From the NCBI GenBank assembly GCA_947624435.1, contig CANQKE010000009.1, positions 1-64,000 on the forward strand: a DNA stretch of 64,000 bases, written 5' to 3'. The DNA comes from an uncultured Ruminiclostridium sp. Lineage in GTDB: Bacteria > Bacillota > Clostridia > Oscillospirales > Ruminococcaceae. The position numbers and the translations under genes were made by a program. Of the stretch, positions 1-64,000 are shown piece after piece (within the stretch, counting starts at the first letter, position 1; the number at the start of each line of letters is the position of its first letter). The notes beneath the pieces are model-generated. The model ran no database searches and had not been told where the DNA came from. It saw nothing but the letters and a program-made list of their open reading frames with translations.

Positions 1-177
1 GAGATAAGCGACCGATATTTTCTTGACCGAGTTATGTGGGTAGTACCCGCCGAACGGATAACGCTTATCATAGTCGGTATAATGTGCGCGGTAACGATAC
101 TTCTGACTGTGCTTGCTCTTAGAAAATTCAGGAAGAACATAGCCGAGGATATAAACTCAGGGAGGGAAAGACAATGA
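1..177 (+). CDS. 3' end of an upstream membrane protein gene (partial, C-terminal TM segment); stop overlaps the ABC ATPase start (ATGA)
   Basis: Open + frame from position 1 ending TGA at 175-177; hydrophobic stretch IIVGIMCAVTILLTVLAL; no start in window. Confidence 0.3.
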   Translation, partial: EISDRYFLDRVMWVVPAERITLIIVGIMCAVTILLTVLALRKFRKNIAEDINSGRERQ

Positions 178-833
178 TCAAAGCTACAGACCTTAACAAG
201 ACCTACGGCAAGGGCGACGGCAGCGTCAAAGCGCTTAAAAATATAAATCTTACCGTAAATGACGGCGAGCTTACCGCGCTTATCGGCAAAAGCGGCAGCG
301 GCAAAACCACCTTGCTTAACCTGCTCGGAGGGCTGGACGAAGCGGACAGCGGAAATATTATGTACGGCGATACAGATATAACTAAGCTAAAAGACAGCCC
401 GCTTGCGGATTTTCGGCTTAACAACATCGGCTTTGTGTTCCAGTTCTTTGACCTTTTGCCGGAGCTTACCGCCGAGGAAAATATCCTTTTGCCCGCAAAG
501 CTCGCTAAAAAGAAAGCGGGAAGGCTTACAGATATAACCGAAAGGCTCGGCATATCGGATAGATTGCGGCATTATCCGTCCGAGCTATCCGGCGGACAGC
601 AGCAGCGCGTGGCGATAGCAAGGGCGCTTATAAACGACCCCGATGTGCTGCTTTGCGACGAGCCTACCGGCAACCTTGACGCAAAGTCCGGCGAGGAGGT
701 CATGCGGCTTTTGACCGAGCTTAACCGCGAATACGGCAAGACCGTTATTATAGTCACCCACGACGCGGACATCGCCGCACAATGCAAAAGGGTGATAGAG
801 ATAGCGGACGGGGAGATAATAAAAAACGCTTAA
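174..833 (+). CDS. ABC transporter ATP-binding protein (MacB/LolD/FtsE-like)
   Basis: Walker A GKSGSGKTT, ABC signature LSGGQQQRVAIARAL, Walker B LLCDEPTGNLD, H-loop VTHD; SD GGGAGGG upstream. Confidence 0.9.
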   Translation: MIKATDLNKTYGKGDGSVKALKNINLTVNDGELTALIGKSGSGKTTLLNLLGGLDEADSGNIMYGDTDITKLKDSPLADFRLNNIGFVFQFFDLLPELTAEENILLPAKLAKKKAGRLTDITERLGISDRLRHYPSELSGGQQQRVAIARALINDPDVLLCDEPTGNLDAKSGEEVMRLLTELNREYGKTVIIVTHDADIAAQCKRVIEIADGEIIKNA

Positions 834-846
834 AAAGGGAAGTAGT

Positions 847-1491
847 ATGAATTACAACTGCGACTGGAAAAATGTATCATGGTGGCTGAACGACGGCACT
901 CTTAAATATGATGATGGAAACGGCGTACTGTATTTTGATACCGACGCCGAATATGCGCATTGCAGCGCCACGGTGACCGTACCGGACGGCAAAGAAGGCG
1001 TGGAGTGCGTGTTTGTTGCCGGAAACGCTTCTCCTCCCGGCGTGACAAGCGGAAAATTTGAGCTTGCCTTTTACGACAAAAATGACGTAAAGCTTAACAG
1101 CATGGAGGTCCTTGTAAAAGATAAAGACGAGTTTTACCGCTATACCTCCGCCGGAACAGGCGGCGCTGTCGTCATACCCGACAGCACGGAATATATTAAA
1201 TTTTCGGTAGAAGCTCACAAGGGCAGATCGTCAATGAAATTATACTTCAAAGACCTTTCATTCACATTTTACGATGAAGCCGAGGATATAGTCGGCGGCG
1301 AGCCTATAGGAGTATTTGTCAGCGAAAAGGTCGACGACAAGCCGATAAGAATAAATGAAGAAGCAAACTGGTTTACGGTAATTCTTATAATCGGCGCACT
1401 TATAACGGGCATAGCGGCTATCGCCGGAATAAAAACGGCAAAGAGAAAAAATACGCCTTCAAAAAGCGATCCCGACAGTAACAAATCTTAA
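847..1491 (+). CDS. hypothetical membrane-anchored protein (C-terminal TM helix plus KRKNTPSKSDPDSNKS tail)
   Basis: ORF with SD AAAGGGA; C-terminal hydrophobic segment VILIIGALITGIAAIAGI; tail shared with 2192..2629. Confidence 0.55.
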   Translation: MNYNCDWKNVSWWLNDGTLKYDDGNGVLYFDTDAEYAHCSATVTVPDGKEGVECVFVAGNASPPGVTSGKFELAFYDKNDVKLNSMEVLVKDKDEFYRYTSAGTGGAVVIPDSTEYIKFSVEAHKGRSSMKLYFKDLSFTFYDEAEDIVGGEPIGVFVSEKVDDKPIRINEEANWFTVILIIGALITGIAAIAGIKTAKRKNTPSKSDPDSNKS

Positions 1492-1556
1492 AGAACGCCC
1501 GTCGTTGATTTTTGATTGACTTTTCAGGTAAAATCAGATAAAATCAAAGGTGATAA

Positions 1557-1652
1557 GTCTGAAAATAAATCTTTCAGGATCTGAGTTTTTCGCTTTTCCG
1601 GGTACGGTCGGCAATTTTGATTCGCAAAACCGTAAAAACTCGAAAGGAGAGA
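1557..1652 (+). repeat. copy of recurrent intergenic element R1 (A-T palindrome, structured middle, AAACTCGAAAGGAGAG SD); supplies the RBS for the downstream gene
   Basis: About 85% identical to the 121-bp tandem units at 42779..43141 (GAGTTTT.CGCTTT.CCG.GTACGGTCGGCAATTTTG.TTCGCAAAACCG.A.AAAACTCGAAAGGAGAG). Confidence 0.6.
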
Positions 1653-1663
1653 TAGGCATAATT

Positions 1664-2092
1664 ATGTCTAAAATCAATAAACAAGATGCTATTAAAGTTC
1701 TTGTGGTGGAATTGTCAGTATATATCATACAAGCGATATATCTTGCTTTTGGGCGTTATCTTTTGGGAATAACGGAAGGTCTTTCCGTTAACGGGATCAT
1801 CGTAGTGTTACTTCTCGCCTTTCTTCTCAATATTATTGCAGGCATTATCTTAGGCGCAATTATTAAATCCAAAAAAGCGCTGCTTTATTGGATCTACGGT
1901 TATCTGCTATTTTGCTGCTGTTATCTTATATATCCCTCCGGCAATCAGGTGTTCGGCTGGATGGCAATCGAGCTTTTACCGCAGCTTATACCGTTTTTGG
2001 CGGCTAGGTTGGTGAGATATTTGATTTTGAGCTATAAGAAAAATAAAAGCAGCGATACCGCGAAAATTCAGTCCAAATGGTCTTTATATTAA
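1664..2092 (+). CDS. small polytopic membrane protein (tandem paralog of 2192..2629)
   Basis: ATG at 1664 lies 14 nt after the GAAAGGAGAG SD; the ORF track start 1550 is upstream and in the same frame; N-terminus MSKINKQDAIKVLVV aligns with MENDPKKAIIPSCV of the paralog. Confidence 0.55.
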   Translation: MSKINKQDAIKVLVVELSVYIIQAIYLAFGRYLLGITEGLSVNGIIVVLLLAFLLNIIAGIILGAIIKSKKALLYWIYGYLLFCCCYLIYPSGNQVFGWMAIELLPQLIPFLAARLVRYLILSYKKNKSSDTAKIQSKWSLY

Positions 2093-2191
2093 TACACTCA
2101 TGGATGTTATACTAAAGTATTGCAGCATAAAACTCGGTAAAATCAAAGGTGATGAGAGAGAAGTAGATATGAAAAAAATTGATTTTGAAAA

Positions 2192-2629
2192 ATGGAAAAC
2201 GATCCTAAAAAAGCCATTATCCCCTCGTGCGTTCAAGCTTTGATAGTGTTATTTCATATTATTTTATTTTATACCTGCGACCTGGAATATCAAGTGGCAT
2301 TTTCAATAGCATTTACCGTAATTATTTCGGTTGTTGCTATAGCTGTTTTACGTCCGCCGATCCAATCGATAATTTTATCCGAGCTTTGTTTTGTTGTTTT
2401 AGCTGCGCTGTTTTTAGAATTAAAAGAAGGTCGTTTTTTAATATTTTGGGTAGAGCCCGGAGTGGGACTGCTTAATTACGGACCGATCGATCAAGCTATA
2501 GGTTTTGCCTTTATTAAAATGTTACTTATGGATATGCCCGGATTAGCAATTCGTAAAGGCTTAGATAATATAATAAGCTTTGTAAAAAATAAGCTTTCAA
2601 AAAGCGATACCGACAGCAACAAATCTTAA
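2192..2629 (+). CDS. small polytopic membrane protein (paralog of 1664..2092; C-terminal KNKLSKSDTDSNKS tail like 847..1491)
   Basis: ORF; 4-5 hydrophobic segments; the 3' coding end plus about 40 bp downstream (AAAAGCGATMCCGACAGYAACAAATCTTAAAGAACGCC) is duplicated at 1459..1499. Confidence 0.5.
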   Translation: MENDPKKAIIPSCVQALIVLFHIILFYTCDLEYQVAFSIAFTVIISVVAIAVLRPPIQSIILSELCFVVLAALFLELKEGRFLIFWVEPGVGLLNYGPIDQAIGFAFIKMLLMDMPGLAIRKGLDNIISFVKNKLSKSDTDSNKS

Positions 2630-2789
2630 AGAACGCCGTCGATTTTTGATCGACTTTTTGGATAAAACCAAAAGGTGATAAGGAGGATAGGGCGTGACAA
2701 AACAAACGCTGAAAATTTTCCGTTTTAAGAAGATCGAAATTTCACTTTTTATATAAGTTTACTCTCTGTATTTAATTAATAAAAACAAG

Positions 2790-2828
2790 CAGCCGATTTG
2801 CATTGTACAAATCGGCTGTTTTGTTTTT
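2790..2828 (+). terminator. rho-independent terminator
   Basis: CAGCCGATTTG..CAAATCGGCTG stem followed by TTTTGTTTTTT. Confidence 0.6.
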
Positions 2829-2981
2829 TATGAGCATTTTTATAATTACGGGGAAATCCCTTACTTGAAAAAATAAAAAATTTTCATATTACCTTTGACA
2901 TTTGAACCGCACCGATTTGTACGAATAGCACAAAAATATTGCTGATTTATTTGTAAATATCATGATTTTCTGGAAAATTTA

Positions 2982-3010
2982 TTGACACTATCTGCTAACA
3001 GTGATAAAAT
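2982..3010 (+). promoter_or_regulatory. sigma-A promoter TTGACA-17-TAAAAT for the giant surface protein gene; about 215-nt 5' UTR
   Basis: Exact -35 TTGACA, 17-nt spacer with TG-extended -10 (GTGATAAAAT). Confidence 0.6.
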
Positions 3011-3224
3011 TAAGATAATTCAATTTTTGGACGCAAATAACTTGCCTGAAGCCTCTTATTATCTGATACTATATTATTAGGTAAATTTACTTAATGAACA
3101 ATTATTGCCTTGCAAATTATCGGCATTTTGCCTGCTAAAGAGCAGGCTTTGCATAAACGCACGAGCGCTGCCGAGTTTCGGTGATCGGAAGCGCACGCAA
3201 AATTCTTTAAGGAGGATCAAAAAA

Positions 3225-6200
3225 ATGAGATTCAAACGGATCATATCCGGCGTGCTTGCAGCTGTGATCGCTGCCACGGCGGTTACGGTCATGCCGCTGA
3301 CAGCTTCAGCAGATCCCGCTCCCGTCGATAAGCCGGAAGGCGTAGAAAACGTTGTAGCATCTGCTGTAGTCGGCGTTCCCACAACATTAAAGCAGTATGA
3401 TTCTGTATGGGCCGGTATCTATAGCGGACTTACTGATGAAATGTATGAGCCGGAAAGCCCGTATTATCTGAAGGTTCAATTCAGTTACGGAGAAGGAAAA
3501 ATTGAGCAGCTGGGAGGAAATTCCTGGAGCGATTTGCAGTCATGGGGATTTACCAGCTATAATTCTTGGCTTAACCTTGGTAAGGTTTATGCCGAAGGCG
3601 CATCTTTTTCCAAGACGGGAATCAGTCTGGTACCGTCTACGAGTTCGAATGCGCCGACATTCGATTTCTACATACCAGTATCGGATATAAACAAAGAGTA
3701 TGGCAGCGACAAAACTACACTTTGCATACAGGGTAATGTTCAGAATTACGCTAATCTTACAGCTACTTTGGTTTCATTCGACATTGTAAAGTTTACTCCT
3801 GCTGACCCGCCTGCTTTACAGAAGTATAAATATCCTTTCGATACCGCTGAGGGAACTTCAAATAACTGGGGTCAACCGGCAAAAACTCAGCTTTATGGCG
3901 ACGAGAGTGAAACGGTAAAGATAAAATATTTGTCCGATAGCGACTTTACGATAGTTACCGAATTCAAATCGGAAAAACAACCTGTGATGGCACTTAGCGA
4001 CGGCAGCGGAAAAGGCGATCTTAACTGGCTTCAGATTGCTCCCTCTCAGGTGATACAAGGTAAAGCATATTGGTTGAAGAGCGATGTTCTCGCAGCATGG
4101 ACTAAAGCCGGAGGCGCCGATGATTTTTCGGATTTGAAGGCGATATTTATTTGTGATCAGGGCGTTTCTCTCACTGTAACAGATACCGCGCTTTACTCCG
4201 ACGTGCCTATCGCCGTTACCGAAGTTGCAATAACCGATGCGGACGGCAAAGACACAGAGAAGCTTGCACTCACCGAAAAAGCAACCGCTTCTCTCAAAGC
4301 TACAGTTAAGCCCGAAAATACCAACCAAGAATACACCATCGAGTGGAGTTCCGATAAAGAATCCGTTGTGTCCGTTGATAAAGACGGCAAGGTGACCGCT
4401 GTTGCAGCGGGTGAAGCCGTTATAACGGCAACCGTTAAGATTGGTACGGCCGCTTCTGCCAAGGCTGCCGCAATTTCCGATACGGTCAAGGTGACTGTTT
4501 CTCACGGAAAGATGGTTCTTACCGACGCGAAAGACGCGACCTGCACCGATGGAGGCAATATTAAATATTACACCTGTGATGTGTGTGGAAAAACCTATAG
4601 CGACGAAGCCGGCACAGAAGAAGTTACCAAGGTCACTACAGACGCTCTCGGTCATAAGATGACTAAGACCGAGGCTAAGGACGCTACCTGCACCGAAGAC
4701 GGAAACGTAGAGTATTACACTTGCGAGACCTGTAAGAAGACCTTTAAGGACGAACAGGGCAAGGAAGAAATAACCGATGTTACCGTAAAAGCTCTCGGTC
4801 ACAAGATGACCAAGACCGAGGCTAAGGACGCGACCTGCACCGAGGCCGGAAACGTAGAATACTACACCTGCGAAAACTGCAAGAAGACCTTTAAGGACGA
4901 ACAGGGCAAGGAAGAAATAACCGACGTTGCTATAAAAGCTCTCGGTCATAAGATGACTTTGCACGAGGCAACAGAGGCTACTTGCGTAAAGGAAGGTAAC
5001 AAGGAATATTATTCCTGCGAAAACTGCAAGAAGAATTTTGCCGATAAAAACGGCGAGCAGGAGCTTAAGGATATTGTAGTCCCCAAGAATCCCGATAACC
5101 ACAAGAATACCAAAACTGTCGGCAAGGTCGATCCCACAGAGGAAAAAGAGGGATATACCGGAGATATCGTCTGCGATGACTGCGGTCAAACCGTTAAAAA
5201 GGGCGAGTCCGTTCCCAAGCTTGACCATAAGCATGTTATGAAGCTTGTTGAAAAGAAAGACGCGACTTGTACCGAACCCGGTAATATAGCATATTACCTT
5301 TGCACTGTGTGTGAGAAAATGTATACTAACGAAGACGGAACCGGCATTCTTTCCGCCGACGAGATCGTTATAAAAGCTCTCGGCCATAAGATGACCAAGA
5401 CCGAGGCTAAAGACGCGACCTGCACCGAGGCAGGAAACGTAGAGTATTATACCTGCGAGACCTGCAAGAAGATTTTTAAGGATTCAGAGGGTAAAGAAGA
5501 AATAACCGACGTTACCGTAGCTGCTCTCGGTCATAAGATAACTAAGATAGAGGCTAAGGCTGCTACCTGCACCGAGGCCGGAAACGTAGAATATTACATC
5601 TGTGAGACCTGCAAGAAGACCTTTAAGGATGAACAGGGCAGCGAAGAAATAACTGACGTTACCGTAGCCGCTCTCGGTCATAAGATGGTCAAGACCGAGG
5701 CTAAGGCTGCTACCTGCACCGAGACCGGAAACGTAGAGTATTACACCTGCGATACCTGCAAGAAGACCTTTAAGGATGAACAGGGCAAGGAAGAAATAAC
5801 CGATGTTACCGTAGCTGCTCTCGGTCATAAGATGGCCAAGACCGAGGCTAAGGACTCTACCTGCACCGAGGCCGGAAACGTAGAGTATTACACCTGTGAG
5901 ACCTGCAAGAAGACCTTTAAGGATGAACAGGGCAGTGAAGAAATAACCGACGTTACTGTGGCTGCTCTCGGTCATAAGATGACCAAGACCGAGGCTAAGG
6001 ACGCGACCTGCACAGAGGCTGGAAACGTAGAGTATTACACCTGCGATACCTGCAAGAAGACCTTTAAGGATGAACAGGGCAGTGAAGAAATAACCGACGT
6101 TACTGTAGCCGCTCTCGGTCATAAGATGACTAAGACCGACGCTAAGGACGCGACCTGCACCGAGGCCGGAAACGTAGAGTATTACACCTGCGATACCTGC

Positions 6201-6830
6201 AAGAAGACCTTTAAGGATGAACAGGGCAGTGAAGAAATAACCGACGTTACTGTAGCCGCTCTCGGTCATAAGATGACTAAGACCGAGGCTAAGGACGCGA
6301 CCTGCACCGAGGCCGGAAACGTAGAGTATTACACCTGCGAAAACTGCAAGAAGACCTTTAAGGACGAACAGGGCAGTGAAGAAATAACCGACGTTATCGT
6401 AGCCGCTCTCGGTCATAAGCTTACTAAGGCAGAGGCTATAGAGCCTACCGAAACCGAAGACGGCAATATAGAATATTACGTTTGCGAGGTTTGCGGTAAA
6501 CTGTATCTTGACAATGAGGGAACACAGGAAACCACCGCAGAGGAAGTAATAGTTCCTGCTATAGGCTCCGATGTTCCTCCGACAAGTGAGGACAGCACAC
6601 CCTCCGAGGACAGCACTCCTTCCGAGGACAGCACTCCCTTCGAGGATAGCACTCCCTCCGAGGATAGCACTCCTTCCGAGGATAGCACTTCTTCCGAGGA
6701 TAGCACTCCTTCAGGGGAAAGCAAGCCTTCTGACAACCCGGGAACCGGCGTTGGCTTTGGCGGGGCAGCCGCTCTTGTTGCACTTGGTGCAGCGGCAGTG
6801 GCAGTTGCATCTTTCCGCAAAAAGAAGTAA
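3225..6830 (+). CDS. giant cell-surface protein: signal peptide, N-terminal beta-rich region with Big_2-like Ig domain, about 14 tandem 49-aa His-Cys3 repeats, SEDSTP linker, C-terminal hydrophobic anchor plus RKKK
   Basis: ATG at 3225 with SD AAGGAGG 9 nt upstream; signal peptide MRFKRIISGVLAAVIAATAVTVMPLTASA; Big_2-like VTAVAAGEAVITATVKIGT; repeats ALGHKMTKTEAKDATCTEAGNVEYYTCETCKKTFKDEQGKEEITDVTVA; C-terminus GGAAALVALGAAAVAVASFRKKK. Confidence 0.85.
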   Translation: MRFKRIISGVLAAVIAATAVTVMPLTASADPAPVDKPEGVENVVASAVVGVPTTLKQYDSVWAGIYSGLTDEMYEPESPYYLKVQFSYGEGKIEQLGGNSWSDLQSWGFTSYNSWLNLGKVYAEGASFSKTGISLVPSTSSNAPTFDFYIPVSDINKEYGSDKTTLCIQGNVQNYANLTATLVSFDIVKFTPADPPALQKYKYPFDTAEGTSNNWGQPAKTQLYGDESETVKIKYLSDSDFTIVTEFKSEKQPVMALSDGSGKGDLNWLQIAPSQVIQGKAYWLKSDVLAAWTKAGGADDFSDLKAIFICDQGVSLTVTDTALYSDVPIAVTEVAITDADGKDTEKLALTEKATASLKATVKPENTNQEYTIEWSSDKESVVSVDKDGKVTAVAAGEAVITATVKIGTAASAKAAAISDTVKVTVSHGKMVLTDAKDATCTDGGNIKYYTCDVCGKTYSDEAGTEEVTKVTTDALGHKMTKTEAKDATCTEDGNVEYYTCETCKKTFKDEQGKEEITDVTVKALGHKMTKTEAKDATCTEAGNVEYYTCENCKKTFKDEQGKEEITDVAIKALGHKMTLHEATEATCVKEGNKEYYSCENCKKNFADKNGEQELKDIVVPKNPDNHKNTKTVGKVDPTEEKEGYTGDIVCDDCGQTVKKGESVPKLDHKHVMKLVEKKDATCTEPGNIAYYLCTVCEKMYTNEDGTGILSADEIVIKALGHKMTKTEAKDATCTEAGNVEYYTCETCKKIFKDSEGKEEITDVTVAALGHKITKIEAKAATCTEAGNVEYYICETCKKTFKDEQGSEEITDVTVAALGHKMVKTEAKAATCTETGNVEYYTCDTCKKTFKDEQGKEEITDVTVAALGHKMAKTEAKDSTCTEAGNVEYYTCETCKKTFKDEQGSEEITDVTVAALGHKMTKTEAKDATCTEAGNVEYYTCDTCKKTFKDEQGSEEITDVTVAALGHKMTKTDAKDATCTEAGNVEYYTCDTCKKTFKDEQGSEEITDVTVAALGHKMTKTEAKDATCTEAGNVEYYTCENCKKTFKDEQGSEEITDVIVAALGHKLTKAEAIEPTETEDGNIEYYVCEVCGKLYLDNEGTQETTAEEVIVPAIGSDVPPTSEDSTPSEDSTPSEDSTPFEDSTPSEDSTPSEDSTSSEDSTPSGESKPSDNPGTGVGFGGAAALVALGAAAVAVASFRKKK
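4644..6550 (+). repeat. tandem array of 147-bp (49-codon) coding repeats; units 5376..6404 are nearly identical at the nucleotide level
   Basis: GCTCTCGGTCATAAGATGAC recurs at 4644, 4791, 4938, 5376, 5523, 5670, 5817, 5964, 6111, 6258, 6405 (period 147 bp); one enlarged unit at 4938..5375. Confidence 0.9.
6583..6726 (+). repeat. 8 x 18-bp tandem repeat encoding the (S/F)EDSTP linker
   Basis: TCCGAGGA(C/T)AGCACTCC(C/T) repeated in tandem. Confidence 0.85.
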
Positions 6831-7057
6831 ACTCTTCTAAAATAAAACTACAAGGCGGAGCTAAGGCTCTGCCTTTTAGTTTGTCAAAAGCTATTTGTCG
6901 TCCCGCAAACACTATCCTCCCGTTCTCCCTTGACAATCACCTGTCAATTTAGTACAATTAACTTAAACGGGGTGATCATGTGGAACCTATAGAACAGAAT
7001 ATCAATACGCTGTATCAAAAGCAGGATATTTCCGATGCGGCGCCGAAAGAGATACTC
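6790..7057 (+). repeat. direct repeat X1: anchor-coding end, terminator, promoter, RBS and first 26 codons of hydE (copy of 8655..8917)
   Basis: About 90% nucleotide identity with 8655..8917, including GGCGGAGCTAAGGCTCTGCCTTTTAGTTTGTCAA and GGGGTGATCATGTGGAACCTATAGAACAGAATATCAATACGCTGTATCAAAAGCAGGATATT. Confidence 0.85.
6853..6882 (+). terminator. rho-independent terminator of the giant surface protein gene
   Basis: GGCGGAGC-TAAG-GCTCTGCC hairpin followed by TTTTAGTTTG. Confidence 0.7.
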
Positions 7058-7369
7058 AGAAACAAAAGAGAGAAACGTATCAAAATAATATCACGGACAG
7101 TCACTGTAGCTATAATAATATTGTTCATAGTATCAGCTATCTTGTTTTATGCCAGTCATCATACATCATTAAGGTATAATGATTGGTGGATAGTCGGAAA
7201 TAACATTTCAGCTGTTGAAGCAAGATACGGAAAATATGATATCGACACCGGGAGAATAGCTGCTTATTATCTTTATAATTTTGACACAAACGATTATTAT
7301 TACTATATGTACTATGACAGCGACGGGATAATTACAAGAGTTGAAACAGGTATTCAAATAGGCGGATAA
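6980..7369 (+). pseudogene. chimeric ORF: duplicated hydE start (GTG, first 26 codons MEPIEQNINTLYQKQDI.DAA.KEIL) fused to an unrelated TM-containing sequence; probably a duplication and insertion remnant
   Basis: N-terminal 26 aa nearly identical to HydE at 8839; similarity ends at 7057; no radical-SAM motif. Confidence 0.4.
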
Positions 7370-7464
7370 AATATTGTTTTGTGAAAATTTGTATTCTATC
7401 AACATTTTTTGAGGAGCAGATCATACTTCTGACTCTCGTGTATATTTTGTCAAGGAGGTAAAAA

Positions 7465-7938
7465 ATGAGCTTTGACAAAATAAAACCGTATATCGCTGCA
7501 ATTGCTGCGTCCGTTACAATATACGTTATAACGGTTTTATATGTAATCTTCATAGCGCCCGCTCTTCTTGTCGCTATCGGAAGAAACGGCTATAATCCCT
7601 TGGGCGCGCTACTGTGTTTTATAATAGATTTTGTTGTTCAGTTTGCCGTAATTGTTGTCCCGGCTGCCGTTTTGGCAAAAAAGTTTAATATAACGGCAAA
7701 ATGTATACCTGTAACCGTCGTTTCGTTATTTTGCATCTTTGCAATATATATTCCTCCGTGGCGGTATCTGTTTATACTTACCTCCGAATGGGGACCGGGT
7801 ATGTTGGTGAAAGCCGCCGGAATGTCGTCGGTAACAGCGTCGCTTTTTATAACCGTGCAATATACGCTTGTTATGTGGTTTACGGTGTGCATCGTACAAA
7901 AGCACCAAAAAAAGATTTCAAATAAGCAAAAGATATAA
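7465..7938 (+). CDS. hypothetical polytopic membrane protein (157 aa) inside the cassette
   Basis: SD AAGGAGG 8 nt before the ATG; 4 hydrophobic segments. Confidence 0.5.
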   Translation: MSFDKIKPYIAAIAASVTIYVITVLYVIFIAPALLVAIGRNGYNPLGALLCFIIDFVVQFAVIVVPAAVLAKKFNITAKCIPVTVVSLFCIFAIYIPPWRYLFILTSEWGPGMLVKAAGMSSVTASLFITVQYTLVMWFTVCIVQKHQKKISNKQKI

Positions 7939-8024
7939 AAAATTACTTTTACCTTTCTATATTCCGGAAAAATATATGCGGATAAGGTCAGAAAAGAGCA
8001 TTACGGAGCAATGGAGGACAAGTT

Positions 8025-8699
8025 ATGAGAAGAATATTCGCGGCGGCACTCGCGGCAATAACTGCGGTAAGCGCATTTTCGCTCTGCGCGTTTGCGGAAG
8101 AAAAAGAGGAAACTAAAGTAGTGCTTACAACGCTGGAAAGATTTTCGATCCACAGCGCGTATGAGTTTAAGTATCTTGGCGACGGTTATGCTTCTTACAG
8201 CGGTTTTGACGACAAAGGAAACAACATTACCGGTACTATTCGTTTTGAAAAGGACGAATACGGCAATCTCACCTACACAGATGTTGAAGCCGGCATTGAG
8301 ATCGATCCAAGCGGCGATCCTTCAAGTGTGAACAGCGAGTATACTCCCGTTATAAAAGACGGCAAGGGTTATCTTGTCGATAAGGACGGCAACCGCGTTT
8401 CCGATATGATAGATGAAGTATCTTATGTCAACACGCTTGACGAAGACTTGTACGAATTTTGGGTAGGCTTTAAGGAAGAGATCATATTTGTATCCTACAA
8501 AACAAATACATCCGCTCCCGCCGAGAGCGAGCCTATTTCCGATGAACCTGCGGTCGATGAACCTGCTGCCGATGAGCCTGCGGCTGATGAGCCGATAACC
8601 TCTCCCAACACAATCGTTATAGTAATTTCAATAACGATAGGCGTTATCGTAATTGCAGGCGCGGCGGTGGCAGTTATATTTTTCAGAAAAAAGAAGTAA
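8025..8699 (+). CDS. secreted, membrane-anchored surface protein with acidic (EPAxD)n linker and C-terminal hydrophobic anchor plus RKKK
   Basis: Signal peptide MRRIFAAALAAITAVSAFSLCAFA; DEPAVDEPAADEPAADEP; C-terminus IGVIVIAGAAVAVIFFRKKK; the anchor-coding end is homologous to that of 3225..6830. Confidence 0.7.
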   Translation: MRRIFAAALAAITAVSAFSLCAFAEEKEETKVVLTTLERFSIHSAYEFKYLGDGYASYSGFDDKGNNITGTIRFEKDEYGNLTYTDVEAGIEIDPSGDPSSVNSEYTPVIKDGKGYLVDKDGNRVSDMIDEVSYVNTLDEDLYEFWVGFKEEIIFVSYKTNTSAPAESEPISDEPAVDEPAADEPAADEPITSPNTIVIVISITIGVIVIAGAAVAVIFFRKKK

Positions 8700-8917
8700 A
8701 CTCTTCTTAAATAAGACTACGAGGCGGAGCTAAGGCTCTGCCTTTTAGTTTGTCAACTATCAATCATTCCCGCAAACACTCTCCTCCCTTGACAATTACC
8801 TATCAATTTAGTATAATTAACTTAAACGGGGTGATCATGTGGAACCTATAGAACAGAATATCAATACGCTGTATCAAAAGCAGGATATTCCCGATGCGGC
8901 GTTAAAAGAGATACTCG
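8655..8917 (+). repeat. direct repeat X2 (copy of 6790..7057) carrying the functional hydE promoter and start
   Basis: See X1. Confidence 0.85.
8722..8750 (+). terminator. rho-independent terminator (copy of the 6853 terminator)
   Basis: GGCGGAGCTAAGGCTCTGCC plus TTTTAGTTTG. Confidence 0.7.
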
Positions 8918-9879
8918 AAACGGATGTATATGACGATCTGCTGTTCTCACTTGCGGATAAGGTAAGGAAAGAGCATTACGGCACCGACGTATATCTGCGC
9001 GGATTGATAGAATTTACCAACTATTGCAAAAATAACTGCTACTATTGCGGAATACGCCGCGATAATACCAAGCTTAAGCGCTATCGCCTGAGCGAAGAAG
9101 AAATACTGTCCTGCTGCGAGGAGGGCTACCGACTGGGCTTTCGCACGTTTGTTTTGCAGGGAGGCGAGGACCCGTATTACACCGACGAGCGTATATGCGG
9201 CATTGTGGCGAATATTCGGCAAAAATTCCCCGACTGCGCGATAACCTTATCAATAGGAGAAAAACCGCGTGAGAGCTATCAGGCGTATTTTGACGCGGGT
9301 GCTGACCGTTATCTTCTGCGGCACGAGACCGCGTCGGGGGAGCATTACGCAAAGCTGCACCCTTCACAGATGAGCCTTGATGATCGCAAGCGCTGCCTGT
9401 TTGATCTGAAAGCTATCGGCTATCAGGTGGGCTCGGGCTTTATGGTGGGATCTCCGTATCAAACCACGGAAAACCTTATCAGCGATCTGCGATTTTTACA
9501 GCAGCTGTCGCCGGACATGATAGGTATAGGGCCGTATATTAAGCATAAGGACACCCCCTTTCGGGATAAGGAAAACGGCAGCTTGGAGCTTACGCTGAGG
9601 CTGGTGGCTATATTAAGGCTGCTGTTCCCGTATGCACTGATACCCGCTACCACCGCGCTGGGCTCTATCCACCCGCAGGGCAGGGAAAGAGGACTGAAAG
9701 CCGGCGCGAACGTCGTAATGCCGAACCTTTCTCCCGTGGGAGTAAGAGAGCTTTACAAGCTGTACGAAAACAAGCTCTGCACCGGAGAGGAGGCCGCCCA
9801 GTGCCGCGGCTGCCTTGAACAAAGGATAATCTCCGCCGGGTATAAAGCGGTCACCTCCCGCGGCGACGTTATCAGATAA
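8839..9879 (+). CDS. hydE: [FeFe]-hydrogenase maturase HydE (radical SAM)
   Basis: GTG start; RGLIEFTNYCKNNCYYCGIRRDN (CxxxCxxC) and LQGGEDPYY, RYLLRHETAS, IGIGPYIKH motifs matching the HydE family; hydG and hydF present at 52680..55322. Confidence 0.9.
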   Translation: MEPIEQNINTLYQKQDIPDAALKEILETDVYDDLLFSLADKVRKEHYGTDVYLRGLIEFTNYCKNNCYYCGIRRDNTKLKRYRLSEEEILSCCEEGYRLGFRTFVLQGGEDPYYTDERICGIVANIRQKFPDCAITLSIGEKPRESYQAYFDAGADRYLLRHETASGEHYAKLHPSQMSLDDRKRCLFDLKAIGYQVGSGFMVGSPYQTTENLISDLRFLQQLSPDMIGIGPYIKHKDTPFRDKENGSLELTLRLVAILRLLFPYALIPATTALGSIHPQGRERGLKAGANVVMPNLSPVGVRELYKLYENKLCTGEEAAQCRGCLEQRIISAGYKAVTSRGDVIR

Positions 9880-9999
9880 ACCGTAAATATTAAAGCTTGA
9901 GCCGGATATTATATGTCCGGCTCGAATCATAACTATTGACCTTTTGAACTAAATATGGTACAATTTTAATAAGCTTTCAAAATATGGCAAGGAGGCTTT

Positions 10000-10548
10000 A
10001 TGGGGAAATATTTATTTACTACAGATAGGCTGGGGCTGCGCCGTTTCAGAGCAGCTGACGCAGAGGATTTCGCGGAGATACTCACCGACGAAGAGGTCAG
10101 CTATTTCGAGCCTTATGATACGTTTGCTAAAGAGGACGCTCTGCTTGAGGCTGAAAAGTTAGACGGCGACGAGAGGTTTTACGCCGTTATACTGAAAGAG
10201 ACCGGCAAGCTTATCGGCAAGATATATTTCGAGGATAAAAAGTTTTTCGGAGCTTATGAGATAGGATATTCCTTTAATCGGAAATTCTGGGGACACGGCT
10301 ACGCTTTAGAGGCGGTACGTGGCGTGATGAATAACGCTTTTGCCTTGGGCGTGCGCAGGATAATCGCCGAGGCCGATGTGCGCAACACCCGCTCGTTAAA
10401 ATTACTGGAGCGGGCGGGCATGAGAAGAGAGGGCGTTTATCTTAAAAGCGCGTATTTTCAAAAAGACGAGAACGGCGAGCCTGTCTGGAGCGATTACGCC
10501 GCCTACGCGATATTAAATGAAGAATGGAACGGTTCTGTCCCGGGCTGA
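10000..10548 (+). CDS. GNAT family N-acetyltransferase (RimJ/RimL-like)
   Basis: GNAT motif GHGYALEAVRGVMNNAF; SD AAGGAGG. Confidence 0.85.
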   Translation: MGKYLFTTDRLGLRRFRAADAEDFAEILTDEEVSYFEPYDTFAKEDALLEAEKLDGDERFYAVILKETGKLIGKIYFEDKKFFGAYEIGYSFNRKFWGHGYALEAVRGVMNNAFALGVRRIIAEADVRNTRSLKLLERAGMRREGVYLKSAYFQKDENGEPVWSDYAAYAILNEEWNGSVPG

Positions 10549-10644
10549 AATACAGACGATATTTTGACCACGCCGGAAAATTACCGACTGTGATCTACAG
10601 ATAAAAACTTCTTAGCGATAATATATTCATAGCAGGAGGGAAAT

Positions 10645-11220
10645 ATGAACAAATCACTTGACGCACAAACAGCGCTCCAAAAGCTGATGGAGGGAAATAC
10701 CCGCTATCTTACAGCAAAAAGCTGCGGCGGGGACATTTCCCCGGAAATAAGGAAGAAAACGCACGATGAAGGGCAATCGCCGTATGCGATAATAATAACC
10801 TGCTCCGATTCGCGCGTGATACCGGAGAGCATTTTCGACGCGGGTATAGGCGAGTTGTTCGTTATCCGCGTGGCGGGAAACGTGATAGATAAGCACCAGC
10901 TCGGCAGTATCGAGTACGCGGCGGAGCATTTGGGCTGTCGGCTTGTGCTGGTAATGGGACATGACAGGTGCGGCGCGGTGGACGCGGCGATAAATCACGA
11001 ACCAGCGAATAATATAAAGTACATCACCGATGAGATAAAAAAGGCGATAGGAAACGTCACCGACGAGTGCGAAGCATGCCGGCTCAACGTGCTGCACAGC
11101 ATTGAGGTAATTGAAAACAGTATTGAGATAAAGGCGGAGGAACGACATGGCCTTGAGGTACGAGGCGCGCTGTATCACACAGAGGATGGCAGGGTGGAAC
11201 TTATCAGCACGGGGAAATAA
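10645..11220 (+). CDS. beta-class carbonic anhydrase
   Basis: CSDSRV and GHDRCGAV zinc-ligand motifs. Confidence 0.85.
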   Translation: MNKSLDAQTALQKLMEGNTRYLTAKSCGGDISPEIRKKTHDEGQSPYAIIITCSDSRVIPESIFDAGIGELFVIRVAGNVIDKHQLGSIEYAAEHLGCRLVLVMGHDRCGAVDAAINHEPANNIKYITDEIKKAIGNVTDECEACRLNVLHSIEVIENSIEIKAEERHGLEVRGALYHTEDGRVELISTGK

Positions 11221-11247
11221 TCAACAGGCTGATATGTCGGAGGAAAT

Positions 11248-12642
11248 ATGGACAAAACATCAAAACGCAACTCTTTTACCGGCTCGCTGGGCTTTGTTTT
11301 GGCGGCGGCGAGCAGCGCGGTCGGACTGGGCAATATCTGGAGGTTTCCTTACCTTGCCGCAAAGGACGGCGGCGGGTTGTTTCTGGTAATATATATCATA
11401 CTGGCGCTGACTTTCGGATATACTCTGCTGATAACGGAAATAGCGATAGGCAGGCGCACCAAGCAAAGCCCGCTCACAGCTTACGGAAAACTGCACCCGA
11501 AGTGGAAAGGCTTGGGTATAGTAGCCTGCATAGTGCCGGTCATAATACTGCCGTATTACTGCGTGATAGGCGGCTGGGTAGTTAAATATTCTCTGGTTTA
11601 TCTTACCTGGGGAGGAGAACAGGCGGCGCAGGACGGCTTTTTTAACGGGTTTATCTCCGGTACCGGAGAGCCGATGATCATGACGGTGATATTTTTGCTT
11701 GCCGTAGCGTTCGTAGTTTACAGAGGTGTGAACAAAGGCATAGAGACTACCTCTAAAATACTTATGCCTTTGCTGCTGATAATGGTGGTAGTGATAGCGA
11801 TATTTTCGCTTACGATAACTCATACCGACGAAAGCGGCGCAACACGCACGGGGCTTGAGGGGCTTAGCATATATATTATCCCAAATTTTGACGGTCTTAC
11901 GGTGGGAAGCTTTTTCACGACCTTGCTGGACGCTATGGGGCAGCTGTTTTTCAGCCTCAGCGTTGCTATGGGGATAATGATAGCCTACGGCTCGTATGTG
12001 AACGATAACGCCAACCTAAAGACCTCCATCAACCGCATTGAGATATTCGATACCTTAGTCGCGTTCCTTGCCGGAGTTATGATAATACCGGCGGTTTACA
12101 CCTTTGCGGGGACCGAGGGCATGGCGGCTTCCGGACCGGGACTGATGTTCGTAACCATGCCGAAGGTGTTTTCTTCTATGGGAGATGTGGGGCATATAGT
12201 AGGCATATTGTTTTTCGTGATGATACTTTTCGCCGCGCTTACCAGTGCTATCTCCATAATGGAGGCCGTAGTTTCCAGCCTTATGGACGAATTTCATATA
12301 TCCCGCAGAAAAGCGGTAGCTATAGAAACATTGATAGCTCTTGCGGGAGCGGTGCTTGTATGCTTAGGTTATAATCTTTTATATTTCGAGCTGCCGCTGC
12401 CGAACGGCTCTGCCGCGCAGATACTCGACCTTATGGATTATATCAGCAACAACGTTTTAATGCCGCTGGTGGAGATAGGCACCTGTATCCTTATAGGCTG
12501 GGTGGTAAAGCCGAAGCTTATTATAGACGAGGTGGAAAAAACCGGCTGCGTAATGGGCAGAAAGGCTATGTATATCGCGATGATAAAATACATCGCACCA
12601 ATAATGCTGGCAGTATTGTTCATAAAATCGGTAGGTGTGTGA
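11248..12642 (+). CDS. sodium-dependent transporter, NSS (SNF) family
   Basis: GLGNIWRFPY signature; 11-12 TM segments. Confidence 0.9.
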   Translation: MDKTSKRNSFTGSLGFVLAAASSAVGLGNIWRFPYLAAKDGGGLFLVIYIILALTFGYTLLITEIAIGRRTKQSPLTAYGKLHPKWKGLGIVACIVPVIILPYYCVIGGWVVKYSLVYLTWGGEQAAQDGFFNGFISGTGEPMIMTVIFLLAVAFVVYRGVNKGIETTSKILMPLLLIMVVVIAIFSLTITHTDESGATRTGLEGLSIYIIPNFDGLTVGSFFTTLLDAMGQLFFSLSVAMGIMIAYGSYVNDNANLKTSINRIEIFDTLVAFLAGVMIIPAVYTFAGTEGMAASGPGLMFVTMPKVFSSMGDVGHIVGILFFVMILFAALTSAISIMEAVVSSLMDEFHISRRKAVAIETLIALAGAVLVCLGYNLLYFELPLPNGSAAQILDLMDYISNNVLMPLVEIGTCILIGWVVKPKLIIDEVEKTGCVMGRKAMYIAMIKYIAPIMLAVLFIKSVGV

Positions 12643-12694
12643 ACAGATTCTGCTTATATAAAATACTCTATTAAAACGAAAGAAAGGACAAAAA

Positions 12695-13546
12695 ATGTTA
12701 GGACTTGTGCTTGAAGGCGGAGCGATGCGTGGAATGTTCACCGCGGGCGTTACGGACGTTATGATGGAAAACGATATCGTGTTCGACGGAGCGGTAGGCG
12801 TGTCCGCCGGCGCGGCGTTCGGCTGCAATTACAAATCAAAGCAGCCGGGCAGAGTGATACGCTACAACACCGCATACTGCCGCGACTGGCGCTATTGCAG
12901 CCTGCGTTCATTGATAAAGACCGGCGACCTGTACGGCGAAAAGTTCTGTTATTACGAGATACCGGAAAAGCTGGATATTTTTGACGTTGAGGCGTACCGC
13001 GCGAACCCTATGGATTTTTATGTCGTCTGCACCGACGTGGAGACCGGAGAGCCGGTATACCGCCTTTTGCCGAACGGCAGCGGGGAGGATCTCCAATGGA
13101 TGCGCGCGTCCGCGTCTATGCCGATGGTATCGCGTATAGTGGAGCTTGACGGGAAAAAGCTGCTGGACGGCGGTATCTCCGACAGCATACCTCTTAAATT
13201 TTTCGAGGGGCTGGGCTATGACCGAAACGTCGTGGTGCTCACCCGACCTGCGGATTACATCAAGGAAAAGAATAAGTTTTTGCCCGTGCTTAAGCTTACC
13301 ATGCGAAAGTACCCGAATTTTATAAAAGCGGTGGCGGATCGCCATCTTCGCTATAACCGCACTTTGGAATACATACGCGAGCGGGAGCGCGAGGGCGATA
13401 TTTTCGTGATACGCCCCGACGGACCGCTTAATATAGGCTCGGCAGAGCATGACCCCGCTGAGCTTAAACGCGTGTATAAGCTCGGCAAGGACGCTGCGGA
13501 ACGCGTATTGCCTCAGCTTATCGAATTTGTAGGAGCAAGCAAATGA
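12695..13546 (+). CDS. patatin-like phospholipase
   Basis: GGAMRG oxyanion motif, GVSAGA (GxSxG), DGG catalytic Asp. Confidence 0.85.
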   Translation: MLGLVLEGGAMRGMFTAGVTDVMMENDIVFDGAVGVSAGAAFGCNYKSKQPGRVIRYNTAYCRDWRYCSLRSLIKTGDLYGEKFCYYEIPEKLDIFDVEAYRANPMDFYVVCTDVETGEPVYRLLPNGSGEDLQWMRASASMPMVSRIVELDGKKLLDGGISDSIPLKFFEGLGYDRNVVVLTRPADYIKEKNKFLPVLKLTMRKYPNFIKAVADRHLRYNRTLEYIREREREGDIFVIRPDGPLNIGSAEHDPAELKRVYKLGKDAAERVLPQLIEFVGASK

Positions 13547-14349
13547 GGGAATGTTACGAGCTTTTCCGCCGCGTTATGCCGGATTATCCAACGGATATGG
13601 ATACCTTTTGCGGCTGCCTTAAATCTGCACATTTTTTCTACAGCGGCACAAGAGGATCGTTAAAGGGTTTTTGCGCGGTAAACAAAGGCAGCATAACACT
13701 GCTGTGCGTGGATAGCGTTCATCAAAACCAAGGGATAGGAACATGTTTACTGCATCAGGCAGAGGAATATATTCGCAAAAACGGCATGGATACCGTCACG
13801 CTCGGAAACGGGGATAATTTTCTGCTTCAGGGTGTGCCTGAAATCAGCGGCGGATTTTTTGAAAAACACGGCTACGTCAGCGATTGGACAAGCTATAACA
13901 TGGTGCTGGAGAAGAACGATTTCACGCCGGAAAAGATACATCCTGCGCCGCTGGGAACGGTGTTCCGTTTGGCAAAGGAAAGCGACCTGCCGAAGCTTTT
14001 GGACGCGGTAAAGGCTGCCGAACCGGAATGGCTCCCGCTGTTTGAGCATGAACACGGGGACGTCCTTATTGCCGAGTATAACGGCGAGTTGGTGGGCTTT
14101 GAAATGCTGGGCAAGGGCAGCACCTTCTGCGGTAACGAGCAAGCGGGATATATCGGCTGCGTCGGCGTTATCCCGAAAGCCAGGCGGCAGGGGATAGGGC
14201 TTTCGATGGTGGCCGAGGGCGCGGCGCGGCTTTTTTCAAACGGCTGTTACAGGATAGAATTGCTTTACGTCGAGCTTATCGACTGGTACGGCAGACTCGG
14301 CTTTGTGCCGGTGCAGCCGCAGCTAATGATGAATAAAAGGCTTAAATAA
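13543..14349 (+). CDS. GNAT family acetyltransferase (tandem GNAT domains), start overlaps the patatin stop (ATGA)
   Basis: QNQGIGTCLL and RRQGIGLSM acetyl-CoA binding motifs. Confidence 0.75.
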   Translation: MRECYELFRRVMPDYPTDMDTFCGCLKSAHFFYSGTRGSLKGFCAVNKGSITLLCVDSVHQNQGIGTCLLHQAEEYIRKNGMDTVTLGNGDNFLLQGVPEISGGFFEKHGYVSDWTSYNMVLEKNDFTPEKIHPAPLGTVFRLAKESDLPKLLDAVKAAEPEWLPLFEHEHGDVLIAEYNGELVGFEMLGKGSTFCGNEQAGYIGCVGVIPKARRQGIGLSMVAEGAARLFSNGCYRIELLYVELIDWYGRLGFVPVQPQLMMNKRLK

Positions 14350-14377
14350 ATTGCTTTCGCTTTCAAATTTTCTCCTT

Positions 14378-14412
14378 CGGCTTTAAGGCTGCGGGAGAAA
14401 ATTTTTATATCA
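14378..14412 (+). terminator. rho-independent terminator
   Basis: AAATTTTCTCC..GGAGAAAATTT stem followed by TTTTAT. Confidence 0.6.
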
Positions 14413-14428
14413 AAACTTAAAAAAACTA

Positions 14429-14457
14429 TTGCAAATCTTTGCAATAAATGTTATACT
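14429..14457 (+). promoter_or_regulatory. candidate promoter TTGCAA-17-TATACT driving the structured leader and the GGDEF/EAL gene
   Basis: Hexamers with 17-nt spacing, about 80 nt upstream of the leader helix. Confidence 0.45.
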
Positions 14458-14535
14458 TTTATACAATGGGGTCAAAGGTGCGTTTTTGTGATTTTTCGGA
14501 TGGTATCGTTTACATAAAAACGCAATATTTTCCCG

Positions 14536-14814
14536 TAGGCATGCGGGAATTGAACCCGAGCCGCCTCACGCCGATTCTTTTGGGCTATTTTTGCCCCTTG
14601 CTCCTTGACAGGCGCCAGCCTGCCTGCGTCGCAAGGAACAAAACTATCTCCAAAATTTTTCGCCGTGAGGTGCACAGCAGTTTTTACGGAGCAGATTTTC
14701 GTCAAGACAAGGAGACCGAACGAAGGCATACTTGCGTATGTCGAGCGAGGTCGACGCAGTATTGGCGGAAAGATGCCCGTAAAAACCGACTTGGGTTCGG
14801 TTCCTGCATGCCTA
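14536..14814 (+). ncRNA. candidate structured cis-regulatory leader RNA (about 280 nt) closed by a 26-bp helix; class unassigned
   Basis: 14536-14560 pairs with 14790-14814 (TAGGCATGCGGGAATTGAACCCGAG / CTTGGGTTCGGTTCCTGCATGCCTA) with 4 G.U pairs valid only on the + strand; internal helices 14562-14570/14664-14672 and hairpin CAGGCGCCAGCCTG; SD at 14826 immediately downstream. Confidence 0.45.
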
Positions 14815-14841
14815 ATCATCCAAGAAAGGAGCTGACACGGC

Positions 14842-17124
14842 GTGAACAAAGGTCTTAAGAAAAACATGACCAAGTCGGTTTTGCTGACTGTTGCGATAAT
14901 AGTTTCGATAGTGGCTTTTGCGACTATAGCGACCACGTTCATGCTGTATGTTTACGGTCAGCTCAATTCCGTAACGGACGAATACGTCGAGGAGATAACC
15001 AACCGCAAGACGGATTATGTAAACACTCTTTTGGAAAACGATATGAAGCTTGTACAGAATCTTTCCTCGTCGCTTTCGGATTACGAAAATCTCGACGAAA
15101 AAATAATAGACTCCACGCTCGAAAGGATAACCCAAATAAACGGCTATCTGAACTTTATACTTATAAAACCGGACGGCGAAGTTATTTCTTACAGAAACGA
15201 GGATATAAACGTAGCCAGCAGAGTCTATTTCAAGACCGCTTTGCAGGGCGAGGCTTATATTTCCAAGCCTATTTTCAGCAATCCCGACAACAGCATGGCA
15301 AACGTCATTTCCGCGCCGATATACAATGACTCTAAAATAGTCGGCGTTGTGGCGGGACTTCGCAGCGTGAACGATTATTCCAACGAGATAAACCTTGCGG
15401 TACGCGGAGTTGAAAACAACGCAAACGGCTATATCGTAAACACCGACGGCGATATTATCATAAGCGGCACTAAGCTGCTGCCGGACGCCGTTATCCCGAA
15501 CGAGGAGGAGAGCTTTTTTGACAGCGCTCTTATAAGCGCGGCGGGCGAAAACGAACGCCAAAGAGTTGTAGATGATTTTACTAAAAAGGATTCTGCCGGC
15601 TCTGTAAAGATGACGGTAGACGGAAAACAATATATCGTGTATTATACCGACCTCGCCACCGATCCCGATCTGCACTATGTGGTGGTTTTCGATGAGTCAA
15701 CGGTATTCAACGACCTGTTCAGATACATGGAGAGCAACCTTGTCATGTATCTGGTATTCCTCGGCGTTCTTATAATCATGGCGCTGGCGTATTTCCTTAT
15801 CATGCACACCAGCCTGCGCTCGCTGGGAAACGCAAACGAGCTTATGAGCAAGGTAGCTTATGAGGATTCAATAACCGGCTTTAGTACATACAACAAGTTT
15901 GAAGAGGATATAAAAGAACTGCTCCAGCATGATTACCGGCGTTATTGCCTTGTAAGCTTCGATATAGATAAATTCAAGGCGATAAACGATATGTTCGGTC
16001 ATGAAGAGGGCAACCGTATGCTAAGGCTGGTCGCGGAAACGGTGCAGCGCAATCTTCTGGACTGGGAGACCTTTGCCAGAATAAATTCCGACAACTTCGT
16101 TATCCTGTTGTCTTATAAGGACGATGCGGATATAAACGACAGGATAAGAAAGATAATATCGGCGATAAGCTATGAATTTTCGGATTATGTTCCGGTATTG
16201 TCCTTCGGCGTTTACAGGATAGTGGATAAGAACGTATCGCTCAGGCGTATGACAGACTGCGCGGATATCGCAAGACGCACCGTGAAATATCGGGAGGAAA
16301 GCAGTGTCGCTTACTTTACCGACGCTATGCTGGAAAGCATGCGTGAGGAAAAGGCTATAGAAAATGAAATGCAGAACGCTCTGGATACCCACGAGTTTTC
16401 ACTGTATCTTCAGCCGAAATTCTCGCTCAGCGGTCCTCCGGTGCTGACCGGCGCGGAGGCGTTGGTGCGCTGGATACGCAAGGGCAGCGTAGTATCGCCC
16501 GGAAAGTTTATCCCGCTGTTTGAAAAGAACAGATTTATAATCAAGCTTGACTATTACATTCTCGATCAGGTATGCCGCTGCCTAAAAAAATGGGAGAGCG
16601 AGGGCATACCGAGCATACTTATCTCGGTAAACATGTCAAGAGTACATTTGCGCGACCCCGGCTTTGTGGATAAGCTGGAGGAGATATGCAAAACTCACGG
16701 CGTCGCTCCGTCTATGATAGAGATAGAGATAACCGAAAGCGCGGCATACGACTCTATGGACGTGCTGATAGATGTGGTACACGACCTTAAGAACCGAGGA
16801 TTCCATATTTCTATCGACGATTTCGGTTCGGGCTATTCGTCGCTGAATATGCTCAAAGACTTACCGGTCGACGTGCTCAAAATAGACAGGGTGTTCCTTA
16901 CCGAAACGAATAATAAGCGCGCTAACGACATTATAGGCCACGTTATCAAAATGGCGCGCACGCTCGGCATGGAAACTATATGCGAGGGCATTGAAACGGA
17001 CGAGCAGGCTCAGCTGCTGCGCTCGCTCGGCTGCGATATGGCGCAGGGCTTCTTCTTCGCAAAGCCTATGCCGTATACCGACTTTGAACGCATTATAGAG
17101 CGTTCTCACAATATAAATCACTGA
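14842..17124 (+). CDS. membrane sensor c-di-GMP phosphodiesterase: N-terminal TM plus Cache-like periplasmic domain, degenerate GGDEF (NSDNF), intact EAL
   Basis: GTG start 9 nt after AAAGGAG; EAL motifs AEALVRW, DDFGSGYSSL, KIDRVF; GGDEF position reads RINSDNF. Confidence 0.85.
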   Translation: MNKGLKKNMTKSVLLTVAIIVSIVAFATIATTFMLYVYGQLNSVTDEYVEEITNRKTDYVNTLLENDMKLVQNLSSSLSDYENLDEKIIDSTLERITQINGYLNFILIKPDGEVISYRNEDINVASRVYFKTALQGEAYISKPIFSNPDNSMANVISAPIYNDSKIVGVVAGLRSVNDYSNEINLAVRGVENNANGYIVNTDGDIIISGTKLLPDAVIPNEEESFFDSALISAAGENERQRVVDDFTKKDSAGSVKMTVDGKQYIVYYTDLATDPDLHYVVVFDESTVFNDLFRYMESNLVMYLVFLGVLIIMALAYFLIMHTSLRSLGNANELMSKVAYEDSITGFSTYNKFEEDIKELLQHDYRRYCLVSFDIDKFKAINDMFGHEEGNRMLRLVAETVQRNLLDWETFARINSDNFVILLSYKDDADINDRIRKIISAISYEFSDYVPVLSFGVYRIVDKNVSLRRMTDCADIARRTVKYREESSVAYFTDAMLESMREEKAIENEMQNALDTHEFSLYLQPKFSLSGPPVLTGAEALVRWIRKGSVVSPGKFIPLFEKNRFIIKLDYYILDQVCRCLKKWESEGIPSILISVNMSRVHLRDPGFVDKLEEICKTHGVAPSMIEIEITESAAYDSMDVLIDVVHDLKNRGFHISIDDFGSGYSSLNMLKDLPVDVLKIDRVFLTETNNKRANDIIGHVIKMARTLGMETICEGIETDEQAQLLRSLGCDMAQGFFFAKPMPYTDFERIIERSHNINH

Positions 17125-17140
17125 TTGCAGGAGCTTAGAT

Positions 17141-17737
17141 ATGGGGTTTGACGCTGCGGCGACAGAGAGGATCGCCGGGATAATAAACGATACCGCCAAG
17201 GCGGCCGCCGAAGCATTGAAATATGTATACGCCGCTTGCGATGATTACTACAAAATAAATATCCGCGATATTTTTTCTGCCGCTTTGGAGGATATAACCT
17301 CTTGCTCGCAGGTAAACGCGCTGGGCATAAAGCCGGATATACTGACCGAGGGGATATTTGCCGCAGATAATCTCAACGAGCTGGCAAAGCTGATAGGGTA
17401 CTCCTTTGCGGTCCGTATACCGTTTATCATAAAGCAGACGGGCTCTGCCGACGCAAAACAACTTCGCCGGCTTTACGATCAGGTAATAGCAAACGGCGCG
17501 GATAACGTAGGCGGCGCGGTGCGTGAGACCTTTGAGGAAAATCTGCGCCTTTCAAAAGGCTTAAAATTTTTCCCGCCGCAGGATACCCGATGGGTGGGCA
17601 GATATATTTATAACTACCGCACCGAGCTTGCACAGATAAACAACCGGAATCTGTATTTTTCCGGCTGTGCAAACGCGCTGATGACGCTTTATTACGACAG
17701 GCTTGATCAGATGATATCCGGTCTGTCGGGCACATAA
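17141..17737 (+). CDS. hypothetical protein
   Basis: ORF with SD GGAG; no recognised motifs. Confidence 0.45.
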   Translation: MGFDAAATERIAGIINDTAKAAAEALKYVYAACDDYYKINIRDIFSAALEDITSCSQVNALGIKPDILTEGIFAADNLNELAKLIGYSFAVRIPFIIKQTGSADAKQLRRLYDQVIANGADNVGGAVRETFEENLRLSKGLKFFPPQDTRWVGRYIYNYRTELAQINNRNLYFSGCANALMTLYYDRLDQMISGLSGT

Positions 17738-17763
17738 CATTTTCACGGGAGAGTGAGGTAACT

Positions 17764-17907
17764 ATGTCGGAAGACAAAAAAAGAACCGAAGAACAGACGG
17801 TTGACGAGCAAAACCGCGACGCGGCCAAAAAAGAAGAAAAGATCTGGGATATGAAACAGGAGCTTGAGGATTACCTCGAAGAGCAGGGAATATATATAAG
17901 ACAATGA
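17764..17907 (+). CDS. small acidic hypothetical protein (47 aa), below the ORF-track length cutoff
   Basis: ATG with SD GGGAGAGTGAGG; ends just before a bidirectional terminator. Confidence 0.3.
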   Translation: MSEDKKRTEEQTVDEQNRDAAKKEEKIWDMKQELEDYLEEQGIYIRQ

Positions 17908-17912
17908 AAATC

Positions 17913-17950
17913 GGTAAGTATGCAATGGGGCGTACTTACCGATAAATTAT
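17913..17950. terminator. bidirectional rho-independent terminator between convergent genes
   Basis: CGGTAAGTA..TACTTACCG stem with T-run on the + side. Confidence 0.6.
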
Positions 17951-17952
17951 TG

Positions 17953-18474
17953 TTATTTTTTACTTTCGTTTTCGGCGGCTCGGTCGAGCAGCAGCACCGC
18001 CTCCGTTTTTATCTCGCGGGAAGCGTAAATTCCGGTGTCAGCGTATTTCAGCGCGTTTTCCGCTTTATCCGCTGCGGCAAGACGGTCGCCCTGCTTTTCC
18101 AGACGCTTCGCCTCGGCTATGCTGCATCTTGCCATAAGCGCCGCCGCCTCGTCGGAAAATACGCTGTTATCCAGCTTTTCGGCAGCTTTCATACACTCGG
18201 CGTATTTTTCCTCAAGAAACGCCCGCTTTGCTAAAGAAAGCAGATGCACCTCGTCAGGCTGCGCTTCGTCTATATCCTCGTCCATCAGCTGACCGAACGG
18301 TATATCCAGCCGCTGCGCCAGATATTCGAGCGTTTTCACCGACGGGTAAGCGTTCCCGCTTTCTATCCGGCTGAGCATGTTTCTGGTTATGAAGTCGCCG
18401 ACCAGCTCAGACTGTGTCATCTTGCGCTGAATGCGTACTTCTTTTATTCGCTTTCCGAGCTGCTGTGCGTTCAT
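17953..18474 (-). CDS. XRE-family HTH transcriptional regulator with C-terminal TPR-like domain
   Basis: HTH QSELVGDFITRNMLSRIESG; helical TPR-like C-terminus. Confidence 0.8.
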   Translation of the reverse strand: MNAQQLGKRIKEVRIQRKMTQSELVGDFITRNMLSRIESGNAYPSVKTLEYLAQRLDIPFGQLMDEDIDEAQPDEVHLLSLAKRAFLEEKYAECMKAAEKLDNSVFSDEAAALMARCSIAEAKRLEKQGDRLAAADKAENALKYADTGIYASREIKTEAVLLLDRAAENESKK

Positions 18475-18665
18475 GACCGCTCCTTTCTCTAACCGACGAA
18501 TGTTTTACCGCAGGTAAATATTATTTACTAATAACTTAATTCTATCAGAAAACGCCGAAAAAATCAAGTGAAATAACGTTCGGAGCGTTTTTTCTCTTTT
18601 CTGCACAAAAAACAGTAAAATATAATGTATATAGTGACGATTTTTAGGTTTTGCGTCAAAAAATA

Positions 18666-18693
18666 TTGACATTTACGGTGAAAGTGATATAAT
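18666..18693 (+). promoter_or_regulatory. candidate promoter TTGACA-16-TATAAT
   Basis: Consensus hexamers about 40 nt upstream of the lipoprotein gene. Confidence 0.5.
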
Positions 18694-18732
18694 TAAGGTA
18701 AATAAAAATTACACAATTGAAAGGAAATAGGC

Positions 18733-19392
18733 ATGACAGGTTTTCGGAGAGCGATATGGTTTAGAGCCGGCGTACTTTTATTGGCGGCCGTGATATGTAT
18801 TTCTTCGCTTTCCGCGTGCAAGAAAGAGAAAGAGACCGAAGAGGTCTCTCTTTCGCCGCGTCAGATAGTAGAGAAGATCTTCACGCTTGCCAAGGATAAG
18901 GAATACGACGAGCTGGCGTATTACTGCCGCAGCTTTTCACCGTACAGCATGCAGCTTTATTTTGACGATACCGGCACGGATTACGATATGGAATGGACGC
19001 AGAGCTATTCCGATATAATGTATAAACTGTTCGACAGCTATGTGACCTACACACAGCTGAATGAGACGTTGGATTACGAGGGGCGCACCGCGGTCGTTAC
19101 CGGAACGTTTACCTCTATGGATATGGAAAAATTCAACGAGATGACCGACTCAGACATCAATAACGGGCTCAAAACCGATTTTGACGCGCAGATGAAATAT
19201 ATAGATTCCGTCGTCGGGGATATGAGCCTTAAGTCAAAGCCGTTTGAGCTTGCGATAGATTTCCGCTACACCGACGAAGAATGGGTACTGTCGGACAAGA
19301 GCTTTCTGGTGCTGCTGACACTGGGATATTATAACGATTCGCAGCCGACTCCCGGACAGTCGGTAAGTCCAAAATCATCCGATAAGAGTTAA
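18733..19392 (+). CDS. lipoprotein (lipobox LSAC), function unknown
   Basis: Signal peptide MTGFRRAIWFRAGVLLLAAVICISSLSAC. Confidence 0.7.
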   Translation: MTGFRRAIWFRAGVLLLAAVICISSLSACKKEKETEEVSLSPRQIVEKIFTLAKDKEYDELAYYCRSFSPYSMQLYFDDTGTDYDMEWTQSYSDIMYKLFDSYVTYTQLNETLDYEGRTAVVTGTFTSMDMEKFNEMTDSDINNGLKTDFDAQMKYIDSVVGDMSLKSKPFELAIDFRYTDEEWVLSDKSFLVLLTLGYYNDSQPTPGQSVSPKSSDKS

Positions 19393-19444
19393 GACGGTAA
19401 AACGGTTTTTGTGGTTTGTAATTTCTTTACAAGGGGGAAATTTT

Positions 19445-20101
19445 ATGGCTGAATGGTGGGGCTCGCTGGAGCTTGCACAGCAGATCTTTTATTGTATAGC
19501 CATACCCTCCACGCTGATAATCATTATTCAGGCAATAATGGTAATGATAGGCATGGGCAGCGGGGGAGAAGGAGTGAATTTCAGCGACACCTCCGGTTTG
19601 GACGGCGGCGTTGATATTCCCGACGCTCCGGATGTTTCCGACGTAAGCGACGTCGGTACTGATATCGCCGACGGCAGCAACCCGGCGGATTTCGGTACTA
19701 TGCAGATATTTACCGTACAGGGGATAATGGCGTTTCTCTGCGTGTTCAGCTGGAGCGGTATAGTATGTATGTCGCTCGGACTGCATGTTGCGCTTGCTGT
19801 TATCATCGGGCTGGTGCTGGGCTTTCTCGCCATGCTCGGAGTAGCGAAGGTGATACAGCTTACCGCCCGCCTCGCTCAAAGTGGAAACATTGATATCAAA
19901 AAGCTCCTCGGCGAAAAAGGAAACGTGTATATCCCCGTTCCCGCCGCAGGAAACGGACAGGGCAAGGTAATTGTGACCGCCGGAGAGCGTTATATAGAAA
20001 TGTCGGCGGTGACCGATGAAGAAACGTCTATTCCCACCGGTACGCCGGTTCGCGTGACAGATATACGCGGCGATGTGCTGGTGGTCGAAAAAGATACATA
20101 A
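19445..20101 (+). CDS. NfeD-family membrane protein (flotillin partner)
   Basis: Start at ATG 19445 (SD GGGGGAA); N-terminal TM segments and C-terminal OB-fold GKVIVTAGERYIEMSAVTDEETSIPTGTPVRVTDIRGDVLVV. Confidence 0.8.
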   Translation: MAEWWGSLELAQQIFYCIAIPSTLIIIIQAIMVMIGMGSGGEGVNFSDTSGLDGGVDIPDAPDVSDVSDVGTDIADGSNPADFGTMQIFTVQGIMAFLCVFSWSGIVCMSLGLHVALAVIIGLVLGFLAMLGVAKVIQLTARLAQSGNIDIKKLLGEKGNVYIPVPAAGNGQGKVIVTAGERYIEMSAVTDEETSIPTGTPVRVTDIRGDVLVVEKDT

Positions 20102-20113
20102 GGAGGAAATAAT

Positions 20114-21502
20114 ATGCAGCCGGAGATTTTAATAGCGATATGTGTTATCGTGGTGATACTGTTCGCTTTGATAATGGGGATACTTTCCCGCTACCGGAAA
20201 TGCCCGTCCGATAAGATACTGGTTATCTACGGTAAGGTGGGCAGCGACCGCAACGGTCAGGCGCGCAGCGCGAAGTGCATTCACGGCGGCGCGGCGTTCA
20301 TACTGCCGATACTTCAGTCCTACCAGTTTATGGACTTAACGCCGATATCGCTGAATGTAGACCTTAAAAACGCGCTTTCCAAGCAGAATATCCGTGTTGA
20401 CGTACCGTCAAGATTTACGGTAGGTATCTCTACCGAGCCTACCATCATGCAAAACGCCGCAGAGCGTTTGCTCGGCCTTAAAATGGACGAGATACAGGAG
20501 CTGGCAAAGGATATAATTTTAGGTCAGCTGCGTCTGGTCATCGCCACTATGGAGATAGAGGAGATAAACGCCGACCGCGATAAGTTCTTAGTAGCCGTAT
20601 CCAATAACGTGGAGATAGAGCTTAAAAAGATAGGTCTGCGGCTTATCAACGTAAACCTCACCGATATAAACGACGAGTCGGGATATATCGAGGCGCTCGG
20701 TAAAGAAGCGGCAGCAAAGGCTATCAACGACGCTAAAAAATCCGTTGCGGAAAAAGACCGCGACGGTGAGATAGGTCAGGCAAACGCCCGCAGAGATCAG
20801 CGTATCCAGGTAGCAGCCGCAAACGCTACCGCTATCAAGGGCGAAAACGAATCCAAGATAGAGATAGCACAGTCCGAGGCGTTAAGGCGTGAGCGCGAGG
20901 CGGAGGCTATGCGTATAGCTACCGCGGCAGAAGCAGTCCAGGCGGCTAAGGCTAAGGAAGAAGCCTACGTCGCTCAGCAGCAGGCAGAGCAGACCCGTGC
21001 GGCTCTTGAGACCGCTACCCAGCAGGCGGACATCATCGTAAAGGCAAAGATTGCCAAGGAGCAGGCGGAGATAGAGGCGGAGGCTCAGGCGGAGGTAGCA
21101 CGTCGTACCGCAAAAGGTGAGGCGGACGCGCTGTTCGCTAAGATGGAGGCTCAGGCAAAGGGTACTCAGGAGATACTTTCAAAACAGGCGGCAGGTATGC
21201 GCGAGCTTGTTGTAGCGGCGGGCGGCGACGCAGATAAGGCTATCCGTCTTATCATAGCCAACAACATGGAAGAGCTGATGAAGATACAGGTAGACGCTAT
21301 CAAGAACATCAAGATAGATAAGGTCACCGTATGGGACGGCGGCTCCGGCAAGGACGGCAAGACGGCCACCGCGGATTTTCTGAGCGGAATGCTTAAATCC
21401 ATTCCCCCGATGAGCGAAATGTTTGATCAGGCGGGCATGGATCTTCCGAAATTCTTAGGAGAAAAAACCCCGTCGGAAACTCCTCAGACTCTCGACCAGT
21501 AA
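20114..21502 (+). CDS. flotillin-like SPFH/band-7 protein (FloA/YqiK-like)
   Basis: N-terminal TM, SPFH domain, long Ala/Glu-rich coiled coil (EAEAMRIATAAEAVQAAKAKEEAY). Confidence 0.9.
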   Translation: MQPEILIAICVIVVILFALIMGILSRYRKCPSDKILVIYGKVGSDRNGQARSAKCIHGGAAFILPILQSYQFMDLTPISLNVDLKNALSKQNIRVDVPSRFTVGISTEPTIMQNAAERLLGLKMDEIQELAKDIILGQLRLVIATMEIEEINADRDKFLVAVSNNVEIELKKIGLRLINVNLTDINDESGYIEALGKEAAAKAINDAKKSVAEKDRDGEIGQANARRDQRIQVAAANATAIKGENESKIEIAQSEALRREREAEAMRIATAAEAVQAAKAKEEAYVAQQQAEQTRAALETATQQADIIVKAKIAKEQAEIEAEAQAEVARRTAKGEADALFAKMEAQAKGTQEILSKQAAGMRELVVAAGGDADKAIRLIIANNMEELMKIQVDAIKNIKIDKVTVWDGGSGKDGKTATADFLSGMLKSIPPMSEMFDQAGMDLPKFLGEKTPSETPQTLDQ

Positions 21503-21519
21503 TTAAGAATACATTAAAA

Positions 21520-21550
21520 CGACCGCGTTTACAGCAACGCGGTTGTTTGT
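21520..21550. terminator. bidirectional terminator between flotillin and rubrerythrin
   Basis: ACCGCGTT..AACGCGGT stem flanked by T/A runs. Confidence 0.6.
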
Positions 21551-21551
21551 T

Positions 21552-22094
21552 TTAGGTGGTAATACTGTCTGATTTTCTTTGAAAATACGCTTGCGGCATA
21601 CGGCAGATGGGGCATTGTTTAGGCGGCTGAGTTCCCACGTGGAGATAACCGCAGTTGCGGCACAGCCAGACGCATTCGCCCTCCTCGGTAAACATCTTGC
21701 CGGACAGCAGCCGCTCGCGCAGCATATTGTAACGCTTTTCATGCTCTTTCTCAACGCCCGCCACCATGTCGAACAGCGCGGCGATGTTGTCAAACCCCTC
21801 TTCTCTCGCGGTTTTAGCAAAGTCCGCGTACTGCTGCGACCAGCGGTAATTCTCTCCGCCCGCGGCGTTTTCCAAAGCCTTTTCCGTAGCGGGAATACCG
21901 CCGTTTACCAAACTGAGGAAAAGCTGCGCGTGGGCATGCTCGTTTCTTGCGGTGTTTGAAAACACCTCCGATATTTCGTTATAGCCCTCCTGCTGAGCCT
22001 TTTCCGCGTAGACGCTGTATTTGCTCACCGCCTCCGCCTCACTCTGAAAGGCGGCTCTGAGATTTTCCAATGTGCGTGAACCTTCAAGCTGCAT
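21552..22094 (-). CDS. rbr: rubrerythrin (ferritin-like diiron domain plus C-terminal rubredoxin-like CxxC..CxxC)
   Basis: EAEAVSKYSVYA and ARNEHAHAQLF diiron motifs; CRNCGY..CPICRMP. Confidence 0.9.
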   Translation of the reverse strand: MQLEGSRTLENLRAAFQSEAEAVSKYSVYAEKAQQEGYNEISEVFSNTARNEHAHAQLFLSLVNGGIPATEKALENAAGGENYRWSQQYADFAKTAREEGFDNIAALFDMVAGVEKEHEKRYNMLRERLLSGKMFTEEGECVWLCRNCGYLHVGTQPPKQCPICRMPQAYFQRKSDSITT

Positions 22095-22155
22095 AAGAAT
22101 CGCTCCTTTCCGTTTTTACTATTTTGCTGCGTAAAGGAGCGATTATTCATTTTTT

Positions 22156-22860
22156 TCAGTTAAGGATCTGTTGCTTTTTCTCCTCAAATTCCTCTTTACT
22201 TATCATGCCGGAATCCAGCAGCCTCTTATATTCTCTCAGCTTATCCGCGCCGCCGGTAAGCGGTATATTCTTTTTTACCGGAGCGGGAGTGCTTGCTTTA
22301 AGCCAAATTCCTATGAAAAACAGCGCGGCGGTCTCGAATATACAGCTTGCGAATTGTGCGATAATGCGGAAATAGTTAAAATAAACGCCGTGCGCTTCAT
22401 AAATCGCTTGAAACTCTGCGTAACACATACATTCTCCTATAAATTCTGTCGTATATAGCAGTAGATAAAGAAGCATCAATAAGCTCGGTATAAACCATAT
22501 CATTTTTATGATATGCTCACGCTTTCTTAAACTTTGCGCAAAGAAGAAAATCAAGACGGCATAAGTGACTAACAGGAACATGTTAGTAAAGGAATGTGTA
22601 TATATACTTCCCCAAATGTAATACGCGATCTCGAGCGCCGCTCCCACAATACACCATTTTTTGCTTTTGAAAAATAAAGCCACGGTGATAACGGTCGAAG
22701 CAATAAGGAGTAAAACGGAACTTAATAAATTCGTATAATCCGACCCGACCGTCGTTGTCATAAGAGTTTCAAAACTCATGTAAAGAACGCAGAGCGTACA
22801 CCCGGAGAAAAGTATCGCGGCTGTCAGCGCGTGATCCTTTTGTCTTTTCGCTTTTTCCAT
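22156..22860 (-). CDS. polytopic membrane protein with C-terminal SHOCT domain
   Basis: Six hydrophobic segments; C-terminus REYKRLLDSGMISKEEFEEKKQQILN. Confidence 0.7.
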   Translation of the reverse strand: MEKAKRQKDHALTAAILFSGCTLCVLYMSFETLMTTTVGSDYTNLLSSVLLLIASTVITVALFFKSKKWCIVGAALEIAYYIWGSIYTHSFTNMFLLVTYAVLIFFFAQSLRKREHIIKMIWFIPSLLMLLYLLLYTTEFIGECMCYAEFQAIYEAHGVYFNYFRIIAQFASCIFETAALFFIGIWLKASTPAPVKKNIPLTGGADKLREYKRLLDSGMISKEEFEEKKQQILN

Positions 22861-22890
22861 CTTAATACCTCGCCGTCATTGAAAGCGGTG

Positions 22891-23733
22891 TTATTTTCTT
22901 ATAAACAATATCCCGAGCGTATTCGGTCCGCAATGACTTGACACCGTGCAGCCCGCGAAGGTCTCCAGCACCTCGTCAAACTTCATATACTTTGCAATTT
23001 CGGCTCTCACCGCGTCGGCAAGCCCGTCGGGGCAGGGAGTATGAGTAATGAATATCCGCTTTTGGGATATGTCGAATCTTCCGTCCAGACGCTCTTTCAC
23101 ATATTGCTGTATACATTTTTCAAAATGTCCGCGGTACTTTTTGCCGACCTTCATCTTGCCGTCGACTACCTCTATACAGGGGCGCAGCGAAAGCAAATTT
23201 GCCCCCAATGCCGCAAGCGCCGAGCAGCGGCCGCCCTTTCTGAGATAATCCAGCTTGTCTATCACAAAGCTCGCTTCTACTTTAAGCGCAAGATTTGTCA
23301 GCACATGCACTATCTTCTCCGCGCTTTCGCCGTTTTGCGCCATCTCCGCCGCCTCCAGCACGAGCAGCCCGCTGCCGGTGGAAAGGTTGCGGCTGTCGAT
23401 AACGTAGACGTTTTCAAATTCGTTAGCGGCTATGCAGGCGTTCTGATAGCAGCTTGAAAAATCCGCGCTGATATTTATATGGATAACGGCGTCGTATTCC
23501 TCGCTGAGCGGCTTGAAATAATTGATATAATCTTCGGTGTTTATCGCGGCGGTGGAGGTTATCTCTCCGCCCGCGCTCACATGGTCGAAAATGTCCTGCG
23601 GCACAATTTCGCTCATGTCCTTATAAGACTTTCCGTCCTTTACGATATACAGCGGGAGTATATCTATCCCGTATTTTTCGGTAAGCTCCGGCGACAGATC
23701 GCAGGTGCTGTCGGCAGTGATCTTTATCTTCAT
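22891..23733 (-). CDS. DegV family fatty-acid-binding protein
   Basis: MKIKITADSTCDL..DILPLYI N-terminus typical of DegV. Confidence 0.9.
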   Translation of the reverse strand: MKIKITADSTCDLSPELTEKYGIDILPLYIVKDGKSYKDMSEIVPQDIFDHVSAGGEITSTAAINTEDYINYFKPLSEEYDAVIHINISADFSSCYQNACIAANEFENVYVIDSRNLSTGSGLLVLEAAEMAQNGESAEKIVHVLTNLALKVEASFVIDKLDYLRKGGRCSALAALGANLLSLRPCIEVVDGKMKVGKKYRGHFEKCIQQYVKERLDGRFDISQKRIFITHTPCPDGLADAVRAEIAKYMKFDEVLETFAGCTVSSHCGPNTLGILFIRK

Positions 23734-23848
23734 ACAAATTCCTTCCCCGAAAATGTTTACTTAACTAAGTTAATATTACCATGTTTCGTTATAATTTGCA
23801 AGAGTAAATTTGAAAATGAAAATTTTTTATGAAATGTGCATAAAAAAC

Positions 23849-23877
23849 TTGACAAAAGCTATAAGATAAGTTAAAAT
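23849..23877 (+). promoter_or_regulatory. candidate promoter TTGACA-17-TAAAAT
   Basis: Exact hexamers and spacing upstream of 23938. Confidence 0.55.
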
Positions 23878-23937
23878 ATTAATGTGAAATTCACGGCGCT
23901 TGACGGTGAAAAATTTGTTTTTATTTTAGGAGGAATT

Positions 23938-24618
23938 ATGCAGTACGAAATTAAGGGTACTCCGCTTCCGGTGGTAATTTGCAACGTAGCGGACGGAGAA
24001 TCGATGATAACCGACAAAGGCGGTATGAGCTGGATGACGCCGAATATGGTCATGTCCACCAACGCCGGCGGCAGCGTGGGAAAAGCAATGTCGAGAATGT
24101 TTTCCGGCGAGTCGATGTTCCAGAACGTCTACACGGCGCAGGGAGGCCCCGGACAGATAGCGTTCGCTTCCAGCTTCCCGGGTGAGATACTCGCTATGGA
24201 GATAGGCAACGGAAAATCCATCGTTGCACAGAAATCCGCTTTCATGGCGTCTGAGGCTACCGTTCAGATGAGCATACACTTCCAGCGCAAAATGGGCGCG
24301 GGCTTCTTCGGCGGCGAGGGCTTTATCATGCAGCGCTTTGACGGTCAGGGCATGGTTTTCCTTGAAATAGACGGCGCGGTAATTACATACGACCTTCAGG
24401 CAGGTCAGTCCATGCTGCTGGATACCGGACATCTTGCCGCTATGGATTCTACCGTTCAGATCTCGATAGAATCCGTTAAGGGTATCGGCAATAAGCTGTT
24501 CGGCGGCGAAGGCTTCTTCAACACCAGAGTTACCGGCCCGGGCAGGATCTGGCTGCAAACAATGCCTGCTTCTGCGGTAGCGTCGGCAATTTCACCGTTT
24601 ATAGCGACCGCTAGGTAA
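23938..24618 (+). CDS. AIM24/TIGR00266 family protein
   Basis: ATG 23938 with SD AGGAGG; MQYEIKGTPLPVVICN..GGEGFIMQRF..GGEGFFNTRVTG pattern. Confidence 0.65.
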   Translation: MQYEIKGTPLPVVICNVADGESMITDKGGMSWMTPNMVMSTNAGGSVGKAMSRMFSGESMFQNVYTAQGGPGQIAFASSFPGEILAMEIGNGKSIVAQKSAFMASEATVQMSIHFQRKMGAGFFGGEGFIMQRFDGQGMVFLEIDGAVITYDLQAGQSMLLDTGHLAAMDSTVQISIESVKGIGNKLFGGEGFFNTRVTGPGRIWLQTMPASAVASAISPFIATAR

Positions 24619-24639
24619 ACAAAAGTTATATAATAAAGG

Positions 24640-24680
24640 CTGGCGAAAAAATGTCAGCCTTTTTTCTTTGCTATTTGCCT
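24640..24680 (+). terminator. rho-independent terminator
   Basis: AAGGCTGGC..GTCAGCCTT stem followed by TTTTTTCTTTG. Confidence 0.6.
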
Positions 24681-24756
24681 TGATTTTTATCTCAAAAGAA
24701 TATATAATTGTGATAAAGTACTTTTTCGGAATGTGAGTTTTACACTTTGCTGAATA

Positions 24757-24790
24757 AAGCTCGAAAGGAGAATGCTTGCTTCGCAAGCGG
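24757..24790 (+). repeat. partial copy of R1 core (AAGCTCGAAAGGAGA-ATGCTTGCTTCGCAAGCGG) preceding the beta-mannosidase start
   Basis: Match to the R1 SD plus hairpin; 3' arm degenerate (CAT to CGG). Confidence 0.5.
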
Positions 24791-24798
24791 CAATAAAT

Positions 24799-27294
24799 AT
24801 GAAAATTTCATTAAACGGCGAATGGCGGTTAGTAACTTCCGACGGGAAATACGATACCAAAGCGCAGATACCCGGCTCGCTTTACGGGACGCTTATAAGT
24901 AAGGGGCTTATCGACGACCCGTATTATCGCGACAACGAATATAAAAGCACTTATATCAGCGACACCGACTGCTTATTTTTCCGCAGCTTTGACGCAAAGG
25001 AGATAACGGACTGTGAACATAAGCTGCTGAAATTCTACGGGATAGATACCTTGTCACAGGTGACGCTTAACGGTGTTGAACTCGGAAAGACCGACAATAT
25101 GCACCGCGAGTATGTTTTCGATATCAGCGATATAGTAAAGCCGGAGGGGAATTTGCTGACGGTAAATATTTTTTCTCCTATAAAATACATAAAGGAAAAA
25201 CAATTATCCGAGCCGCTGTGGGGAGTAGCCTCCACCATGCCGGGCTATCCGCATATCAGAAAAGCGCATTATATGTTCGGCTGGGATTGGGGCCCGATTC
25301 TGCCGGACGCGGGGATTTGGCGCGGCGTCGAGCTTATCGGCGTAAACGGAGGGCTTATCGACGGGGTCTATATCTCTCAGGAGCATGAACACGCGGCGGA
25401 CGGGGTCGTAACGCTGGAAGTACAAGCCGGGCTTGCTTACATTGCAAATGGGCTTCAATTGGCTGCAGAGCTTATTTCTACCGACGGCAGGACGTTCACC
25501 GCTAAATCCGACGTAAACGGCGAAAGCTGCGCTCTTTCTTTGACAGTGGACGAGGCTGAGCTGTGGTATCCCCGCGGCTACGGAGAACAGCCTCTGTACG
25601 AGCTTACCGTAACGCTTTATCATAACGGCGAAACCGCGGACGAATATAAGACGAAAATAGGTCTGCGCACCGTGACGGTAAGCCGCGACGACTGTGAAAA
25701 CGGCGTCGGCGAGGAATTTGCTTTTATGGTAAACGGCGTAAAGCTGTTCGCCATGGGCGCGAATTATATCCCGGAGGATCAGATAATTTCCCGCTGCAAC
25801 AAGGAAAGGACTGCCCGCCTGCTTGAGAATTGCTGCAAGGCAAATTACAACATGATAAGAGTGTGGGGCGGCGGCTATTACCCGGACGATCGGTTTTACG
25901 ATGAATGCGACAGGCTGGGACTGCTGGTGTGGCAGGACTTTATGTTCGCCTGCTCGGTATATAGGGCGGACGCTGAGTTTATAAATACTGTCAGAGCCGA
26001 GGTGAGGGATAATATAAAGCGGCTGCGCAATCATCCGAGCCTTGCCATGTGGTGCGGCAACAACGAAATAGAATCGATGTGGCCGGGCTGGGGTCTGCCA
26101 AAAGACCAACAGAAGTACCGCGAGGATTATCTTGTGCTGTTTGAGCAGGTACTTCCCGAAGAGCTGGAAAAGTACGATCCCGTCACCTTTTACTGGCCGT
26201 CCTCGCCGTCCTCCGGAGGGGGATTTGACAATACCGGCGACGAAACACGCGGCGACTGGCATTACTGGTCGGTGTGGCACGGACTAAAGCCGTTTACGGA
26301 TTATTATAACTATCATTACCGCTTTTGTTCGGAGTTCGGATTCGAGTCGCTGCCGGATATGAAAACAATAAACACCTTTGCAAAAAAGCAGGACCTCAAT
26401 CTTTGCTGTCCGGTAATGGAGGCGCACCAGAAATGCGAGGGCGGCACCGAAAAGATAATGTACTACCTCGCTCAGATGGTGCATTATCCCTACAGCTTTT
26501 CCGCGCTGGTGTACGCGTCGCAGATAGTGCAGGCGGACGCGGTAAGGATAAACGCCGAACACATGCGCCGCTCGCGGGGTATATGTATGGGCTGCCTTTA
26601 TTGGCAGGTCAACGACTCTAATCCGGTGATATCCTGGTCATCCGTCGATTATTACGGCAGACTGAAAGCGCTGCATTACCATGCGGCAAAATTCTTTTCG
26701 CCGGTGCTCATCTCTGCCGAAAGATCCGGCAATGATATCGTGCTGAATGTTTCTTCCGAAAGGCAGCAGCCGTTCGTCGGTGAAATTATATGGAATACCC
26801 GCCTTAATACCGGCGAGATAATAGCGTCCGGCTCTGTGCTGACATCAATAAAACCGCTTTCGGCAAAGGATATTATAGCGTTTGACGAGCAGACTACGCG
26901 CCTTACCGAAGAGAACAAAAACCGCGCGTATCTTGAGTTTTCCGTTACCGAAAATAAAAACGTTATAAGCTCCGGCATATACCATGCGGTTCAGCCCAAG
27001 GCGTTCAGCTTTCTTGACCCGCAGCTCAGTATAAGCGTTGCCGACGAGGGTGAACGCTTTGCGGTATCGGTCAGCGCCTTAGCTTACGCAAAGGGCGTGC
27101 GGCTGGATACCGACGGATTCGACTGCGTCTTTTCGGATAACTGGTTCGATATCCATGCCGATACGGTGACGGTTTATGCGGATAAAAGCGGACTTCCCGA
27201 CGGAATGACGCTCGAAAAATTTTCCTCCTCGCTTACCGCCGTATCGTATTTTGAGGCTATGGGACTGTCTGAGCAGGGCGTAAAGGAAGCATAA
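24799..27294 (+). CDS. beta-mannosidase, glycoside hydrolase family 2
   Basis: GH2 beta-mannosidase architecture; WQDFMFAC, NEY and WYWPSSPS regions; start ambiguous between 24772 (inside the R1 hairpin, MLASQAAIN-) and 24799 (MKISLNGEW). Confidence 0.85.
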   Translation: MKISLNGEWRLVTSDGKYDTKAQIPGSLYGTLISKGLIDDPYYRDNEYKSTYISDTDCLFFRSFDAKEITDCEHKLLKFYGIDTLSQVTLNGVELGKTDNMHREYVFDISDIVKPEGNLLTVNIFSPIKYIKEKQLSEPLWGVASTMPGYPHIRKAHYMFGWDWGPILPDAGIWRGVELIGVNGGLIDGVYISQEHEHAADGVVTLEVQAGLAYIANGLQLAAELISTDGRTFTAKSDVNGESCALSLTVDEAELWYPRGYGEQPLYELTVTLYHNGETADEYKTKIGLRTVTVSRDDCENGVGEEFAFMVNGVKLFAMGANYIPEDQIISRCNKERTARLLENCCKANYNMIRVWGGGYYPDDRFYDECDRLGLLVWQDFMFACSVYRADAEFINTVRAEVRDNIKRLRNHPSLAMWCGNNEIESMWPGWGLPKDQQKYREDYLVLFEQVLPEELEKYDPVTFYWPSSPSSGGGFDNTGDETRGDWHYWSVWHGLKPFTDYYNYHYRFCSEFGFESLPDMKTINTFAKKQDLNLCCPVMEAHQKCEGGTEKIMYYLAQMVHYPYSFSALVYASQIVQADAVRINAEHMRRSRGICMGCLYWQVNDSNPVISWSSVDYYGRLKALHYHAAKFFSPVLISAERSGNDIVLNVSSERQQPFVGEIIWNTRLNTGEIIASGSVLTSIKPLSAKDIIAFDEQTTRLTEENKNRAYLEFSVTENKNVISSGIYHAVQPKAFSFLDPQLSISVADEGERFAVSVSALAYAKGVRLDTDGFDCVFSDNWFDIHADTVTVYADKSGLPDGMTLEKFSSSLTAVSYFEAMGLSEQGVKEA

Positions 27295-27442
27295 TTGCGG
27301 CAAAATCGAAAAAATTTGCCTGTCCGCTTGCAAAGTAGGCGACAATGTGGTAAAATTAATATGCCGTTAAAAAAACGGTAATATATTATTTATTGAAATT
27401 CGCCGCCGGGGACGGCAGTATCATTTGTAAGGAGTTGTTAGC

Positions 27443-28258
27443 TTGGCTTTTAAGCTGTTCGATTATAACAGTGCGGGCAAAGGCGTTGCAAAACACGGCC
27501 CGGAGAAAAAACCGTTTTTCAAATTTTTCGAGATATTCGCAAGAAAATTCTGGAAGCTCATCGAGATAAACATGATATTCGTGCTTTTCTGTATCCCTAT
27601 AGTGACGTTCGGCCCTGCGGTCGCCGCTATGACGCACGTTATGCGAAAATTCATGCTGGAGCAGCCGTGCTTCGTCTTTGATGAATTTTTCACCGCTTTC
27701 AAGAAAAATTTCAAGCAGTCGTTTTTCGTGGGAATAGTGGACGTTATCTGCATAGTTTCGCTTTGGATAGTGTGCAGCGCGTTTTTCACCGATCCGGCGG
27801 CGTCCGGAGAAAGACTTATGATGATGGGATTTTTCTTCGGAGTAGGCACGATATTCTTTATGATGCACTTTTATATCTATGTCGAGATAGTCGCGCTGAA
27901 CCTTAAAATGAAAGCCATACTTAAAAACGCGCTGTTTCTGGTGTTCTTAGGAGTAAAACGCAACGTCATCGCTTTGCTTATAAATCTGGTATTTATCACG
28001 GTGCTGATATTGTTTCTGCCGTTTTCCGCTACGGTAATGATATTCCTGCCGTTATCGTGGATGTGCTTTGCTACGGTGTTTATCTGCTATCCCGTGGTGC
28101 AGAAATACATTGTAAACCCGTATTATGAAGAACGCGGAGAGCGCAATCCTGAGCTGCCGGAAGAGCCGGAGGAATCCGAAACGGTATTCGTTGACCGCGG
28201 AGGTTCGGAAGAGGCGGTAAGATCCGTCACCAAAACTCACGGAAAGGTAATAAAATAA
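27443..28258 (+). CDS. DUF624 (YesL-like) membrane protein
   Basis: TTG start 6 nt after AAGGAG; MAFKLFDYNSAGKG..FFKFFEIFARKFWKLIEINMIF pattern. Confidence 0.65.
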   Translation: MAFKLFDYNSAGKGVAKHGPEKKPFFKFFEIFARKFWKLIEINMIFVLFCIPIVTFGPAVAAMTHVMRKFMLEQPCFVFDEFFTAFKKNFKQSFFVGIVDVICIVSLWIVCSAFFTDPAASGERLMMMGFFFGVGTIFFMMHFYIYVEIVALNLKMKAILKNALFLVFLGVKRNVIALLINLVFITVLILFLPFSATVMIFLPLSWMCFATVFICYPVVQKYIVNPYYEERGERNPELPEEPEESETVFVDRGGSEEAVRSVTKTHGKVIK

Positions 28259-28265
28259 TACTATC

Positions 28266-28299
28266 CGCCGCCGGTTTTTCCGACGGCGGTTTTTATCCC
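28266..28299 (+). terminator. rho-independent terminator
   Basis: CCGCCGCCGG..CCGACGGCGG stem followed by TTTTTAT. Confidence 0.65.
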
Positions 28300-28305
28300 G
28301 TGAGA

Positions 28306-28334
28306 TTGACAACGTCGTGTTAATGTGATATAAT
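28306..28334 (+). promoter_or_regulatory. candidate promoter TTGACA-17-TATAAT for ruvCAB
   Basis: Exact consensus hexamers. Confidence 0.55.
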
Positions 28335-28406
28335 AACTTAATATGGACAATTACGGCTTGGTCGGAGCTCCGGTCGGGTCTTTAACGGGGAAACAGGTGC
28401 TTTTAT

Positions 28407-28910
28407 ATGCGTATTATTGGGATAGATCCGGGCTATGCGATAGTGGGGTACGGACTGCTTGATTATAACGGCGGACGCTTTTCCGTGGTGGAATACGGTG
28501 CGATAACTACAAAAAAGGACACCCCCTTTGAAAAGCGGCTGTGCGAGATATACATCGATTATTGCTATATACTGGATAAATACAAGCCCGACGCGCTGTC
28601 GATGGAGCGGCTGTATTTCAATACCAATCAGAAGACCGCGATAGACGTCGCGCAGGCGAGAGGTATAATCGTTATGGCGACGGCTCAGCGGGATATCGTG
28701 ATAAACGAATACACCCCGCTTCAGGTAAAGCAGGCGGTGGTAGGCTACGGCAGAGCGGTAAAAAAACAGGTTCAGGACATGACCAAGCGGATACTTTCGC
28801 TGGAAAGCGTGCCTAAGCCGGACGACACCGCGGACGCGCTGGCGCTGGCGATATGCCACGCACATGTAAGCGGTTCGCTGCTGAGTAATTTTGGAGGAAG
28901 AAGAATATGA
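28407..28910 (+). CDS. ruvC: crossover junction endodeoxyribonuclease RuvC
   Basis: MRIIGIDPGYAIVGYGL; ruvCAB order. Confidence 0.9.
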   Translation: MRIIGIDPGYAIVGYGLLDYNGGRFSVVEYGAITTKKDTPFEKRLCEIYIDYCYILDKYKPDALSMERLYFNTNQKTAIDVAQARGIIVMATAQRDIVINEYTPLQVKQAVVGYGRAVKKQVQDMTKRILSLESVPKPDDTADALALAICHAHVSGSLLSNFGGRRI

Positions 28911-29497
28911 TATACAGTGTTAGCGGCGTTCTGACCGATGTGGAGCAAAATCTTGCCGTGGTGGAATGCGGCGGCGTGGGATATGCCTGCCGTACCACCT
29001 CATACACGTTGTCCAAGCTGAAGATCGGCAGCGAGGTAAAGCTGTACACCGTGCTTAAAATAAGCGAGGACGCGGCGGATCTGTTCGGTTTTGCGGATAC
29101 GGGCGAGCTGGAATGCTTTAAGCTGCTCACCTCCGTTTCGGGAGTGGGAGCAAAGGGCGCGCTTTCGATACTTTCCCAGATGGACCCGCAGCAGTTTGCG
29201 CTGTGTATAGCGTCGGAGGACAGCAAGGCGCTGACCCGCGCGCCGGGTATAGGCAAAAAGACCGCCGACCTTATCGTACTTAAGCTGAAAGATAAGATAC
29301 AAAGGCAGGCTCAGGATATAGCGGCGCAGGATATCGGAGTCGGCGCTGTTTCCAACAATTTCGCGGAGGCGATAACGGCATTGCAGACGCTGGGCTACAG
29401 CAGCTCCGAGGCGGCAAAGGCGATATCGGGCATGCCGCAGGATACCCCGTCCTCCGAGCTTATCAAGGCCGGACTTAAAAATCTGTCGAAATTCTGA
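28907..29497 (+). CDS. ruvA: Holliday junction DNA helicase subunit RuvA
   Basis: LLTSVSGVGAKGALSILS HhH motifs; overlapped start. Confidence 0.9.
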   Translation: MIYSVSGVLTDVEQNLAVVECGGVGYACRTTSYTLSKLKIGSEVKLYTVLKISEDAADLFGFADTGELECFKLLTSVSGVGAKGALSILSQMDPQQFALCIASEDSKALTRAPGIGKKTADLIVLKLKDKIQRQAQDIAAQDIGVGAVSNNFAEAITALQTLGYSSSEAAKAISGMPQDTPSSELIKAGLKNLSKF

Positions 29498-29546
29498 GCG
29501 GGAGATATCCGTGTAAACATGCAATCTTTGGAGGAATAACGCATAA

Positions 29547-30590
29547 ATGATAGAGAAAACCGATTTTTCCGAAACAAACGCCGAGCGTATCGTTGGACCC
29601 GTGCTTACCGAGGAGGACGCGGATATCGAGTTTTCCCTCAGGCCTAAACGGCTGAGCGAGTATATCGGACAGGAAAACGTGAAATCCAACATGTCGGTAT
29701 ATATCGAGGCGGCGAGGAGCAGGGGAGAAAATCTCGACCATGTGCTGCTTTACGGCCCGCCGGGACTCGGCAAGACCACGCTTGCCGGTATAATCGCAAA
29801 TGAGATGGGCTCGAATATAAAGATAATCTCCGGTCCGGCTATCGAAAAGCCGGGCGATCTTGCGGGCTTGCTCACCGGACTTCAGGACGGGGACGTTCTG
29901 TTTGTGGACGAGATACATCGGCTTTCCCGACAGGTGGAAGAGGTGCTGTATCCCGCCATGGAGGATTATGTGCTGGATATAATGATAGGTAAAGGCGCGT
30001 CGGTGCAGTCGATACGCGTTGATCTTAATCATTTTACGCTGGTGGGAGCGACTACCCGCGCGGGGCAATTGACCGGGCCGCTCAGAGACCGTTTCGGTAT
30101 CGTGATGAGATTGGAGCTTTATTCCGAGAAAGAGCTTACCGAGATAATACAGCGTTCTGCGGTGATAATGGCGATACCCTGTGAAAAAGAGGGCGCGATA
30201 GAATTGGCGCGGCGCTCGCGCGGAACTCCGAGGATCGCTAACCGATTACTAAAGCGCGTGCGCGATTTCGCCGAGGTAATGGGCGACGGCAGGATAACAA
30301 AGGAAATGGCTGATATTGCGCTCGGCCGATTGGATATAGATAAACTGGGACTTGACAGTCTGGACAGAAGATTGCTCACCATGATAATAAAGGGCTACGG
30401 CGGCGGTCCGGTAGGACTGGAAACGCTCGCCTCGGCGCTGGGTGAAGAATCGGTAACGCTTGAGGACGTATGCGAGCCGTATCTTATGCAGCTCGGTTTT
30501 ATATCCCGTACCCCGAGAGGGCGCTGCGCCACCGACCTTGCTTATAAGCATCTCGGCATGTTGCGCGAGGGACAGCAAAGATTAGACTGA
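29547..30590 (+). CDS. ruvB: Holliday junction DNA helicase RuvB
   Basis: [13 protein letters not shown]; Walker [10 protein letters not shown]; Walker [10 protein letters not shown]. Confidence 0.95.
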
Positions 30591-30614
30591 ATTTATACAC
30601 GACAGGAGTTTATT

Positions 30615-31970
30615 ATGGGCAGATTATTCGGTACCGACGGAGCAAGAGGAGTCGCAGTCACGGAGCTTACCTGCGAAATGGCGATGAACATAGGCAGAGC
30701 CGCGGCGATAGTGCTTACAAAGCACGGTACTAAAAAAGAGAAAGCTCGCATACTTATCGGAAAGGATACAAGGATATCTTCGGATATACTTGAAGCCGCG
30801 CTGGTGGCGGGGATAACCTCGGTAGGCGCTGATGTGGAGCTGTTGGGCGTTGTTCCTACTCCGGCGGTCGCATATCTTGTAAAATATTATGAAGCGGACG
30901 CGGGAGTGATGATATCCGCCTCGCATAACACGGTGGAATACAACGGCATAAAGCTGTTTTCCTCTACCGGCTTTAAGCTGCCGGACGCTGTGGAAAACGA
31001 GATAGAGGCGCTGATACTGGACACGCCGGAGCAGATGACGCTGCATGACGGCAAGGACGTCGGGCGAGTCAGGACGCTTTACGGCGCGGTAAGCGAGTAC
31101 AACGAGCATATCCAGTCCACGGTAAAAGGTATGTTCCACGGCCTGCTGGTAGCGATAGACTGCGCTAACGGCAGCGCGAGCGCCACGGCGGAGGCGCTGT
31201 TCTACAAATTCGGCGCGGAATTTATTTATATCAACAACGAGCCGACAGGGCTTAATATAAACGACAACTGCGGCTCTACCCATATCGAGCAGCTTCGTGA
31301 GCTGGTGGTAAAGCGCGGCTGCGACGTCGGCTTTGCATTTGACGGGGACGCGGACAGATGTCTTGCGGTGGACGAAAAGGGCAACATCATCGACGGAGAT
31401 AAGCTGATAGCTATAATGTCCCGTTATATGAAGGAAAAGCAGACGCTTAAAAACAACACCGCAGTGGTCACCGTGATGAGCAATCTCGGTTTCCATAAAT
31501 TCATGAAAGCAAACGGCATAGACACCGTATGTACAAAGGTCGGCGACCGCTATGTGCTGGAGGAAATGCTGGCAAGCGGCTATAATATAGGCGGCGAGCA
31601 GTCGGGACATATAATTTTCCTTGACCATGCCACTACAGGCGACGGGCAGCTCACCGCGGTACAGGTGCTTCAGATGATGACGGACAGTAAGCTTCCTTTG
31701 TCAAAGCTTGCTGGCGATATACCGGATTATCCGCAAAAGCTGGAAAATGTAAAGATAACCGAGGAAAAGCGCGGGCTGTGGGATAAAACTCCCGAGATAA
31801 ACGCGGTGATAAAGCAGGCGCAGGACGCGCTCGGCAATAACGGCAGGATACTTGTCCGCGAGAGCGGAACAGAACCGCTGGTAAGAGTTATGATAGAAGC
31901 TGCGGAAATGCCGCAGGTGGAAGAATGGGTCGGCAGGATAGTCGCCGTCGTGCGCGAGCAGCTATGCTGA
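30615..31970 (+). CDS. glmM: phosphoglucosamine mutase
   Basis: GTDGARGVA; active-site SASHNTVEYNGIK. Confidence 0.9.
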   Translation: MGRLFGTDGARGVAVTELTCEMAMNIGRAAAIVLTKHGTKKEKARILIGKDTRISSDILEAALVAGITSVGADVELLGVVPTPAVAYLVKYYEADAGVMISASHNTVEYNGIKLFSSTGFKLPDAVENEIEALILDTPEQMTLHDGKDVGRVRTLYGAVSEYNEHIQSTVKGMFHGLLVAIDCANGSASATAEALFYKFGAEFIYINNEPTGLNINDNCGSTHIEQLRELVVKRGCDVGFAFDGDADRCLAVDEKGNIIDGDKLIAIMSRYMKEKQTLKNNTAVVTVMSNLGFHKFMKANGIDTVCTKVGDRYVLEEMLASGYNIGGEQSGHIIFLDHATTGDGQLTAVQVLQMMTDSKLPLSKLAGDIPDYPQKLENVKITEEKRGLWDKTPEINAVIKQAQDALGNNGRILVRESGTEPLVRVMIEAAEMPQVEEWVGRIVAVVREQLC

Positions 31971-31989
31971 CCTGCTGTAAAGGAGCAAG

Positions 31990-32856
31990 ATGAGAGTATC
32001 GGACGGCTGGAAGTCATACAGCCTGATAGACACGTCGGCGGGCAAAAGGCTTGAACGCTGGGGCGATATCATTCTGGTGCGCCCCGACCCGCAGATAATA
32101 TGGGAAAATCCCCACCCCTCAAAGCTTTGGGAGAGGGCGGACGCGGTATATCACCGTTCCTCCTCCGGCGGAGGAAGCTGGAGCTTTTCCAAAAAGCTGC
32201 CGGAAAGCTGGACGGTGGATTATAAAGGGCTTACCTTTAAGGTGAAGCCCACCGGATTTAAGCATACCGGACTGTTCCCGGAGCAGGCGGTGAACTGGGA
32301 CTTATGCACAAAGCTTATCTCCTCGGCAAATAGGGAGATAAACGTGCTTAACCTGTTTGCCTACACCGGAGCGGCAACGCTCGCCTGCGCTAAGGCGGGG
32401 GCAAAGGTCTGCCACCTCGACGCGGTAAAGGGCATGGTGGAATGGGGTCGTGAAAACGCCGCGCTGAGCGGTCTTTCCGATAGACCGATAAGATGGATAG
32501 TTGACGACGCGATGAAATTTCTTCGCCGCGAGATAAAGCGGCAGAGCCGTTACGACGGGATAATCCTCGACCCGCCCAGCTACGGGCGCGGTACAAACGG
32601 CGAAATGTGGAAGATAGAGGATTGTATTTTTGAGCTTATGCAGATGTGTACCGAGGTGCTGACGGACAAGCCGCTGTTTGTACTGCTGAACAGCTACACG
32701 ACCGGGCTTTCCTCCTCGGTGATGACGTATCTTATAAATATGACGGTCGGACAGAGATTCAAGATAAGAGTAGATTCTCAGGAGATAGGTCTTAAAGTAG
32801 AACAAACAGGACTGGCAGTTCCGGCGGGGAGTACCGCTGCGGTATTCTTCGATTGA
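31990..32856 (+). CDS. class I SAM-dependent RNA methyltransferase (RlmI/RlmK-like)
   Basis: [18 protein letters not shown]-binding motif; DPPSYGRG. Confidence 0.65.
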
Positions 32857-32878
32857 TCTTACGAAAGGGATAGCTGAA

Positions 32879-33751
32879 TTGGGCGATATCATAAAAGCTG
32901 AAAACATTATATTTGAATATCCCGTGCTGGACGAGGACGGAAACGAGGTGTCCCGCACCCGCGTTTTGGACGATGTGTCACTTTGCGTGCCCGAGGGACA
33001 GTTTCTGGCGGTACTCGGGCATAACGGGAGCGGCAAATCCACGCTGGCAAAGCATTTTAACGGCATATTGCTGCCTATGTCCGGAAGCGTGACGGTGGAC
33101 GGCATGGACACCAAGGACGAAAGCAGGATATACGATATCCGGCAGACGGTCGGCATGGTGTTTCAAAATCCGGATAACCAGATAGTGGCGACTATCGTCG
33201 AGGAGGACGCGGCGTTCGCATTGGAAAACCTCGGCGTCGAGCCTAAGGAGATACGCCGCAGGGTGGACGAGGCGCTTAAAACGGTGGATATGTACGAATA
33301 CCGCGAGCATTCTCCCCATCAGCTTTCCGGCGGGCAAAAGCAAAGGGTGGCTATCGCAGGCATAATCGCCATGCGTCCGCGCTGTATAGTTATGGACGAG
33401 CCGACCGCCATGCTCGACCCAAAGGGCAGAAAAGAGATAATGAAAACTATCAAGCTGCTTAATCGCGAGCACGGTATCACCGTGGTGCTTATCACCCATT
33501 ATATGGAGGAAGCGGCGCAGGCTGACCGGGTAGTTGTGATAGATAAAGGAAAAATATTACTGGACGACGTGCCGAAAAAGATTTTTTCACAGGTGGAGCT
33601 GTTAAGGTCGGTAGGACTGGACGTGCCGCAGACGATAGAGCTTATGTACGAGCTTAAAAAGAGCGGGCTTGACGTGCCGGACGACCTGCTTTATGAGGAA
33701 GAATGTGCGGAGTATCTTTTTGATATGCTTACCGCCGGGGATAAAAAATGA
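32879..33751 (+). CDS. ecfA1: ECF transporter ATPase EcfA1
   Basis: Walker [10 protein letters not shown]; [13 protein letters not shown]; ecfA-ecfA'-ecfT-truA synteny. Confidence 0.9.
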
Positions 33752-34611
33752 GTGTTATCGAGCTTAAAAACGTAACGTATAAATACAGCGCGGGTACGCC
33801 TTTTGAGGCGGTGGCGGTGAATAATGTCAGCCTGACCGTCGAAAAGGGCGAGTTCTGCGGGATAATAGGACATACCGGAAGCGGCAAATCCACGCTGATA
33901 CAGCACCTTAACGGACTGGTAAAGCCTACATTTGGCGAGGTGTATATCGACGGCGAAAATATCTGGAGCAAAGACGTTGATATAAGAGAGGTGCGTTTTA
34001 AGGCGGGACTGGTGTTCCAGTATTCGGAACATCAGCTGTTCGAGGAGACCGTATATAAAGATATATCCTACGGCCCTAAGAATATGGGACTGTCGGAGGA
34101 GGAAATAGATACCCGTGTTCGTGCGGCGGCGGAAAGTATGGGGATATCCGAAGAGCTGCTGGAGCGTTCTCCGTTTGACCTTTCCGGCGGACAAAAGCGC
34201 CGCGTCGCGCTGGCGGGGATAATAGCGATGGAGCCGGAGATACTCATTCTTGACGAGCCGGCGGCGGGGCTTGACCCGATAGGCAGAGAAAGCGTTTTGA
34301 GCAGGATAAGCGAATATCACAAGAAATACGGCACTACTATCCTGCTTGTTTCCCATTCGATGGAGGATATCGTAAGATTCGCCGAAAAGGTGCTGGTGAT
34401 GAACAAGGGCGAGGTGTTCTGTCACTCGCCTACCGACGAGGTGTTCGCGCGTCAGGACGAGATAATAAAGATAGGGCTTGACGTGCCGCAGATAACCAGA
34501 GTGATAATGAAGCTGCGGCAAAAGGGTATAGACCTCGGTAGCGATATCTATACCGTCGAAAGAGCAAAAGAAAGAATACTGGAATACATGGCAAAAGGAA
34601 GAATATGCTGA
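33748..34611 (+). CDS. ecfA2: ECF transporter ATPase EcfA2
   Basis: GHTGSGKST; [13 protein letters not shown]. Confidence 0.9.
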
Positions 34612-35444
34612 AAGACATAACCATCGGGCAGTTTTTTCCCGGTAACTCGCTTATTCACAGGCTGGACAGCCGTTTTAAGATAATAATGGACATAGCGTAT
34701 GTAGTTATGCTGTTCACCGCCTCGAATTATCTGGGGCTTATCGCTGTCGGTCTGTTTATGATATTGCTGTATATCATGTCCGGCGTAGGATTAAGACTTG
34801 TACTTAAAAGCCTGCGTCCGATAATGCCGCTTATTGCGATAACCTGTATACTTAACCTGTTTTTTATCAGGGGAAGCGGAGAGCCGCTGCTTAATATCGG
34901 CGGAGTGATAATGATATACCCGGAGGGAATAACCACCTCTATATTCATGGCGGTAAGGATAATGTTCCTTATAATCGGTATGTCGCTATTAACCTATACC
35001 ACTTCTCCGATAGAACTGACCGACGCTATCGAGCGGCTTTTGTCCCCGCTTAAAAAGCTGCATTTTCCGGTGCATGAGCTGGCTATGATGATGACTATCG
35101 CGTTAAGGTTTATCCCTACGCTGATAGAAGAAACGGACAAGATAATGTCGGCGCAGAAAGCGCGCGGCGCTAATCTCGACACCGGCGGGCTTATAAAAAA
35201 GGCAAAGGCATTGATACCGGTGATGATACCGCTGTTCGTTTCCGCGTTCAAAAGGGCTAACGAGCTCGCGCTCGCGATGGAGTGCCGCTGCTATCGCGGA
35301 GGAGAGGGCAGGACAAGAATGAAACAGCTGCACTCCGGCTTAAAGGATTATATAGCGCTTGCTGTAATGGCGGTATTCTTCGCAGAGCTTATCCTGCTGA
35401 ATATATATATACCTTATCTCGGCATACCGTATATGGTGCCGTGA
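34605..35444 (+). CDS. ecfT: ECF transporter transmembrane component EcfT
   Basis: Polytopic; ARG..LD and ALAMECRCY EcfT signature region. Confidence 0.9.
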   Translation: MLKDITIGQFFPGNSLIHRLDSRFKIIMDIAYVVMLFTASNYLGLIAVGLFMILLYIMSGVGLRLVLKSLRPIMPLIAITCILNLFFIRGSGEPLLNIGGVIMIYPEGITTSIFMAVRIMFLIIGMSLLTYTTSPIELTDAIERLLSPLKKLHFPVHELAMMMTIALRFIPTLIEETDKIMSAQKARGANLDTGGLIKKAKALIPVMIPLFVSAFKRANELALAMECRCYRGGEGRTRMKQLHSGLKDYIALAVMAVFFAELILLNIYIPYLGIPYMVP

Positions 35445-35455
35445 AAGGAGAACCG

Positions 35456-36196
35456 ATGCGTAATTTTGCGGTGACAATGTCATATAACGGCGCTGCTTAT
35501 CACGGCTTTCAGCGGCAGGATAACGGGATCACCGTACAGCAGACCGTCGAGGACGCGATAAAAAAACTGCTCAAAAGCGAGATAGGTATAACCGGCTGCT
35601 CGCGCACCGACGCGGGAGTCCATGCCAATGAATTCGTTTTCAATATGAAAACAGACAGCGGCATACCCTGCGACGGCTTTCTTCGCGGAATGAACGCGCT
35701 GCTGCCGGAGGATATAGCGATACTCAGCTGCCGCGAAGCAGAGCCGGACTTTCACGCCAGATACTCCTGCAAGGGTAAGCAGTATCTGTACAGGATATAT
35801 ACCTCGGACGTGCGCGACGTGTTTTTACGGGATATGGCATTGCATTATCCGTATGAGCTTAACGTGCCTTTAATGAACGAGGCAGCCGCTCATATCACAG
35901 GAACGCATGATTTCGCCGCGTTCTGTAAGGCGGAATCATTAGCGCTTGTAAAAACCACCGTCAGGACGGTGACCGAGGCAAAAGTAGTAAGCAGCGGAAA
36001 ATTTACCGACATCTATGTAAGCGGCGACGGCTTTTTACACAACATGGTCAGGATAATCGCCGGAACGCTGATATATATAAGCGAGGGGAAGCGCGATGCT
36101 GAGGATATAGACGCTGCGCTAAAGCTTAAAGACAGGGAGCGCGCGGGAAAGACCGCACCAGCCTGCGGACTTTATCTGAACAAAGTATATTATTGA
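35456..36196 (+). CDS. truA: tRNA pseudouridine(38-40) synthase TruA
   Basis: ATG 35456 after GAAAGGAG; YNGAAYHGFQRQ; catalytic RTDAGVHA. Confidence 0.9.
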   Translation: MRNFAVTMSYNGAAYHGFQRQDNGITVQQTVEDAIKKLLKSEIGITGCSRTDAGVHANEFVFNMKTDSGIPCDGFLRGMNALLPEDIAILSCREAEPDFHARYSCKGKQYLYRIYTSDVRDVFLRDMALHYPYELNVPLMNEAAAHITGTHDFAAFCKAESLALVKTTVRTVTEAKVVSSGKFTDIYVSGDGFLHNMVRIIAGTLIYISEGKRDAEDIDAALKLKDRERAGKTAPACGLYLNKVYY

Positions 36197-36209
36197 AAGA
36201 AGGGGTAGC

Positions 36210-37391
36210 ATGAAAGTACCGGATATGCCTGCCGCAGACAACAGTCTGAACGACATGACGGCTTTTAGAAAAAAGAAAAAACGTCTTAAAATATTGAGAA
36301 ATATTATTATTCTTGCAGTTATCATCGCCATCGGCGTTGTGATATATATATTCCGCGACGAGATAGCAAAGCCGCTGAAAGGCATAGCGTCCGGACTTAT
36401 CGGTCAGACGGCGCAGGGCGGAGGCTTTCCGGTAAAGCTGCCCGGCAGCTCGGAATATACCTTGCTGTCCGTCGGAAATGATTTTGCGCTTGTGACCGAT
36501 ACATATTTTTATACATACAATTCCGCCGGAGGACAGGCACAGGCCGTCCAGCACGGCTACGTTAATCCGGCGGCGGTCTCCACCGAAAAGCGCGCGCTCA
36601 TCTACGACCGCGGCGGACATGATTTTGCGCTGTATTCTTCCGACGCGGAGATGTTCAAACAATCTGTAACCGACGAAACTATCGTATCGGCTTTTATAGG
36701 CGCGGGTGACAAATCGGCGGTCGTTACTTCGGGAGGAAGATACTCAAACGTCGTATATGTATACGACGGCACGGGAAAATGGCTTTATACCCGTAAATTC
36801 ATAGACGAGAACGTTATGCAGGCGGATTTTTCCGACGACGGGAAATATCTGTTCCTCACTCTGGTAAAGTCCAATAACGGGGATATCGTCACCGAGGTAT
36901 GCAAGTACGACATTTCCTCCGAGGAAAAAGAGCTGTGGAAGTACAGTATAAGCGACAGCCTGCCGTATGCCCTCAAGGTAAGCGGCAATACGGTAACCGC
37001 CGTGGAGGACAACGCCGTATACAGCCTGAATGCCGATACCGGAGAGGAAGCGGGCAGATACAGCTTTGACGGCGAGCTGACCGATTTTGACGTCGGCGAA
37101 AGCGGCGGGGTATATGTGCTCGATTATTACGCCGGAAACGGAAAGACCGTAACGGTGCTGGATAATACCTGCGCCGAGGTCTCCCAAAAGGGCGGCTATG
37201 ATACGATATCCGATATAAAGCTGTACGACAGTGAGATGTGTATCCTGAGCGGACGGGATATAGTGAGGGTAAAACAGGATTTTACCGAAATAAGCAAAGC
37301 AAGACTGGAGCATGATTTTTCCGCTTTTGTAAGAGCGGGCTCGATGTATCTTATGCTTGGTTATGACACGATAGAAAAGGCTAATCTGTAA
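36210..37391 (+). CDS. hypothetical N-terminally membrane-anchored protein
   Basis: N-terminal TM ILRNIIILAVIIAIGVVIYIF; beta-rich extracytoplasmic part. Confidence 0.5.
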   Translation: MKVPDMPAADNSLNDMTAFRKKKKRLKILRNIIILAVIIAIGVVIYIFRDEIAKPLKGIASGLIGQTAQGGGFPVKLPGSSEYTLLSVGNDFALVTDTYFYTYNSAGGQAQAVQHGYVNPAAVSTEKRALIYDRGGHDFALYSSDAEMFKQSVTDETIVSAFIGAGDKSAVVTSGGRYSNVVYVYDGTGKWLYTRKFIDENVMQADFSDDGKYLFLTLVKSNNGDIVTEVCKYDISSEEKELWKYSISDSLPYALKVSGNTVTAVEDNAVYSLNADTGEEAGRYSFDGELTDFDVGESGGVYVLDYYAGNGKTVTVLDNTCAEVSQKGGYDTISDIKLYDSEMCILSGRDIVRVKQDFTEISKARLEHDFSAFVRAGSMYLMLGYDTIEKANL

Positions 37392-37408
37392 AAGAAAGGA
37401 AGTAAGAT

Positions 37409-38446
37409 ATGGGAACGGAATTTTTCTGGTTTTATGACGTGATATTGGTCGCCGTACTTATTGGCATGATGTTTTTAGGGGTAAAGCGCGGATTTATCCG
37501 CATGGTGCTGAGCTTAGCGGCGTTTATTGCGGCGTTTTTGATATCGCTGTTTGTAAGCGATATCGCCTCCGAAAAGCTGTATGAATCCTTTGTTGAAGAA
37601 AAGCTGGAGACCGCTATAACCGACACGGTGAACGATACGCTCGGAGATAATATAGTTACCCAGCTCGGCAAGATAAATATGGATAAAGTAACTATCGGAG
37701 GGAAAACGCTGGATCAACTGGACCTTACTCCGGACGGAGCGGGCAAGATAACCATCAGCTTGAAGGACGTCGATATGAGCCGCACCGGACTTTCCGGCGT
37801 GGATCTTTCCGTGTTCGGCTATGATAAATCGGAAAATGTAAATATATCCGACCTTGATATAGGCACGGTGCAAATTTATGAGAGCGACTTAAGACAAAAC
37901 GATATAGGAGATCTTCTGCTGGCGGAAGTCCTTACAAGCAAGATATTGGATTCCGATGTATTCGACGCCGTTGCCGATGTGGCGGATAAGGTAGGCGAGG
38001 CCGTGCCGATACTGAATATCAACTCCGAAACTCTTGCTCAGGCGGATAATAACGTGATACGCGACGTGATAATCAGCGTGCGCAACGCAAACGGCAATCC
38101 CGGCAAGGCGATACTTGACAATCTGCTTAAGCCCGTGATACTTATACCGCTGAGAACGTTGATTTTTATGATTTTATTTGTTATAATATTGTTAGTGCTC
38201 AATCTGGTGATAACGGCTACCTCCGTTGTCAACAAGCTGCCGCTGATAGGCCGTTTCAATGCGTTCTTAGGCGGAGTGCTGGGAATAATCAACGGCGTGC
38301 TGATTATATTTATTATTGTTATAATTCTTCATATCGTTACTATACTGACGGATAATTCGCTGGTGTTCTTAAACGATATGACGATAGACGACTCATACGC
38401 ATTCGGCTGGATATATAATTTCCGGTTCTTGGATTTCCTGTCGTAA
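37409..38446 (+). CDS. CvpA-like membrane protein (N- and C-terminal TM clusters)
   Basis: N-terminus FFWFYDVILVAVLIGMMFLGVKRGFIRMVLSLAAFIAAFLISLF resembles the CvpA family. Confidence 0.5.
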   Translation: MGTEFFWFYDVILVAVLIGMMFLGVKRGFIRMVLSLAAFIAAFLISLFVSDIASEKLYESFVEEKLETAITDTVNDTLGDNIVTQLGKINMDKVTIGGKTLDQLDLTPDGAGKITISLKDVDMSRTGLSGVDLSVFGYDKSENVNISDLDIGTVQIYESDLRQNDIGDLLLAEVLTSKILDSDVFDAVADVADKVGEAVPILNINSETLAQADNNVIRDVIISVRNANGNPGKAILDNLLKPVILIPLRTLIFMILFVIILLVLNLVITATSVVNKLPLIGRFNAFLGGVLGIINGVLIIFIIVIILHIVTILTDNSLVFLNDMTIDDSYAFGWIYNFRFLDFLS

Positions 38447-38538
38447 ACACATTCTGCCGCTGTCCGGCATATTAGATAAAAAGGCAAAATTCCCACGGAA
38501 AGGAGATATACTTCTACACTGGAGTATTTATGTAAGAT

Positions 38539-40830
38539 ATGCTTTGTTCAAGATGCAAAAAAAGAACCGCTGTGGTATTCATTTCGACCATGCAGGGGAA
38601 CGAAAAACGCGACGAGGGGCTTTGCCTTATCTGCGCAAAGGAGCTCGGCGTGCCGCAGGTAAACGAGTACCTTAAACAGATGGGTATAAGCGATGAAGAT
38701 TTAGAAGAAAGCTATAAAATGATGTTCGGCGACGAAGAGGCCGAGGACGACGACGTTGACGAAGACGACGATAAATTCATTCCCGGCGGCGCAAGCACTA
38801 TGCCTCCGCTGTTTCAGCGCTTGTTCGGTTCCGCCGGAAACGAAAACAACGCCGTGTCCGGCGGCGACGGTCAGCCTGTCAAGGAGGAGAAAAAGCGCAA
38901 CAAAAGGAAAGAGGAGAAAAAGCGCCGCTTCCTTGATACCTACTGCACCAACCTTACCGATAAGGCAAGGCGCGGCGAGTTGGATAGGATAATCGGCAGG
39001 GATAAGGAGATATACCGAGTCACTCAGATACTTTCCCGCCGCACTAAAAATAATCCCTGTATCATAGGTGAGCCCGGCGTAGGCAAGACCGCCATAGCGG
39101 AGGGCATCGCCCAGAAGATAGTCAGCGGTGACGTACCGTTCAGATTGCAGGATAAGGAGCTTTATCTGCTTGATCTTACCGCATTGGTAGCCGGGACGCA
39201 GTTCCGCGGTCAGTTTGAGAGCCGCGCAAAGTCGCTTATCGAGGAGATAAAGACGGCCGGAAACATCATACTTTTTATCGACGAGGTGCATAATCTTGTC
39301 GGCACCGGCGATTCCGAGGGTACGATGAACGCCGCAAATATTTTCAAGCCGGCGCTTTCCCGCGGAGAAATGCAGGTGATAGGCGCGACCACCTTCGATG
39401 AGTACAGAAAGTATATCGAAAAGGACGCTGCGCTGGAACGCCGTTTTCAGCCGGTAACCATAAACGAGCCTACAATAGACGAAACTATAGAGCTGCTGCG
39501 CGGTATCAAATCCTACTATGAGGAACATCACCGCATACACATCAGCGAAGAGGTACTCAAAAGCTGCGCGGTGCTGAGCGAGAGATATATCACCGACCGT
39601 TTTCTGCCGGATAAGGCGATAGACCTGCTGGACGAGTCTGCCGCCTGCGCAAGCATAAACAGCGACGAGCTTACCCGTTACGAAAAGCTGGTAAAGGAAA
39701 ATAAAAAGCTGGAGCAGGAGGAGAACGAGCTTTCCTCCGATACCGAAAACGTAAATTATCAGCGGATAGCCGAGGTAAAGACCCGAATCGCTAAAAATCA
39801 GGCGGTGATAAAGGAGCTTGAGCCTAAGCTGGACGAGATAAACGTTACCGTTCAGGACGTCTGCAAAGTCATAGAGCTTTGGACGGGAATACCCGCAAGC
39901 AAGATAATGGAGACCGAATATATCAAGATAGCAAAGCTTGAAGAGGTACTGAAAAGCAAGATAGTCGGTCAGGACGAGGCATGCTCTTTGGTGGCCGCCG
40001 CGATAAAGCGCACCAGAGTACAGCTTTCGGCTCGCAAAAGACCCGCGTCGTTTATCTTCGTCGGACCTACAGGCGTCGGTAAGACCGAGCTGGTAAAGGT
40101 GCTTGCGGCAGAGCTTTTCGATACGGTAGACCCGCTTATCAGACTTGATATGTCGGAGTTTATGGAAAAGCACAGCGTATCCCGCATAATAGGCTCTCCT
40201 CCGGGATATGTCGGCTATGACGAGGCGGGACAGCTTACCGAAAAGGTACGCAGAAAGCCTTATTCGGTGATACTTTTTGACGAGATAGAAAAGGCACATC
40301 CCGATGTGCTGAATATACTGCTTCAGATACTCGACGAGGGCAAGGTGAATGACGCGCACGGCAGGACGGTAAGCTTCGAGCATACCATTATCGCCATGAC
40401 CTCAAACGCCGGTTCTTCGCTTAAAACCGCCAGCCTCGGCTTTGCCAAGACCGAGGAGGATATTTCCCGCGAAAAGGCGATGAACGCATTAAAAGATTTC
40501 CTTCGTCCGGAATTCCTCAGCAGGATAGACGAGATAGTGGTATTCAAGCCGCTTGATGAAGAGTCCTACTGCGGTATCGCCCGTCTGATGATAGACGAGA
40601 TGAGAACGCCGCTGGAGGAGAAAAATATCACGCTGGAAGTTACCGAGAAAGCTTATAAATATATCGGTAAAAAGGCTTACGGCGGGAAATACGGCGGCAG
40701 AGACGTGCGCAGGATAATCCGCAAGGAGGTAGAGGATAAGGTAGCGGACATTATAGTAGATAATGACGGCATTATATCCTCTATAAAGATAGACGCAGCC
40801 GCAGACAGCCTTAAGATAACGGGCAAATAA
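38539..40830 (+). CDS. clpE: ATP-dependent Clp protease ATP-binding subunit, ClpE-type (N-terminal zinc finger, two AAA+ modules)
   Basis: [18 protein letters not shown]; Walker A GEPGVGKT and GPTGVGKT. Confidence 0.85.
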
Positions 40831-40858
40831 TGTTCCCGCTTCGGCAGAAAGGACAGAT

Positions 40859-41563
40859 ATGGCGGTTATCATTACCGGCGGTACCGGTGCTATAGGCAGT
40901 GCGTTAGTAAGCGTATTCTCAAAGGATCACGATACTGCGGTGATCTATAAAAGCTCCGACGAAAAGGCGGCGGAGCTTGAAAAAACATACGGGTGCCGCT
41001 GCTTTAAGGCCGATATTACTTCAAAGCGGCAGGCGGCGCAGGTCGTAAAGGAGATATACGACCTGTACGGCAGGATAGATATACTTATAAATAACGCGGG
41101 GACAGCGCAGATAAAGCTGTTTACCGATATAACCGAAGAGGACTGGCAGGATATGCTGAATGTAAATCTTACCGGCATGTTCAATGTCACGCAGGAGGCG
41201 GTAAGGTATATGCTTCACCGAAAGGCGGGCAGTATCGTAAATATCTCCTCCGTGTGGGGAGTGTACGGTGCGTCCTGCGAGGTGCATTATTCCACCGCCA
41301 AGGCGGGAGTTATCGGCTTTACAAAGGCGCTTGCAAAGGAGCTTGCCCCCTCCGGCATAACCGTAAACTGCGTTGCACCCGGCGCGGTGGACAGTCCCAT
41401 GACGGTAAATGCGCTTACCGCCGACGACCTTGACGAGCTTAAGCGTGAAATACCGCTCGGCAGGCTCGGCATACCGCAGGAAATAGCGGACAGCGTGAAA
41501 TTTTTAGCGGCTTCTCCCTATATAACGGGGCAGGTGCTCGGCGTGGACGGAGGATTTTGCTGA
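40859..41563 (+). CDS. SDR-family oxidoreductase (3-oxoacyl-ACP reductase-like)
   Basis: TGGTGAIG; YSTAKAG catalytic motif. Confidence 0.85.
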   Translation: MAVIITGGTGAIGSALVSVFSKDHDTAVIYKSSDEKAAELEKTYGCRCFKADITSKRQAAQVVKEIYDLYGRIDILINNAGTAQIKLFTDITEEDWQDMLNVNLTGMFNVTQEAVRYMLHRKAGSIVNISSVWGVYGASCEVHYSTAKAGVIGFTKALAKELAPSGITVNCVAPGAVDSPMTVNALTADDLDELKREIPLGRLGIPQEIADSVKFLAASPYITGQVLGVDGGFC

Positions 41564-41590
41564 AAACAGCTAAAAATTTTATATTATCTC

Positions 41591-41619
41591 TTGAATTTTA
41601 TAAAAGCATATTGTATAAT
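41591..41619 (+). promoter_or_regulatory. candidate promoter TTGAAT-17-TATAAT
   Basis: Hexamers upstream of ppa. Confidence 0.45.
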
Positions 41620-41663
41620 TAAGAAAAGAAACAGTCGTAAAACCGACCGAAAGAGGAACGTAT

Positions 41664-42236
41664 ATGAATAATGTATGGCATGATGTAGACAACGACAGAG
41701 TCACACCGGATGATTTCCTTGCTGTCATAGAAATATCAAAGGGCAGCAAATTAAAATATGAGCTGGATAAAAAGACGGGTATGCTTATCCTGGATAGGAT
41801 ACTTTATACCTCTACCCATTATCCCGCAAATTACGGCTTTATTCCAAAGACGCTTGCGGACGACGGCGACCCGCTGGACGTTCTGGTACTAAGCAACGAG
41901 GCGTTAGTGCCACTGGTGCTGGTAGAATGTTATCCTATCGGCGTTATCAATATGGTGGATAACGGCAAGATGGATCAGAAGATAATCGCAATACCGTTCG
42001 GCGACCCGAATTATAATTCTTACAGAAGCATCGAGGGCTTGCCCAATCATATCTTCAAGGAAATGCAGCACTTCTTTACGGTGTATAAGCAGCTTGAGGG
42101 CAAGGACACCGCCGTGGACGAGGTAATGGGACACAATATGGCGGTACAGATAATAAAAGAGTGCATAAGCAATTACGAAGAGATATACGGAAAAAAAGAT
42201 GCTGATACTGGCAAGCAAGTCACCGCGAAGGTGTGA
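41664..42236 (+). CDS. ppa: inorganic pyrophosphatase (family I)
   Basis: EISKGSKLKYELDKKTG; DGDPLDVLV. Confidence 0.9.
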   Translation: MNNVWHDVDNDRVTPDDFLAVIEISKGSKLKYELDKKTGMLILDRILYTSTHYPANYGFIPKTLADDGDPLDVLVLSNEALVPLVLVECYPIGVINMVDNGKMDQKIIAIPFGDPNYNSYRSIEGLPNHIFKEMQHFFTVYKQLEGKDTAVDEVMGHNMAVQIIKECISNYEEIYGKKDADTGKQVTAKV

Positions 42237-42777
42237 ATTACTTAAGCTTGCAGGGCTTGAGTTTACCGTATGTCCGGCTAAAGGCAAAGAGGAGCTGCCG
42301 CTGGGTATTCTTCCGGCGGACGCGGTAGAGCTGCTGGCAAAGCAGAAAGCCGTTGAGATCGCGGCGCGTTTTCCCGGTGATACAGTCTTAGGCGCGGATA
42401 CGGTGGTAGCTTTCGGCAAACGTATTTTAGGCAAGCCGGAGGACGAGAACGCCGCTTATGAAATGCTTAAAACGCTTTCCGGCAATACGCACAGCGTATA
42501 TACCGGCGTTTGCATTATCAGTGCGGGGAATATGCAGGTGTTCCATCAAAAGACCGATGTCAGATTTTATCCGCTTTCCGATAATGAGATACTCGATTAT
42601 ATCGCTACCGGAGAGCCTATGGATAAGGCGGGAGCATACGGGATCCAGGAAAAAGGCTTTTTCATGGTCAAGGAAATTTGCGGTGACTATTACAATGTTG
42701 TAGGTTTGCCGCTGGCGGAAACGGTGCGCAGATTGAATGCGCCGGGCGATCAGGGTCAAGTTGCAGGGGGAAAATAA
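42199..42777 (+). CDS. maf: Maf-like nucleoside triphosphate pyrophosphatase
   Basis: MLILASKSPRRCELL; overlaps the ppa 3' end by 38 nt. Confidence 0.85.
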   Translation: MLILASKSPRRCELLKLAGLEFTVCPAKGKEELPLGILPADAVELLAKQKAVEIAARFPGDTVLGADTVVAFGKRILGKPEDENAAYEMLKTLSGNTHSVYTGVCIISAGNMQVFHQKTDVRFYPLSDNEILDYIATGEPMDKAGAYGIQEKGFFMVKEICGDYYNVVGLPLAETVRRLNAPGDQGQVAGGK

Positions 42778-42778
42778 G

Positions 42779-43141
42779 TCTGAAAAAATAAATTTTTCAG
42801 ACTTTGCGTTTTGCGCTTTGCTGAGTACGGTCAGCAATTTTGCTTCGCAAAACCGCACAAAAACTCGAAAGGAGAGATGCTTGCTTCGCAAGCATGGTAA
42901 GTTTGAAAAATAAATTTTTCAAACTGTGAGTTTTGCGCTTTGCCGAGTACGGTCGGCAATTTTGCTTCGCAAAACCGCACAAAAACTCGAAAGGAGAGAT
43001 GCTTGCTTCGCAAGCATGGTAAGTTTGAAAAATAAATTTTTCAAACTGTGAGTTTTGCGCTTTGCCGAGTACGGTCGGCAATTTTGCTTCGCAAAACCGC
43101 ACAAAAACTCGAAAGGAGAGATGCTTGCTTCGCAAGCATGG
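42779..43141 (+). repeat. three tandem 121-bp copies of element R1, each with perfect palindrome TTTGAAAAATAAATTTTTCAAA, a structured middle, SD GAAAGGAGAG and perfect hairpin ATGCTTGCTTCGCAAGCAT encoding mini-ORF MLASQAW
   Basis: Units at 42779-42901, 42902-43022, 43023-43141 differ at 2-5 positions; the hairpin of the last copy contains the start codon of 43138..43413. Confidence 0.9.
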
Positions 43142-43413
43142 TAATAGCTATGTATTTTGTAAGTAATCCGTTTGACAAAAAGGTTACCCAGCTTGAGGGA
43201 GATTATTTCACCGTGATAAGGGAGAAAGACGGCAAGCTGTATCTTTCCAACGGCGCTATAATAAAGCAGACCAACGAGGGGAAATATTTCGATATTTCCA
43301 CCAGCGAAAAATACGGAGCCGTGTACGAGGCGGATAACATCAACGAGATAAATTCCATAGTGGGATATGCTCCGGTAGAGGGCTCGACCGGACCGGATTA
43401 TCTCGGATTTTAA
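43138..43413 (+). CDS. small hypothetical protein (91 aa)
   Basis: ATG embedded in the R1 hairpin 3' arm (CAAGCATGG), 17 nt from the SD; the ORF track extends upstream through repeat units, which is probably spurious. Confidence 0.45.
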   Translation: MVIAMYFVSNPFDKKVTQLEGDYFTVIREKDGKLYLSNGAIIKQTNEGKYFDISTSEKYGAVYEADNINEINSIVGYAPVEGSTGPDYLGF

Positions 43414-45482
43414 CCGGCAAAGAGAAGATAAACGGCGTTTACCGCCATACAAATTATAACACCGACGGCGGTCGGCAGTATTACTGCGGCTGCCGTCCAT
43501 TTTATGCTTTTCGTTTCTTTATAGATGGTTATACAGGTGGTAGAGCAGGGGAAATGGAACAGCGAAAACAGTATCACGCATACCGCCGTAATTATTGTCC
43601 AGCCGTTTGAACAAAGCAATTGTGCAAGCTGCGCGGTACTTCCCGCGTCGGATAAAGCAGATGTAGCGGAATATGACATTATAATGATAGGTATAACGGT
43701 TTCGTTTGCCGGAAATCCCAGAATGAACGCAAACAATATCACCCCGTCCATTCCCATCAGCCTGCCTAAAGGGTCGAGAAAATCCGTGCAGATGCTAAGC
43801 AGCGAATTTCCGTCGACGGTTATGTTTGCTATTATCCATATTATCAGACCCGCCGGAGCAGCCACCGTGACCGCCCTTGCGAGGACAAACAGCGTTCTGT
43901 CTAAAAACGATCTTATCAGAACTTTTCCTATCTGCGGCTTGCGGTAAGAGGGCAATTCTATCGTAAACGACGACGGCTCTCCCTTAAGCAGGGTAGCGGA
44001 CATAAGCTTTGAACACAGCAGCGTTACCGCCACGCCGAGTATCAGCACCAGCAGCATACCCAGCGCCGCCGAAAGGTTTCCTATCATACCCGCGCCGGTG
44101 CCTATTATAAAGATAGTTATAAGACTTATTATTGTGGGAAATTTACCGTTGCAGGGTATCATTGAGGAAGTGATTATCGCTATCAGCCGTTCGCGCGGAC
44201 TGTCTATTATCCTTGCTCCGGTAACGCCGCACGCGTTGCAGCCGAGGCTCATGCACATGCTCAACGCCTGCTTGCCGCAAGCTCCGGCTTTTTTGAAATA
44301 TTTATCAAGATTAAAAGCTATTCGCGGCAAAATGCCGAGATCCTCCAGCAATGTAAACAACGGGAAAAATATCGCCATAGGCGGCAGCATGACCGCCACC
44401 ACCCACGCAAGCACCCTGAATATTCCCTCGGTAAGCATACGGTTTATTATGTCTGGTACGCCGATGTAATGTATGAAAGACGCGAGCTGTTCCTCAGCGG
44501 CATTAAACAATTCGGACAGCAGGGAGGACGGATAATTCGCCCCCGCTATCGTTATCCATAATATTACCGCAAGCATTAACAGCATAATAGGAACAGCCGT
44601 GAATTTTCCCGTCAGGATACGGTCTATCCTGCTGTCACGCTGGGTTTTTCTGCTGCTTTTTCCTTTGACGCATTCACAGCAGATAGATTCCGCGTTCAGC
44701 ACAACGCAGGAGGATATGATGTCCTCCGCTCTTTCTTTATCAAGTCCCGCTTTTTCGGACAGCTCGGAGGATTCGCGTATTATCTTTTGCTTTGTATTTT
44801 CGTCAAGTCCGGCATGCTCGCACATTTCGTCTATAAACGCGGCGTTTCCCTCCGCCAGCCTTACCGCGGTAAATCGTCGGGGCAGCATGCCGAAATATTT
44901 ATCCGCCAAAGGAGAAAGAGCGGTTATAGCAGCCTCGACCTCTTTTGTATATTTTATTTCACAGCAATGCGAGAGCGGTTTTTGGGCAGCCTGCTCGATA
45001 GCGTCTGACAGCTCGCTAAGCCCCTTTTTGCTTCTTGCGGCGGTCTTTATGACCGGCACAGCCAGCTCTCGGCTCAGCTTTTCGGCGTCTATTTCAATGT
45101 TTTTCTTGTCCGCCTCGTCGATAAGATTCAGACAGATTATAACGTTAGGCGTTATTTCCATCGTTTGTAATGCAAGGATAAGATTTCGCTCTAAACAGGA
45201 GGCATCGCACACCACGACCGAAACGTCGCTTTTGCCGAACGCGATAAAGCTGCGCGCCTCCTTTTCCTCCGCCGAGTGCGCCATAAGCGAATATGTCCCC
45301 GGCAGATCGTACATTATTATCTTGTGTCCGTTTCTTATGTATTCGCCGCGCGTGTTCTCCACGGTTTTTCCCGCCCAGTTGCCGGTATGCTGCTTAAGTC
45401 CGGTCAGGGCGTTGAAAACCGTGCTTTTCCCGACGTTCGGGTTTCCGGCAAGCGTCACTTGTATTTCACTGTATGTTTCCAT
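43410..45482 (-). CDS. feoB: ferrous iron transporter FeoB
   Basis: G-domain AGNPNVGKSTVFNALTG; C-terminal polytopic permease; start METYSEIQV preceded by an R1-type SD plus hairpin. Confidence 0.9.
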   Translation of the reverse strand: METYSEIQVTLAGNPNVGKSTVFNALTGLKQHTGNWAGKTVENTRGEYIRNGHKIIMYDLPGTYSLMAHSAEEKEARSFIAFGKSDVSVVVCDASCLERNLILALQTMEITPNVIICLNLIDEADKKNIEIDAEKLSRELAVPVIKTAARSKKGLSELSDAIEQAAQKPLSHCCEIKYTKEVEAAITALSPLADKYFGMLPRRFTAVRLAEGNAAFIDEMCEHAGLDENTKQKIIRESSELSEKAGLDKERAEDIISSCVVLNAESICCECVKGKSSRKTQRDSRIDRILTGKFTAVPIMLLMLAVILWITIAGANYPSSLLSELFNAAEEQLASFIHYIGVPDIINRMLTEGIFRVLAWVVAVMLPPMAIFFPLFTLLEDLGILPRIAFNLDKYFKKAGACGKQALSMCMSLGCNACGVTGARIIDSPRERLIAIITSSMIPCNGKFPTIISLITIFIIGTGAGMIGNLSAALGMLLVLILGVAVTLLCSKLMSATLLKGEPSSFTIELPSYRKPQIGKVLIRSFLDRTLFVLARAVTVAAPAGLIIWIIANITVDGNSLLSICTDFLDPLGRLMGMDGVILFAFILGFPANETVIPIIIMSYSATSALSDAGSTAQLAQLLCSNGWTIITAVCVILFSLFHFPCSTTCITIYKETKSIKWTAAAVILPTAVGVIICMAVNAVYLLFAG

Positions 45483-45487
45483 TTTAT

Positions 45488-45545
45488 AACAATGCTTGCA
45501 AAGCAAGCGGCTCTCCTTTCAAGACTCAGCAAAGTCCGGAAAAAT
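45488..45545 (-). repeat. partial R1 copy (minus strand): A-T palindrome, GAAAGGAGAG, then GCTTGCTTTGCAAGC hairpin upstream of feoB
   Basis: Minus strand reads TCTGAAAAAATAATTTTTCCGGA..CTTGAAAGGAGAGCCGCTTGCTTTGCAAGCATTGTTATAAAATG. Confidence 0.6.
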
Positions 45546-45663
45546 TATTTTTTCAGACTTAAACCTCCGATGCCGTTTGCTTTCAGCTTATGTCAAACTA
45601 TCCCGATAGGTGAAAAAAAGAGAGCCTCCTAATTAAAGGAAGCTCTTTTAATATTAAATTATT

Positions 45664-46776
45664 TTATTCCCGTTGATCGTCACGATCGTTATTTCCGCCT
45701 TGTTCATCGTTTTCACCCTGTTCGCCGCGGTTATTCTGATCGTTCCGGTCATTACGGTCGTTGTTATTGTTATTATTATTTCCGACAGCAGCTCCGTCGG
45801 ATAATATGACGGTGTCGCCCTCATTGATACCGCTGAGTATCTCGGTATATCCTCCCGCGGTAACGCCGACCTCTACCGGCATATCGTACTTTTCTTCGCC
45901 TCTTAATATGCTGCAATAGTAACTGTTATTTTCCTTTTTTATCGCCTTTTCCGGTACGGCAAGGACGTTAGTGCGTCTTACTGTCACGGCATAGATGGTC
46001 GCCCAGCCCTCTGCCGCCTGAGCTGCGCCGGTACCCTCTGTAAGCAGGCGCTTAAGGTCGTCGTCATAAAGCTTAGCGGCGGAATAATTCAGCGCCGCCT
46101 TGCTTGCGTCCGCCGGAGCGGTGTCGGGTGCGGCGGTGATAGTGCCGGCGTATTCCTCGTTGTTTACTACCAGCTTTACCTCCATGCCGAAACGCAGGTT
46201 CTTGCCCGCGCCGCCCTCGTTATAAATAAACAGCGTTTCCGGTACCGAAACACAGCATATCTCCGTACCTTGCGGGACGGTAGTACCCTCGCTTGCGAAT
46301 ATCATCTTGTTTACCAGACCGTCATACGGTGCTTCGATAATGGACTGCTGCTTAAGCTTAAGCAGCTCGTCAAGCTCTATCTGCGCGGCTTCCTTGGACA
46401 TGCTGTCACTTGCCTGAGCGACAAGTATCTCCTGTTCGGTTATCTGAAAGTCAAGGTCGGTAGTGTCAAGCTCCATAAGAACGTCGCCTTTTTTGACCGT
46501 GCTGTTCTGCGAGGTGTAGACTTTCTTTATTTTGGTCTCCTTAAACGGAGCTTCAAAGCTGGTAGAGGTGGAAAATCCGATATTAGCCGGTATTCGCTCC
46601 TCGTTTTCGATAGTCCTGTATTCTGCGACGGCAGTTTCGTAAGACAGCTTTGTTTCTCCGTTTATCGGCTTTACGATCTCTTGCTCGACGCTCGGAGCGC
46701 AGCCGCTTACCGATACGGCAACGGCTAAGGATACCAATAAGCTCATCGCTCTTATTTTGTTTTTTGCGGATAACAT
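45664..46776 (-). CDS. HlyD-like membrane fusion (periplasmic adaptor) lipoprotein with Asn/Asp/Arg-rich low-complexity C-terminal tail
   Basis: Lipobox VSGCA; biotinyl-lipoyl-like VKKGDVLMELDT; tail NNNNNNNDRNDRNDQNNRGEQGENDEQGGNNDRDDQRE; start set at MLSAKNK. Confidence 0.6.
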   Translation of the reverse strand: MLSAKNKIRAMSLLVSLAVAVSVSGCAPSVEQEIVKPINGETKLSYETAVAEYRTIENEERIPANIGFSTSTSFEAPFKETKIKKVYTSQNSTVKKGDVLMELDTTDLDFQITEQEILVAQASDSMSKEAAQIELDELLKLKQQSIIEAPYDGLVNKMIFASEGTTVPQGTEICCVSVPETLFIYNEGGAGKNLRFGMEVKLVVNNEEYAGTITAAPDTAPADASKAALNYSAAKLYDDDLKRLLTEGTGAAQAAEGWATIYAVTVRRTNVLAVPEKAIKKENNSYYCSILRGEEKYDMPVEVGVTAGGYTEILSGINEGDTVILSDGAAVGNNNNNNNDRNDRNDQNNRGEQGENDEQGGNNDRDDQRE

Positions 46777-46796
46777 GATTTTTCCTTTCGCAAAAA

Positions 46797-47957
46797 TTAC
46801 ATACGCGTAAATATTTCCAGACACATGCGTCCGTTGTGATACGGACATTTCCACGGGTCCGCCGTCGGCTTGGATTCGTCCGGATGCTCGTCGTCGAACA
46901 ACTGGGAGAACCACTCGCCGCCCTCTCTCTTATCTATTATATGGGATTTGATATATTCCCAGATACCGCGTGCGATATCTAAAAATCTCGCGTCGCCGTA
47001 TCTTTGATATGCGTTATAAAATCCCACAACGCCCTCAGCCTGCACCCACCAGATGTGCATGGTGTTTACCGCGCCTTTTTCTACCTCGTTGTTGAGCCTG
47101 CCGTTTACATAAGCGCGGTCTGCGATATTTGTAACTATCACCTTGTTCATCGCCGCAACGCGCTTTGAAAGATGCTCGTCGCCGATAACGTCGCATGCTC
47201 TGTCCATAAGCCATGTAGCCTCGATATCATGACCGTATGAATATATATCGCCTATCTCGTTTAATTCCTTATCGAAGAATACCAGCAGCTTGCCGTTCTT
47301 CTCATCGTATATCTTTTCCAGCATAAGCTCTACAAGAAAATAAAGCGAATGTAAAACGTTCTTGTCGCCGCTGACGCGGTAAAGCTCGGTATAAGCCTCT
47401 AACAGGTGCAAAGTGGTGTTCATGGTCTTGTCCGCCATAAGCCCGTTTTCCGAAAGAGCGTCGTTCGGCATAAGCTGCCAATCCTCGGTGAACGCCTCCT
47501 GATACGCGATATCGTCGCGGCATTTATTTTCCACCGTGTCATATATGCTTTTTGCGAGATTCAGCGCGTCTGTATCCTTTGACGCGTCGTAGTAGCTGGA
47601 AAGCGCGTAAATGAAAAACGCCTGACAGTAAGAATGCTTCATCGGATCGCTTACCGTGCCGTCGGCGTTCATCATCCAGTATACGCCGCCGTTTTTCCTG
47701 TCTACACAGTTTTTCACCATGAAGTCGTAGCAGTGCTTTGCTTTTCTCAGATATTCGGGATTTTTAAGTACCAGATAGCAGTTTGAGTAAAACCAGAGTA
47801 TCCTCGAATGGAGGATAACGCCTTTTTCGGCGTTTTTATCGGTTTTAAGGTCAAACCCGACGTATCCGTAAAATCCGCCGTTTTCATTGTCCTCCAGCTT
47901 ATCCCAAAAGGGGATTATATGGTTTATCAGTTCGTTTTTACATTCGCGTGCAAGCAT
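46797..47957 (-). CDS. N-acylglucosamine 2-epimerase (AGE) superfamily protein
   Basis: alpha/alpha-barrel AGE-like repeats; IIPFWDKLEDNENGGFYGYV. Confidence 0.75.
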   Translation of the reverse strand: MLARECKNELINHIIPFWDKLEDNENGGFYGYVGFDLKTDKNAEKGVILHSRILWFYSNCYLVLKNPEYLRKAKHCYDFMVKNCVDRKNGGVYWMMNADGTVSDPMKHSYCQAFFIYALSSYYDASKDTDALNLAKSIYDTVENKCRDDIAYQEAFTEDWQLMPNDALSENGLMADKTMNTTLHLLEAYTELYRVSGDKNVLHSLYFLVELMLEKIYDEKNGKLLVFFDKELNEIGDIYSYGHDIEATWLMDRACDVIGDEHLSKRVAAMNKVIVTNIADRAYVNGRLNNEVEKGAVNTMHIWWVQAEGVVGFYNAYQRYGDARFLDIARGIWEYIKSHIIDKREGGEWFSQLFDDEHPDESKPTADPWKCPYHNGRMCLEIFTRM

Positions 47958-47975
47958 ATTCTTTTCTCCGTTAAA

Positions 47976-49265
47976 TCAAAATATCTTATTCATGACCAGT
48001 CCGGTGGTCAGCTTTGGATAAAAATAGGTGGATTTCTGCGGCATTCTTTCTCCCGCAGCCGCAACGTCGCGTATTTCCGTGATATGCGTCGGGTTGAGCA
48101 GGAAGCAGCAGTTCGCCCTTTTCCCGTCTACCGCTGCTATCGCTTCATCGGCGCTTCTTGTATATGTAAGATTTATCTGCTCTGCCATGTTTACTTTATC
48201 TATGCCGAATATGCGCTCTAATACCAGAGTGTGCAGTACGCTGACGTCCAGCTCTCTGAGCGCCTTACTTGTGTCCGGCATAAGCTGTTCCATAGCCGAG
48301 GCGTCTTTTAACACCATAAGCGTATAGTTGTTATCGCCGGTGAACAGAACGAACGCCTCTTTATTTTCGGCATAGGCTTTTTCCAATCCTATCTCGCCCT
48401 TTTCGCGGTTTAGATAAGGGGTTATCTCAAAATATTCCGAGCATTTTTCAACGACCGCCTTATAATCAAACGACGGAAGATCCCTTACTATCCTGTGAGT
48501 GGGGAACACCACAAGCCCGCTGTTTTCCATATTGACCAGCATCATCGTGACGTATTCCGAGCTTCCGACATTGTCCGGCTGAGTATTCGCTATATGCTGC
48601 TTATATTTCAGCGCGGTCTCGTATCTGTGATGACCGTCCGCGATATACAGCTTTTTCTCAGCCACTCCCGCCGATACGGCGCTTATTATATCCTCGTCAT
48701 ATACGCACCAAAGACTGTGAGTAACACCGTCCGCGTCGGTAAAGCTTATATCCGGCGCGCCGGTGCTTGCCTTGTCTATCAGAGGGAAAACCTTGCCCTC
48801 GGCGTCGGAATACAGCGAATATATCTGGCTGAAATTACAGCCGGTCGCGCACATCAGCTCAAACCTGTCCGCCTTTGCCTTTGAAAGGGTTTCCTCGTGT
48901 GGAAGAATGATACCCTTTGAAAATTCTTCCAGCTTTACAAGCGAGATAAATCCTTTTACCGCGTACTCCTGTCCGTGTACCGAAAATTTCATCTCATAGA
49001 CGTAAATACCCGGCCTTTCATCGCGGCGGAGTATATCGTCTTTCAGCCACTTATCCAAACATTCTCCCGCCTTGCCGTAAGCCTCGTCGGTATCCTCCGG
49101 TGAGGACTTCGGCAGCTCCAGCCTTATAATATTGCAGGGGTTTTTGCTTAAATATTCCTGCCTTTCCTCCGGGCTGATTATATCGTAGGGAGGACAGCAC
49201 AATTCGTTTGCTTTTCCGGCTTTATCGGTAAAGCGCAGACCGTTGAACGGCTTTATTTCAGCCAT
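47976..49265 (-). CDS. DUF1015-family protein
   Basis: N-terminus MAEIKPFNGLRF..CCPPYDIIS matches the DUF1015 consensus start. Confidence 0.55.
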   Translation of the reverse strand: MAEIKPFNGLRFTDKAGKANELCCPPYDIISPEERQEYLSKNPCNIIRLELPKSSPEDTDEAYGKAGECLDKWLKDDILRRDERPGIYVYEMKFSVHGQEYAVKGFISLVKLEEFSKGIILPHEETLSKAKADRFELMCATGCNFSQIYSLYSDAEGKVFPLIDKASTGAPDISFTDADGVTHSLWCVYDEDIISAVSAGVAEKKLYIADGHHRYETALKYKQHIANTQPDNVGSSEYVTMMLVNMENSGLVVFPTHRIVRDLPSFDYKAVVEKCSEYFEITPYLNREKGEIGLEKAYAENKEAFVLFTGDNNYTLMVLKDASAMEQLMPDTSKALRELDVSVLHTLVLERIFGIDKVNMAEQINLTYTRSADEAIAAVDGKRANCCFLLNPTHITEIRDVAAAGERMPQKSTYFYPKLTTGLVMNKIF

Positions 49266-49281
49266 ATAGTGTTTCCTTTCT

Positions 49282-52008
49282 TTAGTCGTTTGCGCCGCAG
49301 CACTTTTTATATTTCTTTCCGCTGCCGCAGGGGCAGGGATCGTTCCTGCCGACTTTTTGCTTTGAATCCTTTTTGAAGGTCGTGCGCGCTCCCGCGTTCT
49401 CGGCGTGAGGCTTAAGCACCTGCTCGCGCTGGGGAGGCGCTTCAGTCTTGACCTTTACCGTCAGCACAAGACGCGCGGTATCCTCACGGATAGACGCTAT
49501 CATCTCATCGAACATTGCAAAGCCCTCTATCCTGTATTCTACTACAGGGTCGCGCTGTGCGTAGCTTCTCAGCGCTATGCCGCGTTTAAGCTCTTCCATA
49601 GCGTCGATGTGATCCATCCACTTGGTGTCTACCACCTTAAGCATGCACACGCGCTCTAATTCTCTCATGATCTCCGGACCGAATTCTTCCTCACGCTGCT
49701 TGTACAGAGTATCGGCGCGCTCTTTGAGCATATCGACTATATCCTTTTTGTCTATATTGTTCAGATCGTCGACCGTGTAGTTGAAATCGTCCTCTTTGGT
49801 GAGCATACCCATGAAATGCTCTCTCAGACCGATAAAATTCCAGTTTTCCGGATAGTCGCCGGAGCAGTAGGTATTTACGTTCTCGTCTATTGTCTCGTTT
49901 ATCATGTTATGGATATATTCGCTTACGTCCTCGCCGTCCAGCACCTTGGAACGCTGAGTGTAAATAGTCATACGCTGCTGCGACATAACGTCGTCGTAAT
50001 CTAACACGTTTTTACGGATAGAGAAGTTCCTGCCCTCGACTTTTTTCTGGGAGGATTCTATCGTGTTAGTAAGGAATTTGTTCTCTATCGGGATATCCTC
50101 GTCGATGCCGAGCGTCTGCATAACGGCCTGCACTCTCTCGCCGCCGAACATACGCATAAGATCGTCCTCCAGCGAGATAAAGAAGCGGCTTTCACCGGGG
50201 TCGCCCTGACGTCCCGCACGACCTCTGAGCTGGTTATCTATACGTCTGGATTCGTGACGCTCCGTGCCGAGGATAAACAGACCGCCCACATTGCGGACCT
50301 CCTCAGCCTCCTTGGCTATCTGCTCCTTGAATTCCTCGTTATATTTCTTGAATGTCTCTCTTGCGTTAAGGATAGCCTCGTCGGTGGTCTCCGCAAAGCC
50401 GGTGGCTTCATTTATAAGATCCTCCTCGAAGCCCTCTTTTCTCATCTTTCCTTTGGCTAAAAATTCTGCGTTTCCTCCGAGCATGATATCGGTACCACGG
50501 CCCGCCATGTTAGTAGCGATGGTGACCGCGCCTTTTTTGCCCGCCTGCGCTACTATTTCAGCCTCGCGCTCGTGATTCTTCGCGTTCAGCACTTCATGCT
50601 TTATACCCTTTTTCTTGAGCATAGAGGACAGCAGCTCGGATTTTTCAATGGTTATCGTACCGACCAGTACCGGCTGACCCTTTGCGTGACATTCCTCTAT
50701 CTGCCTGATAACGGCGTCGAATTTGCCCTTGGTGTTTTTGTATACCTGATCCTGATGATCCTGCCTTATAACCGGCTTGTTGGTAGGTATCTCGATAACG
50801 TCAAGAGAGTATATCTCCCTGAACTCGTTTTCCTCGGTCATAGCCGTACCGGTCATACCGGACAGCTTGTCATACAGCCTGAAGAAGTTCTGAAAGGTTA
50901 TCGTTGCGAGCGTTTTGCTCTCGTTTTTTACCTTTACGCCTTCCTTTGCCTCTATCGCCTGATGAAGTCCCTCGTTAAAGCGGCGGCCGAACATCAGTCG
51001 TCCAGTAAACTCGTCGACGATGATTATCTCGCCGTCCTTTACCACATAGTCAACGTCGCGCTTCATGACGCCCTGCGCCTTTATCGCCTGATTTACATGG
51101 TGCAGTAAAGTCATATTTTCCGCGTCCATTAGGTTTTCAACGCCGAAATATGCCTCCGCTTTCTTAACGCCGCGCTGGGTAAGGGTAGCGTTCTTCGCTT
51201 TTTCGTCTATGATATAGTCGCCGTCTATTACGTCCTGATCTTCCTTGCTGTCAAGCTCGACCACTTTATACGGACGCAGACTTCTCGCCAGCTTGTCGGC
51301 TTTTGAATAAAGGTCGGTGGATTTATCGCCGGGGCCGGAAATGATAAGCGGCGTTCTCGCCTCGTCGATAAGTATAGAGTCCACCTCGTCGACTATCGCG
51401 AAATTATGCCCGCGCTGGACCTTATCGGCCTTGCGTATGCACATGTTGTCACGCAGATAGTCGAAGCCGAACTCGTTGTTCGTGCCGTAGGTTATATCGC
51501 AGTTGTAGGACTTGCGCCGCTGGTCGTTGGTCATATCGTGCAGGATAAGACCTACCGTCAGCCCTAAAAATCTATGCACACGGCCTATCATCTCTCCGCC
51601 GTATTTAGCCAGATAGTCGTTTACCGTGACGATATGGACGCCCTTTCCGCCAAGCGCTACCAGATAAGAGGGGAGCGCTGCAACGAAGGTTTTACCTTCA
51701 CCGGTCCTCATCTCGGCGATACGACCCTGGAACAGTATTATTCCGCCGAGTATCTGCACGGGATAAGGCTTTTTGCCCAGCACTCTCCACATAGCCTCGC
51801 GGCATACGGCGAATGCCTCCGGAAGAATATCGTCAAGCGTTTCTCCGTTTGCAAGCCTGTCCTTAAACACGGCGGTCTGACCTTTCAGCTCGCTGTCGGT
51901 CATGGAGGAGTAACGATCCTCCAAAGACAGCACCTTGTCTTTCAAAGGTATTATCCTCTTTATTTCTTTCTCGGAGTAATTACCGAATATTTTAGATAAA
52001 ATGTTCAT
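49282..52008 (-). CDS. secA: preprotein translocase ATPase SecA
   Basis: 908 aa; DEAD-like motor; C-terminal zinc site [14 protein letters not shown]. Confidence 0.95.
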
Positions 52009-52134
52009 TTAATTTGTCTTTCCTTTCTAGGAAAAGTTTCCTTTTTGCATACTCTTTTATTATACACCTCTGACAGCGTTTTGTCAATAAAAACGTATTA
52101 TATTTTCTGTTGGTGAAATACTGTGTGAAAACGC

Positions 52135-52163
52135 TTGACAACGCGAAATTTTTATGATAAAAT
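52135..52163 (+). promoter_or_regulatory. promoter TTGACA-17-TAAAAT of the hydrogenase-maturation operon
   Basis: Exact hexamers; about 210-nt leader follows. Confidence 0.6.
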
Positions 52164-52278
52164 CTAATATGCGGATAAAGGTGAGGCGCGAGTGTACTTT
52201 CGCCGAACTTTCGCAGATACTGCACTGACTTCAAAGCTTACTGAGAAGAAAGGCCTGATAAAGCATACTTGTATAGTA

Positions 52279-52316
52279 CGGCTGTGCCTTTCGGTGCAGC
52301 CGTTTATTGTTTTTAT
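52279..52316 (+). terminator. terminator-like hairpin inside the hyd operon leader (candidate attenuator or riboswitch expression platform)
   Basis: CGGCTGTGCC-TTTCG-GTGCAGCCG stem then TTTATTGTTTTTAT, between the promoter and the first gene. Confidence 0.45.
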
Positions 52317-52339
52317 AAAAGCGCATGTTACGTTTTGCG

Positions 52340-52383
52340 CTTTACAAAAACCCGAAAGGAGGAATGCTTGCTTTGCAAGCATG
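52340..52383 (+). repeat. R1 core copy: CGCTTTACAAAAACCCGAAAGGAGGA-ATGCTTGCTTTGCAAGCATGG overlapping the start of the TM1266-like gene
   Basis: Hairpin 52364-52382; second ATG (52381) is the gene start; first ATG opens mini-ORF MLALQAWSLK. Confidence 0.6.
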
Positions 52384-52662
52384 GTCATTAAAATGACAGA
52401 TGCCGTTACGAGAGTAGCGCTTATCGGTATCGTAGTATCCGATAAGGAAAGCGTTTCTAAGCTCAACGAACTGCTGCACGGCAGCGCTGAGTACATCATA
52501 GGACGCATGGGTATACCCTACGAAAAGGCGGGAGTTTCGATAATAAGCGTTGCGATAGACGCGCCGCAGGACGTGATAAGCACGCTGTCCGGCAGGCTCG
52601 GCGCACTTAAAGGTGTCACGGCGAAAACCATATATCAGAAGCTGCCGGAAAATAACGATTAA
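52381..52662 (+). CDS. TM1266-like small ACT-domain protein (putative iron-only hydrogenase system regulator)
   Basis: 93 aa MVIKMTDAVTRVALIGIVVSDKESVSKLNELLH.. immediately upstream of hydG-hydF. Confidence 0.65.
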   Translation: MVIKMTDAVTRVALIGIVVSDKESVSKLNELLHGSAEYIIGRMGIPYEKAGVSIISVAIDAPQDVISTLSGRLGALKGVTAKTIYQKLPENND

Positions 52663-52679
52663 AAGAAAGGAAAAGGAAC

Positions 52680-54104
52680 ATGTATAAATACGATCCCTCT
52701 TCGCTCAAGGCGGAGGAATTTATCAATCATGAAGAGATAATGGAGACGCTTGCTTACGCTGAGGCTAACAAGCATAACGAGGCGCTTATAAGCGAGATAA
52801 TCGAAAAAGCAAAGCTCAGAAAAGGCTTACCCCACCGCGAAGCGCTGGTATTGTTAGACTGCGATATTCCCGAAAAGAACGAGGAGATATACGCGCTTGC
52901 CGAGCAGATAAAAAAGGATTTTTACGGCAACCGTATAGTTATGTTCGCGCCGCTGTATCTTTCAAATTACTGCGTCAACGGCTGTCTGTACTGCCCGTAT
53001 CACGCGAAGAACAAGCACATCTGCCGTAAAAAGCTGACTCAGGACGAGATACGGCAGGAGGTAATAGCTTTACAGGATATGGGACATAAGAGGCTTGCTA
53101 TCGAAGCGGGCGAAGACCCGGTAAATAACCCCATCGAGTATATTCTTGAAAGCATAAACACCATCTACTCCATCAAGCATAAAAACGGCGCTATCCGCAG
53201 GGTAAACGTAAATATCGCCGCTACCACCGTGGAAAACTACCGCAAGCTGAAAGAGGCGGGAATAGGCACTTATATCCTGTTCCAGGAAACCTACCACAAG
53301 GAGAGCTACGAGCGGCTGCATCCCACCGGACCGAAGCACAATTACGCTTACCATACCGAAGCAATGGACAGAGCCATGGAGGGCGGTATCGACGACGTAG
53401 GAATAGGCGCTCTGTTCGGACTGGAGCTGTATCGGTACGAGTTTGCCGGACTGCTGATGCACGCGGAGCATCTTGAGGCGGTACACGGCGTAGGCCCTCA
53501 TACCATATCCGTACCGAGAGTACGCCGCGCGGATGACATCGACCCAGACGAGTTTGACAACGGAATAAGCGACGATACATTCGCAAAGATCGTTGCCTGC
53601 TTGAGAATATGCGTTCCTTACACCGGACTTATCGTTTCCACCCGTGAGAGCCAGCGTTCCCGCGAAAGAGTGCTTAAGCTGGGCATATCCCAGATAAGCG
53701 GCGGTTCGCGCACCAGCGTAGGCGGATATGCCGAGCCGGAGCCGGAGGAAGAAAATTCCGCACAGTTTGACGTATCGGACAACCGTACTCTTGACGAGGT
53801 CGTGAACTGGCTGATGAAGCTGGGTTATATCCCGTCGTTCTGCACCGCATGCTACCGTGAGGGAAGAACAGGCGACCGTTTCATGAGCCTGTGCAAGGCG
53901 GGACAGATACAAAACTGCTGCCATCCGAACGCGCTGATGACTCTAAAGGAATACCTTGAGGATTACGCCGCTCCCGAAACAAAGGAAATAGGCGAAAAGC
54001 TGATAGCAAAAGAGCTTAACAACATACCCAAGGAAAAGGTGCGCAAAATAGCCGAGGAATATATAAACAATATCCACAACGGTCAGAGAGATTTCAGGTT
54101 CTGA
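52680..54104 (+). CDS. hydG: [FeFe]-hydrogenase maturase HydG (radical SAM, ThiH-like)
   Basis: CVNGCLYCPY radical-SAM cluster; C-terminal CTACYREG..C auxiliary cluster motif. Confidence 0.9.
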   Translation: MYKYDPSSLKAEEFINHEEIMETLAYAEANKHNEALISEIIEKAKLRKGLPHREALVLLDCDIPEKNEEIYALAEQIKKDFYGNRIVMFAPLYLSNYCVNGCLYCPYHAKNKHICRKKLTQDEIRQEVIALQDMGHKRLAIEAGEDPVNNPIEYILESINTIYSIKHKNGAIRRVNVNIAATTVENYRKLKEAGIGTYILFQETYHKESYERLHPTGPKHNYAYHTEAMDRAMEGGIDDVGIGALFGLELYRYEFAGLLMHAEHLEAVHGVGPHTISVPRVRRADDIDPDEFDNGISDDTFAKIVACLRICVPYTGLIVSTRESQRSRERVLKLGISQISGGSRTSVGGYAEPEPEEENSAQFDVSDNRTLDEVVNWLMKLGYIPSFCTACYREGRTGDRFMSLCKAGQIQNCCHPNALMTLKEYLEDYAAPETKEIGEKLIAKELNNIPKEKVRKIAEEYINNIHNGQRDFRF

Positions 54105-54119
54105 TGAAAAGGAGATAAT

Positions 54120-55322
54120 ATGAGCTTAAATGCCGTTCCGAGTTCCGAAAGAATACACATAGGAATTTTCGGCAGGCGCAACGCCGGAAAATCCAGCCTT
54201 ATAAACGCGATAACCGGTCAGCAGCTTGCGGTGGTGTCCGATATTGCCGGCACTACCACCGACCCTGTTTCTAAAGCGATGGAGCTGCTGCCGCTCGGTC
54301 CGGTGCTTATCACCGATACCGCCGGACTTGACGACGAGGGGGAGCTTGGCGGACTTCGCGTAGAAAAAAGCCTGCGTGTGCTGCTCAAAAGCGATATCGC
54401 ACTGGTGGTGATAGACGCCGCCGAGGGCGAGGATAAGTACGACCGCGAGGTCATATCAAAGCTGGAAGAGCGAAAAATACCGTATATCAAGGTCTACAAT
54501 AAGACCGATCTGTTCAGCGGAGAACCTCAGACGGCCGACAATGTTATTTACGTCAGCGCTGTCACCGGTGAAAATATACACGAGCTTAAAGAGCTTATCG
54601 CAAAGCAGCTTAGCAGCGACGGCCACGGCAGGCGTATCTGCGCCGATCTGCTTTCGTCGGGAGATACCGCGGTGTTGGTGGTGCCTATCGACAGCGCCGC
54701 ACCTAAAGGCAGGCTTATATTGCCTCAGCAGCAGACTATCCGCGATATTCTCGAAGCGGGAGCTATAGCCGCGGTATGCAGGGAGACCGAGCTTGAAAAT
54801 ACGCTGTCGTCGCTTAGCGTAAAGCCGCGCCTTGTGATAACCGACAGTCAGGCGTTTGAAAAGGTGTCCGCCATTGTGCCGGAGGATATCCTGCTCACCT
54901 CGTTTTCTATCCTTTTTGCAAGATACAAGGGAGGGCTGGAACAGGCGGTAAAAGGCGTGACCGCGCTCGATAAAATAAAAGACGGCGACAAGATACTGAT
55001 ATCTGAGGGTTGCACTCATCACAGGCAGTGCGACGATATCGGCACCGTCAAGCTTCCGCGCTGGATAAAAAAATACACCGGAAAAGAACCGGTGTTTGAA
55101 TTTACCTCCGGCGGGGAATTTACCAAAGAGCCGGAAAAATACAGCCTTATTGTTCATTGCGGCGGCTGTATGCTGAACGAACGCGAGATACAATACCGTA
55201 TGTCGTTCGCCGAAAGCAAGGGCGTCCCTATGACCAATTACGGCATTGCAATAGCGTTTATGCACGGTATTCTTAAGCGTGCGGTACAGCCCTTTGAAAA
55301 CATACGTTCATTATTGCAATAA
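54120..55322 (+). CDS. hydF: [FeFe]-hydrogenase maturation GTPase HydF
   Basis: G1 GRRNAGKSS, G3 DTAG, NKTD; C-terminal CxH..HC cluster-binding region (EGCTHHRQC, HCGGC). Confidence 0.9.
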   Translation: MSLNAVPSSERIHIGIFGRRNAGKSSLINAITGQQLAVVSDIAGTTTDPVSKAMELLPLGPVLITDTAGLDDEGELGGLRVEKSLRVLLKSDIALVVIDAAEGEDKYDREVISKLEERKIPYIKVYNKTDLFSGEPQTADNVIYVSAVTGENIHELKELIAKQLSSDGHGRRICADLLSSGDTAVLVVPIDSAAPKGRLILPQQQTIRDILEAGAIAAVCRETELENTLSSLSVKPRLVITDSQAFEKVSAIVPEDILLTSFSILFARYKGGLEQAVKGVTALDKIKDGDKILISEGCTHHRQCDDIGTVKLPRWIKKYTGKEPVFEFTSGGEFTKEPEKYSLIVHCGGCMLNEREIQYRMSFAESKGVPMTNYGIAIAFMHGILKRAVQPFENIRSLLQ

Positions 55323-55353
55323 AATATGAACAACATTTGATACAGGTGATAAG

Positions 55354-55830
55354 ATGGCTAAAGAACAGAAAACAAACGCTATGCGTATGCTGGACAGGCT
55401 GAAAATAAAATACGAAATAAATACCTATGACTGCGACGAATTTATCGACGGGGTGCATATCGCGGATATGCTCGGTCAGGATTACGACAGCACTTTCAAG
55501 ACTTTGGTCACGGTAGGAAAGAGCGGGGAATATTACGTTTTCGCGATACCGATACATCTGGAGCTTGATCTGAAAAAAGCCGCGCAGTCGGTCGGTGAAA
55601 AGTCCGTTGAAATGCTGCATGTAAAGGATATAAACGCCGTCACCGGATATATCCGCGGCGGCTGTACTCCCATAGGAATGAAAAAGCAGTACAAGACCGT
55701 GCTGCATTCTTCCATATCCGGGCTTAACCGCGTGATAATCAGCGGCGGCAGGCTCGGCACGCAGATAATCCTAGCTCCGTCCGACCTTATAAAAGCGACC
55801 GCCGCAACGCTGGCGGACATAGTACAGTAA
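55354..55830 (+). CDS. ybaK: Cys-tRNA(Pro) deacylase YbaK
   Basis: YbaK/ProX editing domain, 158 aa, MAKEQKTNAMRMLD. Confidence 0.85.
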   Translation: MAKEQKTNAMRMLDRLKIKYEINTYDCDEFIDGVHIADMLGQDYDSTFKTLVTVGKSGEYYVFAIPIHLELDLKKAAQSVGEKSVEMLHVKDINAVTGYIRGGCTPIGMKKQYKTVLHSSISGLNRVIISGGRLGTQIILAPSDLIKATAATLADIVQ

Positions 55831-55831
55831 T

Positions 55832-56347
55832 TTACAGCAGCAGTCTTACTGCCGCAGCACCCGCTATCCATCCGGTAAGATCCGCAGACAATGCGGAGGG
55901 GAGGGCATGGCGGGTGTTTTTTATTTTTACCGCTCCGAAGTACACCGCCAGCGTATAGAAAGTAGTCTCGCTTGAGCCCATTACCGTTGACGCGACTTGT
56001 CCGATAAAGCTGTCCGGACCGTAGGTGTTTATTATTTCTTCATAAAACGCCAGCGCTCCGCTTCCGGAGAGCGGCCGGACGAATATCAGCGGAGCGGCCT
56101 CGGACGGGAATCCGAAAAAATCGGTCACGGGTTTTACGAGTCCGCTTAGCAGGTCGATGCCGCCGGACGCCTTAAACATGCCGATACAGGTCATCAGACA
56201 GATAAGCGCGGGGAGTATGTCGGCGGTAGTTTTAAGACCCTGCGCCGCGCCCTCTATAAATGTGTCAAAAACGTTCGTTTTCGCGATAAGTCCGAAAAAA
56301 AGTATCGCCAGAATAACGCACGGCACAAAATAATCGGTAAAGCTCAT
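55832..56347 (-). CDS. spmB: spore maturation protein B
   Basis: Nucleoside-recognition-type membrane protein paired and overlapping with spmA. Confidence 0.8.
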   Translation of the reverse strand: MSFTDYFVPCVILAILFFGLIAKTNVFDTFIEGAAQGLKTTADILPALICLMTCIGMFKASGGIDLLSGLVKPVTDFFGFPSEAAPLIFVRPLSGSGALAFYEEIINTYGPDSFIGQVASTVMGSSETTFYTLAVYFGAVKIKNTRHALPSALSADLTGWIAGAAAVRLLL

Positions 56348-56946
56348 GACGTATCTCCTTTTTTCTTACCGTATCGGAAAACCTTGGAAAGTAGCTTTGC
56401 GGCGGTCAGCGCGACCGTCAGTGCAAGTGCCGACACTATCCATACCCCCGGCAGTATTTCAAGCGGCGCCGCGCTGCCGTGGTTTGCTCTTATTGCGGCG
56501 ACGGTAGTCGGAAATAATTGTAAGCTCGCGGTGTTCATAACGGTAAAAATAACCATGTTGTCGGTGGCAATGTCCTCGGCGTTTTCTTCCTTTTTTAACT
56601 CTTCAAGCGCCCTTATACCGGCGGGAGTGGCGGCGTTTGCAAGTCCGAGCAGATTAGACACCAGATTAAGCATGATGTAATTCATGGCCGCGCCTTTAGG
56701 GTCTATGCCCTTGAACAGCCTTTTCAGCAGGGGAGAGAGCAGCCTTGACAGCTTCGCTACAAGTCCCGCATTTTCCGCTATATTCATTATTCCGCTCCAG
56801 AAACATATCGTTCCGCAAAGACTTATCGCAAGAGTTACCGCGGCGGTGCATTCGGTCAGCGCAGCCTGCGAGACCTCCGGCATTTTGCCGTTCACGATAC
56901 CCAGTACAACGGAAAAAAATACAATTATAAAAAAGAAAAATTTCAT
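56344..56946 (-). CDS. spmA: spore maturation protein A
   Basis: Nucleoside recognition domain membrane protein; spmA-spmB pair. Confidence 0.8.
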   Translation of the reverse strand: MKFFFFIIVFFSVVLGIVNGKMPEVSQAALTECTAAVTLAISLCGTICFWSGIMNIAENAGLVAKLSRLLSPLLKRLFKGIDPKGAAMNYIMLNLVSNLLGLANAATPAGIRALEELKKEENAEDIATDNMVIFTVMNTASLQLFPTTVAAIRANHGSAAPLEILPGVWIVSALALTVALTAAKLLSKVFRYGKKKGDTS

Positions 56947-57273
56947 ATTTTTTACATTTTCTCCTTTGATTATCTTATTTGCCGTTTGAGAAGTTTGAAA
57001 AAAATTACATAAATATCCAACTCAAGCAAAAAATTCAAGGCATTATTCACAAATTTTAGATAAAATTGAGAGCTTTTATTTGTAAAAAAGATAGATTTTT
57101 TTGTTTACGATAATTTGCATTTTTAGGTTAATTTTAAGTAAAAAATCAAGTTTAAGTGATTAACGCAGCAAAACCGCATGGTTACGCCGTTTGGCGGCGT
57201 GTACTAAATTAACATTTGTTATAATATTAACATTCTCTTACGTCGCTGTTAAACCCTACAGTTTTTGGTCTAT

Positions 57274-57302
57274 TTGACAAATCCCTTATATTTTGGTAAA
57301 AT
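57274..57302 (+). promoter_or_regulatory. candidate promoter TTGACA-17-TAAAAT upstream of abrB
   Basis: Exact hexamers, in a 440-bp AT-rich regulatory region. Confidence 0.5.
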
Positions 57303-57383
57303 ATAATTGCCGGTTTGTTGACGGACTTTCCGGCAAAGTAAAAAAATCAAAGCTGTTTTACGCTGGAAAGGTGGGTAATTTCT

Positions 57384-57629
57384 ATGAAATCTACAGGCAT
57401 TGTAAGAAAGGTAGACGAGCTTGGGCGTATAGTCATCCCGATAGAACTCAGAAGAACGCTTGACATTGATATCAAGGATTCAATTGAAATTTATGTTGAA
57501 GATGACAAGATTATTCTGAAAAAGTATATGCCGGCTTGTTCTTTCTGCAATAACGCAAGCGACATCCAGCAGTTCAAGGGGAAGAATATCTGCATGGAGT
57601 GCCTGACAGAGATAAAGAAAACGTTTTGA
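57384..57629 (+). CDS. abrB: AbrB-family transition-state regulator with C-terminal Cys4 cluster
   Basis: MKSTGIVRKVDELGRIVIPIELRRTL (SpoVT/AbrB swapped-hairpin); C-terminus CSFC..CMEC. Confidence 0.85.
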   Translation: MKSTGIVRKVDELGRIVIPIELRRTLDIDIKDSIEIYVEDDKIILKKYMPACSFCNNASDIQQFKGKNICMECLTEIKKTF

Positions 57630-57672
57630 TTTATTTTTTAACTTATATAACCATAACTTTTATTGGTTACAT

Positions 57673-57700
57673 AACACAAAGACGGACAGCACGCTGTCCG
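57673..57700 (+). terminator. rho-independent terminator
   Basis: ACGGACAGC-ACG-CTGTCCGT followed by TTTTTT. Confidence 0.7.
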
Positions 57701-57724
57701 TTTTTTATGTTTATGAAAGTTATA

Positions 57725-58708
57725 TTATTCTCTGTTATAGGAAAAGCCCCAGTCGGTGCGGCATTTTTCCATTATCTTCATGGTGGCTTTTGTATGCCAA
57801 AGCGGGTTGAGGTCGCTTTCCTTTAAGCCTTTTTCAAGGCAGCTCATGACGTGAGCTACTTCAAACTCGTAACCGTTGCAGGGGTGGGGATTGTTGAATT
57901 CTTCGACGATATTCCCGTCATCGTCGTACAACAGTACCCGTCCGGTGCAGAAAAACCATTCCGGAAAGCGTATACTGCCCTTTGTGCCGATTATATAGGC
58001 GGGATTGCAGTTGTCCATGTTGAACGCCGCGCACAGATCGGCATAGCTGTTTTCGTATCTTAACATTATAGACGCGTCAAAGTCTACGTCGCTTTTGCCG
58101 ATAACGCAGTTGCTTATTATTTCTTTCGGCTGATAACCCAAAAATTCGCAGGCGAAGGTGATAGGATACACGCCGATATCTAAAAGCGCGCCGCCGCCTA
58201 AGTCTTTTCTGAAAAGGCGGTCGTTCTCATCATAACGGCACATCGAGGTGAGATCGGCCTTGACGGCGTGCACCTCTCCGATTTTACCGGAAGACACCCA
58301 TTCCTTTGCTTTACGAAACGCCGGGAGCATTTTCATCCACATAGCTTCCATAAAGAACAGGTCTTTTTCCTTTGCGATAGCGATAAGCTCGTCTAACTGC
58401 GCCGAGTTTAGCGTTATCGTTTTTTCACACAACACATTCTTTCCGGCTAGCAGGCACATTTTTGCGTTCTCGTAGTGCTGTGCCATAGGGGAGGCGATAT
58501 ATATAACGTCCACGTTTTCGTCCTCGGCTAGCTGCCGATAGCTGCCGTAGCATTTCTCAGCGTTGTATTTTTCACCGAACGCTTTTGCTTTTTCTTCGGT
58601 GCGGGAGGCTGCCGCATACAGCTTTGCCCCGTCTGTATAATTTATCGCTTTGGCAAAGGTCTCCGCTATTTTTCCGGTCGCCATTATGCCCCAATTGCAG
58701 ATGCTCAT
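57725..58708 (-). CDS. Gfo/Idh/MocA-family NAD(P)-dependent oxidoreductase
   Basis: Rossmann start ICNWGIMATGKIAETF; EKP-type motif LCEKTITL. Confidence 0.85.
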   Translation of the reverse strand: MSICNWGIMATGKIAETFAKAINYTDGAKLYAAASRTEEKAKAFGEKYNAEKCYGSYRQLAEDENVDVIYIASPMAQHYENAKMCLLAGKNVLCEKTITLNSAQLDELIAIAKEKDLFFMEAMWMKMLPAFRKAKEWVSSGKIGEVHAVKADLTSMCRYDENDRLFRKDLGGGALLDIGVYPITFACEFLGYQPKEIISNCVIGKSDVDFDASIMLRYENSYADLCAAFNMDNCNPAYIIGTKGSIRFPEWFFCTGRVLLYDDDGNIVEEFNNPHPCNGYEFEVAHVMSCLEKGLKESDLNPLWHTKATMKIMEKCRTDWGFSYNRE

Positions 58709-58712
58709 TTTT

Positions 58713-58750
58713 AATACCGTGCTTGCAAAGCAAGCACCTCTCCTTCGTAT
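58713..58750 (-). repeat. R1 core copy (minus strand): GAAGGAGAG-GTGCTTGCTTTGCAAGCAC upstream of the oxidoreductase start
   Basis: Compensatory change keeps the hairpin (ATG..CAT becomes GTG..CAC). Confidence 0.6.
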
Positions 58751-58798
58751 AAATTAAACGGAGCTGCACGGCAAAAAACGCCGCGCAGCTCCTAAAGC

Positions 58799-59320
58799 TT
58801 ATTCCTCAGGCTCAAGAACGGCGTAATTGTCGTCCTCGCGCTTATATACAACGTTTATCTCTCCGGTGCTGCCGTTTTTGAACATAAAGAAACTGTGACC
58901 GAGCATATTCATCTGTAAAATGGCCTCGTCCACCGTCATAGGGTGCAGCTTGAACCGTTTATGCTTAACTACCTCGAACTCTACCTGCTCCTCAACGCTG
59001 TCGTCAAAGGTCTCTTTAATGGTGCTGTGCAGCTTTTTCTCGACCTTGGTCTTGTTTTTGCGTATCTGCCTTATTATCCTGTCTATGCAGGCGTCAAGCG
59101 CGGTATTCTTATCCTGCGCCGACTGCTCCGCACGGAAGATAAGACCGCCGCTGCTCAGCGTAAGCTCGCAGATTATCAGGTTTTTCTGACTGGTGAGCGT
59201 TATCCTGTATTCCGCTTCCTCCGGGAAAAATTTATCCAGCTTCGTTTTAAGACGTTTTTCCGCATAATCCGTAAAGGACTGGCTGATTTGAATTTTCTTG
59301 GCGCTGATATTCATTTTCAT
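58799..59320 (-). CDS. hpf: ribosome hibernation promoting factor (long HPF/YfiA)
   Basis: MNISAKKIQISQSFTDYAEKRLK; C-terminal dimerisation domain. Confidence 0.85.
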   Translation of the reverse strand: MKMNISAKKIQISQSFTDYAEKRLKTKLDKFFPEEAEYRITLTSQKNLIICELTLSSGGLIFRAEQSAQDKNTALDACIDRIIRQIRKNKTKVEKKLHSTIKETFDDSVEEQVEFEVVKHKRFKLHPMTVDEAILQMNMLGHSFFMFKNGSTGEINVVYKREDDNYAVLEPEE

Positions 59321-59467
59321 ATTTTTAATCATTCCTTTCCTCGGCGACGCCGTCGGATATTAAGGCTGTTTGCCTTGAAATAATTATAACATATTTATAA
59401 AAAATATACAAGTGTTTTTTGAAAAAACTTTCAAATTTATGCAAATTGCAAACTCTATACAAAATAA

Positions 59468-59491
59468 AGAACGCCCGTAGGCGTTCTTTAA
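59468..59491. terminator. hairpin terminator between hpf and the GH3 gene
   Basis: AAGAACGCC-CGTA-GGCGTTCTT. Confidence 0.5.
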
Positions 59492-59508
59492 GCTGATTAT
59501 CCGGATAT

Positions 59509-61779
59509 TTATTTACGCGGGACTTGCCATTTGCTGCCGCCGAAGTTTTTATTCAGCGATTCGATAGCGGCGTACATCTGTTCGTCGGTTATCCCGCCAA
59601 AGCTGCGTATCTGCCTGAGCGGCATACCGTTCACCATTGCGCGGACAGCCTCAATTTCAAAATTATCGCCGCCCAGCATTCCTTGGGTCACGTTCGGCAG
59701 CAGTATATCCAGCGCTTCCTTGCCCTCGGGGTAGTCCATAAATTCATCGAATGTTGTATTTTCGTGAGCGACGAATGGCAGCTTGACGGTCGCGGTCAGC
59801 TTTAATCCTGCCGAAAGTCTTATGTCGGCGGAAGAACTGCCCGCCATTACCGTATATTTTCCGGTAGGAGCGTACCAGTCGCAAAGCTCTTCGTTATAAT
59901 AGCTGAAGCTGCGCTTGTTCAGCGTAAAGGTGACGGTCTTGCTTTCGCCGGGATCGAGGCATATCTTTTCAAAGCCTTTAAGCTCCTTGACGGGTCTTTT
60001 TGCAAAGCCGGTATTGTCCGCAACATAAAGCTGCACGACCTCTTTTCCGGAACAGCTGCCGGTGTTGGTAACGGTGACGCTTGCGGTAACGGTATCGTTG
60101 TCCGTTATATCGTCGCAGGAGAGCGTAAGGTCGGAATATTCAAACGTTGTATAGGACAGCCCGTGACCGAACGGGAACAGCACGTCCTGCTCTTTCTTTT
60201 CGTAATATCTGTAGCCGACGAAAACGCCCTCGTTATATTCCGCGTGTTCGTTGCCGGGATAGGTAAGATAGCAGGGAGTATCGCTCAGCTTTTTGGGGAA
60301 TGTCTCCGCCAGCTTGCCGCAGGGATTGGCTTTTCCAAACAGGATATCCACCGCCGCTTCTCCGGCTGCCTCTCCGCAAAGATACAGCTCGACGATGGCG
60401 TTTACTCTGTCTGCCCAAGGCATTTCCACCGGAGAACCGTTGTGCAGCACTACTATAACATTGTCCGAAACGTCGCATATCTTCTCGATAAGCTCGTTTT
60501 GAGAATCCGGCAGCTTCATGTGCCTGCGGTCATATCCCTCCGACTCAAAGCTGTCCGGCAGCCCGGCAAAGATCACCGTAGCGTCGCACTTTGACGCAAG
60601 GTCTGTCGCTGCACTCAGCAGGTTAGGGTCGGTCTCGCCGCTCTCGCGGTCAAAGCCTTTAGCGTAGTGAACGTCGCTTATTTTTTCCGCCGCCTCAAGA
60701 GCCGATACCGTTGTTTTGGTATTTATATGGGAACTGCCGCCGCCCTGTATCCTCGGATTTTCGGCAAACTCGCCGATGAACGCGATCTCGATGCTTCTTT
60801 CCGGCAGGGGAAGAGCGCCGTTGTCATTTTTGAGAAGTACGATGCTTTCCCTTGCGAACTGCCGCGCTTTTTCATGATCGCCTTGTATATCCAGCGGCAT
60901 TTTTTCGGGCAGCTCGTCGGCGTATTTGAACACTTTTTCAAGTATGCGCTTTACCGCTTTATCAAGAACCGGTTCGCTCAGCTTTCCGCTCTTTACCGCC
61001 TCGACTATTTTGGCGTCGTTTACTCCTTTGCTGGAGGGCATTTCAAGATCAAGCCCGGCGGCAAGTCCCTCGACGCGGTCGTTCACCGCGCCCCAGTCGG
61101 ACATAACATAACCCTCAAAGCCCCATTCGTCGCGGAGTATCTCGGTCAATGTGTGCTTGTTTTCCGAGCCGTAAACGCCGTTTATGCGGTTGTAGCAGCA
61201 CATTACCGTCCACGGCTGCGCTTTTTTGACGGCGGTCTCAAACGCGGGCATATATATTTCCCGCAGCGTGCGCTCGCTCATATCGGACGAGCAGGTCATT
61301 CTGCGATGCTCCTGGCTGTTCGTTGCGAAATGCTTTATAGAAGTGCCTATGTTCTTGCTTTGCACTCCGTTTATGTAAGCGGCGGACAGCTCTCCCGCAA
61401 GATACGGGTCCTCCGAAACATACTCGAAATTTCTTCCGCACAGCGGCGAACGCTTGATATTCACCGCGGGGCCGAGCAGTACGGATACCCCGGCGCGTTT
61501 ACATTCTTCTCCGAGCGCCTCTCCCATTTCCTCTAACAGTTCTCTGTCAAAAGAGCAGGCGGTAGCGCATGCCGCCGGAAAGCACACCGCTTGTATGCTT
61601 TCGTTGGGATTTTGACTGCCAAGGTCCTGCGTGCGCAGCCCGTGAGGACCGTCGCTTACCATAACGTCGGGTATTCCCAGCCTTTCCACCGCCTTGGTAT
61701 GCCAGAAATCCGCGCCGGAGCAAAGCCCCGCCTTTTCTTCAAGCGTAAGCTCGCTTATAAGTTCGTCGATATTTCTCAT
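59509..61779 (-). CDS. glycoside hydrolase family 3 beta-glucosidase (BglX-like)
   Basis: GH3 N- and C-terminal domains; nucleophile region YVMSDWGAV; fibronectin-III-like C-terminus. Confidence 0.9.
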   Translation of the reverse strand: MRNIDELISELTLEEKAGLCSGADFWHTKAVERLGIPDVMVSDGPHGLRTQDLGSQNPNESIQAVCFPAACATACSFDRELLEEMGEALGEECKRAGVSVLLGPAVNIKRSPLCGRNFEYVSEDPYLAGELSAAYINGVQSKNIGTSIKHFATNSQEHRRMTCSSDMSERTLREIYMPAFETAVKKAQPWTVMCCYNRINGVYGSENKHTLTEILRDEWGFEGYVMSDWGAVNDRVEGLAAGLDLEMPSSKGVNDAKIVEAVKSGKLSEPVLDKAVKRILEKVFKYADELPEKMPLDIQGDHEKARQFARESIVLLKNDNGALPLPERSIEIAFIGEFAENPRIQGGGSSHINTKTTVSALEAAEKISDVHYAKGFDRESGETDPNLLSAATDLASKCDATVIFAGLPDSFESEGYDRRHMKLPDSQNELIEKICDVSDNVIVVLHNGSPVEMPWADRVNAIVELYLCGEAAGEAAVDILFGKANPCGKLAETFPKKLSDTPCYLTYPGNEHAEYNEGVFVGYRYYEKKEQDVLFPFGHGLSYTTFEYSDLTLSCDDITDNDTVTASVTVTNTGSCSGKEVVQLYVADNTGFAKRPVKELKGFEKICLDPGESKTVTFTLNKRSFSYYNEELCDWYAPTGKYTVMAGSSSADIRLSAGLKLTATVKLPFVAHENTTFDEFMDYPEGKEALDILLPNVTQGMLGGDNFEIEAVRAMVNGMPLRQIRSFGGITDEQMYAAIESLNKNFGGSKWQVPRK

Positions 61780-61930
61780 GTCTTTTCTCCTGTTGCTTGT
61801 CTGCTTAAAGCAGTGCTGATATTTATATCAGTATAACACACCCGCGGATTTTTGTCTATATGTTTTTTTGCGGTTTGGAATAATTCCTTTCTCCGGTGCA
61901 AAAATAATGACAGGAAAAGGAGGCAGGTAT

Positions 61931-62065
61931 ATGCAAAAGTATAAAAAAATAATGCTGTTCATGCTGATAGCGGCGGTGCTGTCCACGGGAATATCCGCCT
62001 GCCGAAAGGGCGCGTCGCATGCGTCGGCGTCGGCTGCCGGATATTCTGCTTCGGAAAATTTATAA
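61931..62065 (+). CDS. small putative lipoprotein (44 aa)
   Basis: Strong SD GAAAAGGAGG; MQKYKKIMLFMLIAAVLSTGISAC lipobox. Confidence 0.35.
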   Translation: MQKYKKIMLFMLIAAVLSTGISACRKGASHASASAAGYSASENL

Positions 62066-62069
62066 AAAC

Positions 62070-62098
62070 TATTGACAATTTCTCAAAACGGTGATAAA
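62070..62098 (+). promoter_or_regulatory. promoter TTGACA-17-TAAAAT for the T-box leader and ilvA
   Basis: Exact hexamers. Confidence 0.55.
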
Positions 62099-62104
62099 AT
62101 AACT

Positions 62105-62395
62105 TATGATAAATAAACGCGATGATAAGGACGCTGCGGTAACAGGTCTTTCAGAGAGCCGTTGTTTGGTGTGAAACGGCAGAGCTGCACCGATAAAGCT
62201 ATCACCTTTGAGCGGACGGGCGGAAAGCGCTTAACTGCGTGAGTATGTCTGTACGGGTCCTCCCGTTACAGAGAGGCATATTGATGGATATGCGCTGAGC
62301 GGTCCTTTTTGGACAATAAGAGTGGTAACACGGAGCTTATGTCTTCGCCTCTTTCCGATTTATCGGAAAGGCGGAGATTTTTTATTTTATTTACA
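62105..62395 (+). promoter_or_regulatory. T-box riboswitch leader
   Basis: AG box AGAGAG (62153), GGTGTGAAA distal-loop motif, F-box CCGTTA (62263), T-box-like AATAAGAGTGGTAACACGGAG (62316), terminator CGCCTCTTTCCGA-TTTA-TCGGAAAGGCGGAG plus TTTTTTATTTTATTT (62347-62390). Confidence 0.6.
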
Positions 62396-62412
62396 GAAAG
62401 GGAATACAGAAA

Positions 62413-63609
62413 ATGCTTTCACTTGACAAGGTATACCATGCCGCATTTAAGCTAAAAGAGGTAATAAGGCGCACAGACCTTATATACGCGCCTAAGATCA
62501 GCGATAACGCCGAGGTCTATCTTAAAACCGAAAACCTACAGATAACCGGCTCGTTCAAGGTGAGAGGGGCGTATTATAAAATGTCTACTCTTACCGATGA
62601 AGAAAAAGCAAAGGGAGTTATCGCTTGCAGCGCGGGAAACCACGCACAGGGCGTAGCGCTCGCCGCTCAGAAAAGCGGTATACGTTCTATCATCTGTCTG
62701 CCGGACGGCGCTCCTATCTCAAAGGTAGAGGCTACCAAGAGTTACGGCGCTGAGATCTGTCTGGTAGAGGGGGTATACGATGACGCTTATAAAAAGGCGC
62801 TGCAGCTCAGAGATGAAAAGGGTTACACCTTTATCCACCCGTTTGACGACGAGGACGTTATAGCCGGGCAGGGGACGATAGGGCTGGAGCTTTTGGATCA
62901 GCTCCCCGACGTTGACGCGGTCGTTGTTCCGATAGGCGGCGGCGGACTTATTTCCGGCGTTGCCTACACGCTTAAAACGCTAAAACCGGATATCAAGGTG
63001 TACGGCGTACAGGCGTCCGGCGCTCCGTCGATGGTAGAATCGGTAAAGGACGGAAAAATAGAAACTCTTGACGGCGTTTCCACCATAGCGGATGGCATTG
63101 CCGTAAAAGAACCCGGCGAGCATACTTTCGATTATTGCCGTAAATACGTCGATAAGATAGTAACCGTTACCGACGACGAGATATCCACCGCGATACTTAC
63201 GCTTATCGAACAGCATAAGCTGATAGCCGAGGGCGCGGGAGCGGTTCCGGTGGCGGCGGTCATGTTCGATAAGCTGCCGATAAAGGGCAAAAAAGTCATC
63301 TGCCTTATTTCGGGAGGAAACATAGACGTTACCATTTTGTCCAGAGTGATAAGGCGCGGCTTGCTGAAAAGCGGACGCTCCTATCAGGTGAATATCGCGC
63401 TTATCGACAAGCCCGGCCAGTTAAAGGGCGTTTCCCAGATAATCGCCGACCTTGGCGGAAACGTCACCTCAATACATCATGAACGTTCCAGCGAGGGCTC
63501 GGACGTGAACGGCTGCTATTTGAGGATAGTGCTTGAAACGCGTAATTTTGAACATATAAAACAGATAAAAGACGCACTTACCGATGCAGGCTACTGCATC
63601 GAGCAATAA
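62413..63609 (+). CDS. ilvA: threonine ammonia-lyase (biosynthetic-type, C-terminal ACT-like domain)
   Basis: PLP motif GSFKVRGA; glycine-rich loop; 398 aa. Confidence 0.9.
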   Translation: MLSLDKVYHAAFKLKEVIRRTDLIYAPKISDNAEVYLKTENLQITGSFKVRGAYYKMSTLTDEEKAKGVIACSAGNHAQGVALAAQKSGIRSIICLPDGAPISKVEATKSYGAEICLVEGVYDDAYKKALQLRDEKGYTFIHPFDDEDVIAGQGTIGLELLDQLPDVDAVVVPIGGGGLISGVAYTLKTLKPDIKVYGVQASGAPSMVESVKDGKIETLDGVSTIADGIAVKEPGEHTFDYCRKYVDKIVTVTDDEISTAILTLIEQHKLIAEGAGAVPVAAVMFDKLPIKGKKVICLISGGNIDVTILSRVIRRGLLKSGRSYQVNIALIDKPGQLKGVSQIIADLGGNVTSIHHERSSEGSDVNGCYLRIVLETRNFEHIKQIKDALTDAGYCIEQ

Positions 63610-63637
63610 AAATACATACACGAAAGGAAGAAGATCA

Positions 63638-64000
63638 TGAAAAAGGTTTACACAGACAAAGCGCCGCAGGCGATAGGCCCGTATTCACAGGCGGTAATTT
63701 CGGGAGGACTTATATACACCTCCGGACAGATAGCCATTGACCCGGCTGTAGGAGAGGTGACTGCAAAGGATATCGAAGGTCAGACGCATCAGATAATGAA
63801 GAATCTCGGCGAGATACTTAAAAGCGTCGGAGCGTCGTATGACAATATCATCAAGACGACCTGCTTTCTCGCCGATATGGGAGATTTTGCGGCGTTCAAT
63901 GAGATATACGCTCAGTACATCACCGGAAAGCCCGCGCGTTCCTGCGTTGCAGTAAAAACACTTCCGAAGAATGTGCTTGCGGAAGTGGAAGTTATCGCCG
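63638..64000 (+). CDS. ridA: RidA-family reactive-intermediate (2-aminoacrylate) deaminase, 3' end beyond the window
   Basis: MKKVYTDKAPQAIGPYSQA..CFLADMGDFAAFNEIY; classic ilvA-ridA pairing. Confidence 0.85.

Follow-up and report, generated by a model that had tools for sequence, protein, structure and literature searches.

A probable Periscope-like surface adhesin with a stalk of fourteen Cys/His modules and a CBM65-type head in an uncultured Oscillospirales member

What kind of surface protein carries fourteen small Cys/His-rich units in tandem, and how would such units be joined into a stalk? The question is raised by one gene in a window of 64,000 nucleotides (the whole stretch of DNA that was analysed) from an uncultured Oscillospirales member. 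We consider it probable that this gene encodes a Periscope-like fibrillar adhesin with a zinc-stapled stalk and a CBM65-type head. Its reading frame and signals are:

2982..3010, + strand: sigma-70-like promoter, TTGACA, 17 nt, TG-n-TAAAAT (11 of 12 consensus matches plus the TG; a consensus match only)
3017..3224, + strand: putative 5′ leader (about 208 nt), with the RBS AAGGAGG at 3210-3216
3225..6830, + strand: coding sequence of 1201 aa, a single ORF, with the stop codon counted in the coordinates
3225..3311, + strand: signal peptide MRFKRIISGVLAAVIAATAVTVMPLTASA, read from the sequence
6852..6885, + strand: terminator-like hairpin with a weak T tail

The start ATG lies 8 nt past the strong RBS, and an in-frame TTG upstream of it, at 3105, is an unlikely start. 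The homologues of the head have an N-terminus of the same type as the signal peptide. A bidirectional terminator-like hairpin at 2787-2821 sets the gene apart from the upstream genes, and the long minus-strand ORFs at 3858-5387 and 5484-6416 were taken as shadows of the repeats, not as genes. The promoter-like site named in the preliminary description is present, and the 5′ UTR given there as 215 nt is retained as a putative leader, but of the length listed above. High expression, also claimed there, is speculation from the consensus match, because shuffled sequence would be expected to give just as many promoter-like sites as the region has. The leader had a fold z-score of -2.1, and neither a riboswitch nor another known leader was found with Rfam, whether in the whole window at gathering thresholds or, at E <= 1, in the stretch 2950-3260 around the leader.

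Three domains follow the signal peptide:

3312..3836, + strand: head sub-domain A, a beta-sandwich with no assigned family (residues 30-204)
3837..4181, + strand: head sub-domain B, a CBM65-type carbohydrate-binding module (residues 205-319)
4239..4454, + strand: Big_2 Ig-like domain, Pfam PF02368 (residues 339-410)

The Big_2-like Ig fold described for the N-terminal part was confirmed by the Pfam search (41.5 bits against a cut-off of 22.8) at residues 339-410, while the N-terminal part itself is a separate two-domain head at residues 30-335, for which the AF2 model gave a mean pLDDT of 89.7. In the head, Pfam CBM65_1 scored above its cut-off and a CBM65 fold match was obtained too. Sub-domain B has four Trp, three of which are at positions that are aromatic in every aligned head homologue; the ligand-binding tryptophans of CBM65A are W55, W60, W99, and W108, and CBM65 ligands include xyloglucan and beta-glucans (PMC3576085). 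Given this CBM65-type second domain, the likely target of the head is a beta-1,4-glucan on plant particles, e.g., xyloglucan or mixed-linkage glucan. Unlike the CBM65 of Eubacterium cellulosolvens Cel5A (PDB 4afd, 4aek), the module here belongs to a surface protein without catalytic function and comes after an additional beta-sandwich domain. The head family is rare, with 13 representatives among 1.84 billion proteins, and its homologues are N-terminal in other multi-domain surface proteins with different stalks. GH3 and GH2 glycosidases are encoded in the same window.

The other end of the protein carries the putative anchor:

6588..6723, + strand: SEDSTP linker, 18 bp x 7.6 copies (Tandem Repeats Finder), a candidate wall-spanning segment
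6735..6749, + strand: NPGTG, a possible variant sortase motif directly ahead of the hydrophobic helix
6750..6827, + strand: C-terminal hydrophobic helix VGFGGAAALVALGAAAVAVASF, then RKKK

The SEDSTP linker, hydrophobic helix, and RKKK that had been described were all recovered, and LPXTG is absent as claimed; from NPGTG, the C-terminus runs through a hydrophobic segment of 22 residues to RKKK. Because NPGTG is placed directly before the helix and the basic tail, it may possibly serve as a sortase motif, and its position would fit a sorting signal. NPGTG is undocumented as a motif for this lineage. The C-termini of homologues have SPKTG, SPQTG, SPSTG, or no motif, and the FRKKK tail recurs in a neighbouring protein (8025-8699) that has no NPGTG-like motif. 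The NCBIfam matches did not include an LPXTG-anchor model, and no sortase-like TLxTC motif was found in the window. Overall, these features support a large secreted, anchored surface protein.

Between the Big_2 domain and the linker lies the repeat array:

4494..6551, + strand: array of 14 Cys/His modules (residues 424-1109)
4494, 4644, 4791, 4938, 5091, 5223, 5376, + strand: starts of units 1-7
5523, 5670, 5817, 5964, 6111, 6258, 6405, + strand: starts of units 8-14
4644..4937, + strand: canonical 147-bp units 2 and 3 (mutual identity 90%; 84-91% to units 7-13)
5376..6404, + strand: canonical 147-bp units 7-13 (pairwise DNA identity 84-97%)

Tandem Repeats Finder reported the 147-bp period at 4644-5034 and at 5376-6438, the latter with 7.2 copies, 91% matches, and a score of 1699. 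The count of about 14 units was borne out, as C-x2-C is found in each. However, nine units (2, 3, 7-13) are canonical 49-aa copies and five (1, 4, 5, 6, 14) divergent, instead of the 11 and three reported earlier, and the claim of one His plus three Cys in all units fails: 12 of the 14 have them, while units 5 and 14 have Glu (E639 and E1076) for the first Cys. Near-identity at the DNA level across 5376-6404 was likewise overstated, since 92-97% is reached by units 10-13 only. Recent expansion is thus tenable for units 10-13 at most; the other canonical units are old and under purifying selection, because the nine canonical units have a mean dS of 0.35 and a dN/dS of 0.18. Structure prediction of consecutive repeats, which had been proposed, was carried out for units 7-9, and the AF2 model is confidently predicted as all-beta with no helices (pLDDT 95.5).

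The repeat had been taken as not belonging to a described domain, which does not hold: it matches Pfam PF23674 (RYYR-CCHC) in part and is homologous to ZBD1/CTD2 of the Thomasclavelia ramosa IgA protease. Against the whole protein PF23674 gave 85.5 bits (cut-off 27) across five stretches, a score that is the sum of many weak per-unit matches. Each unit covers profile positions 30-63 of 79 only (about 34 positions, where the C-x10-C-x2-C core and the aromatic pair before the knuckle, EYYTC, align) and does not match at full length; two-unit fragments gave 24.3-27.7 bits, at the cut-off, and the profile search returned no match in short-type units or the T. ramosa segment. Because the matches are partial, at the cut-off, and absent in short-type units, PF23674 is no dedicated description of this 49-aa unit. 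A literature search for 'RYYR-CCHC' and 'PF23674' found no paper. The name 'CCHC' may imply a further ligand grouping.

In the T. ramosa protease, residues 854-898 of chain 9qa6_A align with one unit (E 6e-8) and residues 854-979 with a mixed-unit query (E 3e-8); the long-type unit is also seen in the first ZBD1 subdomain, as HNLTLVAAKAATCTTAGNSAYYTCDGCDKWFAD...EITD. The aligned region corresponds to predicted zinc-binding rod domains named ZBD1/ZBD2 (PMC12237041) or CTD2/CTD4 (PMC12415215). Like the units here, these modules are Cys/His-rich and predicted as all-beta; they are also predicted to hold zinc between sheets and are flanked by a functional head on one side and a C-terminal sorting signal on the other (PMC12237041, PMC12415215), and SAXS of the homologue shows a fully extended rod (PMC12415215). 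9qa6 was built for S32-N876 only, with the zinc-binding domain unresolved, and zinc binding there is a prediction (PMC12237041). By analogy with these modules, zinc binding and a rod shape would be expected for the present stalk. In contrast to the 3 + 2 heterogeneous, mostly His2Cys2 subdomains of the T. ramosa protein (Q9AES2), the stalk here has 14 units, nine of them near-identical, of Cys3His type, and its head is of CBM65 type where the T. ramosa protein has an M64 protease. None of the solved folds resembles the module, which is predicted to be an all-beta small sheet like the T. ramosa type. The Y-x-C-x2-C-x3-F hairpin matches the zf-met and zf-C2H2 profiles over their first half, and the long-type subdomain distantly resembles the TFIIS zinc ribbon (PMC12237041); however, the units are not classical C2H2 fingers, as only profile positions 1-14 of 25 were matched and the units have a single C-x2-C knuckle, no H-x3-H, and no helix in the AF2 model. 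The module was found in >1000 surface proteins of gut and rumen Firmicutes, elsewhere joined to cohesin, dockerin, BspA-type LRR, choline-binding repeats, SLH, or IgA protease. It is a module type already known (2025 papers) and common in gut Firmicutes, though poorly characterised.

Close relatives of the protein were sought at several levels. The search of GTDB species genomes for head orthologues returned none, the best homologue of the head in a 5.8-billion-protein set has 39% identity, and the best match of SecA has 77% identity, to Oscillospiraceae and Ruminiclostridium MAGs. The source is a gut/rumen Clostridia lineage without sampled close relatives. Gemmiger proteins that have the same module and 99-100% identical ends contain 14, 15, or 19 C-x2-C motifs (11, 12, and 16 full units). 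Because repeat number varies among them, length polymorphism, suggested earlier for this gene, is plausible for this type of stalk by analogy, the variants belonging to another protein family. This variation also recalls Periscope Proteins (SasG/Aap, Rib, Sgo_0707 SHIRT; PMC8201768), in which an N-terminal head, a rod of similar domains in tandem, and a C-terminal anchor are combined; the corresponding parts here are the CBM65-type head, the nine units of 84-97% DNA identity, and the helix with RKKK. Two differences were found: the stalk fold is a small beta module, predicted to be metal-dependent, and not Ig-like, G5/E, or SHIRT, and the inter-repeat DNA identity is below that of the most variable Periscope Proteins.

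The His and three Cys are invariant in a 33-sequence alignment, and such a set is typical of structural zinc sites, so this part of the proposed ligand set stands, while its grouping as H-x11-C-x10-C-x2-C inside one unit probably does not. Among 114 homologous arrays, the first Cys was absent in 87 of 114 last units (76%), compared with 1 of 104 penultimate and 1 of 556 earlier units. Counted as distinct units, 49 of 68 without the first Cys were last in their array, against 18 of 576 with it (Fisher 1.6e-42; these statistics include related proteins, and P values exaggerate independence). Its replacement in last units is varied (E, Y, K, Q, G, V, A, T); His and C-x2-C are retained there because the search pattern required them, and no His follows downstream in 46 of the 49. 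An extra His (HxH) occurs in 10 of 24 first units without an upstream Cys vs. 63 of 631 internal units. In the present array, the terminal unit 14 is without the first Cys, and the unit after the Cys-less unit 5 begins DHKH. Since the first Cys is dispensable in the last unit only of homologous arrays, these array statistics point to a zinc staple as the most likely arrangement, with the metal site formed where two units meet rather than inside a single unit. Other groupings were rejected. One that joins C-x2-C of a unit to the His and first Cys of the next predicts first-Cys loss in first units, which was seen in 2 of 68; one that joins all three Cys to the next His predicts decay of C-x2-C in last units and a dispensable His in first units, neither of which was seen. 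A disulfide-only reading was rejected because of the three Cys with an invariant His in each unit, the anaerobic habitat, and the T. ramosa homologue, which has no disulfides and requires a reducing agent for monodispersity (PMC12237041).

Beads on a string, with a self-contained zinc finger in every 49-aa unit, would be a rival to the junction site. The spacing from His to first Cys is tightly conserved (x11-x12), all four residues are kept in every unit of alignment A1, and the His is already upstream in 108 of 111 first units, so that each unit looks self-complete. Such a stalk is nevertheless unlikely: loss of the first Cys almost confined to last units is unexpected if this Cys serves its own unit, both T. 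ramosa papers place the sites between neighbouring sheets (PMC12237041, PMC12415215), and the up-and-down topology deduced from the DSSP string of the model would put the loop Cys opposite the His and the knuckle.

It is very unlikely that the repeats are themselves functional binders, multivalently adhesive or metal-scavenging, in place of a passive spacer, although the module has been combined with a wide range of heads and anchors, purifying selection acts on the canonical units, and some Periscope Protein stalk domains bind ligands too (PMC8201768). Many unrelated heads are the expectation for a generic stalk; moreover, catalysis by the T. ramosa protease is independent of the modules (PMC12237041), and the predicted sites are fully coordinated, with no free metal position (PMC12415215). 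The repeat number could also reflect similar units collapsed or expanded in assembly, with a true gene of different length. Units 11 and 12, at 97% identity, have an exact run of 119 bp in common, the longest between adjacent units, and there is no independent copy of the gene because the exact protein is not on record elsewhere. Against this, between most pairs of units 3-16% of bases differ and the longest exact runs are 16-63 bp, so ordinary reads can place them, and the frame is intact across all units, with the divergent units 4-6 breaking up the array; we give an artefact little credence.

In the favoured reading, a zinc-stapled adhesin, the protein would be exported by Sec and then retained at the membrane by the helix and RKKK or, alternatively, attached to the wall by sortase via NPGTG, with the acidic, Ser/Pro-rich SEDSTP repeats spanning the wall. 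The fourteen small all-beta modules would form a thin rod, very roughly 40-55 nm long when scaled from the ~110 Å of the three-subdomain ZBD1, probably stiffened by one structural zinc per junction between modules. Each zinc is proposed to be bound by the loop Cys of one unit together with the His and C-x2-C knuckle of the next: twelve junctions would be Cys3His sites, and that from unit 5 to unit 6 would use E639 or H668 with H670, C693, and C696. In this model, no fourth ligand is available to the His and C-x2-C of the first unit, which would form a three-ligand half-site only (H427, C451, C454). At the tip, the Big_2 domain and the two-domain head would be held ~50 nm from the cell.

The gene would be that of an ordinary adhesin of a fibre-degrading anaerobe, with no new category needed. 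A rod switchable by metal or redox state seems rather improbable; if true, zinc-stapled junctions would make a stiff spacer of ~50 nm, which would open when zinc is withheld by host or competitor chelation or when thiols are oxidised, leaving the head retracted or floppy and plant-particle adhesion tuned by the environment, and the near-identical units would also let recombination alter rod length. Small Cys/His stalk modules are widespread, have neither a solved structure nor a dedicated family model, and are predicted to bind zinc; the nine near-identical units form an unusually regular array, suited to structural and metal analysis. Junction-bridging metal sites, if true, would explain how a rigid rod is made from thin sheets without a hydrophobic core.

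The open reading frame at 3225–6830 (+) encodes a surface protein of 1201 aa with a typical signal peptide at its N-terminus and a Big_2 domain at residues 339–410. The signals around the gene are as follows:

2787–2821 and 6852–6875: terminator-like hairpins either side of the gene
2982–3010, + strand: promoter-like site TTGACA-17-TGnTAAAAT, by consensus match
3210–3216, + strand: ribosome-binding site, from the sequence
3225, + strand: ATG of the surface-protein gene, from the sequence

The positions of the promoter-like site and the ATG give a leader of ~208 nt, which had no match in Rfam and folds only modestly (z -2.1). It holds a GC-rich hairpin, GCCTGCTAAAGAGCAGGC, at 3131–3155 (+), ~70 nt upstream of the start codon and followed by TTTGCAT; this T run is too short to make a clear terminator, and the hairpin likewise had no Rfam match.

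Unit borders were set by cutting the protein at every 'ALGH', which yielded 14 units. Nine of them (2, 3 and 7–13) are 49 aa each, with a DNA identity of 84–97%, and the other five (1, 4, 5, 6 and 14) have diverged or differ in length. Tandem Repeats Finder placed the 147-bp period at 4644–5034 and 5376–6438, the latter with 7.2 copies, 91% matches and a score of 1699, and an 18-bp repeat at 6588–6723. His plus three Cys were found in 12 of the 14 units, Glu replacing the first (loop) Cys in units 5 (E639) and 14 (E1076). The preliminary description, which counted 11 canonical units and had the His-Cys3 set kept by every one, therefore needs correcting in these two respects, but was otherwise borne out. 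Two minus-strand ORFs inside the repeat region, 3858–5387 (509 aa) and 5484–6416 (310 aa), have a repetitive translation of their own (...GYFFTALFILKGLLAG...), and are most likely shadow ORFs of the stop-free, A-rich repeat rather than genes.

The Pfam family PF23674 (RYYR-CCHC) matched the surface protein with 85.5 bits at a cut-off of 27. Per unit, however, the match was confined to positions 30–63 of the 79 in the profile, two-unit fragments scored at the cut-off (24–28 bits), and short-type relatives and the Thomasclavelia ramosa segment did not match PF23674 at all. C2H2-type profiles covered the Y-x-C-x2-C-x3-F hairpin only. These partial matches indicated that Pfam sees the core and has no dedicated model of the unit. 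The sole relative among sequences of solved structures was the T. ramosa IgA protease (9qa6_A, residues 854–898, E 6e-8), a match that a mixed-unit query lengthened to residues 854–979. This region, named ZBD1/ZBD2 (PMC12237041, 2025) or CTD2/CTD4 (PMC12415215, 2025), was described in both papers as three-stranded sheets arranged end to end, and neither found a structural homologue. By SAXS it is an extended rod. Since only S32–N876 was resolved in the cryo-EM map, the module itself is still without a solved structure. Given PF23674 and the two papers, the earlier view of the repeat as an undescribed family no longer holds. With 1002 protein clusters at E ≤ 0.001 among the 8000 candidates scored, the module is widespread, and its partners in homologues include cohesin, dockerin, BspA-type LRR, choline-binding repeats, SLH and Big_2.

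Which residues share a metal site was judged from the logic of the arrays in 240 homologues with 644 distinct units. Among units without the first Cys, 49 of 68 were last in their array, vs. 18 of the 576 with it (Fisher 1.6e-42, P values of these array-end tests being inflated because the homologues are interrelated). With positions counted back from clean array ends, 87 of 114 last units had no first Cys, against 1 of 104 units in penultimate place and 1 of 556 before that. The residues replacing it were varied (E, Y, K, Q, G, V, A and T), which looks like relaxed constraint, and 46 of the 49 last units without it had no His downstream; His and the C-x2-C knuckle were present in last units by design, as the search pattern required them. 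At the other end, the upstream His was already present in 108 of 111 first units of homologous arrays, and an extra His (HxH) occurred in 10 of 24 first units without an upstream Cys vs. 63 of 631 internal units. The window protein obeys the array-end rule, as unit 14, the terminal one, has E1076, and DHKH opens unit 6, directly after unit 5, which lacks the first Cys.

The simplest reading of these counts is that the loop Cys of one unit probably joins the His and knuckle of the next unit as the remaining ligand of their site, in accordance with the published 'interface' description of the T. ramosa homologue (PMC12237041, PMC12415215). The DSSP string implies an up-and-down order of strands, in which the loop Cys would sit at the opposite end of the sheet from His and knuckle; this also agrees with a staple between units, which would leave the first unit of the window protein with only three ligands. 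The zinc proposed in the preliminary description is reasonable as a structural site and matches the published predictions, but its grouping, in which the His and three Cys of each unit make their own site, is unlikely in view of the array-end counts. Some relatives swap the first Cys in all units: homologue P0097 uses His (PATHTENG), and P0117 has Glu in every unit plus a further His (KHEEC), placed three residues ahead of the knuckle as in T. ramosa. Such relatives may use alternative His2Cys2 ligand sets, with the site completed inside one unit.

For the nine canonical units, dN was 0.064 and dS 0.353 (ratio 0.18), indicating that most copies are old and under purifying selection; only units 10–13, at 92–97% identity, seem to be of recent origin or homogenised. 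Units share exact runs of mostly 16–63 bp, with a maximum of 119 bp between units 11 and 12, which is sufficient for unequal recombination. No close relative of the gene was found in any collection searched, the best SecA match being 77% identical (Oscillospiraceae and Ruminiclostridium MAGs). Repeat number does vary in the same module class, as Gemmiger cohesin proteins of 1006, 1057 and 1250 aa, 99–100% identical over the first 175 residues and 95–100% over the last 110, hold 14, 15 or 19 C-x2-C motifs, equal to 11, 12 and 16 full units. All three lengths were found repeatedly; some caution is due as the sequences come from metagenome assemblies.

Past the array follow an SEDSTP linker, NPGTG, a 22-residue hydrophobic segment and RKKK, an arrangement like that of a sortase sorting signal in which NPGTG would be a variant motif; homologues carry SPKTG, SPQTG, SPSTG or none. 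A small secreted/anchored neighbour with PAxDE repeats (8025–8699, +) ends in the same hydrophobic helix and FRKKK tail with no NPxTG-like motif beside them, which weakens the case for NPGTG as a working sortase signal. Neither this product nor that of a second such gene at 847–1491 (+) had a Pfam family. Thirty-eight cohesin-headed relatives (among homologues P0003–P0061) end exactly at ...KSPKTGLF, with neither hydrophobic segment nor basic tail behind SPKTG, which is unusual for a sortase substrate. A separate Cys/His motif (CKLGNDNRWHCGKCAH) lies within their last ~45 residues.

Downstream, a direct repeat of ~250 bp (6800–7057 and 8669–8916, 91–95% identical, ~1.86 kb apart) carries, in this order, the end of the surface-protein coding sequence (...FRKKK stop), the terminator behind it, a promoter-like site (6930–6958, TTGACA-17-TACAAT) and the opening ~26 codons of the radical-SAM gene 8839–9879. 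The first copy makes a chimeric ORF, 6980–7369, with the N-terminus MEPIEQNINTLYQKQDI as in the radical-SAM gene, and a membrane protein (7465–7938) and the small surface protein of 8025–8699 lie between the copies. Such an arrangement suggests that the shared 3′ anchor region mediated a duplication or an insertion. Elsewhere in the window are a GGDEF-EAL c-di-GMP protein with a sensor domain (14842–17124), a GH2 beta-mannosidase-like enzyme (24772–27294) and a GH3 glycosidase (59509–61779), which would fit a polysaccharide-degrading anaerobe.

Judged by its domain order, the surface protein is a putative fibrillar, Periscope-like adhesin, with a CBM65-type head, a stalk of 14 Cys/His modules and a C-terminal anchor. 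As the kind of module is known, though barely characterised, the gene adds a member and not a new category; what it contributes is a concrete, testable model in which zinc would staple neighbouring modules together, along with a highly regular array for testing it.

Follow-up and report, generated by a model that had tools for sequence, protein, structure and literature searches.

The region upstream of hydE, the [FeFe]-hydrogenase maturase gene, is a hypervariable stretch of surface-protein genes within the 64,000 nucleotides analysed here (hereafter, the window), and a segmental duplication in it has in all likelihood allowed another gene to capture the hydE promoter together with the 5' end of the hydE coding sequence. 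The duplicated unit would have comprised the 3' end of a gene of the type encoding the small surface protein sSP, its terminator, and the promoter, RBS, GTG and first 78 nt of hydE. ORF129 would have arisen when the upstream copy of this unit was linked, in frame, to a 5'-truncated member of a family of small membrane-protein genes. Its transcription is predicted to depend on the copied hydE promoter, with translation beginning at the start codon taken from hydE. ORF129, ORF157 and, in the window, sSP are now flanked by two copies of one predicted terminator.

A blastn comparison of positions 6700-9000 with the whole window retrieved two direct repeats (R1 and R2, Table 1) that agree at 87.5% of 273 alignment columns (E=8e-93), a value put at about 90% in the initial annotation; no further copy was found in the 64 kb. 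The repeats are about 270 bp long, are spaced 1.87 kb apart in direct orientation and have the contents originally attributed to them, namely the end of a transmembrane anchor (the final 13 codons plus stop, ..AVAV..F[RK]KKK), a terminator hairpin, a sigma-70-like promoter, an RBS and a GTG with 26 hydE codons. The repeat search split the pair into 6925-7057/8784-8916 (95%) and 6775-6887/8644-8756 (85%). The promoter-hydE' portions of R1 and R2 are 94.5% identical, exact matches run over blocks of 75 nt and 35 nt, and in the MAFFT alignment the stretch from the terminator to the -35 box is interrupted by indels of 2 and 8 nt. Promoters, terminators and operon structure are consensus predictions. 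An Rfam scan of 2500-10000 returned only a sub-threshold hairpin after hydE, so the repeat contains neither a riboswitch nor a leader.

Table 1. Position and content of the features surrounding the two repeats (window coordinates).
Feature	Position	Strand	Description or basis
Giant surface protein gene, 1241 aa	3105-6830	+	ORF list, Pfam, tandem-repeat search
R1	6792-7063	+	Anchor end, terminator, hydE-type promoter, RBS, GTG, 26 hydE codons
R1 terminator-like hairpin	6852-6875	+	10-bp stem, 4-nt loop, T-rich tail (terminator scan)
Promoter copy 1 (R1)	6930-6958	+	TTGACA, 17-nt spacer, TACAAT; 11/12 consensus matches (promoter scan)
RBS GGGGTGA	6969-6975 (R1), 8828-8834 (R2)	+	Sequence
ORF129, chimeric gene	6980-7369	+	Codons 1-26 from hydE, remainder from another family
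ORF157, polytopic membrane protein	7465-7938	+	Conserved ORF129 partner; 65% identical to ORF156 of L085
hydE fragment, 30 nt (hydE nt 114-143)	7977-8006	+	Just 5' of the sSP RBS
Small surface protein sSP, 224 aa	8025-8699	+	Signal peptide, beta-rich domain, PA/DE linker, TM anchor
R2, parental copy	8661-8921	+	sSP anchor end, terminator, promoter, RBS, hydE start
R2 terminator-like hairpin	8721-8744	+	10-bp stem, T-tract (terminator scan)
R2 promoter	8789-8817	+	12/12 consensus matches (promoter scan)
Intact hydE	8839-9879	+	TIGR03956, 560.7 bits

ORF129, ORF157 and sSP were present in the ORF list as first described. They gave no meaningful matches in Pfam, NCBIfam, PHROGs or PADLOC, and blastn detected no second copy of any of them in the 64 kb. 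The single-sequence AF2 model of sSP was unusable (pLDDT 50). Since the promoter scan predicted no promoter of its own for sSP, this gene is probably co-transcribed with ORF129-ORF157. The GC content of the segment between the repeats is 33-40%, against about 50%. A further hydE fragment had been noticed just before sSP; its existence was corroborated (28/30 positions identical to 8952-8981, E=1.6e-6, by repeat search and blastn), with its limits corrected from 7982-8012 to those in Table 1. The giant protein contains 147-nt RYYR-CCHC repeats, Big_2, a CBM65-like part and EDSTPS repeats, and the last 13 codons and stop of its gene fall within R1. The statement that sSP shares the anchor module of this protein proved overstated, only these 13 codons being common to both, as part of the repeat itself.

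As originally proposed, only R2 runs on into intact hydE, whose product matches the equivalog model TIGR03956 over its residues 8-344, scores above the cut-off of 254.6 bits, and shows the radical-SAM motif CKNNCYYC and the Pfam domains Radical_SAM and BATS. R1 continues into ORF129, in which the blastn match to HydE is confined to residues 1-26; there was no HydE match in Pfam or NCBIfam, and no radical-SAM core was found. The body of ORF129, a TM helix followed by a small BamE/BLIP-like ectodomain, belongs to a widespread small membrane-protein family, and alignments with its relatives (124 representatives) begin only at about ORF129 residue 19-27. P0123, the closest relative outside the species cluster (66% identity), is preceded by a promoter of its own; its N-terminus, like those of L094 and L095, is short and native. 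No other in-frame start precedes the TM helix of ORF129. The fusion junction lies at hydE nt 78/ORF129 codon 27, and its sequence varies among haplotypes (CTCAGAAAC, CTAAAGAAC, CTCGGGAAC). These alignments indicate that the N-terminus of ORF129 is foreign to its family and that copying proceeded from hydE to ORF129, HydE being identified as the donor because this N-terminus belongs to the HydE model; the duplicated 5' region and the chimeric ORF of the initial annotation were thus borne out. The reverse direction, in which hydE would have received its N-terminus from ORF129, was discarded, as HydE relatives and TIGR03956 cover these residues and the relatives of ORF129 lack them. The dN/dS ratios (ORF129, 0.13; sSP, 0.12; hydE, 0.06; ORF157, 0.54) point to purifying selection on ORF129 and sSP and to a less constrained ORF157.

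An assembly artefact was rejected, independent contigs having confirmed both junctions. ENA contigs L001, L002, L083 and L101, each from a different sample, correspond to window positions 6641-8662, 6824-8827, 6976-9040 and 7053-8760, respectively, with 99.9-100% identity. L001 and L083 each contain one entire repeat with unique sequence at both flanks, both repeat junctions recur in three independent metagenome contigs, and the identical full arrangement was recovered in five independent assemblies. Repeats of the R1/R2 type in metagenome-assembled genomes can be genuine and not assembly errors. A scan of JGI metagenomes with a 31-nt pattern derived from the repeat gave zero matches, and exact look-ups of the window HydE and of P0001 returned no record. 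When the genome collection was scanned with HydE, the best match reached only 76% identity, and the collection therefore lacks this species; ORF129, ORF157 and sSP were absent from all 80 HydE loci of that collection, with synteny in none.

The same hydE'::ORF129 fusion was found in a related lineage, L084, with about 94% nucleotide identity to the window (~6% diverged). Window R1 and L084 copy A have the same junction after hydE nt 78, and 6 shared diagnostic substitutions separate these two from R2 and L084 copy C. Because the diverged lineage has both the junction and the copy-specific substitutions, and given the low dN/dS of ORF129, the fusion is considered old and retained, and the comparison indicates a single ancestral event that predates the split of the two lineages. 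In L084, window positions 2740-6928 are replaced by 19 bp, the giant gene is absent and the left flank differs. A third promoter copy (copy B, L084 7453-7527), 93% identical to copy A, precedes sSP344 and occupies the position where the window has the 30-nt hydE fragment; judging from this copy, the promoter has been copied further in L084. In a third lineage, L092, there is a single promoter, and the 10 kb read upstream of hydE contain no cassette. All three lineages are separated by similar distances (around 94% identity), and the variation among them stems from wholesale replacement of flanking surface-protein genes, not from R1-R2 recombination. The R1 anchor end has the CGC and A states of the L084 sSP344 3' end, unlike window R2, and is therefore regarded as an old duplicate of the 3' end of an sSP-type gene. 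The native form of the ORF129 module is the ORF121-ORF156-ORF139 operon of L085, which has its own promoter and adjoins a LytTR two-component system, and sSP homologues in L098 and L099 lie in a ThrRS-SseB-GT2 context. As the genes between the repeats are found at unrelated loci elsewhere, their assembly 5' of hydE is considered derived.

The order of sSP-type 3' end, terminator and promoter in R1 is that of R2, and the junction of hydE nt 78 with ORF129 codon 27 is novel, as would be expected from a tandem duplication. Such a duplication may have extended from inside ORF129 to hydE nt 78, with subsequent loss of most of the upstream copy, a path under which the 30-nt hydE fragment requires one additional event; alternatively, ORF129C-ORF157 could have been inserted between nt 78 and nt 114 after a duplication up to hydE nt 143. 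Upstream of R1, only the sSP-type anchor end and terminator are left in the window, and nothing is left in L084. The giant gene would later have fused into the leftover sSP anchor end, producing a hybrid TM helix. No native, unfused ORF129 adjacent to hydE was found in the genomes recovered, nor was any intermediate state of the rearrangement among the sequences recovered. At two sites near the start codon both copies within a genome have the same state, which differs between genomes, and identity between copies A and C of L084 reaches only 88%, as compared with the 75-nt exact block of the window pair. From this handful of sites we infer that R1 and R2 exchange sequence occasionally by gene conversion.

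The initial annotation had regarded the locus as a dynamic cassette, in which crossing-over between R1 and R2 would precisely delete ORF129-ORF157-sSP and generate ON/OFF variation of the small surface protein in the population. The direct repeats, with their spacing and exact blocks, are sufficient for RecA-dependent recombination, the signs of gene conversion mean that the copies do interact, and the region is hypervariable among lineages. Nevertheless, the deletion junction was in none of the recovered contigs (consensus assemblies at 2-8x, in which rare variants fall below detection), all five assemblies carry the full arrangement, and fusion and cassette have been kept under purifying selection in the diverged lineage. 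Moreover, deletion would be irreversible, there being no second copy from which to restore the cassette, and would therefore yield at most OFF, not ON/OFF. The comparison of related genomes did uncover a cassette-free lineage, L092, but its entirely different flanks are not those of an R1xR2 product. We thus consider this switch improbable; deletion by R1-R2 crossing-over is possible as an incidental event and not as a regulated switch. We likewise doubt that the hydE promoter and RBS, with or without the leader, act as a recurrently self-copying 'expression adaptor' whose copies are kept alike by gene conversion, even though hydE-derived modules precede ORF129 in both lineages and sSP344 in L084, and a further hydE fragment precedes sSP in the window. 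Were it true, a locus-specific templated copying process would be indicated in place of independent accidents, and surface and membrane proteins might be co-regulated with hydrogenase maturation.

Still less credible is a reading in which hydE received a mobile or site-specific gene cassette, whether integron-like, a transposon or derived from a phage, and a long target was duplicated in the process. The lower GC of a segment enclosed by direct repeats and the occurrence of its genes at other loci in other taxa would fit such an element. Against it, no recombinase or transposase Pfam was present in the called genes within about 10 kb on either side (L084/L086), the cassette proteins had no PHROG or PADLOC matches, the repeat search found no terminal inverted repeats, and a repeat of 266 bp is much longer than the target-site duplication of any transposon. 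The hydE pieces also have differing limits (nt 78, nt 114-143, and the RBS only in L084 copy B), and illegitimate or homologous recombination is therefore favoured over a site-specific enzyme. Low GC does not prove horizontal transfer here, since the native module of L085 is just as rich in AT within a contig of 45-50% GC; the low GC is thus a property of these membrane-protein genes. Similarly hard to credit is a single replication-based rearrangement (template switching, MMBIR-like) that would have produced, in one step, the copied promoter, the in-frame junction and the templated insertion of 30 nt of hydE. Short templated fragments at junctions are typical of template-switch events, and the 30-nt fragment, in direct orientation and copied from about 1 kb away, sits at a junction; L084 copy B also shows that the promoter alone is copied in short patches at this locus. 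However, present-day sequences do not separate a single event from sequential ones, and the similar divergence of R1 and the hydE fragment from their sources (93-95%) fits one or several old events.

Promoter and 5'-end capture by duplication, the reading that we prefer, represents a clear, if unremarkable, instance in which one gene takes over the promoter of its neighbour, and involves no new mechanism. Matus-Garcia, Nijveen & van Passel 2012 (PMC3488235) defined putative mobile promoters as promoter regions of >50 nt, at least 80% identical, that precede unrelated genes of a single genome; doublets within single species were explained there by duplication through homologous or non-homologous recombination, with a link to activation of acquired genes. 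Positions 6929-6979 and 8788-8838 (48/51 identical, with the alignment extending farther upstream) lie above these length and identity thresholds, the window having a doublet and L084 a triplet. Unlike those promoters, the patch described here includes 78 nt of coding sequence plus the 3' end and terminator of the preceding gene, and a chimeric protein and a duplicated terminator result. Under the strict filter of PMC3488235, by which flanking coding sequences must not align, the pair is borderline: the gene bodies are unrelated, but the repeat reaches 78 nt into the downstream coding sequence and covers the final 39 nt of the upstream one, and the interval from +50 to +150 overlaps it by 28 nt.

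Li & Bock 2019 (PMC6614815; follow-up PMC11111574) provided experimental evidence that spontaneous tandem duplications or deletions, with microhomology, lead to promoter capture, and loop-out recombination between repeats was proposed there as a possible cause of copy loss. As in that system, where the activated gene had been silent or poorly expressed, the gene upstream of the promoter-bearing gene gains a promoter at the duplication junction and direct repeats flank the activated copy; whereas their events arose in E. coli under selection, with junction microhomologies and the upstream copy still present, the one at hydE is natural and old, and its upstream copy is mostly gone. It offers a clean natural example of an imported gene gaining expression through its neighbour's promoter, RBS, start codon and first codons by local duplication, with an outcome datable relative to lineage splits and different stages visible across three related lineages. 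It has little bearing on hydrogenase biology, apart from possible co-expression of the cassette with hydE. The birth of chimeric genes by duplication and fusion is a general mechanism in bacteria and eukaryotes, and ORF129 resembles such chimeras in that one gene supplies the start codon and N-terminus and another the body, the product being kept under purifying selection. It differs in that the donated part comprises just 26 residues, which extend the cytoplasmic tail instead of adding a functional domain, and these HydE-derived residues probably serve mainly as an expression and initiation module.

Comparison of 6700-9000 with the whole window by blastn recovered one pair of direct repeats, R1 and R2 (87.5% identity over 273 columns, E=8e-93), and no third copy in the 64 kb, which confirmed the two-copy repeat claimed in the initial annotation. 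The repeat search split the pair into a 95% block (6925-7057/8784-8916) and an 85% block (6775-6887/8644-8756), and in the MAFFT alignment the stretch separating the terminator from the -35 box contained two indels, of 2 and 8 nt. The complete HydE (TIGR03956, 560.7 bits) was reached from R2 only. A 30-nt piece of hydE (nt 114-143) recurred at 7977-8006 (28/30 identical, E=1.6e-6); the second hydE-derived fragment described earlier is thus real, a few bases away from where it had been placed. Mis-assembly was ruled out because ENA contigs from different samples reproduced the flanks of both copies: four short contigs, each from another sample, matched the window at 99.9-100% identity, and contigs L001 and L083 each crossed one complete copy with unique sequence at both sides.

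Elements of the two repeat copies in 5' to 3' order and the genes they lead into (window coordinates)
Feature	R1	R2
Whole repeat	6792-7063	8661-8921
Transmembrane anchor end (last 13 codons + stop)	5' part	5' part
Predicted terminator (10-bp hairpin + T-rich tail)	6852-6875	8721-8744
Predicted near-consensus sigma-70 promoter	6930-6958 (11/12 matches)	8789-8817 (12/12 matches)
GGGGTGA	3' of promoter	3' of promoter
GTG + 26 codons	3' end	3' end
Gene entered	ORF129, 6980-7369	hydE, 8839-9879

ORF129, a small membrane protein, consists of the 26 HydE codons, a basic stretch, one long transmembrane helix and an ectodomain of roughly 70 residues. A phmmer search, run exhaustively over 1.84 billion representatives, retrieved 124 relatives, all 124 aligning solely from query residue 19-27 on, as expected if the hydE 5' duplication and chimeric ORF had been read correctly in the initial annotation. 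In an alignment of 39 members, the N-termini of the others were short and unrelated, or had an additional transmembrane helix. The nearest relative beyond the species cluster (P0123, 66% identity) begins with MPKIHKSVSDSS..., and its gene, in Logan contig L085, is preceded by its own TTGACA/TATAAT promoter. The N-terminal residues of HydE are covered by its family model and are present in its relatives (70-77% identity), so copying proceeded from hydE to ORF129. No in-frame start codon was present in the sequence between the hydE' junction and the transmembrane helix, which suggests that ORF129 relies on the captured GTG.

In L085, the P0123 gene is the first of an operon, ORF121-ORF156-ORF139, adjoining a LytTR response regulator, a histidine kinase and an ABC ATPase. 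ORF156 was 65% identical to the polytopic membrane protein ORF157 (7465-7938) and ORF139 was 48% identical to ORF180 (1550-2092). Rabbit-gut MAGs contain homologues of the small surface protein sSP (8025-8699) that are 50-60% identical to it; their gene neighbourhood, ThrRS-SseB-GT2, is conserved and away from hydE. The homologues thus sit at unrelated loci, in agreement with the earlier view of the enclosed genes as imports. Promoter and terminator scans of the window predicted neither element between ORF129, ORF157 and sSP, and the three probably form one operon between the two predicted terminator copies.

The window species was not represented in the one-genome-per-species collection (best HydE match 76%); the protein database contained two close variants of its HydE. 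The lineage of contig L084 (GCA_947630685.1; HydE 97% identical, flanks at about 94% nucleotide identity) showed the order ABC ATPase, ORF153, ORF194, promoter copy A with 26 hydE codons fused to ORF129, ORF157, promoter copy B, sSP344, a minus-strand 386-aa surface protein, promoter copy C and hydE, and its hydE'::ORF129 junction was the same one as in the window. L084 lacks the giant surface-protein gene (3105-6830, 1241 aa, ending inside R1), the anchor end and the terminator, 19 bp corresponding to window 2740-6928; at the site of the 30-nt hydE fragment it carries a third promoter and RBS copy abutting the sSP start codon. Four further short contigs from other samples reproduced this type. 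A third lineage (L091-L093, from three ENA samples) had an unrelated 3103-aa giant protein (L092 1-8483), a minus-strand surface protein, a single promoter and hydE; ORF129, ORF157 and sSP were absent from the 10 kb upstream of hydE, and no ORF129 homologue was on record from those samples. The region before hydE is thus a hypervariable surface-protein stretch in which two of the three lineages stably carry the chimeric ORF129 operon.

R1 and L084 copy A had six states in common, distinct from those of R2 and copy C, over the 128 nt compared (-35 box to hydE nt 78); the duplication and fusion therefore took place once, before the two lineages split. At three sites in its anchor end and terminator, R1 agreed with the 3' end of L084 sSP344 and not with R2. 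R1 is therefore old in its left part too, which was copied from an sSP-type 3' end; the ancestral duplicated unit would then have begun within the sSP anchor and reached hydE nt 78, and L084 would later have lost the left part. The transmembrane helix of the giant protein is a hybrid: its N-terminal half is unique and its last 13 codons are of the sSP type, which would fit a fusion of the giant gene into a leftover sSP-type 3' end. Two sites around the start codon had the same state in both copies of each genome and differed between genomes, R1 of a fourth haplotype (L100) carried the state found in L092 hydE, and the promoter-hydE' parts of R1 and R2 were 94.5% identical, with a 75-nt exact block, vs 88.3% for copies A and C; the best explanation for these patterns, drawn from few sites, is that the copies occasionally undergo gene conversion. 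For the window against L084, dN/dS was 0.13 in ORF129 (non-HydE part), 0.12 in sSP, 0.54 in ORF157 and 0.06 in hydE, which marks these as maintained genes rather than debris.

The segment 7058-8654 had been proposed to be a dynamic cassette, deleted by R1 x R2 recombination in an ON/OFF switch. Exact blocks of 75 and 35 nt in the repeats could support RecA-dependent deletion, but such a deletion would be irreversible, and its junction was in no recovered contig, these being low-coverage consensus sequences blind to rare variants. Moreover, the cassette is under purifying selection and has outlasted about 6% of sequence divergence. Related genomes did include a cassette-free lineage, L091-L093, but it was the only one and its flanks are unrelated, while L084 retains the fusion. 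The dynamic reading was therefore not upheld, and we regard a switch as very improbable. Insertion of the cassette by a site-specific system is unlikely, as there is no recombinase nearby, terminal inverted repeats are lacking, the boundary is not constant and a target-site duplication would be far shorter than this repeat.

The anatomy of R1 and R2 matches promoter capture by local duplication, and two paths agree with the data. In path (a), a tandem duplication would have spanned the DNA between an internal point of a native ORF129 and hydE nt 78, so that the hydE promoter and start came to lie, at the new junction, before the second ORF129 copy; most of the redundant upstream copy would then have been deleted. 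This duplication would automatically bring along the sSP 3' end and terminator seen in R1, and the same type of event has been observed experimentally in E. coli by Li & Bock (PMC6614815). The L084 order ORF194-ORF129-ORF157 is a circular permutation of the L085 order 121-156-139, which we infer to be the expected product of tandem duplication with end loss. In path (b), that of the initial annotation, the region up to hydE nt 143 would have been duplicated before sSP and a 5'-truncated ORF129-ORF157 segment inserted in frame between hydE nt 78 and 114; it explains the 30-nt hydE fragment in fewer events. Present sequences appear to fit both paths alike. Copy B of L084 shows that the promoter alone is copied in short patches at the hydE locus as well. 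The case fits the class that Matus-Garcia et al. (PMC3488235) named 'promoter propagation', as a doublet in the window and a triplet in L084, but differs in that the copied DNA reaches into coding sequence at either end. The hydE'-ORF129 case is one of promoter and 5'-CDS capture with chimeric gene birth, and adds a well-resolved example to a kind already known; the initial interpretation holds in part only, for the hydE 5' duplication, the chimera and the imported genes.

Several other features were observed in the window and the related contigs. The giant protein, which is lineage-specific, contains 147-nt RYYR-CCHC and 18-nt EDSTPS repeats. A minus-strand surface protein of 334-387 aa with ETSETP repeats precedes the hydE promoter in L084 (8630-9790) and L092 (8624-9787), its window counterpart being 42 bp only (8721-8762), terminator hairpin included; because R1, the old copy, has the window-type terminator, the window arrangement there seems the older. 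A second direct repeat (1446-1557 and 2584-2682, 79% over 112 columns), made of ..KSD[PT]DSNKS C-terminal codons plus spacer, lies at the ends of ORF214 and ORF145, around the ORF180 block, and in L084 the order of the ORF180 and ORF145 blocks is reversed; the same rearrangement style therefore recurs at the locus before hydE. A 122-nt hairpin-rich unit with no Rfam match occurs in three tandem copies (97%) at 42775-43144, downstream of a Maf-like gene, and in a fourth (about 85%) at 1551-1653, just 5' of the probable true ORF180 start; it may be a small intergenic repeat element. The sodium:neurotransmitter symporter gene, intact in the window (11248-12642, 464 aa), is split into two ORFs (375 + 96 aa) in L084 (12406-13801), likely by a frameshift or assembly error. 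Directly 3' of the hydE stop, a sub-threshold Rfam match to group II intron domain 5 (9890-9927, 25 bits, E=0.06) is probably just the hydE terminator hairpin.

Follow-up and report, generated by a model that had tools for sequence, protein, structure and literature searches.

A structured non-coding repeat of about 120 bp is present in the window (the whole 64-kb stretch of DNA analysed here) as a tandem array at 42775-43149 and at five dispersed sites. The repeat is real and is so far restricted to a group of uncultured rabbit-gut Clostridia. Comparison with related sequences shows that the unit has been copied into new sites, namely into the few bases between a resident Shine-Dalgarno (SD) sequence and the ATG, often at TAA or AAA, and that tandem arrays such as this one arise from repeated hits on the same type of site. 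On balance, we think it probable that the repeat is a lineage-specific, non-coding, modular mobile element of the BOX or MIRU kind, which inserts into SD-ATG spacers and provides a substitute, "split" ribosome-binding site (RBS).

Copies, modules and fold of the repeat

The tandem triplication noticed in the original prediction was recovered by TRF as 3.0 copies with 97% identity (42775-43144), with a period of 122 and not the 121 bp first given. At least six dispersed copies had been proposed as well; five of these sites stand besides the array, the sixth, at 43138, being the array itself. Every copy lies directly 5' of a gene, as had been claimed, and in the same orientation as that gene. 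The hairpin RTGCTTGCTTYGCAAGCAY has seven matches in the window against 0.01 expected by chance (24772, 42877, 42999, 43121 and 52364 on the plus strand, 45510 and 58737 on the minus strand); the exact 23-mer CGCACAAAAACTCGAAAGGAGAG is confined to the array, and the remaining window copies are diverged or truncated. A CM search of the window and the related loci gave 37 good repeat sites in 240 kb, and a scan of 185,579 species genomes found the repeat in only 10 rabbit-gut Clostridia MAGs, all of the related sequences being short-read MAGs; a prophage (L016) bears three copies. Nothing meaningful was returned for the repeat by Rfam (whole window at the gathering threshold, array at E<=10), by the repeat pattern in viral contigs (0 matches) or by blastn of the full unit against phage and plasmid records. 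A relaxed pattern gave 27 hits in JGI metagenomes, of which none came from the rabbit-gut repeat family; these represent an unrelated high-GC REP-like repeat and chance matches.

From 5' to 3', the unit runs through five modules, beginning with an A/T hairpin (P0) and a three-way junction (P1-P3), which are followed by an extended SD (GAAAGGAG), a second hairpin (P4) and an A/U-rich stretch of about 10 nt just before the ATG. In T3, the last array copy, all of them lie on the plus strand. P0, found by inverted-repeat search and folding at 43022-43047 (AGTTTGAAAAAT/ATTTTTCAAACT), has a folding energy of about -9 kcal/mol and shows both-sided changes at 8 of its 9 pairs across copies, an unrelated hairpin standing in its place in L014 and L016:7882; its resemblance to a CodY box, once suggested, did not hold, with no match within 3 mismatches. 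The junction (43050-43110) is built from P1 (43050-43060 with 43099-43110; 83% paired), P2 (43062-43081; 99% paired, compensated at 4 of 7 pairs) and P3 (43082-43096; 98% paired), and has almost no conserved unpaired nucleotides. The element's own extended SD, GAAAGGAG(AG), occupies 43111-43120 and is invariant in the copies found by CM without the pattern, the exception being GAAGGAG at the GFO copy. Between this SD and the start codon lies P4 (43121-43139; ATGCTTGC-TTC-GCAAGCAT), which has 8 bp and a 3-nt loop (UUC/UUU), and not the 8-4-8 architecture originally described; a UUCG tetraloop was rejected because the loop has 3 nt. Its folding energy is -9.2 kcal/mol and its mean predicted formation probability in 31 contexts is 0.86. 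The core sequence of P4 is invariant across copies, but this invariance, like the link to gene starts, is inflated by the way in which most copies were obtained, through a pattern demanding SD and P4, only 5 having been recovered independently of P4. The A/U-rich spacer GGTAATAGCT and the true ATG (43140-43152) complete the unit, the ATG at 43150 opening an 87-aa ORF (43150-43413).

In the family alignment, 93.9% of cells hold standard pairs against 84.1% in shuffles, and 30 pairs are changed on both sides against 9.7, a covariation which taken alone is equally compatible with an RNA fold and a single-stranded DNA fold. Compensatory substitutions, which the original prediction had proposed to tabulate, are found in P0 and P2; at 58719-58737 the outer pair of P4 is indeed altered on both sides (GTGC...GCAC) with pairing kept, as first observed. 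An alternative pairing, GTTTTGCG/CGCAAAAC, was rejected for want of covariation, and a CsrA-type GGA-in-loop site, sigma-54 and sigma-70 promoters within the unit, an integron attC and a hammerhead were dropped by eye, their defining motifs being absent or unconserved. Viewed on the minus strand, P4 followed by CTCTCCTTTC looks terminator-like.

The left flank of the array (42766-42777, +) contains GGGGGAA, the SD-like sequence native to the 87-aa gene and now orphaned, and then the Maf stop codon TAA (42775-42777). Copy T1 (42775-42897, +; TRF, CM) belongs to subfamily "a" (P0 GTCTG/CAGAC, P2 TTGCTGA/TCAGCAA) and differs from the other two at about 7 positions, two compensated pairs among them; T2 (42898-43019, +), of subfamily "b", is identical to T3 (43020-43149, +, including the spacer up to the start codon; CM 154.6 bits). 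Among the dispersed copies, the one at 1554-1663 (+; nhmmer E=5e-18 for 1554-1653, CM 76 bits) retains P0, the three-way junction and an SD (1642-1649) ahead of the ATG at 1664, with GGTGA at its left flank and a promoter-like site directly upstream (1516-1544); its P4 is almost entirely deleted, in agreement with the hairpin loss reported for this gene. A truncated copy at 24709-24798 (+; CM 53 bits), which also has a promoter-like site directly upstream (24680-24708), precedes a beta-mannosidase-like gene (ATG 24799) and comprises a degenerate P0, a partial P1, an SD (24763-24770) and a P4 core (24774-24788). The feoB copy (45483-45568, -; CM; ATG 45482) has no three-way junction and reads, in order, resident SD GGAGG (45568-45564), P0 (45560-45532), SD (45520-45513) and P4 core (45508-45494). 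The hyd-operon copy (52332-52392, +; CM), ahead of a TM1266-like gene (ATG 52393), is reduced to a remnant hairpin GTTTTGCG..CAAAAAC, an SD (52354-52362) and P4 (52364-52382), and a minimal copy (58709-58746, -; CM), before a Gfo/Idh/MocA oxidoreductase gene (ATG 58708), to the SD GAAGGAGAG (58746-58738) and P4 GTGCTTGC-TTT-GCAAGCAC (58737-58719).

Insertion between resident SD and start codon

For three of the window loci there are relatives without the element, and in these an ordinary SD precedes the ATG by 4-8 nt; the window retains this resident SD but has the element inserted between SD and ATG. At the Maf/87-aa junction, CANRII and an ENA contig encode the identical 87-aa protein and read GGGGGAAGATAATT-ATG without an element, the same SD preceding the ATG by 7 nt in this empty allele (GCAGGGGGAAGATAATT-ATG), and the element is absent from four more distant relatives as well. 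At feoB, CANQIB and CANQED have CGGAGGG, 6 nt and ATG with no element; the window and CANRII retain CGGAGG, followed by the element and then the ATG. The CANQIB orthologue of the hyd locus likewise reads GGGTGAAAAG-ATG with no element, and a CM search of the 12-20 kb syntenic loci of those relatives found none. Exact-protein look-ups returned no contig for the gene at 1664 and only the same filled allele for the oxidoreductase at 58708. More generally, 16 of 23 independent copies have an orphaned SD-like core no more than 16 nt from their left end, against a background of 11.4% (binomial P ~1e-10). TAA or AAA most often closes the left flank, and RTAA is found at many right ends, as a 3-bp duplication would allow, but the single pair of empty and filled sites from close relatives reconstructs uncleanly (empty GATAA-TT-ATG, filled ATAA|...GGTAA|TAGCT-ATG), and the strict ATG-adjacent placement is not accounted for by a TAA target alone.

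T2 and T3 match L027, which occupies another locus and lies in the MAG CANRII, at 119 of 119 positions, and the array is composite, since T1 belongs to another subfamily than T2 and T3. In contig L030 the array appears with two copies; this was rejected as an instance of copy-number variation, since short-read assembly collapses 122-bp repeats that are identical. No terminal inverted repeats link the two ends, all inverted repeats in the unit and its flanks being internal (P0, P1, P2, P4), and the 308 kb around known copies contain no transposase or other partner gene and no isolated P0 or P4. As neither terminal inverted repeats, nor a clean target-site duplication, nor a partner gene were seen, the unit may also have spread by recombination or gene conversion between initiation regions.

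A bolder explanation, which we regard as possible but rather doubtful, is that the repeat represents a new type of mobile DNA homing to translation-initiation regions and swapping the resident RBS for a portable split one, with the invariant P4 as the recognition site of a putative dedicated protein. The SD-spacer-ATG context would then be what is recognised, possibly in a folded single-stranded or RNA-linked form. This would fit array copies 2 and 3, which appear to have landed just past P4, where folding would again set an SD beside the target, and the putative P4-binding protein might also tune the translation of every element-bearing gene.

Translation initiation and competing explanations

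Among 33 pattern matches, internal array copies excepted, the gene-opening ATG always lies 6-13 nt (mode 12) past the hairpin core, although the pattern, which demanded SD and P4, did not demand an ATG. The start codon itself had been placed, at three loci, in the CATGG of the 3' arm, which proved incorrect: the true ATG follows 10-13 nt after the hairpin core, where element-free orthologues start (43150, 52393), and in L023 the conserved N-terminus is in another reading frame than the 3'-arm ATG. Orthologues of the 87-aa ORF begin with MYFVS/MLFV at the ATG equivalent to 43150; the gene has been recorded as a 91-aa product that begins within the hairpin.

From GGAG to this ATG the linear distance is 31 nt (2 + 19 + 10), or 12 nt with P4 folded, and for the elements in general 30-31 nt would become 11-12 nt, the native spacing of the relatives (4-8 nt) being shorter. 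Accessibility is predicted to be only moderate (SD 0.55, AUG region 0.58). The copy L016:7882, which lacks P4, has its element SD 9 nt before the ATG, a canonical distance, and judging from this copy the element SD is evidently the working, initiating one. Most likely, P4 loops out and thereby brings the element SD within reach of the ATG, the predicted fold combining a far linear SD with a stable bridging hairpin that restores the distance. The idea of a translational control hairpin put forward earlier thus survives in changed form, the real start codon not being sequestered by the hairpin. By displacing the resident SD by more than 100 nt, insertion would leave translation of the downstream gene reliant on the SD of the element, and the shortening of the SD-ATG distance by P4 folding would make it a split RBS like those of T4 genes 25 and 38. 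P0 and the junction may form a compact fold which insulates or stabilises the mRNA and, with stop codons in two of three frames, would halt upstream reading frames. Old copies appear to shed P0 and the junction and to keep the SD, P4 and spacer, presumably because the host gene needs them.

The genes that follow the copies include those for DHquinase II (aroQ), threonine synthase (thrC), TyrRS (tyrS), PRAI, POR gamma, YhbY, dTDP-glucose dehydratase, FeoB (feoB), a phage terminase and a FAD_binding_2-family oxidoreductase read as L-aspartate oxidase (NadB; nadB). They are functionally unrelated, and a regulon is not supported. The shared iron or Fe-S regulatory input once considered conceivable is not supported either, on the same grounds, close relatives moreover being without the recent insertions, and a Fur-box-like spacer (TGATAAT...) was dropped as the genes are unrelated and the half-site alone recurs.

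These observations also bear on the possibility that P4, and perhaps P3, binds a clade-specific RNA-binding protein co-regulating the translation or stability of all carrier mRNAs, mobility merely distributing the operator. The P4 core is invariant across species in which P2 has diverged at 3-4 of 7 pairs, its distance from the AUG is fixed, SD and P4 survive in degraded copies, and P3 and P4 have UUGC-UUC-GCAA in common; however, the invariance is in part an artefact of how the copies were searched for, P4 is missing from two copies that keep the rest, close relatives run the same genes, which have no common function, element-free, and no candidate protein was identified, so that we consider such an operator network improbable. 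A host-selected leader, acting as a 5' UTR or intercistronic module that insulates and stabilises the mRNA, equipped with a 5' hairpin and a strong, STAB-SD-like SD that blocks RNase J1, and spreading by microhomology-mediated recombination anchored on SD and ATG, seems to us distinctly improbable. It draws on GAAAGGAGG, which we take to be the STAB-SD sequence of cry3A (reportedly given as such by Agaisse and Lereclus in 1996), on promoter-like sites ending 7-10 nt before P0 at two loci, where P0 would consequently be 5'-terminal, and on left flanks common to unrelated loci (CGGAGGTT(T)AAGTCTG; GAGGTAAAGTTTG), as expected from crossovers within the SD. Yet the triplication and the 100% identical copies in different genomes resemble proliferation and not locus-by-locus selection, and the element SD evidently initiates where P4 is missing.

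The remaining alternatives are much weaker. An operator in DNA, with the perfect and conserved palindrome TGCTTGC-N3-GCAAGCA (8-3-8) bound by a dimeric transcription factor controlling iron or Fe-S genes, as one of the original options had it, is very unlikely, as the palindrome is found always between SD and ATG and not near the promoters of a coherent gene set, occurs inside operons and even 2 nt from an upstream stop codon, tracks the orientation of the gene and carries outer-position G·U (G·T) pairs in 9 of 26 copies; the covarying neighbour stems indicate a single strand that folds, and the elements, which stand before unrelated genes, were inserted recently and are absent from close relatives. 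Scarcely more can be said for a leader peptide or upstream ORF (MLASQAW or MLALQAWSLK, also proposed earlier) whose translation would unfold the hairpin and be coupled to initiation downstream. An SD does precede this ORF, and its stop overlaps or abuts the real ATG in some copies (ATGA, 52390-52396). SD spacing has an established optimum of 5-9 nt, but the AUG or GUG lies 1-2 nt past the SD, too near for SD-directed initiation; the peptide is conserved neither in length nor in sequence, a class of copies is without any NTG in the 5' arm, no start codon is present there in class-2 copies or in the feoB copy, and at 24772 the frame runs on into the gene. A riboswitch or ribozyme, in which the covarying three-way junction in 5' leaders would be a ligand-binding or self-cleaving RNA, deserves the least credence: Rfam gives no match even at E<=10, the junction is nearly devoid of conserved unpaired nucleotides and thus of a ligand core, no alternative fold engages the SD as an expression platform would, many copies dispense with the junction, and the genes are unrelated.

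Relation to known repeats and significance

Of the original options, that of a mobile MITE- or REP-like unit with its own RBS is the one supported, by the three filled and empty loci, the identical non-orthologous copies in two genomes and the stranded resident SD. The repeat resembles a classical MITE in its length (~120 bp), the lack of a conserved ORF, its 37 sites and the empty orthologous sites at three loci, but it is not one, as it has no terminal inverted repeats. Closer in organization are the pneumococcal BOX (boxA-boxB(n)-boxC) and RUP/SPRITE repeats, which are likewise short, non-coding, modular and intergenic, with variable modules, tandem expansion and insertions varying among close relatives (PMC3049150). 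BOX and related repeats are transcribed with neighbouring genes and have a stable predicted RNA fold, and BOX modules can raise or lower the expression of the downstream gene (PMC3049150). However, BOX and RUP carry terminal inverted repeats, which are absent here, together with target-site duplications, of which no clean example was seen here, and BOX is not bound to the SD-ATG spacer, has no good SD and is unrelated in sequence. MIRUs (Supply et al. 1997, in PMC3184786), tandem units of 40-100 bp inside operons between two cistrons, similarly show filled and empty sites among relatives; they are transcribed in the polycistronic mRNA, and the unit ends overlap the stop and start signals of flanking genes (PMC3184786). 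In contrast to the rabbit-gut repeat, whose period of 122 is not a multiple of 3 and which has no conserved ORF, they are GC-rich, read as small coupled ORFs and have no SD-hairpin module or three-way junction.

A parallel for the predicted role of P4 comes from T4 genes 38 and 25, in which a hairpin cuts the SD-AUG spacing from 22 to 5 nt and from 27 to 11 nt, respectively (PMC3014915). An overlong linear distance restored by a stable hairpin, here probably from 30-31 to 11-12 nt, is common to both systems, but the T4 sites are single and vertically inherited, whereas in the rabbit-gut organisms the arrangement forms part of a repeat that has been copied to many genes. The STAB-SD of Bacillus thuringiensis cry3A is a 5' mRNA stabiliser, a strong SD-like leader sequence able to hold a 30S subunit and to block 5'-3' decay (PMC4113751); it is non-initiating and about 125 nt from the start codon, in contrast to the evidently initiating SD of the repeat.

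With IS200/IS605-derived palindrome-associated elements and REP/BIME, the repeat shares the lack of terminal inverted repeats and of an obvious target duplication, subterminal hairpins near both ends, and conserved hairpin sequences suited to protein recognition on single-stranded DNA. Yet the 308 kb around known copies revealed neither a TnpA or RAYT gene nor any longer element sharing these ends. The IS200/IS605-derived family orients by replication strand, whereas the rabbit-gut repeat follows gene orientation, and REPs are imperfectly palindromic units of 20-40 nt lying mostly after genes, in contrast to about 120 nt with four or five stems, oriented with the gene, at gene starts. The TAACTGA direct repeats of marine Beggiatoaceae are intergenic and are also found a few nucleotides upstream of the start codons of unrelated genes in restricted lineages (PMC4679880), but these are arrays of an unstructured heptamer without an SD, unlike the structured repeat of about 120 nt with its SD and its evidence of insertion.

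Small intergenic repeats are common, and no described family was found that sits only between the RBS and the start codon and carries a replacement site. There are practical consequences, in that gene callers misassign start codons at element sites, as for the 87-aa gene recorded with 91 aa, and that short-read assemblies break or collapse at copies, many MAG copies lying at contig ends. If the proposed explanation is true, a selfish repeat would be tolerable, or even useful, inside operons and before essential genes such as tyrS, and these Clostridia would possess a natural portable split RBS, a design known until now from two T4 genes. The translation signals of perhaps tens of genes per genome would then have been rewired on species-level timescales.

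Copies and architecture of the element

The window contains seven occurrences of the hairpin RTGCTTGCTTYGCAAGCAY, where shuffles predict 0.01: on the plus strand at 24772, 42877, 42999, 43121 and 52364 and on the minus strand at 45510 and 58737. Tandem Repeats Finder reported one array of the element (42775-43144; 3.0 copies, 97% matches), confirming the predicted tandem triplication with a period of 122 instead of 121 bp, and a profile search with one unit revealed a further copy at 1554-1653, its hairpin nearly all deleted. The original prediction of a recurrent element is real, with several details wrong: it occupies six sites in all, the array and five dispersed copies, each directly 5' of a gene and in the orientation of that gene; the full 23-mer is exact within the array and only there, the dispersed copies being truncated or diverged; and the hairpin, described as 8-4-8, has 8 bp and a 3-nt loop (UUC or UUU).

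In the third array copy (plus strand), the element comprises an A/T-rich 11-12-bp hairpin, P0 (43022-43047), a three-way junction in which P1 (43050-43060 paired with 43099-43110) encloses P2 (43062-43081) and P3 (43082-43096), an extended Shine-Dalgarno (SD) sequence GAAAGGAG(A/G) (43111-43120), the hairpin P4 (43121-43139) and about 10 A/U-rich nt before the ATG at 43150. A covariance model was built from 11 copies, and 26 copies from 10 genomes were aligned to it. In this alignment, itself fitted to the model, standard pairs fill 93.9% of cells (84.1% in shuffles, 30-52% with partners slid by 1-3 columns) and both-side changes affect 30 of 41 pairs (9.7 in shuffles), a covariation in which RNA and folded single-stranded DNA are indistinguishable. 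Support is strongest for P0 (8/9 pairs) and P2 (4/7 pairs, 99% paired), the P2 signal being recovered independently by RNAalifold on a plain MAFFT alignment. An alternative pairing, GTTTTGCG/CGCAAAAC, preferred by the single-sequence minimum-energy fold, was rejected for zero covariation. The 6-bp core of P4 is invariant, its apparent double changes coming solely from a hairpin-less copy forced into the alignment. The modules are separable: the junction is absent at 52332-52392, 58709-58746 and two loci of other assemblies (L019, L023), P0 in some copies, and P4 in two (window 1554-1663 and L016:7882-7991). Two of the three reading frames through P0 contain stop codons, and the stop of a prophage terS-like ORF falls in the P0 loop.

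In the internal array copies (42898-42935, 43020-43057) a UUG 9 nt past the preceding unit's P4 core opens an 8-codon ORF, MKNKFFKL, through P0, which is probably incidental. P4 on the minus strand (42877-42895, 42999-43017, 43121-43139) with the SD complement (CTCTCCTTTC...) has a predicted terminator-like score, as does P2 followed by TTTTGCTT on the plus strand.

Distribution and downstream genes

A scan for GAAAGGAG-N3-4-GCTTGCTTYGCAAGC across 185,579 species, at one genome per species, found 27 loci, all in 10 MAGs of uncultured Clostridia or 'Ruminiclostridium' from one rabbit-gut ('Lapin') project. Eight pattern-bearing loci were counted in CANRII, the nearest MAG to the window organism, and four such sites in the 64 kb of the window, copy numbers being under-counts because many MAG copies lie at contig ends. 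The pattern had no match in IMG/VR, nor the element in phage and plasmid records; Rfam held nothing for it, and a relaxed-pattern JGI metagenome scan returned unrelated sequences only. High-GC environmental contigs from that scan (L039-L063, GC 0.66-0.70) carry a highly repeated palindrome, AAGGAGACCGCTTGCTCCGCAAGCGG, unrelated to the element, sometimes with an inverted copy and REP-type in appearance.

The search pattern set no ATG requirement, and every match outside the array interior is start-proximal, with the gene-opening ATG 6-13 nt (mode 12) past the hairpin core. The genes that follow encode type II dehydroquinase, threonine synthase, TyrRS, PRAI, the POR gamma subunit, YhbY, dTDP-glucose dehydratase, FeoB, a Gfo/Idh oxidoreductase, a prophage terminase large subunit, an FAD_binding_2-family oxidoreductase read as L-aspartate oxidase (NadB), and germination lipoprotein-like, beta-mannosidase-like and TM1266-like products. 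Since these are functionally unrelated, a metabolic regulon and the suggested iron/Fe-S link are ruled out; the operator, leader-peptide and CodY readings found no support either. At two window loci, a promoter-like site stops 7-10 nt short of P0, which would therefore be a 5'-terminal hairpin there. Elsewhere in the window, an ORF of 1241 aa (3105-6830) contains 147-bp (49-codon) tandem repeats at 4644-6438, up to 7.2 copies with 91% identity, and probably encodes a repetitive surface protein whose repeat contains Cys.

Filled and empty sites

Contigs encoding the 87-aa protein of 43150-43413, or its homologues, were retrieved for comparison. In CANRII and an independent ENA contig, the Maf/87-aa junction reads GCAGGGGGAAGATAATT-ATG before an identical protein, without the element and with 2 nt between the Maf stop and the ATG, whereas the window has the matching GGGGGAA and TAA, then 3 x 122 bp, then ATG, a filled allele present also in a second assembly. 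In relatives of 85%, 75% and 66% protein identity the gap is 15-51 nt long, AAGGAG stands 6-8 nt ahead of the ATG, and the covariance model detected no copy. Ahead of feoB, the related MAGs CANQIB (ATCGGAGGGTGGACG-ATG) and CANQED (ACGGAGGGCTGAAA-ATG) are without the element, and the window and CANRII retain CATCGGAGG with the element between it and the ATG. At the hyd operon (TM1266-like/hydG/hydF), CANQIB reads terminator-GGGTGAAAAG-ATG (MSDAGTRVALIG), and in the window a degraded element separates the terminator from the ATG of MTDAVTRVALIG. Judged from these sites, the element is a derived insertion in the spacer between resident SD and start codon at all three loci compared, and it is almost certainly insertion-polymorphic. 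The comparisons also identify 43150 and 52393 as the true starts, in place of the predicted ATG in the hairpin 3' arm; at L023 that ATG does not share the reading frame of the conserved N-terminus MTHDILLAGFG. Public gene calls at 43138-43413 and at L030, a locus of another assembly, begin the 87-aa gene at the hairpin ATG, giving a 91-aa product; the L030 short-read assembly has two array copies instead of three, identical units having probably collapsed.

At 52137-52335 (also in L012 and L065:18930-19090), a promoter-like TTGACA-17-TAAAAT, recognized by eye, precedes a leader of about 150 nt, at the end of which, 5' of the hyd operon, stands a strong intrinsic terminator (GGCTGTGCC-TTTC-GGTGCAGCC and a T-run). 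Conserved in two relatives and lacking an Rfam match, this leader may be an attenuator or riboswitch of the hydrogenase maturation genes.

Copying, placement and proposed function

An SD-like core (GGAG, GAGG, AGGA, GGGGG or GGTGA) lies within 16 nt left of the element in 16 of 23 independent copies, against a background of 11.4% in the same sequences (binomial P about 1e-10). The second and third array copies are identical, and both match, at 119/119 positions, the copy before a different gene in CANRII (L027), while the flanking non-coding DNA differs between the two genomes. The element has thus been copied to new sites, and these are SD-ATG spacers; together with the filled and empty alleles, this supports the predicted option of a mobile unit with its own RBS. 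The first array copy (42775-42897) has about seven differences from the other two (42898-43019, 43020-43149), two compensated pairs among them, and belongs to another subfamily, so that the array is composite and records at least two insertion events at one initiation region, the later one(s) a few bases past the P4 of an earlier copy. A prophage common to five MAGs has the element at two other junctions as well as ahead of its terminase gene, and could be a vehicle for interspecies spread. The prophage-like region L016:1-8000 (MAG CANQTP) holds three copies in 8 kb, one ahead of the terminase large subunit (phrog_2, E=1e-31), and nearly the same terL copy is found in five MAG species (L016, L022, L004, L005, L025).

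Terminal inverted repeats were not found in the element, and no candidate transposase in 308 kb of sequence around its copies. In this sequence all P0-like palindromes and 43 of 44 P4-like cores fall within copies of the element, the exception (L036) being likely a chance match. The TAA or AAA left flank and the RTAA right end are only suggestive, the target duplication not being clean, and a TAA target alone cannot explain why every copy adjoins a start codon. This placement may come from specific site recognition, from strong selection or from microhomology-anchored recombination between initiation regions, the last in keeping with left flanks shared among unrelated loci, e.g., CGGAGGTT(T)AAGTCTG. 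The invariance of P4 could reflect protein recognition, copies that are still young or the search pattern itself; among the five copies recovered without reliance on P4, three share its core and the other two are P4-less.

As a genomic object, the element has its nearest counterparts in modular intergenic repeats, among them pneumococcal BOX (PMC3049150) and mycobacterial MIRU (PMC3184786), without belonging to either, and it lacks the inverted repeats of a classical MITE; in position it resembles the TAACTGA repeats of Beggiatoaceae (PMC4679880), and as a translation signal the split ribosome-binding sites of T4, the split site here being putative. No description of a repeat combining intergenic-modular, split-RBS and start-adjacent properties was found.

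Insertion would shift the resident SD more than 100 nt away, so that initiation would have to use the element SD; that this is a working SD is shown by the P4-less L016:7882, where it has the canonical spacing of 9 nt to the ATG. Its linear distance to the ATG is otherwise 31 nt (GGAG + 2 + 19 + 10), which folding of P4 (-9.2 kcal/mol; predicted mean formation probability 0.86 in 31 natural contexts) would cut to 12 nt. In T4 genes 38 and 25, a hairpin between SD and AUG shortens the spacing from 22 to 5 nt and from 27 to 11 nt, and its destabilization lowers translation (PMC3014915). A split RBS would account for the shared, older copies (hyd, feoB, Gfo) having lost P0 and the junction and kept SD, P4 and spacer, and for P4 being lost elsewhere only by near-complete deletion. 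The very strong SD, together with P0 and the junction, may plausibly protect the mRNA, by analogy with the STAB-SD concept (PMC4113751). On balance, we lean toward regarding the element as a mobile repeat that replaces the ribosome-binding sites of the genes it enters.
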